A stretch of DNA of 63,609 bases, counting the filler, from Craspedostauros australis (lineage: Eukaryota): assembly GCA_030167865.1 (NCBI GenBank). It is 5 parts of 5 records of this genome, joined end to end, with 100 filler letters (N's around TTAATTAATTAA, not from the genome) between each part and the next. Parts side by side here need not be neighbours in the genome. Positions count along the whole stretch, not along the records: positions 37,875 to 59,060 come from JALAGF010000847.1; 4 more parts are not named here. One strand, written 5' to 3'. The translations under genes were made by a program, and so were the position numbers. Under the pieces are notes generated by a model. That model did not search any database and was not told where the DNA came from. It saw only the letters and a list, made by a program, of their open reading frames with translations. Of this stretch, positions 1-63,609 are shown piece by piece; positions within the stretch are counted from its first letter, which is position 1, and each line of letters opens with the position of its first letter.

Positions 1-645
1 GAAACAGTGTGGGCGACAGGAAAGGAAGAAAGCGAATCGTGACGTCACGTGGGCATTGGAAAGACCCTAATCCTCACGAAAGTGACTGTCTCCATTGTGA
101 CCAGACCAGTCTCTATTGCGGGGCTCCCCCTGGCATTGAGTCATCCTGGTGTGTCTCAGTACCCAAGTTCTGGGGCCACTCGAACCCCTCCAATGTCGTT
201 TGAACCAATTGCGAGGAGTCATAGCGAAGGGCAACGACTGAATTCGACTATGTCCGGCGTCGTCGGATGTCACAAGTGATTCACAATGGTCCGCGGGGCG
301 ATGAGTCAGTCGATGTGATTATGTCACCCGACCAACACAAAGCGTCATTTACTGTCGTTGTAAACAATAGGTCCCTGTTACTTAATTCGGGATGGTCCCA
401 CAATCACAACAACGGCGAAAATGCGATCACGACCACAAGCTGAAAAAGCCCTCACGAAACAAACAAGTTCCCAGCAAGGCACGGGAAAATCGCCAAAAGT
501 GTGTGTGGGAATGGACGTCTGTCCTCCACCCCACCCATGCCGTGTTCGACACTGTCTCCGATGCGGACAAGTCAATACCAACACCACAATCTTCCACGGT
601 GGAGCAATAAGTAGACGTTATATACGTTATAACAAGAATCGCTAC

Positions 646-795
646 TTTCGTCGAACCTTGATTAGTTTCGTCGAACCTTGATTAGTTTCGTCGAACCTTG
701 ATTAGTTTCGTCGAAACTTGATTAGTTTCATCGAACCTTGATTAGTTTCGTCGAACCTTGATTAGTTTCATCGAACCTTGAATAGTTTCATTGAA
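646..795. repeat. Tandem array A, 20-bp unit ATTAGTTTCRTCGAACCTTG, about 7.5 copies
   Basis: Units start at 661, 681, 701, 721, 741 and 761, with partial or degenerate units at 646-660 and 781-795. Confidence 0.97.
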
Positions 796-1186
796 TGTTC
801 GCTGGGGTCCCATGATTCGTGTCTGGACGCATGAGCCGATTCTGCCACGTTTGAACCTCCATTCTTGCAACGACGAAATCAGGCGCAAAATGAGCCAAAC
901 GTGCTCACAACAACAAATGCTTGCCCGTGCAATGTGACACAATCAATAAACATGCCACAATCAGTAGAAGCAGGATTCGAGATACATCGTCCACAGGACG
1001 ACTGTTGCTAGTCGACTGCGAAGCGGAGTGATGTGACGGGGATGGCGAGTGCTTGGCTGCGTGTTGATGTTCATCATGTTGTCATTGTTTTGGAACAGTG
1101 ATTCATTGCGTTCCGTTGCAGTGGCTGACGTTGAGTCTTGACAAGATTTTCTGAGTCTTGGTTTCCTCATTCAGTCTTGGTCCAGC

Positions 1187-1346
1187 ATTAGTTTCATTGA
1201 GACGTCATTAGTTTCATCGAAACGTTGTTAGTTTCGTCGAAACGATATTAGTTCCATCGAATCATCATTAGTTTCGTCGAGTCGTTGTTAGTTTCGTCGA
1301 GTCGTTGTTAGTTTCGTCGAAACGTTGTTAGTTTCATCGAATCAAT
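1187..1346. repeat. Tandem array B, 20-bp period, 8 copies of core TTAGTTTCRTCGA plus a variable 7-nt linker
   Basis: Cores start at 1188, 1208, 1228, 1248, 1268, 1288, 1308 and 1328. Same core and orientation as array A. Confidence 0.95.
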
Positions 1347-1722
1347 TACATGTGATTGGAGTTCTCTTTTTGAAATGTTAACGTTATAGACGTTATGTAC
1401 AAACCAATGTGTTGATCGATTGAGTCAAAGGATGCCTTGGCTTCGGCTGTCCACAGCAAATGGTCGTAGTAGTCGATGACGTTCGTAGTCGTGTTTCGAC
1501 GAATTTCCCGTGCCTTGCAGCAGTTTGTATCTGGATTGCTACAACGCGTGAGTCGCTGAGGAGAGGTGTGGCGAAACATTCAGGGTGTGAGCATAAACAT
1601 GCACACGGTCTCAACCTCTCTCATTACTCATACTCTGCTGCACCAACAGTCCGTATCACGCTTTATCCCATCAATCGCATTTCACGTTCGCATCACACAT
1701 CACGATATCGAACAGATCGACA

Positions 1723-4700
1723 ATGATGCCCGGAGCCATCTCACGCCGCACCGACGCCAACAACGCCGGTATCTCCATCCAACATGATGTGGCCAATGGC
1801 ACAGCCAACGGTGCCGATGCTATCCCATCAAAGCCACAGCTGAAGCAGCAGTCGACGCAGGAAGATATCAGCGTGATCGACGATGCTTCGTCTGCCATCA
1901 CTCCATTTGACTCACAGAATCCGCTTCAGCGGGATGATCAACAACTTCCCTTCGAGGAAGTTGGCCTGATCGGTAGAAGCAAGGAGATCCACGCACTGCG
2001 ACACGCGTTCAGCATGACTTGCCTGCGACGTGAAAGGCGATCCTCTGACAGCAATAGCGAGTCGAGTAACAAGGCTCCACATCACAGTGGCTCCCATGAA
2101 CCTGTGAGCGAGGCAACATCAGCAACAAGAGACTCGTCAACAGAGTCATCATCAGATGCCAACGATGAGATGATATTGCAAACGATGCGATCATCAAAGA
2201 GAACACTCGTCCTCATCTCGGGACATTCGGGAAGTGGAAAGACAGCGCTTGCCATGCAAGTCAAAAAGTTCGCTGCAACACACAATGCCAACATTCCCAA
2301 TGCCACCACTCCCAACACTGCCACTAACAGCAGCAGCGTGTACCGCCCCTTCCACGGCTTCTTCGTTTCTGGCAAGTGCGAGATCTCCAAGATGAATGCG
2401 GAGCAACCGTACGCTGGGATCAAATCTGCATTGATGGATCTATGCAACCAGATCATTTGCTTGCCTCGCGACGAAGAAGACATCCACGCCAAAGTCATCA
2501 TGTCGTCTCTCAACATGGGTGACAAGACCTTCGCCATGACATCGGAGAGCGAGCAGGCACGCAGCAACCTTCCTTCGCCCAGCCACCATGGCACTTCTTC
2601 AACGCACTCCTCAGCAGCTGACCAACAGACACCATCCGCTCTCGATGATCCTCGACGGCTTTCCGCCCTTCGGAAGCTCTTGACCAAGGGCCTCACCAAG
2701 GGGGAGATCAGGGTGCTGTCCGCTGTCATCCCAGCTCTCCCTCAGGTCGTCTACGGCATTCAGCATGCACTCGTTCTCGGCACAGCCTCAAGGGGCGATG
2801 TTTCTGTTGCCAGCCTGTCGACATGCACATCTGGCAGACACAGTCTGGCGAGACCGTGGAATGATCAAATCGGATACCGTGCCCACGGTGATCGGCTCAA
2901 GTTTGCTCTGCGGAGGTTGATCCAGATCATCTGCAACTTCTGCCCCCTCATCTTCGTCATCGATGACATCCAATGGGCCGACAAGACATCGCTGGACATC
3001 CTACAAGCGTGGATGCTCGACACCAACAACTCGTCACTGATGGTCATCGGATGTTACCGATCCAATCTGTTGGAAGAGAATCGCATCCTCAAGACCACGT
3101 TGCTGGCGCTAGATGAATCCAAACGCGAGCGATCGCTCCGCATCATCAAGCTTCCCATCCAAGATCTGGAGCTGGATCACGTCAAGGAGCTGCTGTGCTG
3201 TCTTCTCAAACCCCAGGATGGCATCCCATACAGCAACACTGCTGACCACAGCAACCGAGATGATGGAACGAACGATGAACGCTATGAGGCCGTGACACAC
3301 TTTGCAGACATCGTGTACAACAAGACGGGCGGGAATCCCTTCTTCGTGCAACGGTTCCTCCATTCGTTGGTCGACGACCGGCTGCTCCAGTACAATCCAT
3401 CGATGCTTCTGCCCGAGTCGGCCACAACGACAGGGTCGACGCCGCTACCATCACCAGCGCCAGCACCAATCGCACCACCAACAACATCGACAGCATCAAC
3501 AGTATCAACACCCACATGGGCATGGGTCTGGAATGATGATAAGATGCAGGCCAAGTCACCGCTCACCAGCAACGTCATCGAGCTCATGAAGAACAAACTG
3601 CATCAGGTGCAGGATGCCAGACAGATCTTGCCCATCGCGGCATGTCTGGGTGCATCCTTGTCCTACTCAACCATGTGTGTGGTGATGCGCGGCCTCTCCA
3701 TCCACTCAGCTCATTCGGCTTTCGTCCGAGAGCTGTTCGGTATCAGTCGCTTCGTCTCCAACAGCGGGATCCGCAAGATGCTCCGCACCTGCGAACGCGA
3801 AGGCTTGCTGGAACGATCTGCCAATGTCAAGGTCGCCGACGACTACATGATGGACATCGATGCAACCAACACATCGAATAAGACGCAATCCAGCACCCAC
3901 CCAAAGCAGAAGGCAAAGACGAGACAGTCCACCATCTACAACTTCAGCCACGACAAGGTGCAGGAGGCGGCGCTGGACATGGTGGAACAGGAGCAGCTCT
4001 CTGAGCTCAAGTATCGCGTGGGAGAGATCCTCCTTTTTGGTCTTTCCCAAGATGAGCTTGATGAACGTATCTTCATGGTCACGAACCTTGTCAACACAAG
4101 GCCGGACCTGATCCCGGATGCTAACAAGAGCGATCGCCGCAAGCGAGTGATGATGGTCAACTTCGACGCCGGCACCAAGGCCGTCGGTTGTTCCGCATTT
4201 CGGTTGGCCCTCAGATACTTCCGTTGTGCCATCGACCTTCTCCCACCCAATCACTGGGACGACCTTCAGGAGGAGACATTACAAGTCTATTCTTCCGCAG
4301 CAGAGTGCGCATTCGTTACGGGCGACCTCGATAGGTCCCGCAGGTACTGCAACATCATCGTCGAATCCAAATGCGACATCTTGGAGAAGATCGATGCCTA
4401 CCACACATGGGCAGACATAGCGGCAGCCGAGCACAAGAAGGATGGTGAGAAATCTGTCGCAGTGCAGCTTTGCTTGAGCGTCCTGTCACAGCTGGGGTGC
4501 AACATTCCAAAGCCCGGGATGAAACGAAAGTTCGCGATCATCTCCGGACTCCTCAAGGTGAAGCGCGCCGCTCGTTCGTTGACATCGGAATCCATTGCAA
4601 AGCTCCCGCTGAATGAAAATGAGGAGGAAGCAGTGATGAGGACGTTGGGTAAGCTTGTCACACTTTGCTACCTCGCCGACCCAGAGCTCATACCCATCAT

Positions 4701-5805
4701 CGCCCTCAAGACTTTTCAACGAACGTTCAAGTACGGCATATCCGAGCATTCTCCGATTGCCTTCATCTTTCTGGGTATCATCACGGGTTCTGCCATGGGC
4801 GATGTCAAGGCACGTGAGAATCTGGGACGCGCCTCCCTCGAAATGCTAGCCAGGCTAGATCACCCCGCCACCGAACCTGCAATTATCTTCACTTTTTACT
4901 CGTTGATACAGCACTGGAATCAACCATTGGAAGAGATCAAAGAGCCGTTCATGGAGGCGTATCGCACGGCCACGGCATGTGGCGATTTGGAATCAGCAGC
5001 CTGGAGCATCTCCAACTACATCAATTTTTCGTTTTTTGACGGAACTCGGCTATCCCACATCGACGCCGATTGCGCAGCATACACCAAGGTGTTGCTGGAT
5101 TTCAATCAGACCCAGCAGCATTACCTCATGTGTCTAGGATGGCAGAAGATCATGAATCTCCGCGGCACATCCAAACATACCGTCCTCCTCATCGGGGACG
5201 CCTTCGACGAACGCAAGGGCACTTACGATACAGTTGACTTGATGGCCAACACTCAGAAGCACGCACTCGACCTGACCAAAGCGGGACTTTGCTGCTTCTT
5301 TGGTGAATACGAGATGGGTGCCAAACTATCCGTCGTATCTGCCCTCGCATTGGCCGAGGCGACACCGGGTGCGTCCACCGTGCCACCCAGTTTATTCCGT
5401 GCAGCGTTGACCTGCTTTGCTGCCTCACACGTCACCACATCGAAGAGCCGAAAATACCTCAAGACAGCTCGACAGTGCGCGAAGCAGCTGAAGGTGTGGA
5501 ACAAGCAGGGCCATCCCAACTGTCCCCACTACCTCACGATTCTGAAAGCCGAAGAGCACTTCCTGCGTGGCAAACATAGCTCCGCGATCGCGCTGTACGC
5601 ACAGAGTATCAAAAGCACATCGCAGCGCGGGTACATCCATGACGAGGCAACGGCGAATGAGCGGCTTGCTGATTGTTTGATGGACTACGGTCGTCGCGAT
5701 GATGCGAAGTCTCGGTACGAAGAATCTTCGAGGTTGTACAGGGAGTGGGGAGCGCTGAAGAAAGTGGAAGTGCTGGAGGCCAAGACGCAGAAGCTGTTCC
5801 AGTAA
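1723..5805 (+). CDS. STAND/AAA_16-type P-loop ATPase with helical (TPR-like) C-terminus, COG3899-like, 1360 aa
   Basis: LIGRSKE entry motif, Walker A GHSGSGKT, Walker B FVIDDIQWAD, TGGNPFF, FSHDKVQEAA, and C-terminal HDEATANERLA...YREWGA. Confidence 0.9.
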   Translation: MMPGAISRRTDANNAGISIQHDVANGTANGADAIPSKPQLKQQSTQEDISVIDDASSAITPFDSQNPLQRDDQQLPFEEVGLIGRSKEIHALRHAFSMTCLRRERRSSDSNSESSNKAPHHSGSHEPVSEATSATRDSSTESSSDANDEMILQTMRSSKRTLVLISGHSGSGKTALAMQVKKFAATHNANIPNATTPNTATNSSSVYRPFHGFFVSGKCEISKMNAEQPYAGIKSALMDLCNQIICLPRDEEDIHAKVIMSSLNMGDKTFAMTSESEQARSNLPSPSHHGTSSTHSSAADQQTPSALDDPRRLSALRKLLTKGLTKGEIRVLSAVIPALPQVVYGIQHALVLGTASRGDVSVASLSTCTSGRHSLARPWNDQIGYRAHGDRLKFALRRLIQIICNFCPLIFVIDDIQWADKTSLDILQAWMLDTNNSSLMVIGCYRSNLLEENRILKTTLLALDESKRERSLRIIKLPIQDLELDHVKELLCCLLKPQDGIPYSNTADHSNRDDGTNDERYEAVTHFADIVYNKTGGNPFFVQRFLHSLVDDRLLQYNPSMLLPESATTTGSTPLPSPAPAPIAPPTTSTASTVSTPTWAWVWNDDKMQAKSPLTSNVIELMKNKLHQVQDARQILPIAACLGASLSYSTMCVVMRGLSIHSAHSAFVRELFGISRFVSNSGIRKMLRTCEREGLLERSANVKVADDYMMDIDATNTSNKTQSSTHPKQKAKTRQSTIYNFSHDKVQEAALDMVEQEQLSELKYRVGEILLFGLSQDELDERIFMVTNLVNTRPDLIPDANKSDRRKRVMMVNFDAGTKAVGCSAFRLALRYFRCAIDLLPPNHWDDLQEETLQVYSSAAECAFVTGDLDRSRRYCNIIVESKCDILEKIDAYHTWADIAAAEHKKDGEKSVAVQLCLSVLSQLGCNIPKPGMKRKFAIISGLLKVKRAARSLTSESIAKLPLNENEEEAVMRTLGKLVTLCYLADPELIPIIALKTFQRTFKYGISEHSPIAFIFLGIITGSAMGDVKARENLGRASLEMLARLDHPATEPAIIFTFYSLIQHWNQPLEEIKEPFMEAYRTATACGDLESAAWSISNYINFSFFDGTRLSHIDADCAAYTKVLLDFNQTQQHYLMCLGWQKIMNLRGTSKHTVLLIGDAFDERKGTYDTVDLMANTQKHALDLTKAGLCCFFGEYEMGAKLSVVSALALAEATPGASTVPPSLFRAALTCFAASHVTTSKSRKYLKTARQCAKQLKVWNKQGHPNCPHYLTILKAEEHFLRGKHSSAIALYAQSIKSTSQRGYIHDEATANERLADCLMDYGRRDDAKSRYEESSRLYREWGALKKVEVLEAKTQKLFQ

Positions 5806-6891
5806 ACAGAAATGGGAAGCGATGGAGTAGATCTGCATCAATCGATATGAAAACACTGAATTTACAAAATTGATGCGTTGTGCGTAAGGGAAGTTCCGAG
5901 GAATAACATAGTACATTCGTGGTTGGTGTGGAAGCTAGACGGTGGGGTGGGTTGACACCTCTGCGACATGCGAGCAGGCGTCCAGACAGAAAGTTGTCGT
6001 AGTGAGTCCGATGTATGCACACATAAACTATGACAGAATCTGGTTGTCATCCTGGGTCTTCAGCGAACGTCTTCTTGTGGCTGTGACATCCAAGGTCGTA
6101 TTGTTCGGAACAACAGAAAAAAGTGAAGGCAGTTTGGCGTTCTTCGTCGGCTTATTTTGTTGGAGGCGTGATCTCATTTGACATTTTTTGTTTTGGCGCT
6201 GTGGAGAGGTTGCAAAGGCGTTCCCCTCCTTCTGGTCCCCATCGATGACCGGATGGGAGAGACATTGTCATGGGAAGAAGTCAAGGCCCACACTTTCGTC
6301 CACAGATCAAAAAAATGTGAAGGCAGAAAAGTGTAAAGGCCACAGCAGCGTCGTCGTATTGGCACTGGCCACAGGAGTGCCCAGATGACGGTAGCACAAT
6401 GATGGCATCGGCTGAGAAGCAAGCGAGTCGTCGATCGTCCGAAGCAACAATCACAAGGGAGTGATCCATGGGCAAGGCCAACGCTGCATGTGTCTTCGCA
6501 GATACACGAAGGTGCCCTGAAGCGCTGAGACTCCGTGACTTTTCCCGACCAGGGTGCTGCCGCCAGGAGAAGAACCCGAAGAAGAAATCCCCCAGGCAGA
6601 GTCGTACGCGCACTCACAGTTCGTACCAAGGCGCCGATGCTACTATTATGACCGACACCAGGAACCGCCGACTACCTCCTTGCATCGAATGGCTTCTCTC
6701 AAGCCACCGCAACAGCAGATGATGCGCACGCTATTCGCGGCTCGTACGAAAGAAGCATGGCCATCATACTTGCTACCTCCTCGACCATCAGACTCGAAGG
6801 TCTCATAAATCACCGCTCAAGACATTGGCATCATCACATCGTATAGTACGAGCTACCATACGCAGATCGTATTCAAACGCCTTCATTCAAC

Positions 6892-9800
6892 ATGCCATCA
6901 AGCAGCAACTTCATTGGGAAGACCAATGACAATGCCCATTCGGCTACATCCACACGTGCTGGATCCATTCTCATGGATGAGAAAGCAGCGGAATGCGGAT
7001 CAGCAGTAGCATCGATGTCGACAACCACTCTGTCCACGTCGCCGGCTTTCGAACCTAGCCTTTCAACAGAAGGTGGGCGTCTGGCATCAGCATCGGCGCC
7101 AGCATCGAAGAAGCATGTGGCCCCAAGCCACGAATCGGCTGGATCCAGCAAGCAAGCCTCCTTCTTTGGGAGAGAGCAGGAGTTGCAACATCTCCGCGAC
7201 ATCTGGCGTCACATCAACGATGGTCAGCCCATCATCCCAGCCGCTCTGGTTTGGGGAACAAGCGGAACTGGAAAGTCAGAACTGATCGAACAATTCTTCA
7301 ATAACGCAACCTGCTCGTGCGAAGACAACCGCCACCCTCACCAAGCAAACGTACAATGCGGCTGTAGCTGCCGCTACGTGCTGCGAGGCAAGTACGATGA
7401 GTTCACCGGGAGCAAGGATCCGTTCTCTGCCATCATCCAGGCACTGGATGACTTCGCTGTGCAGCTCAAGCAAGGGTCTCCGGAAGAGCTGCGTCGGATC
7501 CAAGAAGCCATGGGAAATGCGTTTTCCGTAGATGCGGATGCCGATGCGGACACGAACTTCCCCGAATCCAACCGGGACGATGCCAACCACGATAAATCCA
7601 TCAATCAACTACAGAGCAATTTGGTGCGACAGAGCTACTCAGCCATGTCTGCTTTGATCACAGTGGTTCCGTCGCTGTCCATCTTGTTCTCGAACTCCGT
7701 TGGGGCATCTTCGAGCGACTCGGCATGCGATGTCAGTCACGCTTCCACTCAAAAATCCGCACATGCGGCAACGGATGCTGCATCTGTATCCACAGGCAGC
7801 ATCCCTGGCTGTTACATGGCAGGTACGATCGTGGATGCCGAACATGATGACAGCAGTCAGCAGAAGACAGCAGCCACCGGCGACTCTCAGAGCACGTGGA
7901 ATCGCCTATGTTACATCTTCATCCAATTCATGAAGGCCATCTCCACTCCGCAACGGCCCGTCTTCCTCTTCCTCGACGATCTGCAATGGTCATCAGCTGC
8001 CGGGCTGGAACTTCTGGCATCGTTGCTGACCGATACCGATCTCCACAACTTCATGTTGCTGGGGGCCATCCGACAGGAGACTGATCCCCACAACCACCAA
8101 GCGGTGGAATTGTCGCCAGAGGCACCCCTGCAGAGATCCTTCCTGGACCGATTGGTCAACCAGAGCATCATGGGTGTCGGTGCCGGTACCGGCATCGGTA
8201 CCAACGTCAATGCCAACACCAATTACCGACATGGAAACCGCGAGAGCAGCGATAGACTCCTTGAGCAGGTTACCCTTGGTCCTTTGCCATTGCCGGACTG
8301 CACTCAATGGCTCTCCCATCTCCTCCACCGATCCCACGATGACAACGATCTCATGGTCCTCGCCTCCAAGATCCACCAAAAGACGCAAGGCAACGTCTAC
8401 TTCACGCTCCAGGCCGTGGAAGAGCTCAAGAGGAGCGGAATCATCGTCCATAACAACACTTTGGGTCGATGGGAATGGGATCTCACCCAATCCACAAATG
8501 GCGACACCGGCGAGCTCCCCATTGGCGACAACATCGTGGCCATCATCGAGATGCAGCTCAGGAGCCTGCCGCAGCATCTTCAGCACGTTCTTTCTGTCGC
8601 CGCTTACATCCGGTCGACGTTCGATGTGCATGTCCTGCAGATGGTGCTGCAGTACATCCAGGACCATGGAGGAATGGACATGGTGCATCTACAGGTACAC
8701 GGTGAGCAGAGAACACTCACCGAGACGTCGGCAACGGTAGAGCAAGAATCGGCAGAGTCTGCGCCGTGGACAGTCGAACGCGTATGCACGCTATTGGACC
8801 AAGCCCTTCTGGAAGGCCTCGTCACCAACTCAATTGGCGAGACCCGGTACCATTTCGCACATGATCGAGTGCAACAGGCAGCCCATGGATTGATTCCAGG
8901 CGGTGAGGTCGGCACCAAGCTTCGCTCGCAGATCGGCCACTGCCTTTTCGGCATGTATCGAAAACACAACGCAGCATCAGCACGAAGCGAACATCAAGAG
9001 CACCTCATCAGAGACGTCGATAGCCTGCTTTTCATCGCAGCCGACCATCTCAACAGCGTCCCCACCAAGGATCATTTCTTCCTTGTGTCTTTCAATCTTG
9101 AAGTCGGACAGAAGGCACTTCAGATGGCTGCTCGGACATCCGCATTCGCGTACCTCCAGAAGGCGAGCCATGCGCTGCAGTGCGTGCGCAATCCGTGGTC
9201 AGAGCACTACGAGACCTGCCTCACGCTGTTCCAATGCCGGACAGAGGTAGAGCTTTCGTTGGGTAACTTCGAGGTCGGCTATTCCATTGGTAACGAGATC
9301 TTGAAGAGAGCACGGACCTTAGATGAGAAGCTCACGACGTACTTCGTCATGGCGCTTGCGTTGGGCCAGCAGAGCAAGACAGCGGAGTCTCTATCGATGA
9401 GCATGTCCGTCGCGAGGCAGCTGGGCGAATCTCCACGTCGATTCTACCTCTTCCATGCGATGAATGATCTGATGCAGATCAAGGCATTCTTCAAGAACCA
9501 CACCGATGAAGACATCGAGAACCTACCCATTCTGACAAGCTGCCGTGATACGATGGCGATGAAAATCATGCACGAAGTCGGCTACCGATCATTCTTCTCC
9601 GGAAACTGGCTGTCATGGCTTGTGCACTTGCTCAAGTGTGTCCGCATGACGTTTCGATACGGCATCACCGAGCACTCTGCCGCAGCATTTGCTGTGTTGA
9701 GCATATTTTTCGATGTGTCAAATGAAGGTAGCGCAGCCACGGTGCGATGTGCAGGAATTGCCCTCAAACTCTTGGGGCGCGCCACAGGAGCGCAGCAAAT

Positions 9801-11118
9801 CTCTGAAGTCCATACCATCGTAGGGACCTGGATCTACCCATACAGCGAACCATTCCCCAAGTGCATCAGCATGTTGAACAGAGGATACTCTGCTGCCATG
9901 GAAGCTGGTTTCTTCGACGTTGGGCTGAAAGGCTTGCAATCGCGCAACGCATTGGCGTTCTTCGTTGGGTACAAGTTACAGCCATTGCTTGGGGCTCTTG
10001 AGACTGCTCTCCAACAGTACAAAGTCTACAACGTGGCCTTCAGTAATGAAGTGACAACCGCGCTGCTGATGATGACGAAATACTTGGTTGGCGCCATCCC
10101 CATCGATTGGGAGGTCATTGAACGCAATCTGGCGAACGATCATTCGAAGAGTTCCGGGAACCCAGATGAAGTGCATCGCCTCGTGGCAACTTACTCTGGT
10201 CTGCCGTTGATGGCGACTCTACTTCGGCGACACGAGCTCACCCAGCGAATGATCACGTTGTACAATGGTTTATCCGCAAACGCAAAAGGCTACTACTTCG
10301 ATACGACCATCATACTTGCGCAAGGTATCTCAGCGTCTGCGCTGTATCAAGACACAGGCAAGGCGAAGTACAAGAAGGAATTGAAGCGACAAGTCAACTT
10401 GGCCCGCAGACTCGTCGCTGACAAGGGGAGGAATACGATGGCTCTGCTTCAGCTGCTCAAGGCAGAGCGTCTCTCGATGAAGAGCATCAGGTCCAATCAC
10501 AACGTGATTCGCCATACGGCAGAGGTGTACGACATGGCTATAGCAGTGGCTGAGAAGGTCTCGTTGACCCATATCTGCGCTATCGCATGCGAACAAGCTG
10601 CTGAATATCACATCCACGCGATGAAGGTGACTTCTCAGCATGCCGGAAATGCAAACACCGACGCCCATGCTTTGAAAATGGCACTACATGAATCGGCTTG
10701 TGAGTACATGACACGGGCCGTGCAGTATTACAACGAATGGGACTGCGTCATCAAGGTGAAGGACATTCAAAAGCGACGGTCGAAGTATTTGAATCACCTC
10801 GATACTAGCATTAGCGATGCCAAAGAAAGGATTGTCGACATGGGCTTGCCCCACAATAGGGGCTTCAGAGCCAATTCTGTTGTGCCACGTGCCAGGAGGC
10901 AGACATCCAAGATCGTTGCTGGCATCGGGAACTGCAACGCGACACATACGCACGGCTCTTTGGACCCGACTCGTAGTTCGACAGAGAGAGAGCATGATGG
11001 ATCACGCATCTCTGGCGAACCGAGCAATTATAAGAGCACATCTGACGAGGATGAGATCCCAAGTGGTGGCCACGGCGGCGACGACGGCATGTCAGTGTTG
11101 ACTGATGGATCACGATAA
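6892..11118 (+). CDS. STAND/AAA_16-type ATPase, COG3899-like, 1408 aa; divergent tandem paralog
   Basis: FFGREQE, Walker A GTSGTGKS, GKYD, Walker B LFLDDLQW, TQGNVYF, FAHDRVQQAA, and C-terminal IACEQAA...YNEW. Confidence 0.9.
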   Translation: MPSSSNFIGKTNDNAHSATSTRAGSILMDEKAAECGSAVASMSTTTLSTSPAFEPSLSTEGGRLASASAPASKKHVAPSHESAGSSKQASFFGREQELQHLRDIWRHINDGQPIIPAALVWGTSGTGKSELIEQFFNNATCSCEDNRHPHQANVQCGCSCRYVLRGKYDEFTGSKDPFSAIIQALDDFAVQLKQGSPEELRRIQEAMGNAFSVDADADADTNFPESNRDDANHDKSINQLQSNLVRQSYSAMSALITVVPSLSILFSNSVGASSSDSACDVSHASTQKSAHAATDAASVSTGSIPGCYMAGTIVDAEHDDSSQQKTAATGDSQSTWNRLCYIFIQFMKAISTPQRPVFLFLDDLQWSSAAGLELLASLLTDTDLHNFMLLGAIRQETDPHNHQAVELSPEAPLQRSFLDRLVNQSIMGVGAGTGIGTNVNANTNYRHGNRESSDRLLEQVTLGPLPLPDCTQWLSHLLHRSHDDNDLMVLASKIHQKTQGNVYFTLQAVEELKRSGIIVHNNTLGRWEWDLTQSTNGDTGELPIGDNIVAIIEMQLRSLPQHLQHVLSVAAYIRSTFDVHVLQMVLQYIQDHGGMDMVHLQVHGEQRTLTETSATVEQESAESAPWTVERVCTLLDQALLEGLVTNSIGETRYHFAHDRVQQAAHGLIPGGEVGTKLRSQIGHCLFGMYRKHNAASARSEHQEHLIRDVDSLLFIAADHLNSVPTKDHFFLVSFNLEVGQKALQMAARTSAFAYLQKASHALQCVRNPWSEHYETCLTLFQCRTEVELSLGNFEVGYSIGNEILKRARTLDEKLTTYFVMALALGQQSKTAESLSMSMSVARQLGESPRRFYLFHAMNDLMQIKAFFKNHTDEDIENLPILTSCRDTMAMKIMHEVGYRSFFSGNWLSWLVHLLKCVRMTFRYGITEHSAAAFAVLSIFFDVSNEGSAATVRCAGIALKLLGRATGAQQISEVHTIVGTWIYPYSEPFPKCISMLNRGYSAAMEAGFFDVGLKGLQSRNALAFFVGYKLQPLLGALETALQQYKVYNVAFSNEVTTALLMMTKYLVGAIPIDWEVIERNLANDHSKSSGNPDEVHRLVATYSGLPLMATLLRRHELTQRMITLYNGLSANAKGYYFDTTIILAQGISASALYQDTGKAKYKKELKRQVNLARRLVADKGRNTMALLQLLKAERLSMKSIRSNHNVIRHTAEVYDMAIAVAEKVSLTHICAIACEQAAEYHIHAMKVTSQHAGNANTDAHALKMALHESACEYMTRAVQYYNEWDCVIKVKDIQKRRSKYLNHLDTSISDAKERIVDMGLPHNRGFRANSVVPRARRQTSKIVAGIGNCNATHTHGSLDPTRSSTEREHDGSRISGEPSNYKSTSDEDEIPSGGHGGDDGMSVLTDGSR

Positions 11119-11361
11119 CAAACAGAAGCGTACTTGTAGTCTGGAGAATGGTGGAGATGTGATGGTAATTCCAAATAGGACCACTCTTACATGTATTATA
11201 TGTATGTTCCTATACGATGTACTATAGGTATGATATGCCCATTGCCACAACACGGGATAACAAGAGATGAATCGCTGCGAGCACATGGATCACGACGAGC
11301 CCAGCAGTTGGAGTTTGATTTGATTCGATCCGATCTGCCTTGGACAAGCACAGCGAGCGTG

Positions 11362-12145
11362 TGTCGGGATGTACCGGTATGTGCATCGCCCATCCAATCG
11401 GTTAGTCTAGACTCGACCAGGTAGCGTCGGCAATATTCGTGTCCTGGACGTTTCGTGTTTGAGAGCAACAACACAAACTCGGACACACTAAATTATGCAA
11501 GAATCCCAGTGGGGGATTTGGGACAACCTAATCTGAGAGGATCAGAACTTTCGTATGTCCGCCAACCGACATGGCATCGAGGAAGGGTAAATGGAGGTTG
11601 CGACTTATCTAAGGTGACGACATGACCATCTGACCATGGTAAGATGACGGAATGAGGAATCTGGGAATACATGGAACAGAGCAGCTGACGTTGACAGGAT
11701 GTCATCATGTCACCATGTCGGCAGCTGTCTCAACATCCGGCAGAGAACAAGGAAGATTCGATGACCGATCGTCATCGAGTTCGTGAAAGGTCAACAAGGA
11801 GTTCAGCATGAGATGACATCATCTACACGTGGGCGTAGTAGCGTGCTCGTGGAGGATGAGATGATGAACGACGAATCGAATGTGTAGAACAGCGTAGGAG
11901 GACTACGCGTGAGAGAAAGAGAGAGAGAGACGATGATGAGCAACATGAGAGGGAGCACCTCTGCAGCTTGCTCATAGTCGACTCAACACGGCACAGATCA
12001 CCAGACAAGACGTCCAGGAGCACTGGAGTCAGCACCAAGAGCATTGGTTACTACGTAATGAAATAGCAAGAGAATTGACTATTACCACCATCACCATCTT
12101 CATCGCAAGCAACAGCAAGGGTACCTACATCGGGACTTGCCAACA
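11362..12145 (+). mobile_element. Solo-LTR-like element, copy 1 (784 bp)
   Basis: Begins TGTCGGGATGTA and ends ACTTGCCAACA. Flanked by the direct repeat AGCGTG (11356-11361 and 12146-12151). Patchy homology along its length to the reverse complement of 39906-40710, e.g. GTTGACAGGATGTCATCATGTCACCA and TAATGAAATAGCAA. Confidence 0.82.
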
Positions 12146-12635
12146 AGCGTGACGATGTGATGATGAGCAATTCCGGCACTTTGCGTATGGCGCGCCCCTA
12201 GGGGGGTGCAATGTCCGCGGTTGGTCATGAGACGGAAGCTTGGTTCCAAGTTGGTCGTCGTGTGGTGGAGCGCATCGCATCGGACGGGTGGCGTTGCGTT
12301 GTGTGGGCCCAGATGTTGTCGGACGGAGGATCATGGATCGTCGACGTTGGTGGGTCTGAAGGTGATGCTTCTCTCATTCGGATGCACAACCTTTCACTCT
12401 CCCGAAGGCACCTTTAAGATGCTTGGAACCCTCCTCTGCCGTCGCTTCATGGAGGCATGCGGAAATCTTGAACTTGGAACAGCGAGCTTTGGTTGGTTGG
12501 GAAGCTCTTGGTTGATGGATGATGGATGATGTCCGTGTCGTCATGGTTAAGCTCCCCACCAACAGAGAGAACACGTTTACGCACCTTGTCGTCGTAGGTG
12601 ATGCCACTGTTGATGATGATGATGCTTGTTGGACA

Positions 12636-12715
12636 TGGTATGGTATGGTATGGTATGGTATGGTATGGTATGGTATGGTATGGTATGGTATGGTATGGTA
12701 TGGTATGGTATGGTA
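12636..12715. repeat. Microsatellite (TGGTA)16
   Basis: Perfect pentanucleotide run of 80 nt. Confidence 0.99.
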
Positions 12716-13254
12716 TGTGCACCGTGGCATTGTACTATTATCAGGATGGTATTGTGGTGACGCTCTTTGGTCGAGGTGAGTTGATTGGATTTGTGGCAGA
12801 AGATGCACGACTTGGCATTTCGTTTTGAAAGAAACACGACTTGTTGTTGACGTTGTGAAATGATCCAGTGTACTATTCACAGAGTACTCGTCAGTCGTGT
12901 CGTTGGTTGACCCAGTCGATTACTGATGATGTGTGACGAACAATTTCAATTGTTCGCATGACAGGCTTATCGAACAGTTTCAGTGACGACATGGACCATG
13001 TCGCGACTGAAGATACACGTTCGATGGCCACACGGTTCTCTTGGGCAGCGGCTCCGCTCTTGTGCGAGGTATGCGCACTCCATTGCCGCAGCACTGGACA
13101 TGTCAACCTTCGGCTGGACACAACAGTGAAGAGCTGCACTCCACTGGCATAGTCGTACTATACGAGGACAATGGAACATCCCAACAAGGAATGACAATTG
13201 CCACTGCTGCCATTGAGACACACGAACCAGACTCTTGTCCACCCCATTGCCGAG

Positions 13255-14328
13255 ATGAGGATCCGACTGCGCAGAGGCGCAATGGCGCCATCGTTGAGCG
13301 GTCCGCGTTCCTGTCTTCGTTGCAAAACCGCGACCATCATGAGCGCCGTCTCCTTGATCCTGTTGCTGTCCATGCGAGGCAACTCGGATCCCGCGTCCAT
13401 GATCGACAGAGACTTTGTGGCTCGTTTCGAGGAGCAGGAAAGCCGCGACATGTTGGCGAGGATACATCATAACAGCATGCTGCGCGGTACTGAAGCGCAG
13501 ATCCGCGAAGGTGATCGTCTATCGGCCGGGTTGGGCGTTGCAAATGGTGGCAGCCAAGGCAGGAGCGATAACGCCGACGCGCATCAATCCAATAGCGCGA
13601 TCGACGACGATGATGATGAGGATTTTGTGGATGATGGCGCCAACGATGCGGATGTGGACAATGAAGCCAAGCAAGGAGGCGACCAAATGGCATCCAAAGA
13701 CATCGATCAACGGCAACATCGCAGCAATGAAGATGGCACGACCAACGACAAAGCCAAATACGAAGGCACGCATTCGCAGCTCAAGAAGGCCTACAACTGC
13801 AAGAGCCGCAACGCACCGCCGCGCCCCATCACTTCAGACGCCACATTCCGCATGCTGCGCCGAACCTACCTCAGCATCATGCCCAACGCCACGATGCCCA
13901 TCGAAGGCAGCGGTTTCCACGTCCCCATCGAAGCCAAGCACCATGCCGAGATGGGCCGCGGCGTCTTCGCGAGGACCGACATTGCCAACGGCACATTGAT
14001 CTGGACGGATGAATACACGGCCAAATTCACGCAGGGACATCAATTCCGCACCTTCCTGCGCCGCGTGCCGCGCGATGTCGCGTGCGATCTGCTGATGTGG
14101 TCGTATCCCATCCGGGATGGCATGGTCTGTTCCGATCTCGATGCGGCGTCGTTGACGAATGCGGCCGACGATGACGAAGACGTCAACATGGTGGAGCGGG
14201 AAGGCTACGATGCGGGTGTGCTTCTGAATGGGACGTTCGCGTCGCGGGATATCGCGGCGGGCGAGCAGCTTCTGCTGGATTACGGGTCCTTCGTGTACTT
14301 GGAGGCGTGGGGGATGCTGGGTTTGTGA
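13255..14328 (+). CDS. SET-domain protein (putative protein methyltransferase) with N-terminal hydrophobic anchor
   Basis: SET motifs GRGVFARTDIANGTLIW, DLDAASLTN and FASRDIAAGEQLLLDY. Hydrophobic IMSAVSLILLLSM followed by an acidic linker. First in-frame ATG is 13255 (the ORF track starts at a TTG); start uncertain. Confidence 0.85.
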   Translation: MRIRLRRGAMAPSLSGPRSCLRCKTATIMSAVSLILLLSMRGNSDPASMIDRDFVARFEEQESRDMLARIHHNSMLRGTEAQIREGDRLSAGLGVANGGSQGRSDNADAHQSNSAIDDDDDEDFVDDGANDADVDNEAKQGGDQMASKDIDQRQHRSNEDGTTNDKAKYEGTHSQLKKAYNCKSRNAPPRPITSDATFRMLRRTYLSIMPNATMPIEGSGFHVPIEAKHHAEMGRGVFARTDIANGTLIWTDEYTAKFTQGHQFRTFLRRVPRDVACDLLMWSYPIRDGMVCSDLDAASLTNAADDDEDVNMVEREGYDAGVLLNGTFASRDIAAGEQLLLDYGSFVYLEAWGMLGL

Positions 14329-14736
14329 TCATGGTGTGCATTTGGATTGCTCGCAACGAAAGAACAGTAACGCTAGCCGTTCCATACGTATTCGTAGATT
14401 ATGCGTATCATGTTGTGCAGACGAGAATAGTGAAGCGTCGGTGACGCGAAATGAACATCTTTGTTCATCTGGTTGACACGATGGATTGTGTCATGACTTG
14501 ACATCGTGTCGTTGTCTGTGTGGTGGACACGTCTGCACGTGCGCGGGACACTCCCTCCCTCATCCGCAAGTTTGCTTCGACGCAGACCGTTTGACAGCAA
14601 GAGTAACGATGATGTAGGTAACTTGTACTGTTTCTATTGTTGCTATTGATGTTTAGAGTGTAATGTAATGCAATAGTTGAGTATGGATGTGTATGCTCAT
14701 GTGTATGCTCATGTGTAGTTGCACGGCGAAGCTCGT

Positions 14737-15813
14737 TCAGGCTCGGGCGATGCAAAGGACCTGATCGATGAGCTCCTGCTGTCGCAGACGGTTGTCCGAC
14801 TTCGGTTTCTCGACAGGCGAGTTCTCGGCGCTGGAGAGAATGGTGAGGAGGGGCAGGGATCGTGTCTTGCTGCCCATCGACCAGGCGTACGGCAGGGTCT
14901 GCAGCGAGGTTGGTGGCGAGACGGTGCTTGCCGACCGCGGGCCGTCTTGCGTCGTGGTCCAGCGTTGGTCGGAGGCGCGCTTGTGGGGGAGGCCGCTGTT
15001 GAAGGACGGCACGCGTCGAGGCTGGATCATCGGCCAGGACTGGCGGTGCGGCTGCTGTGATCGGCCACTGTGCTGGACAGGGCTGCTCTTTGAGGGGTAG
15101 CCGTACTTGCCATGGTCGGTGTCGTTGTTGTTGCTGCTTGTTGATTGCTGCTGCTGTGGAGACATGGGGCTGGATGGCCTGGCGCTGCTGCCGGTCAAGG
15201 CGTCGCTGCGGGTGGAGCCGGTGCAGGAGCACGAGGTGGACCACCGATCGAGGTGCGTGGAGGAGGAGAAGCGCTTCGAACGCTTGAGCGATCGCTTGCG
15301 CGGCAGAGAGGTGGAGGGTGGCGATTTGGCGTTGTCGACCACCAAGACCAGCATGTTCTTCTGTTGCTGGTGTCCCGTGACTGAAGTCGTGACTGAAGTC
15401 GTGGCAACCGTTGTGCTTGGTGCCGGAGGAACTGCCATTGCTGCTCCTGCTGCTGCTGAGGATGATGCTGAGGATGATGTTGAGGAGGAAGAGGACGATG
15501 ATGCGGCTGACTGCGGTGCCTGCTGTGATGTCTGCTGCGATGTCTGCTGCGATGCGGATGATGACAACGGCTGATGCTGCGATGAAGGTCCGCAGGCCGA
15601 AGCAGATGTTGGCGCGGTGGCATTGGAGGAGTCTTCGTCGTAGAATCTGGTACTGTCTCTACACGACAGCATCAAATTGGCGAAGTACGAGTCCAACGCC
15701 GTAATCGGCGCCGCTCTCTCTGTCGTGGACGTCGTCGCCATGGTTGCCTCTGCTGTGGTTGTTGGCATGGTGGCAGCCATGTCCAGTGCTTTCGATTCAT
15801 CCAACGGTGCCAT
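14737..15813 (-). CDS. Hypothetical S/T/Q-rich low-complexity protein, 358 aa
   Basis: Long ORF with ATG in ACACCATG context after an AC-rich leader. Short ordered islands LDSYFANLM, LVLVVDNAKSP and DRWS. No recognisable domain. Confidence 0.65.
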   Translation of the reverse strand: MAPLDESKALDMAATMPTTTAEATMATTSTTERAAPITALDSYFANLMLSCRDSTRFYDEDSSNATAPTSASACGPSSQHQPLSSSASQQTSQQTSQQAPQSAASSSSSSSTSSSASSSAAAGAAMAVPPAPSTTVATTSVTTSVTGHQQQKNMLVLVVDNAKSPPSTSLPRKRSLKRSKRFSSSTHLDRWSTSCSCTGSTRSDALTGSSARPSSPMSPQQQQSTSSNNNDTDHGKYGYPSKSSPVQHSGRSQQPHRQSWPMIQPRRVPSFNSGLPHKRASDQRWTTTQDGPRSASTVSPPTSLQTLPYAWSMGSKTRSLPLLTILSSAENSPVEKPKSDNRLRQQELIDQVLCIARA

Positions 15814-18077
15814 GGTGTGTTATTCAGAAAGAGGACTCTATTGTGTATGGTGTCGTATTGGCGTCGTTGTTTCGTTTCGGTCAATGCTTGGTTGCGATTT
15901 GTGTGTTTCGCGTGTTTGTGGCATCTGTGGCTGTGTGTGGTCGTGTTTGCCGTTGTGTGCTTCGTGGTGTCTCTTTTGTGCTTTTTGGTGTCAGCATCGC
16001 CGCTCCGTAGTTCGTGTTGCGCACACAAAACGGCTGGTGTCAGCTCAAGCGTACTGTCACATTTACGTTACGTTTGTCCACAACGCGTCCCGCACTCGCG
16101 GTGTCCATTTCGGCGCACGAGCGCGCCTGGCGTCCCGAAACTTCCAGAACCTGTGCGACGCCGACCTTTTGGGGGCTTAAAGATCGCGGCACGGCTTCTT
16201 TACGAATCCCAACGTGTCGTAGTGTCATGTGCCTTCTAAGATTAGTATCTCCACGTCGTCAATAGTCCACACAAGAAGCGGTTTCGATTCTCTGCTGAAA
16301 CTAGTACTATTGCACGAAAATGTCGCGTCCACGCCAACAACGCCGCCAGTGGAGGAGATCGGTCCCAACCAATTTCAGTGACGCACGATGCTGGAAATGA
16401 AGTCTCGGTGCCAATAATGTTGAATGCAAGTGCGCCATCTGCTAGGTGTCGCCATAAATGCGATGTTCTTCGAGGTGGCCTTGGGTGCGATTATCGGACC
16501 AGAAGAGGCGGTTCGCACGCAAAGTGGGCACATTTCATTGGCAGCGCAGCTGCGTCGAAGTGCCAACAACATTCGATTAATCCGTCTTGCGGCGAAGTGG
16601 GTGATAAGCGCTGGTCGCGGCTTGTGATGTCCTCGAGCATGCGCTAGTGTTAATGTGCGTCTCTGTTGGGTGTGTCTCCTTCCGTTGGCGGCTGTCCGCA
16701 GAAAATTGGCCTTTTCTCGTCCTCACCAAGCTACTATGCAAGTGAGTAGAGTACGACCATGAGCCACTCAACACACGCGCCCATGTCATCATCATCATCT
16801 CTCTCTCCTGTTTGTGTGTGTGTGCATGTCTATCTTACAGACAGTCTCCGCTTTCGTATCCCTGGTCATCTTTCTCTCTTTCCTCATTCGAGACCTGTCA
16901 TGCGATGACGAATGCTGCAGGGCTGCTCGTTGGCTCCCCTGCTCGGATGCATGTGTGTCGTGGGTGTGAAGTGTATCTGCGTCCGCGTCTGGTTGGGGAA
17001 GCGCGACCGAGACTGGACATCCAAGGTCGGCGAGCAGGAACGGGAGATAGAGAGGGGAAGCTTAAATTCCGACCACGTTCAGCATCCGACTTGTGCCTCT
17101 CCGGGTCGACGTGGGAGGTCATACACATAACCAGGCAGAGCCTAGTATGAGTATTGTATCGGACAAGGCTGTCTTGGGTTGACCATGATCGAGAGATCTT
17201 GAGGTCTACCATACTCGTACGTTCCGACGAGAGTGAGAGATGACGATGTGTCGATCTCTGATGAAGCCTCTGTATCCTTGTGTTGAGCCCTTCTGCACTG
17301 GTGGAGTATCGACAGCCTCCAGACCATGCTACCGCAGAACAAATGTTGCAACATCTCTTTGGTTGCCGGCTGGAGCGTAGTGACACTCAGCGTAAATCAT
17401 CCGTTGGAGGTTTGCCGACTATTATCCTTCGGGTTCGTATTGTTGGTTCGTGTTGTGCCATCCTTCGTGTTGATGTATCATGATACAAGCATGCACACTT
17501 ATCCTTATTCACACTGGAGTTCTCCCGTGGTGAAGAACCGCAACCAACTGCACGACCTTGGATGCAGCGCAAAGCGAATCGACCTTGTTGGCTGCGCGCA
17601 ACGGAGGATCTTTTTTCACACCAGCGGCGACACCAACAATGCGCACCACTCTAAGACCCCATTCAGGATACGATAGTACATTCTTGCCGATTTTTAATTC
17701 GAGGACAGATTTCATCCTATTATGTTGTGGAGGGTACATGTGTGAAATATTAGACGCCTGGACCTTATAGTTAAAAAGTTTATATTTTTCGCATTAATCT
17801 ACGACTANAAACGAAAGGCATGCGGACGCAGAAGGGCANATTGTGTTGGGAATCACCAGTCGTGCTTCAGCTTGCTGTCCAGTCGTGCCCTTGATTGACA
17901 GACTCACATTTCGCGTGGGCAAGGCGGTTGGGTGCGAAGAGATGTTGAGGACTGCGCGGTAGCAGTAGGCATGGTGATGATGATGCTTCATCCGGGCTGT
18001 GGATCAGTGGTCGAAATCCAGAGTTGTGGGTTGGTGGGTAGTCCAGATCTTCACCCCCGCCTTGACTTTCACACTGC

Positions 18078-18177
18078 NNNNNNNNNNNNNNNNNNNNNNN
18101 NNNNNNNNNNNNNNNNNNNNNTTAATTAATTAANNNNNNNNNNNNNNNNNNNNNNNNNNNNNNNNNNNNNNNNNNNN
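18078..18177. other. Artificial contig spacer N44-TTAATTAATTAA-N44
   Basis: Six-frame stop linker embedded in N runs; identical structure at all four gaps. Confidence 0.98.
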
Positions 18178-18410
18178 CCATACCGACACCCTGCTGTTGG
18201 CGGTCCCAACCAACCAAGAGAGACTCGTTCATCTCATAGTCGTAACACTGGCATGGAATAAACGTGCACGACCAACGCGCCCAAGCACCTTCACATCATC
18301 ATTCCAATTGTCGCAAACGAGCCGTCGCACATGCCATGAGAGCACACTGAGGACCCAACTGCCCCAATCGTATTCATACCACGCACATTCACATTCCATC
18401 ATCACGCACG

Positions 18411-20075
18411 ATGAACTGCTCGCAATACCCAATCGTATCGTCCACGTCGCATGCAACCAACCGCGGCAATGATGCTCCTTTTCACGTTCGCGCGCAGAAA
18501 AACCGAAGGGACTGCAGCATCCTGTCGGACAATGGTGTTGAGGCAATCGCTTCCATTGCTGAATCGCACGCTCAAAGCGGTCGTCATGGCCACGCCCATC
18601 CCGAGATCAAGATCGAAGACGACAATGAAAGCCACAGCGAGTGTAGCATTTCGAGTCAAAGCGATGGCAGTGCTGCCGATGACAGTGCTGCCGACGACAG
18701 ACCTACGAATACCGCCCCCTCCTCTTGGCTTACACACAGCCCATGGCAACAACAACAGCAACAGCAGCAACTGCAGGCCCAGGTTGCTATCGGGCAAACA
18801 TCAATAGCGATGAATACCGGCCAGCTACAGCAGCACAGTCATCAAAGAGGTCCTGACCAGAACGCCCAGAACGCTCACGACGCTCAGGGCTCAAGTAATC
18901 GCCACCTTCACGGACATCAAACAGCCCACCTCCAGCAAGGGCATCCAAGCTATCATCCTCAGCACTTTCAAATCACTGGCTTACTCGTTCCGTTGCCACA
19001 CAACGCGACAGGTCTCCTTGCGCCCATCATCACCCCAGCAGGCATGTTGATACCAGTGGCAGCACCTCAACACTTTGTGCCAGTTGGTACATCTCCACCC
19101 CAGTTCATTCCCGGCGTTGCCAACGACATCAACTCCGCTCTCCAGTTGAGCTCGCTTGCTCATCTGGACGATAGGACCAACCCTCCAGAAATATTCAACG
19201 TGGATCAAGGCCTTGCGATCCGAAACGAGAGCTGTGCTGCGCCGTCCAACGAGCTTCCGATCGGCAATGCGGACCTATCTTGTGATGCACCAAATCACTC
19301 TCCCCCTTTCAGCAGCGTCCATAGCAGCAGCGGCCGCACCACCACCAGCGACCCACCAAGCGAGGACGGTCCTTCAAGCCGCGACGGCGGTGAGAGCAAC
19401 GATGAAGGCTGTACTCCTGCAATCAACCTCATCGATGGCATGGAGGCCAAGGAAGCTCTGATCGTCAAGCCTCCTGTTGCGACCATTGCCACCAGTGCCA
19501 GCAAACGTGGAAGAGGCAACTACATGCCGCAAGCTGCCAGCAAAAAGGCCAAGATCGCAAACGGAGGAGTGTCGCCGAAGCACGTGTCTCAGGCCGAAAA
19601 ATGGATGGTCCGATTCAACGATCTCGTTGAATTCAAGAGGGTGCACAGGCACTGCATAGTTCCACTTGGCGACACCGACAACCCACCCCTGGCTTGTTGG
19701 GTCAAGCGACAGCGACGCATGTACAAGTTGAAGATGACAGGCAGACACCATTCATTGACCGACGAGAGATATCGCCTACTGGATGATCTAGGCTTTGCGT
19801 GGGACGCTCATGCGGTATCATGGGAGACCCAATTGCGCGAGCTGCGAGTCTTCATCGCAAAGCATGGGCATGCGAAAATCCCGTCGCGGTATTCCGAGAA
19901 CCCGTCCCTGGGCGTGTGGGCCAAGTGCCAGCGGCGGCAATATCGCTTGCTTCGTGCAGGTTCCAAGTCCAACCTGTCCAAGAAGCGGGTGGAGACGTTG
20001 TCTTCGATTGGTTTTCTGTGGGATGCGCGGGAACAGCCAGATGTGGGTGACAACCACGAACACAGCGATGCATAA
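18411..20075 (+). CDS. Helicase-associated (HA, PF03457-like) domain protein, 554 aa; probable DNA-binding regulator
   Basis: Two HA repeats: WMVRFNDLVEFKRVHRHCIVP...LACWVKRQR...LDDLGFAW and WETQLRELRVFIAKHGHAKIP...LGVWAKCQR...LSSIGFLW. Q/H/S-rich N-terminus and a basic NLS-like segment. Confidence 0.92.
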   Translation: MNCSQYPIVSSTSHATNRGNDAPFHVRAQKNRRDCSILSDNGVEAIASIAESHAQSGRHGHAHPEIKIEDDNESHSECSISSQSDGSAADDSAADDRPTNTAPSSWLTHSPWQQQQQQQQLQAQVAIGQTSIAMNTGQLQQHSHQRGPDQNAQNAHDAQGSSNRHLHGHQTAHLQQGHPSYHPQHFQITGLLVPLPHNATGLLAPIITPAGMLIPVAAPQHFVPVGTSPPQFIPGVANDINSALQLSSLAHLDDRTNPPEIFNVDQGLAIRNESCAAPSNELPIGNADLSCDAPNHSPPFSSVHSSSGRTTTSDPPSEDGPSSRDGGESNDEGCTPAINLIDGMEAKEALIVKPPVATIATSASKRGRGNYMPQAASKKAKIANGGVSPKHVSQAEKWMVRFNDLVEFKRVHRHCIVPLGDTDNPPLACWVKRQRRMYKLKMTGRHHSLTDERYRLLDDLGFAWDAHAVSWETQLRELRVFIAKHGHAKIPSRYSENPSLGVWAKCQRRQYRLLRAGSKSNLSKKRVETLSSIGFLWDAREQPDVGDNHEHSDA

Positions 20076-20893
20076 GAGCCCCTCGAGCAAGTGGACCTAC
20101 ACTTTGAAATAAACATTCTAACTTTTGATCTGCGACGTCCAAACCAAACACACATTCGTGATCCATAAAATCTCCAAAGAATGAATTAGCCATTCCATTT
20201 TTAGTTAGGTCCTATTTGAAGTTTCATGGATCGATCAATGCATTCAGTCTAGTCGCGTGTTTCCAACGGCACAACACCCGTTCTTTCTTGACGCGAGTCC
20301 AATGATGTTCCCCTGTATTTATCGTCAGGTGCTCAATCACGGAAGCGCTTCTGAAGGTTTCGTTCGTTTGATAGACGTATTAACGCGCGCTGCCACAAAC
20401 CAGCGAGTGGTGGGGAGAGCTGTTTATTGGTCAGTTGGTCCGCCCAAGCAGAGATACATGTGAAAACCGATGAAATGGCGTTACAGTACGAACACGGACG
20501 CCAACCAAAGGGAAGCCAGCAGTAGAGCAACCGCATACGTTTGTACGGCATGATAAGACTCATAATCTGCATCCTTATGGCTCTTACACATTAATTCGGG
20601 TTTCATGCGTGTAATGACTTGGTTTATCATACTCATCCGCTCACGTGAGCACCTGCAAGTGCTCAGGGACCGCCTGAAGAGGCGACGAAAATACTGGGAC
20701 CCCGCTCCGAGGGTGGACCATCACCAAGCCGTCACTGCTTGTATTGTGTTGCATCCCCTTCAACCACAATGTCCTTGATAATCAGCAATTACACACAGGG
20801 CAAAGGGCACCAAACACTGCACTTACTATGCCGCCAGGGTGATCAATCTGTCAGGTGGAGTCAGTGTGTTTGGTGGTTGCTGTTGTTGCTAAT

Positions 20894-21207
20894 ATGGAGT
20901 AGGAACCAGTAGTGAACGAACGGAGTATCGAATGTGGAGTACACATCGAACGCGAAGTGTTGTGTAGCACAAGTACACGATATTGAGAGAGAGAGAGAGA
21001 ATACGAAGAGTAGCAAGAGAGCATCTTGCACACCAACTCATAGTCGGAGACTGAATCTACGAAACAGATAAACATGCCAAGAGCATCAGGCAAGAGAACG
21101 GACACCAAGAGGATCGGAGTCTCAACGTAATGAAATAGCAAAAAGAACGACTATCAACAACACCGTCTTCCACAATTGTAGGCTTCCAATCACGGAACTT
21201 GCCAACA
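20894..21207 (+). mobile_element. 5'-truncated copy of the solo-LTR-like family
   Basis: Aligns by eye to the reverse complement of 39906-40220 and ends AACTTGCCAACA. No TSD found. Confidence 0.8.
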
Positions 21208-22477
21208 TCCGATCACGCTCCTTCGCTTCCAAGCAGATCCTGGTTGTGTTGGGAAGATTTTTGAGGATGATTCTGATGATGATGACTTGCCAATCTTCTA
21301 TGTCATGTATGCATTTACTCTTGGTGTCCGAGATACCAAAAAGGTGAAGGCAACGCCCGTTGGCAAGAAAAAGGTGCGACGTGCCCGACGTTCTGCAGCA
21401 CACAGTGAGAAGGACATCGCCAAGGATGACATGTCCATCCATCCGAATGATGCCAGATCCTAGTGCAAACGGTGTACCATCACATCTAGCACCAACATCA
21501 ACACAAACCATAACAGTAATAGTAGTAGTAGTAGTTCTGAACAACAGCAAGTTTTGTGAAATCGAGACAGCTGATTTGTGTTGTGTTGCAAAACATTCGA
21601 GATTGTTCGATCCGATTCTGAGATGTCGAATCACGGGTGGAGATATATCCCGGATGTCAATTTACCTCAACTCCCAGTCAACGGACATCAACTCATCGAA
21701 TGGTTCCTTGTGCCGTCGGCGATACGCCAATGGGTACCAGTAATTTCCAAAAAGCGCCAAAAAAGCTGAAATTGGCCACAAGACCCAGAAAGCAGAGAGA
21801 CTGGCGTTTCGTCGTATTCGTACTCCACTACGGGCCGTATTGCGGTATGGTGCGGAGTTCGCTGTCGCAACAAAAGACACTTTGTTAGCCCCCATCGATG
21901 AATGTATGTTCTGCGACCTTTGCATTTCTTGTGCAGAACATCACATGACGTCACCACGGCACCGAACAATTAGGGGGAGAACCGGACCAGAGAGCAACGA
22001 TTTGCGTCGATCGTCCTGACCTTCTGTCTGTTCTTCGTGTCATCTCTTGAAACAGCGAGACCAATTGCCACAATCGGCTTGGAGCGAAGCCGCGGATGGT
22101 TTCAAAAGTCTCCGTGATCTTCGGTCACCAAACAGACTCTGCTCGCGCTTTTCTTACAAGGCAGTCGTGGTCGCGCGTTTGTGCGAGTGTGTTGCCTCTC
22201 GCGGACAATCCCGACCCAAGCAGCAAAATGATCCACATCCTTGGCCATACCGACACCCTGCTGTTGGCGGTCCCAACCAACCAAGAGAGACTCGTTCATC
22301 TCATAGTCGTAACACTGGCATGGAATAAACGTGCACGACCAACGCGCCCAAGCACCTTCACATCATCATTCCAATTGTCGCAAACGAGCCGTCGCACATG
22401 CCATGAGAGCACACTGAGGACCCAACTGCCCCAATCGTATTCATACCACGCACATTCACATTCCATCATCACGCACG

Positions 22478-23713
22478 ATGAACTGCTCGCAATACCCAAT
22501 CGTATCGTCCACGTCGCATGCAACCAACCGCGGCAATGATGCTCCTTTTCACGTTCGCGCGCAGAAAAACCGAAGGGACTGCAGCATCCTGTCGGACAAT
22601 GGTGTTGAGGCAATCGCTTCCATTGCTGAATCGCACGCTCAAAGCGGTCGTCATGGCCACGCCCATCCCGAGATCAAGATCGAAGACGACAATGAAAGCC
22701 ACAGCGAGTGTAGCATTTCGAGTCAAAGCGATGGCAGTGCTGCCGATGACAGTGCTGCCGACGACAGACCTACGAATACCGCCCCCTCCTCTTGGCTTAC
22801 ACACAGCCCATGGCAACAACAACAGCAACAGCAGCAACTGCAGGCCCAGGTTGCTATCGGGCAAACATCAATAGCGATGAATACCGGCCAGCTACAGCAG
22901 CACAGTCATCAAAGAGGTCCTGACCAGAACGCCCAGAACGCTCACGACGCTCAGGGCTCAAGTAATCGCCACCTTCACGGACATCAAACAGCCCACCTCC
23001 AGCAAGGGCATCCAAGCTATCATCCTCAGCACTTTCAAATCACTGGCTTACTCGTTCCGTTGCCACACAACGCGACAGGTCTCCTTGCGCCCATCATCAC
23101 CCCAGCAGGCATGTTGATACCAGTGGCAGCACCTCAACACTTTGTGCCAGTTGGTACATCTCCACCCCAGTTCATTCCCGGCGTTGCCAACGACATCAAC
23201 TCCGCTCTCCAGTTGAGCTCGCTTGCTCATCTGGACGATAGGACCAACCCTCCAGAAATATTCAACGTGGATCAAGGCCTTGCGATCCGAAACGAGAGCT
23301 GTGCTGCGCCGTCCAACGAGCTTCCGATCGGCAATGCGGACCTATCTTGTGATGCACCAAATCACTCTCCCCCTTTCAGCAGCGTCCATAGCAGCAGCGG
23401 CCGCACCACCACCAGCGACCCACCAAGCGAGGACGGTCCTTCAAGCCGCGACGGCGGTGAGAGCAACGATGAAGGCTGTACTCCTGCAATCAACCTCATC
23501 GATGGCATGGAGGCCAAGGAAGCTCTGATCGTCAAGCCTCCTGTTGCGACCATTGCCACCAGTGCCAGCAAACGTGGAAGAGGCAACTACATGCCGCAAG
23601 CTGCCAGCAAAAAGGCCAAGATCGCAAACGGAGGAGTGTCGCCGAAGCACGTGTCTCAGGCCGAAAAATGGATGGTCCGATTCAACGATCTCGTTGAATT
23701 CAAGAGGGTGCAC
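22478..23713 (+). CDS. HA-domain protein, second copy, truncated at contig end
   Basis: Translation identical to 18411-19646. Confidence 0.8.
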
Positions 23714-23813
23714 NNNNNNNNNNNNNNNNNNNNNNNNNNNNNNNNNNNNNNNNNNNNTTAATTAATTAANNNNNNNNNNNNNNNNNNNNNNNNNNNNNNN
23801 NNNNNNNNNNNNN
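23714..23813. other. Artificial contig spacer
   Basis: N44-TTAATTAATTAA-N44. Confidence 0.98.
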
Positions 23814-25049
23814 GTGCACCCTCTTGAATTCAACGAGATCGTTGAATCGGACCATCCATTTTTCGGCCTGAGACACGTGCTTCGGCGACACTCCTCCGTT
23901 TGCGATCTTGGCCTTTTTGCTGGCAGCTTGCGGCATGTAGTTGCCTCTTCCACGTTTGCTGGCACTGGTGGCAATGGTCGCAACAGGAGGCTTGACGATC
24001 AGAGCTTCCTTGGCCTCCATGCCATCGATGAGGTTGATTGCAGGAGTACAGCCTTCATCGTTGCTCTCACCGCCGTCGCGGCTTGAAGGACCGTCCTCGC
24101 TTGGTGGGTCGCTGGTGGTGGTGCGGCCGCTGCTGCTATGGACGCTGCTGAAAGGGGGAGAGTGATTTGGTGCATCACAAGATAGGTCCGCATTGCCGAT
24201 CGGAAGCTCGTTGGACGGCGCAGCACAGCTCTCGTTTCGGATCGCAAGGCCTTGATCCACGTTGAATATTTCTGGAGGGTTGGTCCTATCGTCCAGATGA
24301 GCAAGCGAGCTCAACTGGAGAGCGGAGTTGATGTCGTTGGCAACGCCGGGAATGAACTGGGGTGGAGATGTACCAACTGGCACAAAGTGTTGAGGTGCTG
24401 CCACTGGTATCAACATGCCTGCTGGGGTGATGATGGGCGCAAGGAGACCTGTCGCGTTGTGTGGCAACGGAACGAGTAAGCCAGTGATTTGAAAGTGCTG
24501 AGGATGATAGCTTGGATGCCCTTGCTGGAGGTGGGCTGTTTGATGTCCGTGAAGGTGGCGATTACTTGAGCCCTGAGCGTCGTGAGCGTTCTGGGCGTTC
24601 TGGTCAGGACCTCTTTGATGACTGTGCTGCTGTAGCTGGCCGGTATTCATCGCTATTGATGTTTGCCCGATAGCAACCTGGGCCTGCAGTTGCTGCTGTT
24701 GCTGTTGTTGTTGCCATGGGCTGTGTGTAAGCCAAGAGGAGGGGGCGGTATTCGTAGGTCTGTCGTCGGCAGCACTGTCATCGGCAGCACTGCCATCGCT
24801 TTGACTCGAAATGCTACACTCGCTGTGGCTTTCATTGTCGTCTTCGATCTTGATCTCGGGATGGGCGTGGCCATGACGACCGCTTTGAGCGTGCGATTCA
24901 GCAATGGAAGCGATTGCCTCAACACCATTGTCCGACAGGATGCTGCAGTCCCTTCGGTTTTTCTGCGCGCGAACGTGAAAAGGAGCATCATTGCCGCGGT
25001 TGGTTGCATGCGACGTGGACGATACGATTGGGTATTGCGAGCAGTTCAT
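23814..25049 (-). CDS. HA-domain protein, third copy, truncated at contig end
   Basis: Reverse complement of 22478-23713. Its upstream region differs from that of the other copy. Confidence 0.8.
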
Positions 25050-26290
25050 CGTGCGTGATGATGGAATGTGAATGTGCGTGGTATGAATACGATTGGGGCA
25101 GTTGGGTCCTCAGTGTGCTCTCATGGCATGTGCGACGGCTCGTTTGCGACAATTGGAATGATGATGTGAAGGTGCTTGGGCGCGTTGGTCGTGCACGTTT
25201 ATTCCATGCCAGTGTTACGACTATGAGATGAACGAGTCTCTCTTGGTTGGTTGGGACCGCCAACAGCAGGGTGTCGGTATGGTCGAGGATGTGGATCATT
25301 TTGCTGCTTGGGTCGGGATTGTCCGCGAGAGGCAACACACTCGCACAAGCGCACGAGTGCGTCTAACTTGTCTTGCAAGTGCAAAGAGGCTGCCAAGACC
25401 GCTTGTGGGAAGTGGCCCTGGTTTTTACGAGAGATAACGCAAACAACACCAAGTCCCCGACGATCGACGCAGGTGGTTGCTCTCTGCACCGTCCGGTTCT
25501 CCCCCTAATTGTTCGGTGCCGTGGTGACGCCATGTGATGTTCTGCACAATAAATGCAGAGGTCGTACGACATAGGTAGTGCGATCCACATTCATCGGTGT
25601 GGATAAAAAGTGCGTCGTGTTGCCACAGGAGTTCGGCACATGTCAGAATACTGGCACAAGTACAGCATGAATACGACTACGCGCCAGTCTCCCTGCTTTC
25701 TCCACAAAGAGAGAGCGACGATATAAAACTCAGGAGAGAGTAGTCGGAGCAGAGCAAAGCATGCTGTAAGCAGGTATATTATGGATTGCTACAATAAAGT
25801 TGAACAACCCCAACCAGAGCAGAGCCCTCCGAAGCGGTTTCACACAAGTTTAGATTACCCGAGCTGGACGTCGGAACTGACTCCCCAGTTTTCGTCTCCC
25901 CCACTGGAAAGATGCAGTGTTGAACAAAATATCACGCATAGTCTGTCTCTCTTCTGACTATAGTCAGCTCACCATCAACATCGGCGGGTGCTCTGCGATC
26001 GCTCGCCTTTGGGTGCTGAGCAGTTGTCGTTGGCTCGCATCCCATACGAGTTCCTCAGACGAGCTACGCGAAAGTGCTCACCTGTGGTGCTCTATTCTTT
26101 ATACTCTCTTGGTAGCATGCTTTGTATTCTATCCGTATGTGGGGTGTGTGTGTGTGTGTTTAACTCGGAGAGTACCATTTTTATGCTGGAAGTAGCACGA
26201 ACATGAACTCAGACTGGAGTCTTCCAAAACCGAGCCACCTCAGGGTGATGGCGATGACGAAGACGCAAAACTCCTCGGCTGCGGTCGCAG

Positions 26291-29200
26291 TTACGCCCGC
26301 TGAGTCGCCTTCTTCAATTGCGCAACTTTCTTGCCTGCGCCCCACTCCGCGTACAACCGTAGAGCTTCATTCAGATGATACCTCGATATTTCCTTCTTCT
26401 CCTGCGCCATGTAGAATTCGGACATCTTCTCGTTCACGAGGCCTTCGTCGTTGATGTATCCAGCGTGCTTCACATTCTGAATCGAAGTTTTGTAATGGTT
26501 CTCGGCATCTTCGGGCCGTCCTCTCGCAACAGCTTCTTCTGCACGCAACAGCGCGATGTAGTGCCTGCAGTTGGGGTTCCCCTTCTTCTCCCACTGTTCC
26601 AGCTTCTTCACAAATTGCCGACCTGCCTTCATGTACCGCTTCGGGTCCTGTGATCTGCGGCCCATCGCGAAGCAGCACAGGCCGCTGTGGAAGAGTGCTA
26701 CGGTAAGCCCGGTCGCGCCCGGCATCTTCTTGAGCCACATGGGGCATGATTCAATGGCCATGTCCGCTCCTGATTCGTAGTCACCAAAGAAGCTCGCGAG
26801 CAGCACTTCATAAAATCTGCGGAACATTCTTTTGGCCGCGGCCATGCTGTCCTTCCCTTGTTCCTGGCTTTTGTCGCTCCCGTCGTAGGCATCGCCGATC
26901 AGCTTGACTGTGCTCTTGGAAGTGCCGCGGAGGTTCATCACGGTCTGCCAGCCCATCAAGGTCAGCTCATACTGAGTGTTCTGCTGGAAGTCTTGCATCA
27001 TCTTGGAGTACATCGAGAAGTCCGCGTCGAGCGAGTGCAGAGAGCCTCCCGTGTACAGTGACGCCGAGAGGGAGCAGCACATCGCCCAGAACGCATTCCT
27101 CATATCGCCCGTTGCGATGCCGATGTTGTAGGCCTCCCTCAGCGGTTCGATCGTTTCCTTCATCGGGTTCTGCCAATGGTGGACCAGGCAGTGGTAGCCG
27201 AAGAGGGTCTGGCAGTGCGCCTCCTGATCGTTGGCGGCCTTCAGGATCTCCAGCGCCTTCTCCCCACATTTCTGACCGCTTGCGAAGTCGCCCATGATGT
27301 ACCCTATCATCAGCCCTTGTCGCGAGAGCGCCGGCGCCGCAAACGGCGTCACTCCGCCCTTCAGGCTTTGCTTCAGAGTCTTCAGCGTCACGAGAGGGAT
27401 GAGCTCTGGCTTGGTGAGGTAGGCTGCGTGGTACAGCTTGGCCAGCGTCTTCATGACGGCGATGTGATGTTCGTCATCGGAGAAAAGCATGTCTTTGTGG
27501 ATCTCAGCCTGCAGCCGACCGGCGGTGCGCTTGGCTGTGAGCATGCCCTTCACGATGTAATACAGCTGCCCAAGGTTCGAGTTCGGCACGGTGCAACCAA
27601 GCTGCGACAGAAGGTCCATGGAAGTGTTGACGGCCTCAAGGCTGTCGGCAGTCTCCATTTGTGCCAAGCACACGTCGATGAGCACATGGTAGGCTCTGAC
27701 TTTGTCGAGGACGTTGCAGTGCTGATTGATGACCGCGGAACAGTAGAGACGAGCCTTGCGGAGATCAGACACGACGAAACAGCTTTCCGCGGCCGACGTG
27801 TACAGTTCCATGCTCTGGTTGAAGCACGTCTCCCAGTGATCCGTCGGCAGCAGCTCGATGGCCGTGGCGAAGTACTTGGAGGCCAGGTGGAAGGCTGACG
27901 AGTTTGTGGCTTGCAACCCGGCGCCGTGATTGAGCATGATTATCCTCATGCGGCGCTCCAGCTTGCGGTGTTTCGGCACCAGGTCGGGTCTCGTGTTGAG
28001 CAAGTTGGCAACGACGAACGTCTTGCTTTCGAGCTCGGCGCTTGGCAGCCCGTAGAGCAGGATCTCGCCGACGCGGTACTTCAATTCGGAGAGCTGATCT
28101 TGCGACGGGATGAGCAGGAATGCCGCCTCCTGGACCTTGTCGTGGGCGAAACAAAACTCCTGATCTTGGGATATCTTCCTGCCGCTGATGCCGCTGTGAC
28201 TCCCACCGCCATTGTTGGATGGATCATCCTTGGCATGATCCGCTCCTTGCGCTTGTGCCTGCCGCTGCCGTTGCTTTTGCTGTTGCCTCTGCGCTTGCGT
28301 TTCCATTCGCACTGGCTGGATCAAGCCTTCGCTGCAGCACCTGGTGATCATATCGATGATGTCTGCGTCGGAGATGAACGTTTTCATCTGGAAGATGCTG
28401 CGAAAGAACTTGGAATGATCGGAGTGAATGGAAAGTCCCTTCATGACGATGCACATGTTGCTGAACGAAAACGTCGTCCCAAGGCACGCCGCAATGGACA
28501 GCACGCGGTCTGCCGACGTGACGTGCCGCAGCTTGGTCTGCATGACATCCATCACGGTGGCGACGTGCTCCGACGAACGCCGGTCGATAACGTCGATGTC
28601 CCACGACCATTTTGGTGCAGCGGGCGATCGCGATGGCGCGCTTCGGTTGGAATCTTCGTTGTTGGGATGCGGATCGTAGACGATCAGACCTTCCCTGAGC
28701 AGCGATTCGAGGTATTGCTGCATGAAGAAGGCGTTGCCCCCGGTCCTTTTGTGCACGTGGGACGCTAGCAGCGCAATATCTTCAGGCCGTCCGATGGTGC
28801 TGTTGCTGTTGTGGATCAGCGGCGGCGTGCTCACACTCCTCTGTTGCTGAGGCGGGGCGGATACAGCAAAGAGCCTGGCCAAGTACTCCTCCACATGATC
28901 GACGCTCAAGTCCTTGATCGGGAGCCTGATGATACGGATGGAGCGTTCTCGCTTGGACTCTTCCAGGAACGCCAGCATAGTCTTCAACGTCTGGTTCTCA
29001 TCCAGCATGTTCGATCGGTACGAGCCGATGATGGTCAGCGTGGTGTCCTTGCTGTCCATGAGCCAGGATTGGATGAGGCTCAACGACGCGCGATCGGCCC
29101 ATTGCAGATCGTCGATGACCAAGACAATGGCGCCGTAGTTGCACAGAATCTGCATGAACCGCCGCAGGACGTACTTGAACCTGTCGGTGTACTTGCGGTA

Positions 29201-30065
29201 GTTGGTGGACGAGCCAGCCGAGATGTTGCTATAGTTGAAGCCGTTGTTGAGACTGTAGAAAGACGTCGAATGCGAAGCCATCGACGTGACGCTGGCCGCA
29301 GACGATTTGTTTGGCGTGTCCATTTCCGGTGTGAGGCTTGACCCCATGGCAGTGCGGATGTTGGGGATGACCGTGGAAAGAAGCGCGACTTCGTTTGCAG
29401 AGAAGCTGCTGTGGAGGGTGGTTTGCAACGGAGATGGCATGGTTGTGCCTATCGCTGTCTTGGTGCATTGATCCGCAATCTGGCAGCACAAGGAGGCCAT
29501 GGCTGTCTTGATGCCTGCATACGGCACCCCTGCCTTTTTGTCTGGCATTTCGCACTTTCCCGATACGAAGAATCCATGAAACGATCGGTCGCCGTGAGTG
29601 TCACTGCCGCCGCCGTTGTTGTCGTTGCTGGTGCTGGTGCCGCTGTTGGCGCCGCTGTGAGGGGTGCCGGGATGTTGCTTAGACCGCGATGTTGCATGTT
29701 GCGAATCGTTGGTGAGGTCTCGTTTCACATGATCGATCATGAAGGACTTGCCGCTGCCAGATTCGCCTGGAATCAACACTAGCGTGCGGAATGGAGTGGA
29801 GGCCGTGGGGAGGCTGTGAGTGGCCGCCTGCTCCAAGCTGCTGCTGCTGTTGCCGCTGCTCTCTGATGTGCCCGACGTGTCCCATGAATCCACCGACGAC
29901 GCCGAGGATGCTGCTGTTTCTGTCGGAGGACGATCAGCGGCGCTCTTGGATTGCGTGTGGATGGCGTTGCGAAGGATCCTTGTCTGCTTGTCCCGTCCAA
30001 TCAGTCCAACCCGATCAAAAGCCAATCGAGGCTGCCACGGGCCAGTGAATGCGACTTCGGCTTCA

Positions 30066-30112
<47 letters not shown>

Positions 30113-30337
30113 GTGGTGGTGGTGGTGCTTCGTCGTTCTGGCCTCTCTATGTGCTTGGAATTGTGCTTGCACTTGCGCCTGTGCACCTGCATGGCCTCCG
30201 ATCGTCTCCGGAACAAGACTGCGTCCCTCGACAGGACGGACGGAAATGGTTACGGGTGATGAACCTTTGTGGAGATGGCCGCCAGTCCGAGTCTCGGTGC
30301 TTGCGCTGTTCATCATTGTAGCTGTTGCCAATGACAT
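26291..30337 (-). CDS. STAND/AAA_16-type ATPase, COG3899-like, about 1348 aa; close paralog of 1723-5805
   Basis: Walker A GESGSGKS, Walker B LVIDDLQWAD, TGGNAFF and FAHDKVQEAA. Shares FHGFFVSGKCE, ESKRERS, GLSIHS, QLSELKYRVGEILL and MNLRGTSK with copy 1. Start placed at ATG 30337, just after a simple-repeat leader. Confidence 0.9.
30068..30127. repeat. (CTG)14(GTG)6 coding microsatellite, His6-Gln14 in the ATPase N-terminus
   Basis: Read directly from the sequence. Confidence 0.95.
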
Positions 30338-30351
30338 AATGGTGTTGTTGC

Positions 30352-30475
30352 GGTTGTGGTTGTGTTTGTGTTTGTGGTTGTATTTGTATTTGTATTTGTG
30401 GTAGTATTTGTATTTGTATTTGTGGTAGTATTTGTATTTTGTGGTAGTATTTGTATTTGTATTTTGTGGTTGTAG
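30352..30475. repeat. Degenerate hexamer repeat (TTGTAT/TTGTGG/TTGTGT) in the putative 5' leader of the ATPase
   Basis: Read directly. It explains the spurious KYKYYH extension in the ORF track. Confidence 0.9.
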
Positions 30476-32707
30476 TTGCCAGAGTTTGGATGCCTTGCCA
30501 AGTTCCGAAACGATGGTGATCCAATGAACGCAAAATCTGTTGGGCCAGCTGCCCGCGAACAAGGTTCCGCAATCACACACACACAAGACACCATCTTGCG
30601 CAACCATACACTCCCACGAGTGTCTTGTTGTTTCTTGTTGGGTGTGTTTGGCTTCTCCGCATTCCATTCGTACACGTGGTGGCAATGCGCGTCCAAACGC
30701 GTTCACAAGGTTCGATACACGATGAGAAATCGGATTGAATTCTGTTCGACGCCGGGCGGAAAACTTTGCATAGGCGTCACACACTCCTTCCACATTTACC
30801 CTGCTGCGCTCGTCGGTGGTACGGCATCGCGCTCTACCTCAGATGTTGAGTACGCAAATAAACGCTGGATGCGCGCCAACAACGTCCTCCTCCCTTGGTC
30901 GACCCTCGGCGGATAGGATGGACACAACGAGCTAGCCTAAGCGCAAGAGTGTTGTTGTGGGGAGTGTTGGCGTTGGCCACAACCCGGCCAAAAACCTCGA
31001 GCGACTGATGGAGAGAGAGGGGAAGAGACGCGCAGAGTCGTTCTTTGCCAGCTTTTGAAATGGACGAGATAGCTCGGCACAACCCCCGATGCAAAGAGCT
31101 TCCTTCATCATCACGCGTGAAAGGAGAAGTGATCGAACGGCGAATAGATGGCAAGGAGAAAGACACAGAGAGGGAGGGCATGAGCAGAACACAAACAGAG
31201 TCGCAACAGAGTGTTCCAACGGCTCTCTTTACCCAGTTTCGAGACCCAAACTGGCTCCGCGTCGCGGCCTGCCACTGGTCGCGAAACAGTCCTGTCCTGG
31301 AGCTGTTCTCCGTGTTCTTCGACAGATGATGATGACAACAACACAGCAATGCGATCCCGTTTATTCCCGACTATTATGGTTCTCCTCCATGAGTAAGCTA
31401 CCAAGTGTTTCGAGATTGACCATCACAACGCCGCTCGAAACAAACAATGGGTGATCTTAGCTCGCCCGAGCTCGGAATTAGACTAAATTTGGTCTTGGTA
31501 CCGACCAAATCAAGTTTGTCTCTTGTCACAATAAATCCCCACTAGTACCTTCTTTCGTGACAGGTCATCGATGACTGACATGTTCGCAAGAACACAATTG
31601 AAGCCACGTGGTCAACTGTTGTTCCACGGCGAACAGCACAAGAATCCCAGGAAATCAAATGAGGTTTATGGTTTATTTACCGCTTACCCCGTTTATAGAT
31701 CAAGATTTCTTCCGACGCATTCTCATGTGCGCATTTGGAGGATGGCGATGCTGGTGCTTTTGAAAGATGGCGATGGCGATGGTGAAGGTGATGACGGTGG
31801 TGATGAAAGATGGCATGGGGCTCCCCAGAAAGCTGAGCGTCGGTGATGCAAAGACGTCCCGCGTCGCAACGATGAAGTCCGAGTGATGACAAATGCACTT
31901 GAAATGCTCCAGCATGCTAATTTGGCACGTCCCTTCGAAGAGATACGCAGAGACTTCAGCGCCCGATCAGCCAACAAGGGTGGACATGGTCAAGATGGCG
32001 TAGGAGATAGGAGTGCTCTGCCTCCTCGTCCACACTAAACACGATGGCTGGACATCGAAGGGAGTGCTCTGTGGAGAACATCAGCCACAGCCATACAATA
32101 TCGTCATTGGTCGTTTATCATGACAACACGATGGTGCACATTGTGGAGTACATCGTATGTGTAGTTCCGTGACAGACTGAGTTGCTCTCGATCGCACAAA
32201 GAGCAGCGCATGATTGGGGCCAAGAGAGACAACGCTGAACTTTGGAGATCTGCCGACAGATCTGCACCATTCGCTACATTCATCGCATCGCATTCCAGTT
32301 GGGGCACCATTCTCCAGATCTACCGCGACTTGAGCATTTTCTCTCTGACCCGTGAGTTGGCGCACGAACTTGGAGGTCTTGGTGGTCAACCTCCCTTGCT
32401 CCCGACAAAATGCGGCACCATCGTCGGTTGCCACGGCTTGGGCACTGGCGTTGCCGTCGACCAATCGGTCTTGTTCTTTGGGTGGTTGACACGTTGGCGT
32501 CAGAAATATAATAATATGAGATAGAATAGATGGAACAGTGCTCCATTGTGTGAGCTGATCTAAGCTGAGCAGAGTGCGCAGGCCACAACATTGCAATACT
32601 ACCTCCTGCCAAGCCCTGCGACGTTCCAAAGTGGCTTCGAGTTAGAGAACGTTGGTCTATTGTATTCGTTGCCATTTTCATCCCGCTGCACTCATCTCCC
32701 CCAAGGG

Positions 32708-35700
32708 TCACGCAGATTCTGTCACATCTTCTTGAAGATCGGTCGGCCCCTCCTGCGACGGATGTTCCATGCTTTGGCTGTTGCCATTCACCATTTGGTT
32801 GACACCATCCTCGTTGTCGACGGGATCACCCATGGAACCACCATCGTTGCCACTATCGTTGTGGTCATCGTCGTCGTCCATGTCTTCCATGACCAAATTC
32901 ATTCCGTCCAATGCGATATCAATGTTGACATCCGGGCGGTAGATGACTCGCAGCAGTTCCGCCGTGAGAGCTTCCTTCTGGCATGGGAAAGGCTTCATCA
33001 TGAAACTCGTCGCGCCGGACTTGAGGAAGGCTTCGCCCATGTCGTTGGCGGAAAGGCCGCAGATCTTGCTGCGCACGCCCTTCGATCTCATGGCCCGAGC
33101 CGTCTCCGTTCCCAGCAGCTGCTTCTCTACACTTGCCATGTATTGATCCTGATGATGATGATGATGATAACGATGATGACCGTGAAGCGAGGTGCGTAAA
33201 GGATAGGGCGCAGTATCAAACGTGTAGCATAAATAGGAATACAAATGCAGAAAATGGGACGCAATAGGTGTCAGTTTCAATGCTTCGCAACTGCAACACA
33301 ACATGCAATGCAACACACAGAAACATCCACCACAACGTTGCACTTACGAGGAAGATGAGGTCATACGATTTTTCTTCCGTCATGCGCAGAGCCGTTTCTC
33401 CATTGGCGGCTTCGCTCACATCCCATTCTGGTGCCACTCGTTTGACGCTGCGCATGAAGAGCTTTCGCAGTACAAAGTCATCATCCACGAACAGAACCTT
33501 CAAGTGTTGTGGCAGCTGCGGTTCTTCTACCGATGGATTGGACGAATCCGACGAATCCGCTGGCTGCGTGCCATCGTCCTGCGATCTGGTTCGAGGCCTT
33601 GCATCGCCGCTGCCATCTCCTGACTTCACCGCACAGGTGTGGTGATCGTCGTGCATGTGATCGTCGAGGCCCATCTCCATGTCCGTGACTGGTTCGGTGT
33701 TCATATGGATGACGAACTTGGCACCAGGACATCCCTCGATGCCGCTGTCGTACATATCGTCCAGCATGAGCTCACCGCCCAGCAAGGTCGAGAGGTGCTT
33801 GCACAACGCCAGGCCGATTCCGGTTCCCTGCGACAGTGAGTCCAAGCTCTCCTGGAACTTGCAAAACAGCTGCTTCTTCTTCTCTTCGGGGATGCCAGAA
33901 CCGGAGTCCTCCACGGAAATCACGACGCCGTTGGTTTCATCAATCTCGGCACGCAGGCGGATGAAGCCCTTCTGGATGAACTTGCGCGCGTTGCCTGCCA
34001 GGTTCATGACGATCTGCTTCAGCCGGAGTCGATCCGTCATGATGATGAGATGCTCGGGACACTCGAGGTGCACCTGGTAGGCGCCGTTGCGCTTGTACAG
34101 CATGGTGGCAACCGGGTCGAGGACATCCGCGCGCACGTCGGTGGGGGCCAACTCGATGGTCATCTGCTGGCTGGATGCGCGGTGCATGTCGAGGATGTTG
34201 CGCAGCAAGTCGTTGATGAATTGCAGGCTGGAATGGATGACGTGCATGTCCTCGCGGACGGACTGCCTGGATTCCTCCGTCACGAGCGGCTTGAGCTCGT
34301 TGACTTCCGCCGAGACGAAGGAGCTCGCCGTGATGGCAGCCGAGAGAGGGTTGCGGACCTCGTGGGCCAGGAAGTCGTTCAATTCACGCTCGGCACGTGC
34401 AGCCTCTTTCGAGTTCTGAATGATCATGGTCGCCTTCTCGGCGCGTGCGTGCGCCTTGACCTGGTTCACGGCACGGGCACGCTTCATCGACGTGAAGAAC
34501 CACAGCGCCACGCACAGGCAGGCGAGCATGATGAAGGAGGCGCCGAGGATGTAGAACAAGAAGTTGGCGCTGTAGGAATCTTCGCCGGCCGCGACCACGA
34601 CGGTCCATCTGCGATTGCCGACCAAGAAGGTCTCCTCGTGCACACGGCGGTTGTCCTTCCGCGCGCTCCTGATGTCGATGTTCGCCTTGAAGACGGGGTG
34701 GAACCGTTCGTGGCCAGTGTAGATAGGTGAACATGCTGAGTTGTGGTTGTGGTCAACTGAGGTCCTCGTGTCGTGGCTGTCGTCGTGGTCGTGACCGTCC
34801 TCATGATCATACTCATGTTCATACTCATGCTCGTGCTCATCGTCTCCGTCCTGACCGGCGACGTTCGCGCTTCCGAGGAAGACGTAGGATGGATGTCTGG
34901 TGCTTCCGGTCTGCTCGTAGAGGAAGATCTTGATGTGCTCCGTGACTTCCGTGGTGGCTCCTCTGAGCAGTTCCATGACGCTGATTTGCACCGACGATAC
35001 GGATTCTGGATCAGCGTAAAAGGCATCGTCCGAGGGAGTGTCGTGCTGCCCATGAGTCTCCGACATCGACCGACGGTTGGAATGTGTGTGGACGGTGCCG
35101 TTGACGTTGTCACGCGCGTCGTCAGTCTCATCATCAGCGGGATCGCCGCCGGAGTACTCGTAGACATCCTTCAGCCGAATGCCAGGATGCATGAGCATGA
35201 GCGTGTAGTGTCCCGATATCACGGTGAGATCGTCGTGATCTTCGTGTTTATAGTGGGCCTCGGTGGTATCGGTGCCATCATGATGATCGCTTCCATCGTG
35301 GCTGTCCGGGCTCGCGTCCGGTTCGATGCCGTGGTCGTAGCAAAGCAACCGCGAGGTCAAGGTTGGCAGACGCGATCCCAGCGCCAGGTGCAGCGCATCG
35401 GTGCGGATGTGAGAGGAGAGGACGTCCAGCTCGATCATCTCCTCGTTGCCCGCGATGGGCGCGACGTAATGGATTGGGTAGTACTCCTCGCGGTCCTCGC
35501 TGGGGTTCGTGAGGTAAATGCTTTCGCTGTCCCTGTGCGATGGATTGGATGATGCCAGCACGAGATCGTCGTCATGGTTGACCAGGCTGGTGATGCCGTC
35601 GTAGTCCACCGTCGTCGAGAAGTGATCCGCGTAGAAGTGGTGCGCCTCCGCCTCGAGGCCCGCCCGTTGCGAGTGTTTGACGCGAGGGATGAACTGCGCC

Positions 35701-36410
35701 GCGAGTATCTGCGGGCCGCCGGAATCGAGGTACTGATAGAGCTCCAGGAAGTCCTCGCGGCTGCAGATGTGGACGCCGCCGTGCAACTCTTCATTTCGGA
35801 TGTTGGCATGGCAGGTCTCGTGAATCCAGAGCGCTGCGGTTTCGTATTCCTGGTAGCTTCCCTGGATGTTGACAACGAGCTCCGATGCCTGCTTCTCGAA
35901 GCGTCGGAACTGATCCCTGTCAGCGCCAGTGATGCCCAAGATGAGGAACGCGCTCGATGCAACCGCTCCACAAAAAATGATGAGAAGCGTGTAACAGCAG
36001 AAGGTGGACCTCGATTTGGAGCGTCGGGACTTTCCTTTGCCTTTGCCTCTCTTCGATTGGGGCATGCGTATCGTCAAGCCGTTTGCGAGGCCCGGTGTTT
36101 CCTCGTGATACATAGTGCCGTCAGCAACCAGACGAGGAGCAGCCGTTGCGTTGGCTTCCACCGTGAAGCCGTCTGGCAGGGAGAAGGCGGTGGAGTGGAC
36201 GGTCGCAGAGCCATCCAGGGATATGGCGCTGCCGCCTTGCCTGTACGAGTGGCCTCCCAGATCTCCGTAGATCGAGGAGTTGTCTTCGTCGCATGATGAT
36301 GATTCGTTGCTCTGGTTGCCACGGCCGTTGTCGTCGCTGCCGTCGCTGCCGTCGCTGTCATCATCAACGTGCCCAGGCATGGACGGCCGCAGCGAGAAGA
36401 TGTTTGGCAT
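32708..36410 (-). CDS. Membrane hybrid histidine kinase (TM-CHASE-like-TM-HisKA-HATPase-REC); exons 36410-33348 and 33148-32708, about 1167 aa
   Basis: H-box FLAHEVRNPL, N-box MNLAGNARKF, G1 EDSGSGI, G2 GTGIGL and REC VLFVDDD. A phase-0 intron at 33347-33149 (GTAAGT...CAG) joins YDLIFL to DQYMASVEKQLLGTET. CHASE-like YYPIHYVAPIAGNE lies between two hydrophobic helices. Confidence 0.92.
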
Positions 36411-36668
36411 GGTTGATGTGGTTGATGTGGTTGATGTCGTTGACGTAGTTGGTGGGTTGGCAGTTGTGGTTGTGGTTACGTTGATGCTGATGTTGATGTT
36501 GATGCTGATGCAAGCGCAGTGTTGAGATGTTGTGTCGCTGAACGAGTTGGGCAGAGTTGTCTGGTATCGATGGTGGTATCGATAGTGGTGTCAATGGTGA
36601 TGGCTGTGACAGTGATGGCTGTAGCGGCAGGGTGGCTATCTGAGCTTTGCTGGTTTTGGCTGCTGTCT

Positions 36669-36756
36669 GCCCAAGTACAGCTCAAGTACAGCTCAAGTAC
36701 GGCCCAAGTACGGCCCAAGTACGGCCCAAGTACGGCCCAAGTACGGCCCAAGTACG
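36669..36756. repeat. 11-bp minisatellite GCYCAAGTACR x8 upstream of the kinase
   Basis: Read directly from the sequence. Confidence 0.95.
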
Positions 36757-37774
36757 AGAGAACGGTGTTGCCTGGCCTTGTGCCTGAAGCTTGCGCACGT
36801 CCAGACGGTATCGTTGCTGCCGTTGGGTGGGTGCAATACAAGCTGATGTACGCCTGGAGTCCCACGCAAGGATTGGCGCCAATGCTACTATACTATACTA
36901 CCGTGGAGTACGGAGGATAATGCCGCTGGTGATGGCTTGCGGTCATGCGGCACTCAGCGCTGTTCTTGGTACTCCTCTCAGCTTGGATGGAAGCCAAAGT
37001 GCAGCGCGCGCAATTCAAATGCCCTTGGACGATGCTGTGGGCTCTGTTGTTGCGTCTGCAGACCGATTGGCGAACAAGATGGCTCGCAGCTGGCTTGCCC
37101 AACTCGTCTCCTCTTCTGCCACCCTCTCGCTGTCCTCCTCTGCAGGACTGGTGGTGTGAAACTGATCCAGAAAGCAATGCTCGAATCTGTGGATGTTATG
37201 GTGTTGTTGTTATGGTATTGCTTGGTGTTGCTTGCAGAGCTGTGGCAGCCAAGAGTGTGTCTGATGCTCTTTGCGCTCTCTCCCTCCTCTCTTGTATGGT
37301 TGTTGCCTCTCAGTTGAGATTCAATGAGGGACAGACTATTACCGAACACGGTATCAACCTGATGGGAGAAATTCTTGGTTTTGGCGCGAAATCTTCCGAC
37401 TTGATCGACCACCAAATCTTTTCTCCTCCTTTCTCTCCTCCATTCACGAATCCATCATGACCCAAACATGACCAACCTGACTCACATCCCACCTTGGGAA
37501 CTATATGCTCCTCAGATCCTTTTACTACAACATACTTTGATTCCCTCCATGCTGATGACTACTGCACCACTGCCGTGGTCTTAACGCGTGTATCCAACCT
37601 GCTTCAACTCAAACAATGGAATCCGAGAGCCAGCTCCAACCACAGCCACTGCTTCATGGTCGTCACTGCCACATGCCATGATCTACACTGCAGTGTATCT
37701 ACGTATGTGGAGAGCAAGGCGCTGTAATGACTGTATACCCTGTAGCACTGAACCAAGTACATCAGTGCAGGGTC

Positions 37775-37874
37775 NNNNNNNNNNNNNNNNNNNNNNNNNN
37801 NNNNNNNNNNNNNNNNNNTTAATTAATTAANNNNNNNNNNNNNNNNNNNNNNNNNNNNNNNNNNNNNNNNNNNN
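37775..37874. other. Artificial contig spacer
   Basis: N44-TTAATTAATTAA-N44. Confidence 0.98.
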
Positions 37875-38624
37875 CATGACCCACCATGATTTGGACAGCC
37901 AAATCCAGAACAGTTCGTACGAGCGATGGATGCGCCGTTCCGGATCGCGGTCCAACTGAGTCTGCCAAAAGTCGGCCGTATGCAGCTTACCAATCGGCAG
38001 ATCCTGCAACGTGAGCGGCACGATGACGGTGCGGTTGCGCGCATGCTGTCGCATCTGTTGAATCTGATCGACGAGGTCGGGCGACGTGAAGATTATCATG
38101 GCATCCTGCAGACTCAGCATGTTGGCCATCCATGTCGTGTACTTCTCGGGCTTATGTTTGGATACCACGCGAAAGTAGGCCGTGACGACGGTGTTCTCGC
38201 TCGTGATGAGATCGGGCGAGAGCTTGATGATGTCGGAGTCGTCGTAGGGCGGCGGATTCGGTCGCGGCAGCAGATTTGTGGCCGATGGGAGCTTCGCGTG
38301 CGTGTTCTGTACTTCGATCATCTTCGTCGGGCTTGACTGTTGTTGTTGCTGCTGATGCTGCTGTGTATCAATGTGTGACGAAGCCGATCCTGCAGTCCCT
38401 GTGTCACCACTGCCACCACTACTGCTCTGCTGTGATTGACCTTCCAATACAGGTGTCATCTCATTCGCTGTCATCGTTGTCGTGGGAAGCCGGACCATGG
38501 GGCTGCGCGTAAAGGCCATCGTGAAGCCAAGTAAGAATGCGATCACTTTTGCAAACAGAGGGATTACCTTGCGTCGCTTGCTCGCCATTGTGGACAGTGA
38601 GGATGGCATGGGTGGTGTTGGCAT
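37875..38624 (-). CDS. Partial (3'-truncated) type II membrane protein, HtrL/YibB-like putative glycosyltransferase
   Basis: Basic patch plus TM (KRRKVIPLFAKVIAFLLGFTMAF), a stem, then TVVTAYF...SKH...YTTWMANML...MIIFT...DPERRIH...IWLSK. Start at 38624 or 38588. Confidence 0.65.
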
Positions 38625-39905
38625 TGCTTGATGTGGTGTCTGCGGCCATGCGCTTGTTGATTTGCCATCAAGTCTGCTTTCCGATTGTGCGGCCGCTCGC
38701 TTTATGATGATTGCTTCCAACGGGCTCTGTTTGCATTGAAGCAAGAGGCATGCAGTGTCCCAAATGATTTCCCCCGCTCGTGGCCGACGCGGCTTGCCTC
38801 TACAGGCAAGGAGCGACTCAACGGGCTCGCTCAAAAATGCGATTCTCGAAGACGTTTTTTCAATGCCCTCGCGCTGGCCATCTGAGCCCACGACATGACT
38901 CACATCTTAAAATAATAGTAGTCGCTACAGTTGGGGGGAATGAACAAAATAACGTTATGTCGTGTCCACCCCGCCTTGTTGTGTCACGCCACTGCCATGA
39001 TTTTGTATTGAATCTGTGGATACTCGTGGACGACAATCAAATATAAGTGTAATGTATGATTACCTAATTCTTTATGACGCCAGAAAACAAGTCAGACGCG
39101 TGGAACGGAACCCCTGCCAAATAAATCACCAATGACGCTGTCCGAAGTCCCGTTTTTCTGTGAAAAATCGCCAAGAACAAGTTTCTCGCAAGAGTCAAAC
39201 GCGCAAACCAGCTCATTTTGGGATTTGGGAGGCGAATCAGGTTTTTTCTCCAACACCGTACGACGACTCTGTTGGAACAAGTCATTAGAGAATTCTCGCA
39301 AGTAGTCGCTTCCCGACTTCGGCCACCACGAAGACAGAGATGTGACACGGGTTTGGTTTGCTTCGGAATCAGGAAAAAGTTGTTCGGAGGAATCAAGTTC
39401 TGAGCGTTTCGCGAACAAACGATTGCTCGAGCAGTTCCGCTGTGGCACTGCATCAGTGCTCGTAAGTCTATCCCTCTATCATGTTGAGTCTACTACCCTC
39501 CGTTGCGTTTGCTACTATTGAACAATCTTCAAATGAATTTGCCATTTCATATATGTGAAAAACACTCTCTATTGTTGAATTTTATGCTTCGCTGCTTTGG
39601 CATCTGCGTTCTCAGCGACTTGTCGTTCGCTGCCGAGGTTTCCTCGTCAGTTGAGAAGTTCGAAAGTGCTCGACACAAACCCATACACTCTCTTCACTCT
39701 TATCCATCTCCAGCATAAGCAATAAGACTTGGGATAGCGTTCCTGAGCGCTTTTCTTGCAAACATGCCAGACTTGCGTTCATCGACACAGCAACCATCCT
39801 CATTGACATGCTAGTATTGGAATAGGTGTACTTGGATGTGTATGCATCAGTCACACTTGCATGCCATCAGGAATATTTGTTGGCACATGTTGGAAATCTG
39901 GGGTG

Positions 39906-40710
39906 TGTTGGCAAGTTTCGTGATTGGAAGCCTACGATCGTGGAAGACGGTGTTGGTTGATAGTTGTTCTGTTTGCTATTTCATTACATTGAGACTCCGA
40001 TACTCTCGGTGTCCTCTCTCTTGCCCAATGCTCTCGGCGCGTTTGACTGTCTTGTAGATTGGGTCTCCGACTATGAGTCAGTGTGCGAGATGCTCTCTTG
40101 CTACTCTTCGTATTCGCTCTCTCTATCTCAATATTGTGTACTTGTGCTACACAATACTTCGCATTCGATGAGTACTCTGCATTCGACGCTCCGTTCTTTC
40201 AATACTGGTTCCTACTCCATGAGTACTTACCATTTGAACTTCACCTCTCGTATCCATGATCTTGATGCCCTTTGGTCATTGGATCTTTGCCTCCTGCTCT
40301 GACCTGGAGACAGATGTCGATGTGGTGACATGATGACATCCTGTCAACATCAGTAAGCGTCCTTCTGCTCTCCAGATGACACGTTCCATTGGTGATGCAA
40401 TTGTCTGTCAGATGATATTGTCATCTGAGGTTTAGTTGGGAGGTACCTCAAGATTTGCTTGGTACCATACGTCTCCATTGATGGATGGACGGACGATATT
40501 TCCAATTCTCTCAGAAATCGTCGATTGCAAATTTCCTCCAGAAATTCTGCTTCTTTTCGTGTGTTCCATTTCCACTGTAATTCTGACGAATCACAGCATA
40601 CTATCAACACGAATGTAGTTATACCGTCCAAGTGCGTATGAGAGAGTAGCAGGTGAACGATGCACATATACACGTACATCTCGACATATACTCACATGTA
40701 CATCTCGACA
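39906..40710 (-). mobile_element. Solo-LTR-like element, copy 3 (805 bp)
   Basis: Minus strand begins TGTCGAGATGTA and ends ACTTGCCAACA. Flanked by the direct repeat GGGGTG (39900-39905 and 40711-40716). The 5'-terminal 13-mer is duplicated (40674-40686 and 40698-40710). Confidence 0.85.
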
Positions 40711-41484
40711 GGGGTGGTAGTAATAGGAGAAAGCTAATCGTTTGTTAGAATCTACTTCTCTGAACTGTGAGCTCTTCATTGCTCTCAATTGCAAAGTTCG
40801 ATCTCCTCCTGAGATCTCCATGGGTCCATCTGCTGGTCTAGCAGGCATCCATCTTGCATTCATCACGAATTCATCATGGACATGCATGTACCACCAAGTA
40901 CCCCATATCCATGCACACAAGCACGTTGTCCTCCCTCCAATAGTTTTGTTGGCATAGACATCGCTGAATCACAGGCATCACCTGGCTCATCCGATTCGAT
41001 CGGATCACAGTCTTCCATGCTTCACAAGAAGAACTTGGATGATTGCTTTCTCAGCTTCTCATCATTGCACATCTCTGATCATCTCCAATACTTCACCGAA
41101 GCTTCACCAATCCTTTGCTGGTTTGTCATCAGTGATTCGTTCACAGGCCATCTCACATTTTGTGGCATTGGGCAGTATCGAATACCTTTTTCTTGTTCGT
41201 TGTGATATGGGGGCCGTGGTCACATGTGCCATGATGTTGGTCACAAATCCAACATCCCTGCCCCCTGCGACATACACGTGTGATTCCTGTTCCCGCATTG
41301 AGGTCACGAACGTCATGGTCCAGTTCACATTCGGCACATGGCGTTCTCCACCGCAAGACGCGTGTAGCTCACATTTTCTGTCACAAAGATCCAAGGTGTG
41401 AGGTGCGGTAATATATAATTTTACAACGCTCGATTCCCTACCATTGGGAGGTACGGCAATTCGGTGTTTCAGAACACCCGATTC

Positions 41485-41940
41485 CTGACATGTGTGAAGT
41501 ACCTCATCGAATCATGTGAGGCGAACATCGACTGCAAAGACAAAGATGGCGACACTCCTCTTCATGATGCATGCATGAACGGCAAGCTGTAGTGTATCGA
41601 GTACCTCATCAAATCAGCCAATGCCAATATCGACATCTCAAACACTGACAACAAAACACCCCTCAATTTGATCGATGCAGACCTTGACACCGAAATAAAG
41701 AGATTGGTCATGAAGCGTCCAAGTCACCACAACCCACAACTGCAACAAAGCTTGCAACAAAACAAGGAAGAGAATGAATAATGGCAACAGTCATTGCAAC
41801 AGCGGTTGAAGCGGAAGGAGCAAGAGAATGAACAACTGCAACAACAGTTGAGACAGCAGTTGAAGCAGGAGAAGCAAGAGAATGAACACAAACACAGTAG
41901 CCACAAGAGGACTATCAGCACAAAATTGAATAGTGTGAAG
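41485..41940 (+). pseudogene. Ankyrin-repeat plus coiled-coil pseudogene fragment
   Basis: One frame reads CVKYLIESCEANIDCKDKDGDTPLHDACMNGKL*CIEYLIKSANANIDISNTDNKTPL...ENE*WQQSLQQRLKRKEQENEQLQQ. Stops at 41590-41592 and 41779-41781; no 5' part found. Confidence 0.8.
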
Positions 41941-42002
41941 TACGTTACTCCCGTAGCCCCCACTATCTATAAATTTCACTTGTGTTCGGTTCAGCAATCG
42001 CA

Positions 42003-42073
42003 TCGCCTGTAGCTCAACGGTAGAGCACCAATAATTCTAACTGAGGTTCCGGGTTCAAATCCCGGCATGGTAC
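42003..42073 (+). pseudogene. tRNA-like sequence (pseudo-tRNA or tRNA-derived SINE head)
   Basis: Intact D-arm/A-box TAGCTCAACGGTAGAGC and T-arm/B-box CCGGGTTCAAATCCCGG. The acceptor stem pairs only 4 of 7 and the anticodon stem does not pair. Confidence 0.75.
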
Positions 42074-43604
42074 TTTGCTTTTGCTCACCCCTTGTGATTT
42101 TACAATAGTGCTCTAATAAGGACCAACATCAGCATTGGAGAAGACCAGCTCATATCTTTCCAAACTGGGAACAGGACAGACACCATCTTCTTGTGTGGAC
42201 AGGGCGACGACCAACAACCAATCAAAGCACATGCCCAAGTCCTCATGATCACTGTCCCCTCCATTGAGACACTGATCAGCTCTGGAATCCAACATCAATG
42301 CCCTGGTGATGGCCCTCAAGATAGAACTGAACCCATCCAAACAACCATCCCATTTCTCAACCTTCAACCAAAGCGCATCCGATGCGTCCTCCAATGCATC
42401 TCCACAGGCAAGATATCCTTCCATGACAGCGCTCGTGACAACGCTGCTGCCTGTGTTGGCGCTCATCACAATGCAGATGCCTCTCACCAGCCAACTACTA
42501 GAGCTAAACTAGCAACCAACTTAGTGAAGGAAAATACTAGTTCCCCAACTCAATATCATTCCAGTTGGTCCACCCCACATCTCAACTAAATCCGCAGTTG
42601 GGAACAGATGGCAGTCATTTAAGGGAATCCTTTTATCCTCGGGTCATGGAAAACCGAGGGTTCTGATGACCTCGGTCACCAAAACTTTTCCCGCCGAAAT
42701 CTCAGCAACGGAACAAGACTGAGTTTGCAAGGGACCAGCACCCAATGGGACTGATCAATAGCACCCTTTTCCTTGTTCCCCCTTGACGAAAGGATCCCTT
42801 CCCATGGTACTCAGGCTACACAACCCATATGCCCAGTCATTTAGAGCAACACAGGAGATCCTCCTCAATGAGAAGAAATATAGCAATAACACTCATAATC
42901 TGCACATTTCTTCACCCATCATTAGTACTCTCAATCAACTACTTGTGATCAGAAGACTCTTGTTTGGACCTGCTTGCCAATCAAGCCTCTGCACACAGCT
43001 AACTACACAGCCAACAAGACCTCAGCCATTACATTTGGGCTCTATTAATGAAAGAAGTTGCTGATGTCATTGCACATGATTTCAGTAATGGTGGATCCAA
43101 GGAGACAGTACCTCTGTCTCATTGCTTGCGGTTTGTGGCAGCAACGCATCGCTTTGAGCATTGGTATGAGCAGGTGTGGCTGGTTGTGGTGCGTGTAGTG
43201 GAAACTGAGGAACATCCCCCAACACCTGGTTCCGCTGGTCTTGGAAGAAGTTGCTGTGTTTGATCTCACGGATGCACCTGTCCAGCATGTGCTGAATCTC
43301 CATTTCCGACAATGCATTGGATGTTTATGTGAGCCAATGCTGCTACTGATGACTTGAATCCAGACCACACCATGAGCCATGACATGTCTTGCCGTTGCTG
43401 TTGGCACAGTTGCTGGTTCTGTTGTTGGCGCTTGGTTCTGTTGAAATTGAGGAAAAAGTGCCACTCTGTGCCACAACAGGTTGGTCAACTCGCTCGCTCG
43501 GGTCGTACACCAATCATTCGATAAGGCGCACAACGCCAATTTCATGTTCGAGTGCCTCGTTGAAATCACATTCATTCCCCGCTCTCGGCTCTGCAAGGGA
43601 CAGC

Positions 43605-44681
43605 ATGGCTGACGAAAGCCCACCACCGGCTTCCACTGTTGCCAGCAGAAGCACAAACACGAAGGGTGGCGATGCCGATGCTGCGGCGGTGCATCTCGTC
43701 ATCCAACGATTCCGCGGTTGTAGCTTGTTGGTGGAGGAATCGCGAGTTGTCACGGTTGGCGAACACCCGCCATCGCCGAAGAGCGTGGAAGAGGTTCTGT
43801 TGGGTGCGTCATCGGCATCGGCATCGAAAGATGCAGACGCAAACGCACAACAGCAGCAGCACCAAGAGGAGACGTTGCGGCCCACCGGCATACTGGCCTA
43901 CGTCAGCTTCTCCAAGACGGCCAACCGCGAGACTGTGCAACAGGCTGCCAGAACATTGCTGAATTTGCCGGTGGTGACGATTGGATCCTGGGGTGATGGA
44001 TCCACCACCCAGAGTCTGCTGCAAATGGCCAAGAAATTAGAAACGACAGCCAATCCAACACGAGTACATCCGCTCCTGTTCCTGATCATCGTTCCGCAAG
44101 CCAACCTCATTTCCAAAGTCAAATCGCAGGGCAGATCGATCCAGTATCACCATCAGATTCAAAAGGATCTCGGCAAGGAGCTGTACGAGCACTTCAATGA
44201 CTGCTTGCGTTCGATGTTGCTCGAACAGCAATGCCAGTGCCGGGGCATCGCCATGACGGCCTCCTCGTTGTCATCGCAAAACAAGACCAAGTCCTCCATC
44301 CCGGATCCATCCATCCCGCCATCTCGACTGTTCGAAGATGCGGCGCAATACCAAGGACTGTACACGGCGGAACGCGATGAGAACGGATTGCCCGTGACGA
44401 ATCGCACAACGAATGAAGCGCTGACAAAGTCGGCCAAGAAGAAGCTGCGCAAGGTGCTAGAAGCGCACAACAAGCGGCATGACAAATACTTGGCTCAGAA
44501 ACCGGATGCCTCTAAAGCACCAACAGTGGCCGAGTCGTCCGTATCATCGAAAATGGAGGACAAGGAATCGATGCAGCTGGATCCCAAGTTCGTCACGCTG
44601 GTGTGCGGGACATTTGGGAAGCGGCAAGGGCTAACATTCCATTCTGACATGGGACCTTTCTGTCACGTCGTGCAGATTTGA
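43605..44681 (+). CDS. DTD2: DTD2/ATD-like aminoacyl-tRNA deacylase with an inserted CysRS C-terminal-like module, 358 aa
   Basis: LVIQR, GILAYVSF, TLLNLP, IVPQANL, GRSIQYH, GKELYEHF and GTFGKRQ...DMGPFCHVVQI parallel the animal DTD2/ATD motifs as recalled (PQATL, GRNMQYH, GTYGNRQ...TNGPFTH). First ATG in frame is 43605. Confidence 0.82.
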   Translation: MADESPPPASTVASRSTNTKGGDADAAAVHLVIQRFRGCSLLVEESRVVTVGEHPPSPKSVEEVLLGASSASASKDADANAQQQQHQEETLRPTGILAYVSFSKTANRETVQQAARTLLNLPVVTIGSWGDGSTTQSLLQMAKKLETTANPTRVHPLLFLIIVPQANLISKVKSQGRSIQYHHQIQKDLGKELYEHFNDCLRSMLLEQQCQCRGIAMTASSLSSQNKTKSSIPDPSIPPSRLFEDAAQYQGLYTAERDENGLPVTNRTTNEALTKSAKKKLRKVLEAHNKRHDKYLAQKPDASKAPTVAESSVSSKMEDKESMQLDPKFVTLVCGTFGKRQGLTFHSDMGPFCHVVQI

Positions 44682-44913
44682 AGTGCTATGAAGCGATGCG
44701 GCAGAGTCGAGTGGAGCGGAGTGGACGCAAACAGGAGTGCAGCGATGCCATCAACACTTGTACGAGAGAGTAGCATCGGTACCACCTAACTGCATTTGTG
44801 CGCACATGCGTGTATGGTCGCAGAGAATTGAAATAGAGCAACATAGCGATTGTCCAAGTAAGGACGCTGCCGTCCTATTACAAGTATGAAAAGTGTGTAT
44901 AATTTTTCAGTGA

Positions 44914-46569
44914 TTACTTCTGAAACAGAACAGGACTGTTGTGGAGAAGGTAATAGAGGACATCGACGCGAACGGTCGACAGCCACGTCGACTGGTACAG
45001 CAGTTCATTGGAACGTTCGAGGACATGCGGCCACACGGACAGCGGCAGTTCCTTGCGTTCCGTGATGATGTGACGTCCCGCCGAATTCAACGCCAGGTAG
45101 TACTGGATCTCGTCCATGCCCACGAGGCCTCGCGGGAGCTTGAGATTGCAGAGGCTCGTGTTGTCCTGCAGCGCCGTCTGGAAGGCCTGCGCGCTTGCGT
45201 CGCCGATGCCGCGGTTGCTGATGAGCGAGAGCTTCTGGAGTTTGGCGAGGTTGGGCACGATGCTTTGCACGACGCCGGCGTCCGTGATGCTGTTCTTCAT
45301 CAGGTTCAGATCTCGCAACGTTGTGTCGCGCAGGCCATCGAAGAGCTCCTGCATATCCTCATCGTTGAGGTTGTTGAACGACAGATCGAGGATTTGGAGG
45401 CTGGAGAAGAGGCGCGGCGACGTCGTGTCGCATGCAAAGAGGGGTGCGATTCGAAACGGTTTCGTGCAGTACCTGTAATGTCCCGACGGATGCTGATTGG
45501 TGAGGTTGAGGGAGTGGAAGGAGCATCTTTGAAATGCCTGCATGGATAAATCGCGGCAGTAATTGCCGCTAATGTCCAAATGCCGGATCGTCGGATGATC
45601 GATAATGGCTTCCGTGATGGTCGCGATGCTCTGGTCGTTGAGCGTGCAGTATGAGATATCCAATGTTTCGATGGTGCTGTTTTGCTGCAACCCCTTCGCA
45701 AGCTGCGCGATGCTGGATAGGTTGCAGCCGTACAAGCTCAACTTCGCAAGCCGCGGTGCATCTGCATTTGTTGTACTTGTGGGTATGTTGGTGTTGGCGT
45801 CTTTCTCGGCGCTGCCGTGTTGCTTAAGTCCGCTCGCTTGCGATGTGGTGGCCAATGCTTGTCCCATGCACTCCATAGTGGCGTCATCGATGCGGCACTT
45901 CAACGTAAGTTGCTGAAGCGATGGGTGCACCGAGTTTGCAGATGCTGTTGTTGCTGTTGTGATGGATACTCTGGACATGTGGTTGAACACTGCACGTAAC
46001 GACCGCTGCTGCCATTCGTTGGGGTTGAAGGCATCGGAATCAGCATCAGCATCGTTGTTGACATCATGACTTTTGTCGCTGTTAGTGCTGTGGATGCTAC
46101 TGCTGCTGCTGTGGATGCTGCTGTTTATCTTTGCCGCAGTCGCTTGCCAGAAGGATTGCAAATGATGCGGTGACAGGATGACGCAGAGCGATTCCAATTT
46201 GTTGTGATGGTAGAGAGAGTCCATGATGCATTCCATGATCTGCGGAAGGTGCGGCCCCAAGCGTTCGATGGTGACATGCTGCCACTGATCTCTCGTTTCC
46301 ATCAGAACCTTCCTGAGTTCGTCGAGGAAGGCTGGAGGAGGGATGCTGTCGTTGCCGTTGTTGTTGCCGGTGGTGGCATCTGAACTCGCAGAAGCCACAC
46401 CCAACTCCTCCGACAAGGACGACAGCGTCAACGAGAGGGACTCCTGCAGCACGTGAAAGCCAGTGTAGTAGCCTATCTCCGCCTGCTCCTTGAGCTGCTT
46501 GGGGATATCTTTCCACGGAACATCCAGCACAAGCACCTTCGTGCGACGGTGATCCTGGTTTGGTGGCAT
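44914..46569 (-). CDS. RNI-like leucine-rich repeat protein, 551 aa
   Basis: LSLYGCNL, LDISYCTL, LDISGNY, LDLSFNNL and LNLMKNSI repeats, with C-terminal cap YYLALNSAGR...LPLSVWPHVLER...VLYYLL. Confidence 0.88.
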   Translation of the reverse strand: MPPNQDHRRTKVLVLDVPWKDIPKQLKEQAEIGYYTGFHVLQESLSLTLSSLSEELGVASASSDATTGNNNGNDSIPPPAFLDELRKVLMETRDQWQHVTIERLGPHLPQIMECIMDSLYHHNKLESLCVILSPHHLQSFWQATAAKINSSIHSSSSSIHSTNSDKSHDVNNDADADSDAFNPNEWQQRSLRAVFNHMSRVSITTATTASANSVHPSLQQLTLKCRIDDATMECMGQALATTSQASGLKQHGSAEKDANTNIPTSTTNADAPRLAKLSLYGCNLSSIAQLAKGLQQNSTIETLDISYCTLNDQSIATITEAIIDHPTIRHLDISGNYCRDLSMQAFQRCSFHSLNLTNQHPSGHYRYCTKPFRIAPLFACDTTSPRLFSSLQILDLSFNNLNDEDMQELFDGLRDTTLRDLNLMKNSITDAGVVQSIVPNLAKLQKLSLISNRGIGDASAQAFQTALQDNTSLCNLKLPRGLVGMDEIQYYLALNSAGRHIITERKELPLSVWPHVLERSNELLYQSTWLSTVRVDVLYYLLHNSPVLFQK

Positions 46570-47314
46570 GCTATGGCTATCGTTGTCGCTATCGTTGTCG
46601 TTCCTGTGACTACGGCTGTGGCTTTGCGGCAGGCAATGTCACTCTACCAGTACGTGCTATGCGATGATCTATGCTCGGCACAACCACGTCTCCCTCTTCC
46701 TTTCTGACAGTGAGGAAACAGGAACTTGCCATCACAGAAGCACAAACGCAGGAGCATCAGCACTCCACAACTTTTCCGTGTTGCTCCTCGTGTTGGATGG
46801 AGATGCGCAGTGCGGCACCGAGCGTGTTTGGAATCTTTCGTCATCGCCAGAACATCTGATTCCGTTTTTCCAGTTGTCCGCGGTTGGTCCATCGAGTCGA
46901 ACGATGTGGAAAAAGGTACTTAGTGAGGCTCGTTATTTGCAGTGTTGTTTCGCATGTGGGATCGGAGTTGACACGATTGACGGAATCGTGATACGGCCCT
47001 CCAAGAAGTCTTGTTTTGACAACTTGTGCAAGCGAACAATGCCGAAACGCGAAGAGATGATTCCACCACGCAAAAAGGAGAACAGTGGTGGGTCATCGCG
47101 GCAACACAAGGAGGGGAACAACGAGGCATCCATGTCCCCCTCCCTCCGCCGAAAGGATGCGATCCACAGTTGGAACATCAACACACAAGTCCACAGCCAT
47201 CGTCTATCATCACAATCATTCACAACAGCACATACGCACATACCCACATCCGGCATAGTGCGGAACATATTATTGTTACTAGTACAGCAAATACGACTAC
47301 AATACCATCCAACC

Positions 47315-48142
47315 ATGCCGCACTACCTCCTCGCATTGTCCGGCGTCGTGGGCATCACGAGCATCCTGGTGACGCAGTACGTGGACATCAACACCGTCAT
47401 GATGCGCTTCTTCCGAGACGTCGCCCGCAGCAAGGCCCGCAAGCGTCTCTACGGCGACAATCAGCACGCGCTGATGCCCATGCTGCTGGGTCAGGAGGAG
47501 CTCCTGGACATCCACAGCATGGACGACGCCGACGCCATCACCATGACGAGGGAGGAGCTGCAGTACTACCGCGGACAGGAAGAGGGACGGCCCATCTATC
47601 TCAGCATCGAGGGACGCATCTACGATGTCACGCAGGGATCCAAGTTCTACGGTCCCGACAAGCACTACCATCTGTTCACGGGGACGGACGCCACGAGGGC
47701 CTTCGCGACGGGATGCACCAAGCTGGAATGCGTCTCGTCGGACACAACCGGTTTGACAGAGAAGGAGCACAAGGAGATACTCAGATGGTTGGAAATGTAC
47801 GAGACGCACGACAAGTACACCTTTGTTGGATACCTCGTCGATGATCCCGTCGACGCGATATTAGACCAGATGGATGACGAGGCCCAGCAGCAGCAGCCCA
47901 ATGCTGGCGCGGCAACTGAGGATGGCATGTCCGGAGACAGCAATGAGACCGACAATCACGATGGGCAAGGAAATGAAACTGAAAACGAAGAGGCGGCAAC
48001 TCCTCCTCCAAACACACCAGACACAGAAGCTCTGAGGCAGGCGGAAATGGCAGACATGGCCGACAGCAGCGATCAGCAACAGGGACAGGAGCAGGAACAG
48101 CAGGAGCAGAAGGAAGAGGAGACTGTGCAGTCGCAAGATTAG
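47315..48142 (+). CDS. Cytochrome b5-like heme/steroid-binding (MAPR family) protein, 275 aa
   Basis: N-terminal hydrophobic anchor, PIYLSIEGRIYDVTQGSKFYGPDKHYHLFTGTDATRAF...KYTFVGYL, and an acidic tail. Confidence 0.92.
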   Translation: MPHYLLALSGVVGITSILVTQYVDINTVMMRFFRDVARSKARKRLYGDNQHALMPMLLGQEELLDIHSMDDADAITMTREELQYYRGQEEGRPIYLSIEGRIYDVTQGSKFYGPDKHYHLFTGTDATRAFATGCTKLECVSSDTTGLTEKEHKEILRWLEMYETHDKYTFVGYLVDDPVDAILDQMDDEAQQQQPNAGAATEDGMSGDSNETDNHDGQGNETENEEAATPPPNTPDTEALRQAEMADMADSSDQQQGQEQEQQEQKEEETVQSQD

Positions 48143-48595
48143 GGCAGAGTGTAGAGCAGAGTGCAGCAAGCGGCATCGTTGGCACTGCCCCTGTATGGTG
48201 CATCGTTGTATATTGGGCCAACCGTGCCATACTGTGTCGTGCCATGCCAGACTTCAACCATTGCTTCAAATACGCATGTGCAGCAGCGGCTTCGTCTCAA
48301 GCGAGGTGCGCGCATTTCCACTCTTCGAGTGGAGGACACGCTGCTACTGAATCAGAGGAAATAATTGAATGTGTATTCATGTATTATACTTAGTATTAAT
48401 GGCAGTCATAGAACCAATTAGAGTGGAGTACTCCACTTGGCTCTCCTCTACGATGCCGGCATCTGCGTCCTACCGGATTTCTTCTGGTTTGGGTGTGGGT
48501 ACCATATGTCCCTGCGGCAGCGGCCTGCCCTGGCGGTCCTTCTGGGCTTGGACGGGTGCCGAGGGCCTGCTCGTAATGAGAAAGCGACGCCCTGC

Positions 48596-49609
48596 TCACA
48601 TTTCCAAGTCACCATCAGCATCGTCATCGGACGGATTATCGGCAGGGTCCAAATCATAGGGAGGACCCCGCCATTCGATGAAAATACTGTTATCAGATCC
48701 GAACATCGCCACGGTTCTGTAGAGTCCATCGATGATGCCCGCAGTGGATGCGTCCATGAATATCCATAACTTGACAGCCACCAATCCATCACACTCGCGG
48801 CCGTAATTATTGCACTTGATTTCACCTTGCGTCTCCACGTGAGACGACCCATGCGATGCCGCAAGGACCTCTCGATGGAGAAAGTCGGAGATTTCGCGCC
48901 TGAACAGGTCGAGCACTGGGGTGCCATCTCGGGTCTTTTCGCTCGGCGCCTCGATACTCAACTCGAACCCGAGGTACAGGAAGTTGCCAAAGAATGAGAA
49001 TGGAATCCTCAATGACGGATTGTCATCCAAGGTCGTGGTCGTGGCATGATCGACTACCTGCTCGAGTATATCACGCAAGTCTTCAATTTTGTCTGGAGAG
49101 GGGTCTTTTTGAAAGTGAAGATCCATCGTGAAAAGTTCGTTCGCGCATGCCAAGACCTCCCCAAGCTCACCAAGACCGCGTTTTGCTGATCCTGCGTCAA
49201 CGAAGGAGCGATCGGACATGTGCTTATCTGGGGAAGAGCCCGCGACTGGGCTCTGGTCGAAGCAGCTGAAGACCTCGCCATACATGGTGTAGCCATCAAA
49301 CAACAAATCATTCAGCAAGCGCCGAAGCTCGACATCGACGTTAAGGAACAGTTCACGTTCGAAAGGAGCGATGATGTCTGAGATTGGTGCATCGCACTTG
49401 CCAATGCCGTCACACGGAAGAATCAGCTGCTGCATGTTGCGGAACTTGTAGGTGTACGGGAAAGGCTCTTCAGAGCCGGATGTGATGACAGGGCCTTTGT
49501 GGATGACATGGCCACGGGCGTCGGCGGGCTTTGTCGCTTCCGCGCACAAGGCCGGCGATGTCAGCAAGACAACGGGGAGGAGGTGGGAAGCAAGTTGAAA
49601 GAGTAGCAT
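48596..49609 (-). CDS. Hypothetical secreted protein, 337 aa
   Basis: Signal-peptide-like MLLFQLASHLLPVVLLTSPALCA and a globular-looking acidic body. No family recognised; the 3' end could be spliced. Confidence 0.65.
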   Translation of the reverse strand: MLLFQLASHLLPVVLLTSPALCAEATKPADARGHVIHKGPVITSGSEEPFPYTYKFRNMQQLILPCDGIGKCDAPISDIIAPFERELFLNVDVELRRLLNDLLFDGYTMYGEVFSCFDQSPVAGSSPDKHMSDRSFVDAGSAKRGLGELGEVLACANELFTMDLHFQKDPSPDKIEDLRDILEQVVDHATTTTLDDNPSLRIPFSFFGNFLYLGFELSIEAPSEKTRDGTPVLDLFRREISDFLHREVLAASHGSSHVETQGEIKCNNYGRECDGLVAVKLWIFMDASTAGIIDGLYRTVAMFGSDNSIFIEWRGPPYDLDPADNPSDDDADGDLEM

Positions 49610-50537
49610 CCTTGAGGTGGAGAGGCGTGTGTGGAATGAAAACGACGTTGTCTTGGGATCAGATGTGATTTGTCTTGGTTGGATCCCAGCGTGCTTTCTG
49701 GTTTCCTCGTTTCGCGTTCCGATGCTTTCGTCGCAGGTGATGCGATTATGAGATCAAATCTCAAGACGGCTCTTGAGTTTCCGAACCCGCAGTGTTGTGT
49801 TGCAAGTGTGCGGGGATGAGTCGAGAGTGCGCGTCTGCATCTGTTCTCGTGGCGCACTCTGCCTCTTCTCTCGACATCCAAAGCAATCAGGATGCGGATG
49901 CAATGTGCTCCACTTCTCAATCCAGAGGATCTGAGCTCCTTCCACGAATCAATGTGCGAATGGTGGGCGAAATCTTGGGCACAACAGAGAAGTCTTCCTT
50001 GGGGGCCTTGCGTGGCGCGAAGTGGCGTCGCCAGAAGTGGGATGGAACAGATCTGAATTGCCCACTTCAGCGCCACACGCTCTTCCTTGTCGATCGTGGA
50101 TTCCGATGGCCCCTTCTGCAAAGACGGATTCGACCCACCTCCTCGAAGGGTGGCGCGACTTCGATCTGTGATGGAAGACGATGGCGAGAAGATACGCGCA
50201 CTCGTTGGCGCCAAAACCAAGGAACTCACAGTTCCTGACTTCGACATTTTCTGCAGAGGATTTCTTGCCCAAATGCAAACGTCAAATGTGAAAAAGGGAA
50301 CGACAGGCGTCATTTTGGCAACCTCATGAGGAACTCAACCACAAATAATCGAGAGCCGGGTGACTACCGGAGTGACGAGACCTACTCTTCGCGGATCCCT
50401 ATCTGCGCTCGCGGGCTGTGGGTATCTGAGTGTGGTTTGGCGACGCGAAGTGAAGATGGGCTCACTGCATGGAATGTTATAAACTGCATGAGCAATACTT
50501 CCATTTCCCTTCGACTCTCGCTCTCTCTCGCTGGGCG

Positions 50538-53500
50538 TTATTCACGCCTTCCACTGTCGATGGCCTTCTGCAGATCCTCCACGAACTTCTCGCATAATTG
50601 AAGCGCCATCGTTGGTTGTTGGATGCGAATTTCAATCGACCCATCTCCCTTCGCCACAACTGTCAGCGGCACGGCCTCCCCAAAGCGCAAGTCGCTCAAT
50701 TTGGAAGTAGCGCTCGGATGAAGTTGCACCAACATGATGCTGGGAGTCACAGCCGCCGCATCCATGCTCTCGCAACTCAGAACGTTCGCTTCCAGAAACG
50801 AAAGCGGCACGGTGGACGTCCCGGTCGATGATGTCATGATGCCGGCGTAGATATCGTTGGGGATGAAGTATCCATCGACGCCAAACCACGAACTCTGCAC
50901 GTGCTGTGCCAGTAGTGCTCGGTACTCCTCCTTCTCTCCAATGATCTGAGCAATGAATGATCCGATAACGTTGATGCGGTGAGTTGCTTCCACATTCATA
51001 GGCTCGATAACTTCGATGTCGTCGACCACAGCATCCTCCATGTTGCCGTTCCTTGTAGTCGTGGAGAGAGTGAACGTGCAGGATTCGATCTGTGGGTGAC
51101 CTGATGGCGTCTGGGACGAGGATCTCACTTCCGCTCCCAGCGTCAATTTGTATATGCGTCGGATTGCCAGTAAAGCCGTCATCACGAACAGGAGGTCGTA
51201 GGGAGGGACGAGGAACGTGTTCACTGGAGGCCAGGTCACTGTGACAGCACGCATGGCGGTTCGCCCAATGTAGTACATGAAAAAGGGGAGGGCAAGGACC
51301 GCCACGATCTCGTTGCTCGTGATTTGAGTGACGCCCAGAGTGATGATGGATGAGATGATAACTGCTGCGAGCAGGTAGACTTCTTGGGGCAATGCTCCAA
51401 CGCCGACCGATGTGAACACATCGAGCTGGATCGCGCAGTAGGCAAGCAACGATGTCAGCACCAGCGCCATGATGATCATCAGGCTTGAAGAGCTTGTTCC
51501 TTCCTCGGCTTGGCTGGATGGCAGGCTGATATCCCTTGACGATATCGTTGCTGTGGTGGACGGAGCTGCGTCACCATTCATGCCAACTGCAGCTGCACTG
51601 TTCGCAGCCTGTTCCGTGGATGAAGATGATGATCGACGTGTTGGCTGCTGCGAATTCTGCAGCGATGCATCCACATCAACGTCAGCATCTCCACGATCAG
51701 CGGCATCCGGCATTTGCGGTGCGTCCGATGCGAAGCTGATTCGCTTGCGTCTCTTGGGCGGAGTGACCAGCAGTTCGTTGTATTCTTGCAAGATGTGTCG
51801 TTTGACATCCTTGCGCAGTTGCTGGGGCGTGACACGATCGAACGGATTGTCTAACTCGGTCGCGTCCGGCGTGGAATACAGGAACAGGTTGAGGTTGTTG
51901 GGCATGTATGCCTGCTGCACCAGGATGGTCTTGATGAGCCGTTTGGGGATGCTGCCGCACAAGTCGTAGCACAGCAAGCGCGTCAGCTGGCATGTCGGTC
52001 CTTCATCCTGCGGGTCTTGCGGACCTGGTTCCAGCAGGTAGAGGCTGATGAGGAGATCACCTCGCACGTGATTCGGTGGCGATGGGGCCTTGTCGTACTC
52101 GTCCGGGTAGGAACACGCGACGATGACGATCGCCGAGTCCTCGTTGCTGTCGTTTGCCGATCGCAAGGCGGATTGCGATTTGGAGAGGACCTGCCAATGC
52201 AGCGCGACGGCGAAATCCCGCGCGCTGGTTGGCCACACCGCATGGTAGGCGTAGTAGTCGAGGACCGTGTTGGCGTTGTAGACGTGCGAGCGCTCCGTGT
52301 AGCGTATGTTGGGCTCCAGGGTGCGTCGCTTTGTGGGGTTGAGGAGAAGCATGGCAAGCTGTCGCGCCGAGTGGGGGAGGAACGCTTGCGATTTGAGCAG
52401 TTGCATGCCAGGTCTTCCCGGCATGTCCCTCGTGTAGGCGGAGACGCCGTGCTCGACACCGTCGCTTTCGAACAGGGTCGTCCATTCCGTTGCCGAATCA
52501 TCATGGATGGTGCACATGGGAAGGAAGGTGGTGAGCAGATCCTCGATCTTGGTGACGAGCTTGCCTGGCACGCCGTGCATGACGTCTTGCGTGGATTGGC
52601 TTTTGTACGTATTGACAGATGCCGTGGGCCGTTGTCGCAGCGCGTTGGCTTGACCACCAGCGGTGCCTGCGTCGTGGTCTTGCTGTTGCGCTGGCGGATC
52701 CTGCGATTGCGCTGCTTCGCGAGGTGGAGTCGAAGCGATCGTGGGCAGCATCAAATTGGCTCGAGGCTTGAGTTCGATTCTATCTCCCGGTTGTGATGAG
52801 GGCAAGGATGCCGCAGCTGGCACTGCCGGTGCAGCTGCTGCAGCCGCAGCTGTCGTTGATGAGTTTAGGGCTTGCGACGTACTTTCGGTATTGACGCCCG
52901 CGATGCCATCGTTGCTGGTGCTGGAAGCCGTCACACCAGCGTTGTTGTTGTTGTTGCCGACGGCTGTTCCTCGTTTGCACACCAGCTCGATGGTATTCAT
53001 CCAGTTGTCCCGCGACTCGGTGGTCCTGGCGGCCAGATGGATGGACTTGGAACCAGGCGAAGGCGTGGTGATGGTGAACGCGTAGAGATCCTCCGATGGA
53101 CGCGTGAGGACCTTGTTGACGCGAACGCGACAGGCACCGGCGGCAGGTCGCAGCACTATGGTTCCACGCGGCACGACGTCGTAATCCACAGTGTTCTCGG
53201 AAAAGTTGGATGATTCGGACAGCGTTCGTCTTCGGTTGGAGGCAAAGGAAGACGACGGTGGCGGCAGCGGTGAGAAATCCATCTCGTTCGGCATCGACGA
53301 TGATCGGGCCGAGGTGGGGGTGGATGCGCCCGATGCGGCGGAGAGGGGATTCGTGAGCAGGTAGTACGTGAGGATGCCCTGCCTTGGATGCAGCACGAAC
53401 CACCGCGGTCTCCACTGCGCGGTGAAGACATCGCGTCGTTTCCACAGCACGCCCTGGAGTCTCTTCGCGCGGGCTTGCCGTTGCGGAGGCAGGAAGGATG

Positions 53501-53918
53501 GAAGAAGGCCCGATCCGACCGCGGAAGGCTGGGGCGGGGCGGAGGCGAAGGAGATGGTGGGTGCGGGAGGCTCGTCCTCGGCAATGTCGAGATCATCGGG
53601 ACTGGTGTACTCGATCATGTGCTGCTCCGTGAAGGAATCCCTGCGTTCCGCGAAGTCCTCCGCCCTGTCTCGGCTTGCCTCGTCCTGGTCCTCCTGGAGG
53701 ATGTCAGCCTCGAAGCTCAGATGGCGCAGGACCATGGGCGTCGACGATGGATTGCGGCTGTTGTTGGTCGTCGTTGTGCTCAGCGAATCGGTGCTCATGT
53801 TCTCCGCGCGTGTCTTCTGCCCTCCGCTGTCGCTGCCTTGCAGGTTGTTGGGCCTGTTGTTGCGGTTGGTCTGGTTGTTGGCGGCACCCATTCCGTACGT
53901 CGCATTCACGGTATCCAT
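50538..53918 (-). CDS. PH domain + START lipid-transfer domain + multi-TM protein, about 1126 aa
   Basis: PH: LQGVLWKRRDVF...WRPRWFVL...LTYY...LAARTTESRDNWMNTI. START: YHAVWPTSARDF, HVRGDL, TRLLCYDLCGSIP. About four hydrophobic segments near the C-terminus. First ATG at 53918. Confidence 0.87.
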   Translation of the reverse strand: MDTVNATYGMGAANNQTNRNNRPNNLQGSDSGGQKTRAENMSTDSLSTTTTNNSRNPSSTPMVLRHLSFEADILQEDQDEASRDRAEDFAERRDSFTEQHMIEYTSPDDLDIAEDEPPAPTISFASAPPQPSAVGSGLLPSFLPPQRQARAKRLQGVLWKRRDVFTAQWRPRWFVLHPRQGILTYYLLTNPLSAASGASTPTSARSSSMPNEMDFSPLPPPSSSFASNRRRTLSESSNFSENTVDYDVVPRGTIVLRPAAGACRVRVNKVLTRPSEDLYAFTITTPSPGSKSIHLAARTTESRDNWMNTIELVCKRGTAVGNNNNNAGVTASSTSNDGIAGVNTESTSQALNSSTTAAAAAAAPAVPAAASLPSSQPGDRIELKPRANLMLPTIASTPPREAAQSQDPPAQQQDHDAGTAGGQANALRQRPTASVNTYKSQSTQDVMHGVPGKLVTKIEDLLTTFLPMCTIHDDSATEWTTLFESDGVEHGVSAYTRDMPGRPGMQLLKSQAFLPHSARQLAMLLLNPTKRRTLEPNIRYTERSHVYNANTVLDYYAYHAVWPTSARDFAVALHWQVLSKSQSALRSANDSNEDSAIVIVACSYPDEYDKAPSPPNHVRGDLLISLYLLEPGPQDPQDEGPTCQLTRLLCYDLCGSIPKRLIKTILVQQAYMPNNLNLFLYSTPDATELDNPFDRVTPQQLRKDVKRHILQEYNELLVTPPKRRKRISFASDAPQMPDAADRGDADVDVDASLQNSQQPTRRSSSSSTEQAANSAAAVGMNGDAAPSTTATISSRDISLPSSQAEEGTSSSSLMIIMALVLTSLLAYCAIQLDVFTSVGVGALPQEVYLLAAVIISSIITLGVTQITSNEIVAVLALPFFMYYIGRTAMRAVTVTWPPVNTFLVPPYDLLFVMTALLAIRRIYKLTLGAEVRSSSQTPSGHPQIESCTFTLSTTTRNGNMEDAVVDDIEVIEPMNVEATHRINVIGSFIAQIIGEKEEYRALLAQHVQSSWFGVDGYFIPNDIYAGIMTSSTGTSTVPLSFLEANVLSCESMDAAAVTPSIMLVQLHPSATSKLSDLRFGEAVPLTVVAKGDGSIEIRIQQPTMALQLCEKFVEDLQKAIDSGRRE

Positions 53919-55214
53919 GGTGGTGGCAATTGCGAGCGTTGTGGCTGCAGCAGTGGCTCTGGTTGTGGCTCTATCTGTGACTGTGACAATGGGACGATCT
54001 TTGTTCGCCGAAACTACTATACGACCTATGGAACCTTGGGAGGTCGTTCTACTATGTTGAGTATAATCGTAGTCGTACTGGTATCTTTGCACGACAATGC
54101 TCTCGATCAACAATGGTGCCTGCGGACTTGCCGTCCTTACACGTTTAGTAATATATTAATTGTGTGATAAAGCAATGTTGTGGCCAGATGGAAGAGGAGG
54201 AGTTGGAGTTGCGGCCACTCTGTATCGTACGACTATGGTAGATCGTGTGGTACGAGTGTGAGAAACAATGAGATCATGTACTTGTCACCATCCTTCGCCC
54301 TCTCAAACGACGAAGTCCTTCGGCACGAGTCAGAGCCAACACTGGATCTTTGCTCTCGTCGCTCTTCATCTGTCTTCGTTGTGCACAATGCGAAATGCAG
54401 GCACAAAGAGGGAGAACCGCAACGGTCAACGATCATTGTTGGAAACACTTCATTCACGAATCAGTCGTGCTTGGCTTGGCTTGGAGCGAGTCGAATGGTT
54501 GGATCCGTCTGCGGGTAGAGAGTGCCGGCTCCTGTCCTCGCAAGTCAACCAACTCTGCAAGTCATCAACTGCTCGTGGAACATGGTGGAGTATGATACGG
54601 CACAGCACAGCACAGCACAGAAGAGTCGAGTTGTGCACACTATTTCTATTAGAGGCTGGTGTCACTCTGCGCTCGATGATTGCGAATGACGATGTCGGAG
54701 GCTTCTGCGAGTGGATGTAGCGACTGCCTGGAAATGAAGAGCTTGCCCGCCGCTTGTTTGAAGAGCAAACGCGTTAGCGTTGCCGATGTTCGATGGCTTT
54801 CTTTCCGTCATCGGGTCGCTTGTGTTGTGCCCGTGCTGTTGCTTTGCCATTATTTTTCATTCATCACTGTCGTTGTTTCGGCCTCATTATATTTCGACCC
54901 TGGATCTTTCAATCGACGAACAAGGTGGCTGCTTGCTCAATCGCATAAATTTCCACACATCGCCGCTTTGGTTGTTGAAAGCGATGAAGGCGACGCACTC
55001 TCTCTCTCTCCCCTTCTCTTGTTTCTTTGCATCCAATGTCTTCATTGTCACCACGGCCATTGTCACCATCGCTGCCACTGCACATGCATCCTTTGCATTT
55101 CCCTGATGTCCCCTGCTGTGCATAGTACCATACAGAGGACGCCTCGCATTGCGCAGCAATCGCCGTCGAATTTCGTTGGTCTGGGTCGACTTGTTCTTCT
55201 TCTTCTTGTTCTCT

Positions 55215-55777
55215 CTAGGCTTCCATCCCTTCTGTGCTTTCCGTATTGTAATTCAGCAGCTTCTCGATCAGGTCGACATGCGTCAGCATCATACGGCGGC
55301 AGCAGTATCTCTTCAGACCAAGCTCATCCAGCGCGTCACTGTTGGTGCGTCGCGAAATCGTTCGCCGGTTGTTGTTCCGAGTTCAGGTGAGCGATGTTTT
55401 TGTGGTAGTGTGCATGCGGTGGAGTGCCATGATTCCCATTGTGTTGCAGGCACGGAGGGAGGATGGCACAGAGTTGAGTTGCGTTGAGTTAGGTGAGTAG
55501 AGTGGATCAGTTGAAGAGTGTTGCAGTTCGGTGTGCGAGCGTGTCAAGAGAGAATCGATAAATGAATAATTGAATGAATGAGGTAAGAGACTGACAAACG
55601 AGTGACTCGCAGTTGGATGCCGTTGCGAGGAACGCTCATACACAACAAACACCGCGCATGATCTGCACTTCATAGCACGTACCCTTCTGAGAAGTCAGCC
55701 TGCAGCAGACTCAGGTAGGTCTCCCATTTGTTCCCGATCACTTTTCCGCACGTGAAGCATCGAACTGGAATGATCAT
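55215..55777 (-). CDS. RPB10: RNA polymerase I/II/III shared subunit RPB10 (RPABC5), 72 aa; exons 55777-55683 and 55338-55215
   Basis: [32 protein letters not shown] joined to [31 protein letters not shown] by a phase-2 intron at 55682-55339 (GTACGT...CAG). Confidence 0.97.
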
Positions 55778-56527
55778 GTTGACTGCGTTGTGTGTGCGTG
55801 TTGGTCTTGTCTTGGCTCGGCTCGGCAGGATACGAGTAGGATCAACGACTCCACTTATATGTCTCTTTGAAAGGGAGGACGGATCGGAGCGATGAAGACG
55901 AGGAAGAGAGGTCTTGATGCTGTTCGTTGCGTTCGATGATGTGATGGATGATGTGATCGCTGATGTGATGGATACTCCACGAGCACACAAAAGCAAGGGG
56001 TCTCCACCACAATCACCACCGCCCACGCGGCAACACCCAAACCGCGTTGCTTGCCATTTGGCGCCGTCGTGTTGTTCCATTGTCGGTGCTTCGATTTGTT
56101 GGTTTGTGTTTCGGCAACGAGACATCGTACAGGAGGAAGGACGGGCACGGCATGATCGATGGGCAGGACGACTCATTCGATCAGAACTAGAGGACACGGC
56201 AAAGGTATCTTTCGTGGTGGAGACAAGAATGTCCAACTCGCAGATCGCATCGATCTTGCGCAACATGACTCCCTTCGTCTCACGCCAGATAAGAGGAAGA
56301 GATTGACAACTGCGGCATTGTACTATTATCGTAACATTACTCTCCTGTAAGCCTATATAGTTGTGCGCTTGTGTATGGGACGTGTGTTGCTGTGCTCTCG
56401 ATCTCCTCGTCTGCAAGTTCACAACATGCCACACAACATGCTGACACAACACAACAATCGACCCACCCTTCCCCCATTGGCGCCGTGCGTCTGGTATCCA
56501 ACTGCGGGTACGAGTATTGATCCACGA

Positions 56528-59060
56528 TCAAGCGAGCGGCAGATCGACGACCTCTCTCACGGGGTTGATAGTGGATGCATGGCTGGCTGATGAATCAATT
56601 GGTGACCCTGGTTCTTGTTCGTTGACTCCGCTATATTCCGGCGCAGCAGGCAGCTCCATCTTGTCAGTCGCGGCTATTTCGAGCGCAGCGTCAATGACCT
56701 TTACTTCGTCACCCACCACGGAGTTGGTGAGACTTGCGCCTGAAATGATGCTGGTCCGGGTGCCGATGGAATGCAACGTGGGTAGCGATGAGTTGTTGGA
56801 GGACGTGGGTTGGTACTTGTTCGAGTCTGCTGCTACCCTCGACAGCAACGATGCCGAGTTCGCGCCGGAGGTGCCGGCTGAGCCGGATGCTGAATCCAGC
56901 CCCGTGATGTGAACCTGGCCTCCGCCGAGGTTGGAACGCGCATTCGAAGGTCTCTTGTCATCCCAATACGTCGCGATGAGCTTGGGTAGCATCACCAAAA
57001 AGATGCTTGCGGCCGCGGTCAGAGTCAGCATGCTTGACAATCCGACGTACGTGCCATCTGTGGACACGTCCTCCAAGATGACAAAGACGGGGATGGAGAC
57101 GAGGATGATCTCCATGTGGGCGAAGATGAGGACGAAGATCCAGTAAGCCTCGGAGTACGCGTTGTCGACGTCCTTGGTCTTCCAGGCCATGACGCCCGTG
57201 AGACCAACAGGCACAAGGATGACGGCCACCAACGCGGAGGCATAGTCGACAGGATGATCGCAAGTGCAGTCGCCATGCGATTCGCCGGTGGATTGGTTGA
57301 CAATGTCTCTCTCCCACGTCAACGGGTCCGCGATTGTCCACGCAGTGAGGATGGCAAATGCTGTCGTCATCAGCACAGCAATAGGCCAGGCAACGTGCAC
57401 TACATCGATCTTCCGTCTTGTGAATGACAGCACGCGGTTCACCCGCCAGAGCTTTGCGAAGAGCGCCCCGTATATGATGATGAATCCACTGGAAACGAGC
57501 CAGGGCATGGCGACGCAGAGGTTGGATAGAGTGTCCTGACCCACTCCGCGATTTTCGTCGAAGCCCATCGTGATCGCCCCCGTCGCAACCAAAGAAGCTC
57601 CGAAGAAGAGCATGTACAGGAAGAGCGGTTGCGACGCCCGGACCACCTTGTGGCTGCGATACACAAATACCCAGATGGCTGATCCCACGGCTGTTGCATA
57701 CACCATGCCAGCTAACGCGAAGCCAGCGATGCGAGGTCCTGGTGTGCCAAAAGCAAAGCATGGGAGAAGCAATTCGTGATGCCACATTGTGGTTTGGTTT
57801 GATTTGGAGTGTCAGTCGTACGTGCGAGCATTGTATTGTGAATGTTGGAATGAATCAATGTCATGAAATGCAAAGCTCAGATGATGTGACAGCGCATTGT
57901 GCGAGAACGAACACGAGCGCGGGCGCGATGTCCATACATACGGATGTATATGCGAGATCATCAACCGACGTGAACGATGGCTGAGACACGGCACAAAGAA
58001 AATGACGCCAAGTTGCTTTGTGACATCAAATGCAGAAGAGATAGATTGCTCCCAATCCTCGCACGAGTAGACAGGCATCAGAAATGGCACCACTTTGAGT
58101 CTACAACATAGCGAAGCAAAGTGTTGGACGTACCGTCACTCAAGTAGTTCTGCTCTGGCACGGTCCTCAGCAGTTTGGGCTGATTGGTCGTGCCATCGGC
58201 GTACGTGTATGGCTGGAGCTCAATCCATGTCCATGCTCCTGTCTCCCTTGCTGGGAAGTATATGTGGGTCGGGGCAAATTCGACAGAGATCGGTGAGTCA
58301 GCATCTCTCTCAATCGATACCGATTCCAAGATCTCGCTCGGTAAAAGGTTGATGACAACCCACGGAATGTTCTCATGATCGCGAACATAGCCGGTGCTCC
58401 TCTGGCTGACCCTCAAGTCAGTGTCTTGGTTGGAGTTTTTGGCATTTGATGCCTCATCGAGGATGGTTGGCTTGTGGAAGGAAACGTATCCGGAGGCACC
58501 ATAGAACCGCGCGTCGCGGACTTTCTGGGCGTGGAGCAGGCTGGACACATTGATTTCGACATTGACATCGTCGTTGCCTGCTGTGTTCGCTGGTATTGGT
58601 GTCAGCGGTGTGAAGAATTCGGGTGACAGGCCCGCTCTGTATCTTTGCTTTGCCGGCCAGGGCTCGGTTGGATCCCCAGTGTGATTGTTCAAGAAGAAGT
58701 CTGAGATATAGTTGGTGTACTCTTCAACTCGCTGTTCAAACTGAGGCATCAAATTGGCCTCCTCGTAGTATGCCAAGCATCCTCCCATGCCAAGTGATAT
58801 GGTGGCATCAAAGAGCAATGAGCCACCGAGTTCTGGTTCGTTGGTGGCAAAGTAATTTTCGTCACCCATGAAGTACCCAGGTTCGTTGGGGTCCTGGATC
58901 GGATTATTGCGATTGGCCTCGTTGATGATATCGAGCGCTGCAGTTTTGTCGCCGTCATACCCACGCCATCTTAGACTAAAGGTGGCGTCTTCGGAAACGG
59001 CTGGGAAGAACCAGGTGCCGCCCACCAGCAGTTGGTTGACGTTGTCGGTGGTATCGAAGA
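56528..59060 (-). CDS. Class C (GABA-B-like, 7tm_3) GPCR, 5'-truncated at contig edge; exons >59060-58134 and 57738-56528
   Basis: VVRASQPLFLYML, LFAKLWRVNRV, LTAWTIADPL, AWKTKDV...SEAYWI and MLPKL, with seven hydrophobic segments. A phase-1 intron at 58133-57739 (GTACGT...CAG) joins NYLSD-G-PRIAG. The upstream exon has FYGASGYVSF, typical of the end of the ligand-binding ectodomain. Confidence 0.9.
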
Positions 59061-59160
59061 NNNNNNNNNNNNNNNNNNNNNNNNNNNNNNNNNNNNNNNN
59101 NNNNTTAATTAATTAANNNNNNNNNNNNNNNNNNNNNNNNNNNNNNNNNNNNNNNNNNNN
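59061..59160. other. Artificial contig spacer
   Basis: N44-TTAATTAATTAA-N44. Confidence 0.98.
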
Positions 59161-59499
59161 GGAAGAGAGTGAACAACAAACTCTCTCTCCGACCGTCACG
59201 AAATTGATGTCTCCTCTTGGAAATGGCAACATCGACACCGCGATAATTGCACGTACGGAGACTCAACGCTCCACTATGTTACTACTAATAGAGATGTTGC
59301 AGATCCAACTATAATGGATGCTGCATATCACATGCTCACAATCCTTTTGAAAGTCTCATTTGGATTCGTTACAGCTTTAAAGACTAAGAAACACACTCAC
59401 ACACAAACTCACCAACCTACTGCACTACCACGGATTGATCACCCTTCGGCGTACAGTAAGTTCACCTCGTTTTCATTATCGTTCTATCACATTGCAGAC

Positions 59500-62090
59500 C
59501 TTCGATGATGTCATCCAGCATTGCTTGCGACTGTCCAACACGATTCATTTGCTCACGCAGCTCATGGCGCTTTTGGATGTCTGTTTCGAGTTCTGCATGT
59601 AGACTGCAAACCCAAGTTGATCTGACAAAGAGCCTCCACTTCTTCGTCAGGCAACCCACGCCGGACTGCGACGCAGCCTGCAAATGTCCCAACTCAATGA
59701 TTGCAGTGTCTCTCTCTCTCTCTCTCTTTGGTTGCATGCTGCAGCTCGATGACGCGATGCTCACCAGCATCTCGTCACTCTCAGCCAGCAAGACCTCGTT
59801 GTCTTTGTCAGTCCGTTCTTAGGCGTCAATGACTGCTTGTGGTTCGATCTGAAATGCATCAAGGTGTGATCTGGCCTCCTGTATGGCAGAGGCAAGGTCA
59901 CTTCCATGGCCTGGATTGGATTGCTGGTGCGTGCGCAACACTGGTTGATGCCTTCAACCTTCTCCGCTTGCTCCTTCGCCGCAATGGTCACTTGTTCCAT
60001 AGTACAAATCGTGGAAATCTCCTTCTTGGCATCGTTGGTCGTCACCTCCTTTGCCTCAAGCAGCTCCACAATGCGTGCCTTGTCCTTGATGGACTGTGAA
60101 TGGAGCTTAGCGATCGTCAGAGCATGTTGGCTTGTGACAGTTGCCACATGAGAAGCAGCTCGATGTCAACTTGCACATCTCCATTTGGTGTCTCCAACCC
60201 TTCCACAAGCTGCTCCCCTCCTGTGTTCATGGCAGTGATGCCTTTCACACAGGGACAATCATGTACCAAGGCTGATCGAGCAACCTGGACAGACTGGAGC
60301 AATGGTGCTTGTGGTTGGATTGGATTGATCTCCGAAGATGATGCTTGGGCATTGTGAGTGGCTGGCCCAGTTTGGCATCATTGAGTTCGCTGGTGTTGGA
60401 CAGTGATGGACCCATGCCATTGTTTGTTGCGACCCCACTCTTGTTCATTGTCAGTGTTGCTGTTCTTTCGCGTGGCGTCCCCTTGTGTGTCCCCTTGTGT
60501 GTCCCCTTGGGACGTTGTTCCTGCGTCTGTACCCGTTTCACCATTGCTGATATTACATATTGCGACCATCGCTTCTTCCCTTCTGGATGGATGTCTCTGT
60601 GTCCATACCCATTGGCAGCATTGGTGATTAATAGAGCCCAAACGTAATGGCTGTTGTCTTGTTGGCTGTTGTTTAGCTGTAGGCAGAGGCTTGACTGGCA
60701 AGCGGTCCAAACGTGAGTCTTCTGTTCCACAAGTAGTCAATTGAGAATACTGGTAGATGGTGAAGAAACGTGCGGATTATGAGATTAGTGCTATAGTTCT
60801 TTCCTTCGGGGAGGATCTCCTGTGGTGTCCTGAATGACAATGTGTGTGGGTTGTGTAGCCCAAGTACCGTGGGTCGAGATCCGTTGTCTGAGTTCCGTGA
60901 GAGACAATGGGCGATGATGCGCGTTGCTGGGGCTCTGTTTCCGTGTGTTGGCGTTTTGGCGATGGTGGGTGTCAGAAACTTGGTTATCGGAACACTCTAT
61001 TGGTTCCCTGACACGGGTTCCGAAGATCTACTTCAAGGTTCTGGATCTGTCCCCAAATGTGGGGTTCGGCGAAGTATTCGTTCGATCTACTGGAATGCTG
61101 ACGAGTCGGATGGTTCGTAGTCTCTCTCGCTAAGATGGATACTAGTTTAGCTCTATTACTGATATTTATGTACCATCCCCTTGTTCAACCCTGGAAATTG
61201 TGTGATACCTGAGCTTGCCACCAAGTAGGTGGACACCCTGGTGGAGCTGGCAGCGATAGTGTCAAGCATGCATCGACGAACGGATCAAATCCACTTGGGA
61301 CCATGCCATCATCATCATGCTCGCCCACATTCTCGTCAAGTTGACTGAAGGCATGAGATGCACTAGCAAGAGTAACTGTGGAGGCATCTGCTTGCTTTGC
61401 TATCTCACTGCCCTGCTGTCTCCATTCAGGGCATGGTCGATGACGATAATGCTCCTCCACCATCGAGATCTTGATGGTGCCCATTCTGCTCTGGTTCTTG
61501 CCATCAAGACCCAAGGTTGGGTCGAAATCAGTTGCTTGGGTTGCAATGTGGTGGCTGAAATCGTCCATACCATCGCTGGATGCGTCCAGCTCTTCCTCTG
61601 ATGACAAACTGTCGATGTGGCCAACTGATGGATTCATGGTGTGCCCTGCTTTGTTCTGGACAGGTGTGTGATGGATAAGTGGCATCTTGAGAGGGACCTG
61701 TGTGACTGATCATCATCCAAGGAAACGCCCCCAAAGTCACTGCCATCGTCGCTCCCACCACCCTGCATGTCTCCATCGTCGAAGTCATTGCCACTGATGC
61801 CCATGTTGATGTTGGCATTGCTGGAGCTGTCCGATGGACCAAAGAAGCCCATCTTGCTCTGCCCGATCCCATCTGAGTATGGAGCATGGTGCGCTGAAAG
61901 TGAGGAATGGTCAGCCAACGCTTTGCCAAAGGACTGAATGGAGGATTTTGACAGGAAAGCAGGTTGGAGAACATGTTCCCAATTGAATTCAATCTCTCTT
62001 TGCTTCATCACCTCTGCATTGTTGTGCATTGTTGTGCGTTGTTGTGCGTTGTTGCACGTTGTTGTGTGTGGGTTCGTGGCATGGATCCAC
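59500..62090 (-). pseudogene. Decayed coding-like sequence (coiled-coil and acidic fragments), probably a TE remnant
   Basis: Broken protein-like pieces on the minus strand in shifting frames, e.g. IKDKARIVELLEAKEVTTNDAKKE and DSLSSEEELDASSDGMDDF. Looks TG/CA-rich by eye. Family not recognised. Confidence 0.35.
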
Positions 62091-62410
62091 ACACCGTGGA
62101 GTGCTCAGTATGGTGGACTCCTCAGTATCGTGGAATGCTTTGTACTGTGTTCGGTGGAGTTCTCGCAGAGTCTCCATGTTGGTAAGCGTGGACGAAGGGA
62201 TCGTGCCGACCTCCATCCACCCCAATCACACGATCTTTGTGTTTTTTTTTGCCCAAGATCGTGTTTTTGTGTCGTGGATGCCACTTCGCATCGGATTTCT
62301 CGATCGGCGAAATGACCCAGAACAAGATGAGAAGAGAGTGAACAACTCGAACAAGATCAACGATCTAACATTCCAACATCCAAAGCTAGGGAGGCTACAT
62401 TTAGCCACCA

Positions 62411-63609
62411 TAATAATAATAATAACGCACTGATTATCCCCTCACACGAGGGTTGCCTCGAAAGCTTTAACGTCGCCGGCGTACAGCGAGCCCACACGGG
62501 CCGACTGCGCTCGAACGACCTACCTAGATCCCTCACTTCTTGGTCTACCGCGGGTTGCCAATTCCACGGGCCATCAAACATACCGCACTGGGCACGCAAC
62601 TGTTGTCGTCATGCACTTCACATTCTTTTTCTGTCATGGTGGAAGACGCCGCTGCCGTACCTGCCTGCCTGCTGTACGCTGCGTCGCACACGTCTTCCGT
62701 TTTTGCCGCCTTCCAAGCGGACTTCTTGTTCGTCGCTGCACTCCTGCCAATCAAGCTGCCCTGACATGCCGGACCCATCGCATCTGGTTCGGCGCGGACT
62801 GTGCCCGAACCGCCGCCTCTGTAGTATGAGTCAGCAGCCTGGCGTCGTCGCCGCTAATGTCCTGTGTGCCTTTGCGCCACTCGTCCTGCACCGCCTGCTC
62901 CGCTTCCCGGGAGACTTTGGCAGCCTCGGTCGCAACGTCGCTGTCATGCAGCACTTTGTTGCGTGCCATCCATGCTTTCCACCTGACGTCCCAGAGCCCT
63001 GCCATAGCTTTCGCAATCCAGTTCGCCGGCCGTCCGGGGCTATCGTTGACCAGCATAGTGGACTCCTGAATCTTCTGCCACTGTGCTGACCATCGTCCTC
63101 GCACTAGCATGCCCCAACCCATCTCCGCTTGTTCCTCGACTGCCTTCCTCAGCTGTGGGCCGCCGTCGACAGAAACTGTCCTACCCTCGCTCCATGCACG
63201 CACCTGTCGCACAAGCTCTCTCACCATCGTTCCATCGCCTCTCGCCGCCATCATCTGAGTTTCCCACTGCTTCAAGGCCTTGAGCCGCACCGCTACTGCC
63301 AGTGGGTGTGCGCATTGCAACACATGTTCCGTTGTCTCCTCTTGATCTTTGCATATGGGGCACTTGTCATGGCTCCAAAACTTCCACTTGCGCATGTTAC
63401 GCCCGACCGGCCCAAAGCTGCACGCGTGTTTCGCCACCCATTTCCGTCTCGACGGCTTCAGGGTTGCCATTGCCAGCCGAGCTGCATGAACGTCGACCTT
63501 TCCTGCTTCCGCCTTTTGGAGCCTGCCTACTTTGCATTGCCAGTGGACCGTCCGTCGCCCTTGAATGTATCTGCGCAACATCGGCGCCGCATCAGTGCAC
63601 ACCTTTCTC
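62411..63609 (-). mobile_element. 3' end of a non-LTR retrotransposon (C-terminal zinc-finger region of the RT ORF, >63609-62751, plus 3' UTR)
   Basis: CPICKDQEETTEHVLQC zinc finger, EQAEMGWGMLVRGRWSAQW and LWDVRWKAWMARNKVLH. Possible (TTA)5 tail at 62411-62425. The frame runs off the window. Confidence 0.78.

What the first reader, a model, noticed from the sequence alone, without database searches (positions are those of the whole stretch)
43605..44681. ATD/DTD2-like deacylase in a non-animal, with a CysRS C-terminal-like module inserted in the fold
Seen: PQANL and C-terminal GPFCH motifs match the ATD type (PQATL, NGPFTH) rather than canonical DTD1 (SQFTL, NDGPVT). Between the last helix and the final strands lies IPPSRLFEDAAQYQGLYTAERDENGLPVTNRTTNEALTKSAKKKLRKVLEAHNKRHDKYL (about 44313-44493). 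From memory this resembles the eukaryotic cysteinyl-tRNA synthetase C-terminal extension (IPPSEMF...FDENGLPTHD...ELSK...KKLKKL). Established: ATD was described as largely animal-specific and edits L-Ala-tRNA(Thr); the CysRS extension aids tRNA binding. Inference: a trans-editing enzyme with a borrowed tRNA-binding appendage and possibly different tRNA specificity. I consider this the strongest novelty candidate in the window.
Basis: partly seen in the sequence, partly recalled or inferred. Interest (0 to 1): 0.72.

Follow-up and report, generated by a model that had tools for sequence, protein, structure and literature searches.

The report
Diatom tRNA deacylase with borrowed tRNA-binding arm
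A diatom-type gene encodes a proofreading enzyme that strips wrong amino acids from tRNA, and a small lysine-rich module also found at the tail of cysteinyl-tRNA synthetase has been spliced into the middle of it, an arrangement not described before.

Summary
Window 43605-44681 (+) is one uninterrupted 358-codon ORF. Its core is a DTD-fold aminoacyl-tRNA deacylase (Pfam PF02580). By sequence it is far closer to the two solved ATD structures than to any DTD1 (family profile: 4e-18 and 1.7e-14 versus 0.28), and Foldseek ranks the ATDs first. The about 70-residue insert (residues 231-300) is homologous to the C-terminal tail of eukaryotic CysRS. A profile of 19 diatom inserts finds full-length CysRS tails at E about 1e-14 among 1.84 billion proteins. 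An HMM built only from 12 CysRS tails finds the window's insert at 1.3e-11, with 0 of 2000 shuffles matching. All 56 of 56 homologues carry the insert, including transcript-derived diatom sequences, so it is not an intron. It is predicted to be a compact unit ending in a long basic helix between flexible linkers. It is therefore ATD-like, not a strict ATD. The function is inferred, not shown: a trans-editing deacylase with a tethered tRNA-binding arm. I rate it a new variant of a known kind.

The parts
43605..44681 (+). Complete single-exon CDS (358 aa plus TGA) of an ATD-like DTD-fold aminoacyl-tRNA deacylase
   Evidence: The ORF is uninterrupted. PF02580 gives E 2.2e-8, 35 bits against a cutoff of 25. 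Best PDB sequence hits are 1tc5 (9.9e-10) and 5xaq (5.4e-6). The AF2 model has mean pLDDT 83.2, and Foldseek ranks 1tc5 and 5xaq first.
43689..43760 (+). N-terminal beta strands (residues 29-52) carrying the IQRFR motif. R35 is the equivalent of DTD Arg7.
   Evidence: Strands E29-36, E38-43 and E47-52 in the model. QR is kept in 85 of 92 family members. Family member P0128 aligns its VQRV with QRV of human DTD1 and Aquifex DTD, and with LQAM of Leishmania ATD.
43761..43883 (+). Low-complexity, poorly conserved loop (residues 53-93) inserted in the core
   Evidence: pLDDT is 51-55 for residues 71-90. The columns are variable and gapped in A1. The stretch is absent from the aligned ATD chains.
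44094..44108 (+). Active-site motif 1, PQANL (ATD type is PQATL, DTD type is SQFTL)
   Evidence: Read directly from the sequence. Present in 82 of 92 homologues. Aligned to vPQAsL in 1tc5 and iPQAtL in 5xaq. Motif definitions come from PMC5802732.
44295..44504 (+). Inserted CysRS-tail-like module (residues 231-300): short helix, small beta elements, long basic helix
   Evidence: The profile of 19 diatom inserts hits CysRS C-termini at 1.2e-14 to 1.1e-13. The CysRS-tail-only HMM hits residues 225-302 at 1.3e-11, with 0 of 2000 shuffles matching. pLDDT is 89-96 inside the full model and 87.6 when folded alone.
44427..44498 (+). Lysine-rich amphipathic helix of the module (residues 275-298, KSAKKKLRKVLEAHNKRHDKYLAQ)
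   Evidence: Helix H275-298 in the model. It holds 9 K/R against 2 D/E. The conserved basic residues 275, 279, 280, 283, 290, 291 and 294 fall within a 160 degree arc of the helical wheel. K279 and K283 are invariant and K275 and K294 nearly invariant in 92 sequences. The same positions are conserved in the CysRS tails.
44505..44591 (+). Flexible low-complexity linker back to the core (residues 301-329)
   Evidence: pLDDT is below 50 at residues 304-306 and 308-317. Length and sequence vary among homologues.
44607..44633 (+). GTFGKRQGL. R340 is the equivalent of ATD Arg151.
   Evidence: Aligned to GTFGNRQGL of 1tc5 and GTYGNRQVL of 5xaq. The dominant family forms GSFGKRQGL and GTFGKRQGL account for 34 and 18 of 92. 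The role of Arg151 is described in PMC5802732.
44646..44666 (+). Active-site motif 2, DMGPFCH, with the cross-subunit Gly-Pro dipeptide (ATD type is TNGPY/FTH, DTD type is NXGPXT)
   Evidence: Read directly from the sequence. Present in 77 of 92 homologues. Aligned to e-GPFTH of 1tc5.

Best explanation
The gene encodes a cytosolic trans-editing aminoacyl-tRNA deacylase of the DTD fold, from the ATD-like branch. By homology it works as a homodimer whose active sites are built from PQANL and the cross-subunit Gly-Pro of DMGPFCH. A loop between the last long helix and the final strands is short in mouse ATD and 35 residues long in Leishmania ATD. Into this loop the diatom lineage has spliced a module of about 70 residues that is homologous to the C-terminal tail of eukaryotic CysRS and, more distantly, to the AsnRS N-terminal domain. 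The module hangs on flexible linkers and ends in a helix with a continuous basic face. Its most likely role is a tethered, largely sequence-independent tRNA-binding arm, two per dimer, that raises the enzyme's affinity for aminoacyl-tRNA and may bias which tRNAs it captures. Shown here: the architecture, both homologies, conservation across a diatom family, and the predicted fold. Inferred: dimerisation, catalysis, tRNA binding by the module, and the substrate. The family has both the DTD arginine and the ATD arginine, so the cis or trans state of its Gly-Pro, and hence its chiral selectivity, cannot be read from sequence. I lean about 55:45 to ATD-like relaxed selectivity, because both signature motifs and overall similarity are of ATD type.
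For: PF02580 scores above its gathering cutoff. The A1 family profile against PDB gives 1tc5 at 4e-18, 5xaq at 1.7e-14 and the best DTD1 (2dbo) at 0.28. Foldseek on the AF2 model (pLDDT 83.2) ranks 1tc5 and 5xaq first (E 2.3e-9 and 3.3e-9, TM by target 0.67-0.80), ahead of the DTD1 chains (from 8.8e-6). The insert profile against 1.84e9 representatives gives 1326 hits at E<=1e-3 and 298 at E<=1e-10. These include full-length CysRS matched at the extreme C-terminus: P0147 at 759-820 of 825, P0154 at 791-848 of 852, and P0170 at 769-825 of 826. Pfam PF01406 confirms these as CysRS. Cluster members of P0154 and P0170 are named cysteine--tRNA ligase of Hymenolepis and Macrostomum. The reciprocal HMM built from 12 CysRS tails hits P0001 residues 225-302 at 1.3e-11, with 0 of 2000 shuffles matching. 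It also hits 56 of 56 homologues at E<=1e-5. PF20917 AsnRS_N is matched by 18 of 19 inserts at E<=1, best 1.7e-5. The module is confidently folded and flanked by segments with pLDDT below 50. Its basic residues are conserved on one helix face. On the CysRS tail I read only a secondary sentence in PMC12542199, which cites Liu et al. 2007 for the CysRS C-terminal extension being important in anticodon recognition. PMC8319005 and PMC12262901, citing Frugier 2000, Francin 2002 and Kaminska 2001, say that lysine-rich aaRS extensions are important for tRNA binding (passages).
Against: Nothing here shows tRNA binding or deacylation. The window's own insert is the most divergent of the set: it gives no Pfam hit when scanned alone and nothing in the single-sequence searches. 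No solved structure resembles the module (best Foldseek E 2.9, best VIA Z 4.3), so there is no structural precedent for how it contacts RNA. I know the CysRS tail's function only from a secondary citation, and that function concerns anticodon recognition. This is hard to transfer to an enzyme acting on the acceptor end. A strict ATD feature, Arg7 replaced by Gln, is not met. No phylogeny including canonical ATDs of 150-195 aa was made, because the searches did not cover that length range.
Confidence: 0.7

Rival explanations
1. The core is functionally a DTD-type chiral proofreader that clears D-aminoacyl-tRNA and Gly-tRNA(Ala). It does not edit L-Ala-tRNA(Thr) as ATD does. The retained Arg7 equivalent would lock the Gly-Pro motif in cis as in DTD. 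The module would still be a tRNA arm.
For: R35 in QR[YF]R is kept in 85 of 92 family members. It aligns with QRV of human DTD1 and Aquifex DTD, whereas Leishmania ATD has QA at that position. PMC5802732 states that Arg7 locks Gly-cisPro in DTD and is replaced by Gln in ATD.
Against: Both signature motifs are of ATD type and the ATD Arg151 equivalent (R340) is present. Similarity to ATD exceeds similarity to DTD1 by more than 13 orders of magnitude in E-value.
Confidence: 0.3
2. The module is mainly a protein-interaction or localisation device and not a tRNA binder. It could act as a nuclear-localisation-like KKKLRK patch, or dock the deacylase to the ribosome, an elongation factor or a synthetase complex.
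For: The basic cluster KSAKKKLRK resembles a classical basic localisation signal (sequence; the resemblance is recalled, not tested). The same module occurs in tandem arrays in proteins with no other domain (P0058, P0115, P0117), which would also suit a scaffold role.
Against: Apart from those stand-alone arrays, every listed host whose type could be identified acts on tRNA: CysRS, this deacylase family and, more distantly, AsnRS. Conservation extends well beyond the basic patch (IPPxxLF, Y..FD..G.P), which a simple localisation signal would not need.
Confidence: 0.15
3. The insert is an artefact: an unspliced intron, a mis-joined gene model, or a lysine-rich low-complexity stretch that only mimics the CysRS tail.
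For: The gene lies in a eukaryotic genome where introns are possible. Single-sequence searches with the insert found nothing.
Against: The frame stays open through the insert. The insert is conserved at the protein level in 56 of 56 homologues, including three transcript-derived sequences (P0045, P0050, P0055). Profile hits run both ways, with 0 of 2000 shuffles matching. The conserved positions include non-basic residues P239, F243, G261 and P263.
Confidence: 0.03

Closest known systems
ATD (Animalia-specific tRNA deacylase, UniProt DTD2 of animals; structures 5xaq from mouse and 1tc5 from Leishmania major)
   Same: Same DTD-like fold. Motif 1 is P-Q-A-x-L. Motif 2 is G-P-F/Y-x-H at the C-terminus. 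The arginine of GxRQ (Arg151 in the mouse enzyme) is conserved. These are the best sequence and structure matches.
   Different: About twice as long: 358 aa against chains of 168 and 194 aa. It carries an insertion of about 115-130 residues that contains the CysRS-tail module, plus a low-complexity loop at residues 53-93. Motif 1 has Asn for Thr and motif 2 has Cys for Thr, with DM in place of TN. It keeps the DTD-type Arg (R35) where ATDs have Gln or Ala. It comes from a diatom-type organism, a group not listed among ATD holders in the passages read from PMC5802732 and PMC7302879.
DTD1 (canonical D-aminoacyl-tRNA deacylase, e.g. 1jke, 2dbo, 2okv, 4nbi)
   Same: Same fold (Foldseek E 8.8e-6 to 5e-4, TM by target about 0.5-0.68). 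The N-terminal QR arginine is retained.
   Different: Motifs SQFTL and NXGPXT are replaced by PQANL and DMGPFCH. Sequence similarity is marginal (best E 0.28 with the family profile). DTD1 has no inserted module.
C-terminal extension of eukaryotic cytosolic CysRS
   Same: Homologous over about 65-75 residues: IPPxxLF, Y-x-x-F/W-D, G-x-P, and (S/T)KSxxKKLxK followed by K-x-H-x-x-Y/W-L.
   Different: In CysRS the module is the extreme C-terminus of a class I synthetase and follows the anticodon-binding region. Here it is internal, spliced into a surface loop of an editing enzyme and flanked by linkers on both sides.
AsnRS N-terminal domain (Pfam PF20917) and the lysine-rich tRNA-binding extensions of class IIb eukaryotic synthetases
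   Same: 18 of 19 diatom inserts match PF20917 at E<=1, best 1.7e-5. Where printed, the matched stretch begins at model positions 18-35 and ends at 66-72 of 91. The pattern L-(S/T)-K-x-A-x-K-K-L-x-K resembles the lysine-rich motif I recall from Frugier et al. 2000. That paper is not held here and I saw it only as a citation.
   Different: The printed matches score below the 27-bit gathering cutoff. The window's own insert gives only E 0.89. No solved AsnRS N-domain came up in sequence or fold searches.

Membership tests
DTD-like fold / Pfam PF02580 Tyr_Deacylase | Profile match above the curated cutoff, and the fold itself | tested here: met
   35 bits against a cutoff of 25. Foldseek matches ATD and DTD chains at probability 1.00, with 51 matches at E<=0.001.
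ATD (Kuncha et al. 2018, PMC5802732) | Closer to ATD than to DTD in sequence and structure | tested here: met
   Family profile: 4e-18 and 1.7e-14 for ATDs against 0.28 for the best DTD1. Foldseek ranks 1-4 are ATD chains. The nearest non-diatom Atlas cluster is a 189-aa Euglenozoa cluster, score 0.82, which is a lead only. No tree was built.
ATD (Kuncha et al. 2018, PMC5802732) | Motif 1 PQATL in place of SQFTL | tested here: met
   PQANL at residues 164-168, found in 82 of 92 homologues. P, Q, A and L match, and Thr is replaced by Asn.
ATD (Kuncha et al. 2018, PMC5802732) | Motif 2 TNGPY/FTH in place of NXGPXT | tested here: inconclusive
   DMGPFCH: G-P-F-x-H matches, but TN is replaced by DM and Thr by Cys, in 77 of 92 homologues. 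One relative, P0128, has GPFTH.
ATD (Kuncha et al. 2018, PMC5802732) | Invariant arginine equivalent to MmATD Arg151 | tested here: met
   R340 in GTFGKRQGL aligns to GNRQ of 5xaq and 1tc5. I assign Arg151 to this arginine from the chain numbering in those alignments, which is my inference.
ATD (Kuncha et al. 2018, PMC5802732) | DTD Arg7 replaced by glutamine (Gln16 in MmATD) | tested here: not met
   QR is kept in 85 of 92 homologues. Through family member P0128 it aligns with QRV of DTD1 chains and with QA of Leishmania ATD. The feature is described.
ATD (Kuncha et al. 2018, PMC5802732) | Cross-subunit Gly-Pro in trans conformation | not testable with these tools
A monomer prediction would not settle the question in any case.
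ATD (Kuncha et al. 2018, PMC5802732) | Deacylates L-Ala-tRNA(Thr) and co-occurs with tRNA(Thr) G4-U69 genes | not testable with these tools
   The window has no tRNA gene and no whole genome is held. A biochemical assay is needed.
Eukaryotic CysRS C-terminal tail module | Significant profile similarity in both directions | tested here: met
   Insert profile to CysRS: 1.2e-14 to 1.1e-13 in 1.84e9 proteins. CysRS-tail HMM to P0001: 1.3e-11, with 0 of 2000 shuffles matching.
Eukaryotic CysRS C-terminal tail module | Located at the C-terminus of a CysRS | tested here: not met
   Here the module is internal (residues 231-300 of 358) in a deacylase that has no PF01406 domain.
Pfam PF20917 AsnRS_N | Match above the gathering score (27 bits) | tested here: inconclusive
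   P0001 gives E 0.89 and 10.4 bits. 18 of 19 family inserts match at E<=1, best 1.7e-5. The printed matches score 16.8-20.2 bits.

The most novel reading that the evidence does not exclude
The ATD lineage is not an innovation of animals and choanoflagellates. It is an old eukaryotic paralogue of DTD. Diatoms preserve a third active-site state with both the DTD arginine and the ATD arginine, and have fitted it with a CysRS-type tRNA arm that retargets it to a set of mischarged tRNAs different from L-Ala-tRNA(Thr)(G4-U69). The same module, also seen as stand-alone tandem arrays, would be a mobile eukaryotic tRNA-binding cassette that has gone uncatalogued.
Probability: 0.3. Interest if true: 0.75.

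Novelty: new variant of a known kind. Interest (0 to 1): 0.6.

Why it matters
ATD has been presented as an animal-linked proofreader that arose together with tRNA(Thr) genes carrying G4-U69 (PMC5802732, PMC7302879). A conserved ATD-like family exists in diatoms. Named members come from Nitzschia and Leptocylindrus, members are only 35-49% identical to the window's protein, and their similarity to animal and Leishmania ATDs is low. That pattern argues against recent transfer from animals and bears on when and why this paralogue arose. The family also offers a natural test of the 'migrating arginine' model of the cis-to-trans Gly-Pro switch, because it carries both arginines. Finally, it shows that a synthetase appendage can be reused by insertion into a surface loop of a free-standing editing factor. 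Among the listed hits the CysRS tail occurs in at least three kinds of protein, which makes it a candidate for a general tRNA-binding cassette.

Tried and rejected
- Pfam on 109 residues around the insert gave 0 families at E<=10.
- A word-indexed search of residues 228-300 against longer proteins gave 10 candidates, none scoring E<=10.
- phmmer of the insert against PDB gave one chance-level hit at E 1.2.
- The insert profile against PDB sequences gave two chance-level hits at E 1.3 and 2.6, with no AsnRS or CysRS chain.
- Fold searches with the insert model gave nothing clear: Foldseek best E 2.9, VIA-align over 48,161 chains best Z 4.3 and none at Z>=5. This shows neither a new fold nor the absence of a relative.
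- The 'shorter' homologue search covered only 30-149 aa and returned 10 fragments. Together (196-627 aa), this leaves canonical ATD/DTD proteins of 150-195 aa unfetched. I therefore built no ATD/DTD tree, and the grouping with ATD rests on E-value and Foldseek ranking only.
- No whole genome is held for the window and the window has no tRNA gene, so the G4-U69 question is open.
The transcript evidence comes from homologues.
- The scan's earlier findings gave nothing by place or by sequence.
- Frugier et al. 2000 and Liu et al. 2007 are not held. What I say of them comes from citing papers or from recall.
- Cluster look-ups gave no taxon for P0128, the most ATD-like insert-bearing relative.
- Neighbouring genes are an LRR protein and a cytochrome-b5-domain protein. 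They give no functional link.
- I did not send a dimer prediction, because a pass would rest on likeness to solved DTD/ATD dimers.
- A literature search for 'tRNA deacylase' plus 'diatom' returned 2 papers, both irrelevant by title and abstract start. This, and the absence of the words diatom and stramenopile from the two ATD papers, is my only basis for saying the arrangement is not in print. The supplementary species lists of PMC5802732 were not opened and could list diatoms.
Full report
**What is there**

Window 43605-44681 (+) is a single open frame of 358 codons (P0001). It starts at the first in-frame ATG and ends at TGA. PQANL is at residues 164-168 (nt 44094-44108). GPFCH lies within DMGPFCH at residues 348-354 (nt 44646-44666).

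**The core**

Pfam gives PF02580 (D-Tyr-tRNA deacylase) at E 2.2e-8, 35 bits against a curated cutoff of 25. NCBIfam's DTD equivalog is far below its cutoff, at 14.2 against 101.5 bits.

Against all PDB sequences, the only real matches are the two solved ATD-type proteins. Leishmania major 1tc5 scores 9.9e-10 and mouse 5xaq scores 5.4e-6. The match is split into two stretches on either side of the insert.

A profile of 22 homologues sharpens this. It gives 1tc5 at 4e-18 and 5xaq at 1.7e-14, while the best canonical DTD1 (Aquifex 2dbo) reaches only 0.28.

An AlphaFold2 model built on 92 homologues has mean pLDDT 83.2 and pTM 0.69. Foldseek puts the four ATD chains first (E 2.3e-9 to 2.0e-8, TM by target 0.67-0.80), followed by DTD1 chains from 8.8e-6.

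The ESM Atlas look-up is a lead only. It lists two diatom clusters and then a 189-residue Euglenozoa cluster.

I could not make a tree. My two length-limited searches covered 196-627 aa and 30-149 aa and so missed canonical ATD/DTD proteins. The grouping with ATD rests on ranking, not on phylogeny.

**The family**

The whole-protein search returned 56 other proteins at E 2.7e-78 to 2.1e-25 and 31-46% identity by BLASTP.

- Two named members are 'D-tyrosyl-tRNAtyr deacylase' of the pennate diatom Nitzschia inconspicua.
- One is from Leptocylindrus danicus (taxonomy).
- Three come from transcriptome collections (P0045, P0050, P0055).
- The rest are unnamed metagenome or assembly proteins.

Nothing exceeds 50% identity to the window's protein in the alignments. 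The organism is therefore a diatom or a near relative without a close sequenced neighbour. This is an inference.

In the 92-sequence alignment:

- PQANL occurs in 82 of 92.
- DMGPFCH occurs in 77 of 92.
- The dominant forms GSFGKRQGL and GTFGKRQGL occur in 34 and 18 of 92.
- An N-terminal QR is kept in 85 of 92.

**The insert**

Relative to mouse ATD, residues 203-329 are extra. Within them, residues 231-300 are strongly conserved. The family consensus is DPSIPPxxLFR, Y-S-F-D, G-x-P-L-T, GEPLTKSAxKKLxK, then H-x-KRHEKYL.

Searches with the window's insert alone found nothing. A profile of 19 diatom inserts, run against 1.84 billion representatives, gave 1326 hits at E<=1e-3 and 298 at E<=1e-10. 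I saw only the best 150 of these. Most are the same deacylase family. Mixed among them, at 1.2e-14 to 1.1e-13, are proteins of 825, 852 and 826 residues matched at their last 60 residues or so.

I put 30 of the listed hits through Pfam:

- 12 carry CysRS domains (PF01406 and/or DALR_2).
- 8 carry PF02580.
- 8 have no Pfam family at all.
- 2 have only a weak match: P0150 to AsnRS_N, and P0058 a below-cutoff chance-level hit.

Cluster members of two of the long proteins are named cysteine--tRNA ligase of the flatworms Hymenolepis diminuta and Macrostomum lignano.

As a reverse test I built an HMM from the last 85 residues of the 12 CysRS proteins only. I searched it against everything fetched plus 2000 shuffles of P0001. 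It hit P0001 at residues 225-302 with E 1.3e-11 (41.5 bits), and no shuffle matched at E<=10. It also hit 56 of 56 homologues at E<=1e-5. The query included the insert, so that set is not wholly independent.

The insert is not an intron. The frame is open through it, it is conserved as protein, and transcript-derived homologues contain it.

**More distant kin of the module**

18 of 19 diatom inserts match Pfam PF20917 (AsnRS N-terminal domain) at E<=1, best 1.7e-5. The matches that were printed score below the 27-bit cutoff, and the window's own insert gives only E 0.89. I treat this as probable distant kinship, not membership.

The core of the basic helix, L-(S/T)-K-S-A-x-K-K-L-x-K, resembles the lysine-rich tRNA-binding motif of class IIb eukaryotic synthetases. 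I recall that motif from Frugier et al. 2000. The paper is not held here and I saw it only as a citation for 'lysine-rich extensions important for tRNA binding'.

**Predicted anatomy**

In the full model the module has pLDDT 89-96. It consists of a short helix (239-245), a few short beta elements (253-272) and a long helix (275-298). It is bracketed by segments with pLDDT below 50 (226-230, 304-306, 308-317). Folded alone it gives the same elements at pLDDT 87.6.

The helix has 9 Lys/Arg against 2 Asp/Glu. The conserved basic positions 275, 279, 280, 283, 290, 291 and 294 lie within a 160 degree arc of the helical wheel.

No solved structure resembles the module.

Kuncha et al. 2018 define ATD by three things besides the two motifs:

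- DTD's Arg7 is replaced by Gln.
- A new invariant Arg151 appears.
- The result is a switch of the cross-subunit Gly-Pro from cis to trans, which relaxes chiral selectivity (passages read).

The diatom family has the Arg151 equivalent, R340, aligned to GNRQ of both ATD structures. It also keeps the Arg7 equivalent, R35. Family member P0128 aligns its VQRV to QRV of human DTD1 and Aquifex DTD, and to LQAM of Leishmania ATD. P0001's IQRFR occupies the same alignment columns.

This is a different mixture from the choanoflagellate 'intermediate' described in PMC7302879, which has Arg7 but lacks Arg151. One defining ATD feature is therefore not met. I call the protein ATD-like and do not file it as an ATD. 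Its chiral selectivity cannot be predicted from sequence.

**Mechanism proposed**

Shown here: a DTD-fold core with intact active-site motifs, and a conserved, confidently folded module on flexible tethers that is homologous to the CysRS tail.

Inferred from established knowledge of DTD/ATD: a homodimer with cross-subunit active sites acting on the aminoacyl-A76 end.

Inferred for the module: a tethered arm that binds the tRNA body through its basic helix face. This would raise affinity and possibly bias tRNA choice. The only functional statement I could read on the CysRS extension is a secondary one, that it is important for anticodon recognition. How that would translate to a deacylase is open.

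Rivals are given with odds in their own section:

- a DTD-like chiral proofreader function of the core;
- a docking or localisation role for the module;
- an artefact.

**Surroundings**

The gene is flanked by a convergent leucine-rich-repeat protein gene (44914-46569, minus strand) and a cytochrome-b5-domain gene (46664-48142). Further upstream, at 37827-38624 (minus strand), is an HtrL_YibB-like ORF. None bears on function. The window contains no tRNA gene, and no genome is held. The proposed check for G4-U69 tRNA(Thr) could not be made.

**Novelty**

The two ATD papers contain neither 'diatom' nor 'stramenopile'. They list only Leishmania, Trypanosoma, Saprolegnia, Salpingoeca and Acanthamoeba outside animals, suggesting transfer from hosts. 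I did not open their supplementary species tables. A search for 'tRNA deacylase' with 'diatom' gave two unrelated papers. AARS Online's table of domains shared between synthetase families does not list a CysRS-tail/AsnRS-N module in the passages shown.

Both parts are known kinds, and their combination by internal insertion, together with the two-arginine state, appears undescribed. I rate it a new variant of a known kind, with interest 0.6.

Noticed in passing
P0058 (305 aa), P0115 (461 aa), P0117 (741 aa): Stand-alone proteins made of 3, 3 and 4 tandem copies of the CysRS-tail module. P0115 and P0117 have no Pfam family and P0058 has only a below-cutoff chance-level hit. P0058 is from the diatom Dactyliosolen fragilissimus (MMETSP0580) and is the top hit of the diatom insert profile (1.6e-28). 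They could be free tRNA-binding cofactors.
   Followed up: partly
P0128 (366 aa; a EukProt member with no taxon given): An insert-bearing relative that is more canonical: PQAGL, GPFTH, VQRVN, and PF02580 at 3e-20. It scores 6.3e-20 against Leishmania ATD. It suggests the insertion may extend beyond, or predate, the PQANL/GPFCH diatom group. Its organism could not be learned.
   Followed up: partly
window 43983-44000 (residues 127-132, GSWGDG): A G-x-W-G-D-G motif is characteristic of the family: T125, G127, W129 and D131 are invariant in 92 sequences. It has no counterpart in the aligned mouse ATD stretch. Its role is unknown.
   Followed up: no
window 44661-44663 (Cys353 in GPFCH): A cysteine replaces the threonine of the ATD motif GP(Y/F)TH in 81 of 92 family members. 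It sits next to the catalytic Gly-Pro and could make the site redox-sensitive. This is pure speculation.
   Followed up: no
window 44914-46569 (-) and 46664-48142 (+): The neighbouring genes are a 551-aa leucine-rich-repeat protein (LRR_6 at 1.5e-14) convergent with the deacylase gene, and a 492-aa protein with a cytochrome b5-like domain (2.2e-11).
   Followed up: partly
window 37827-38624 (-): A 265-aa ORF with a weak match to the bacterial HtrL_YibB family (PF09612, 1.8e-6, 28.2 bits against a cutoff of 24.1) in what looks like a eukaryotic genome.
   Followed up: no
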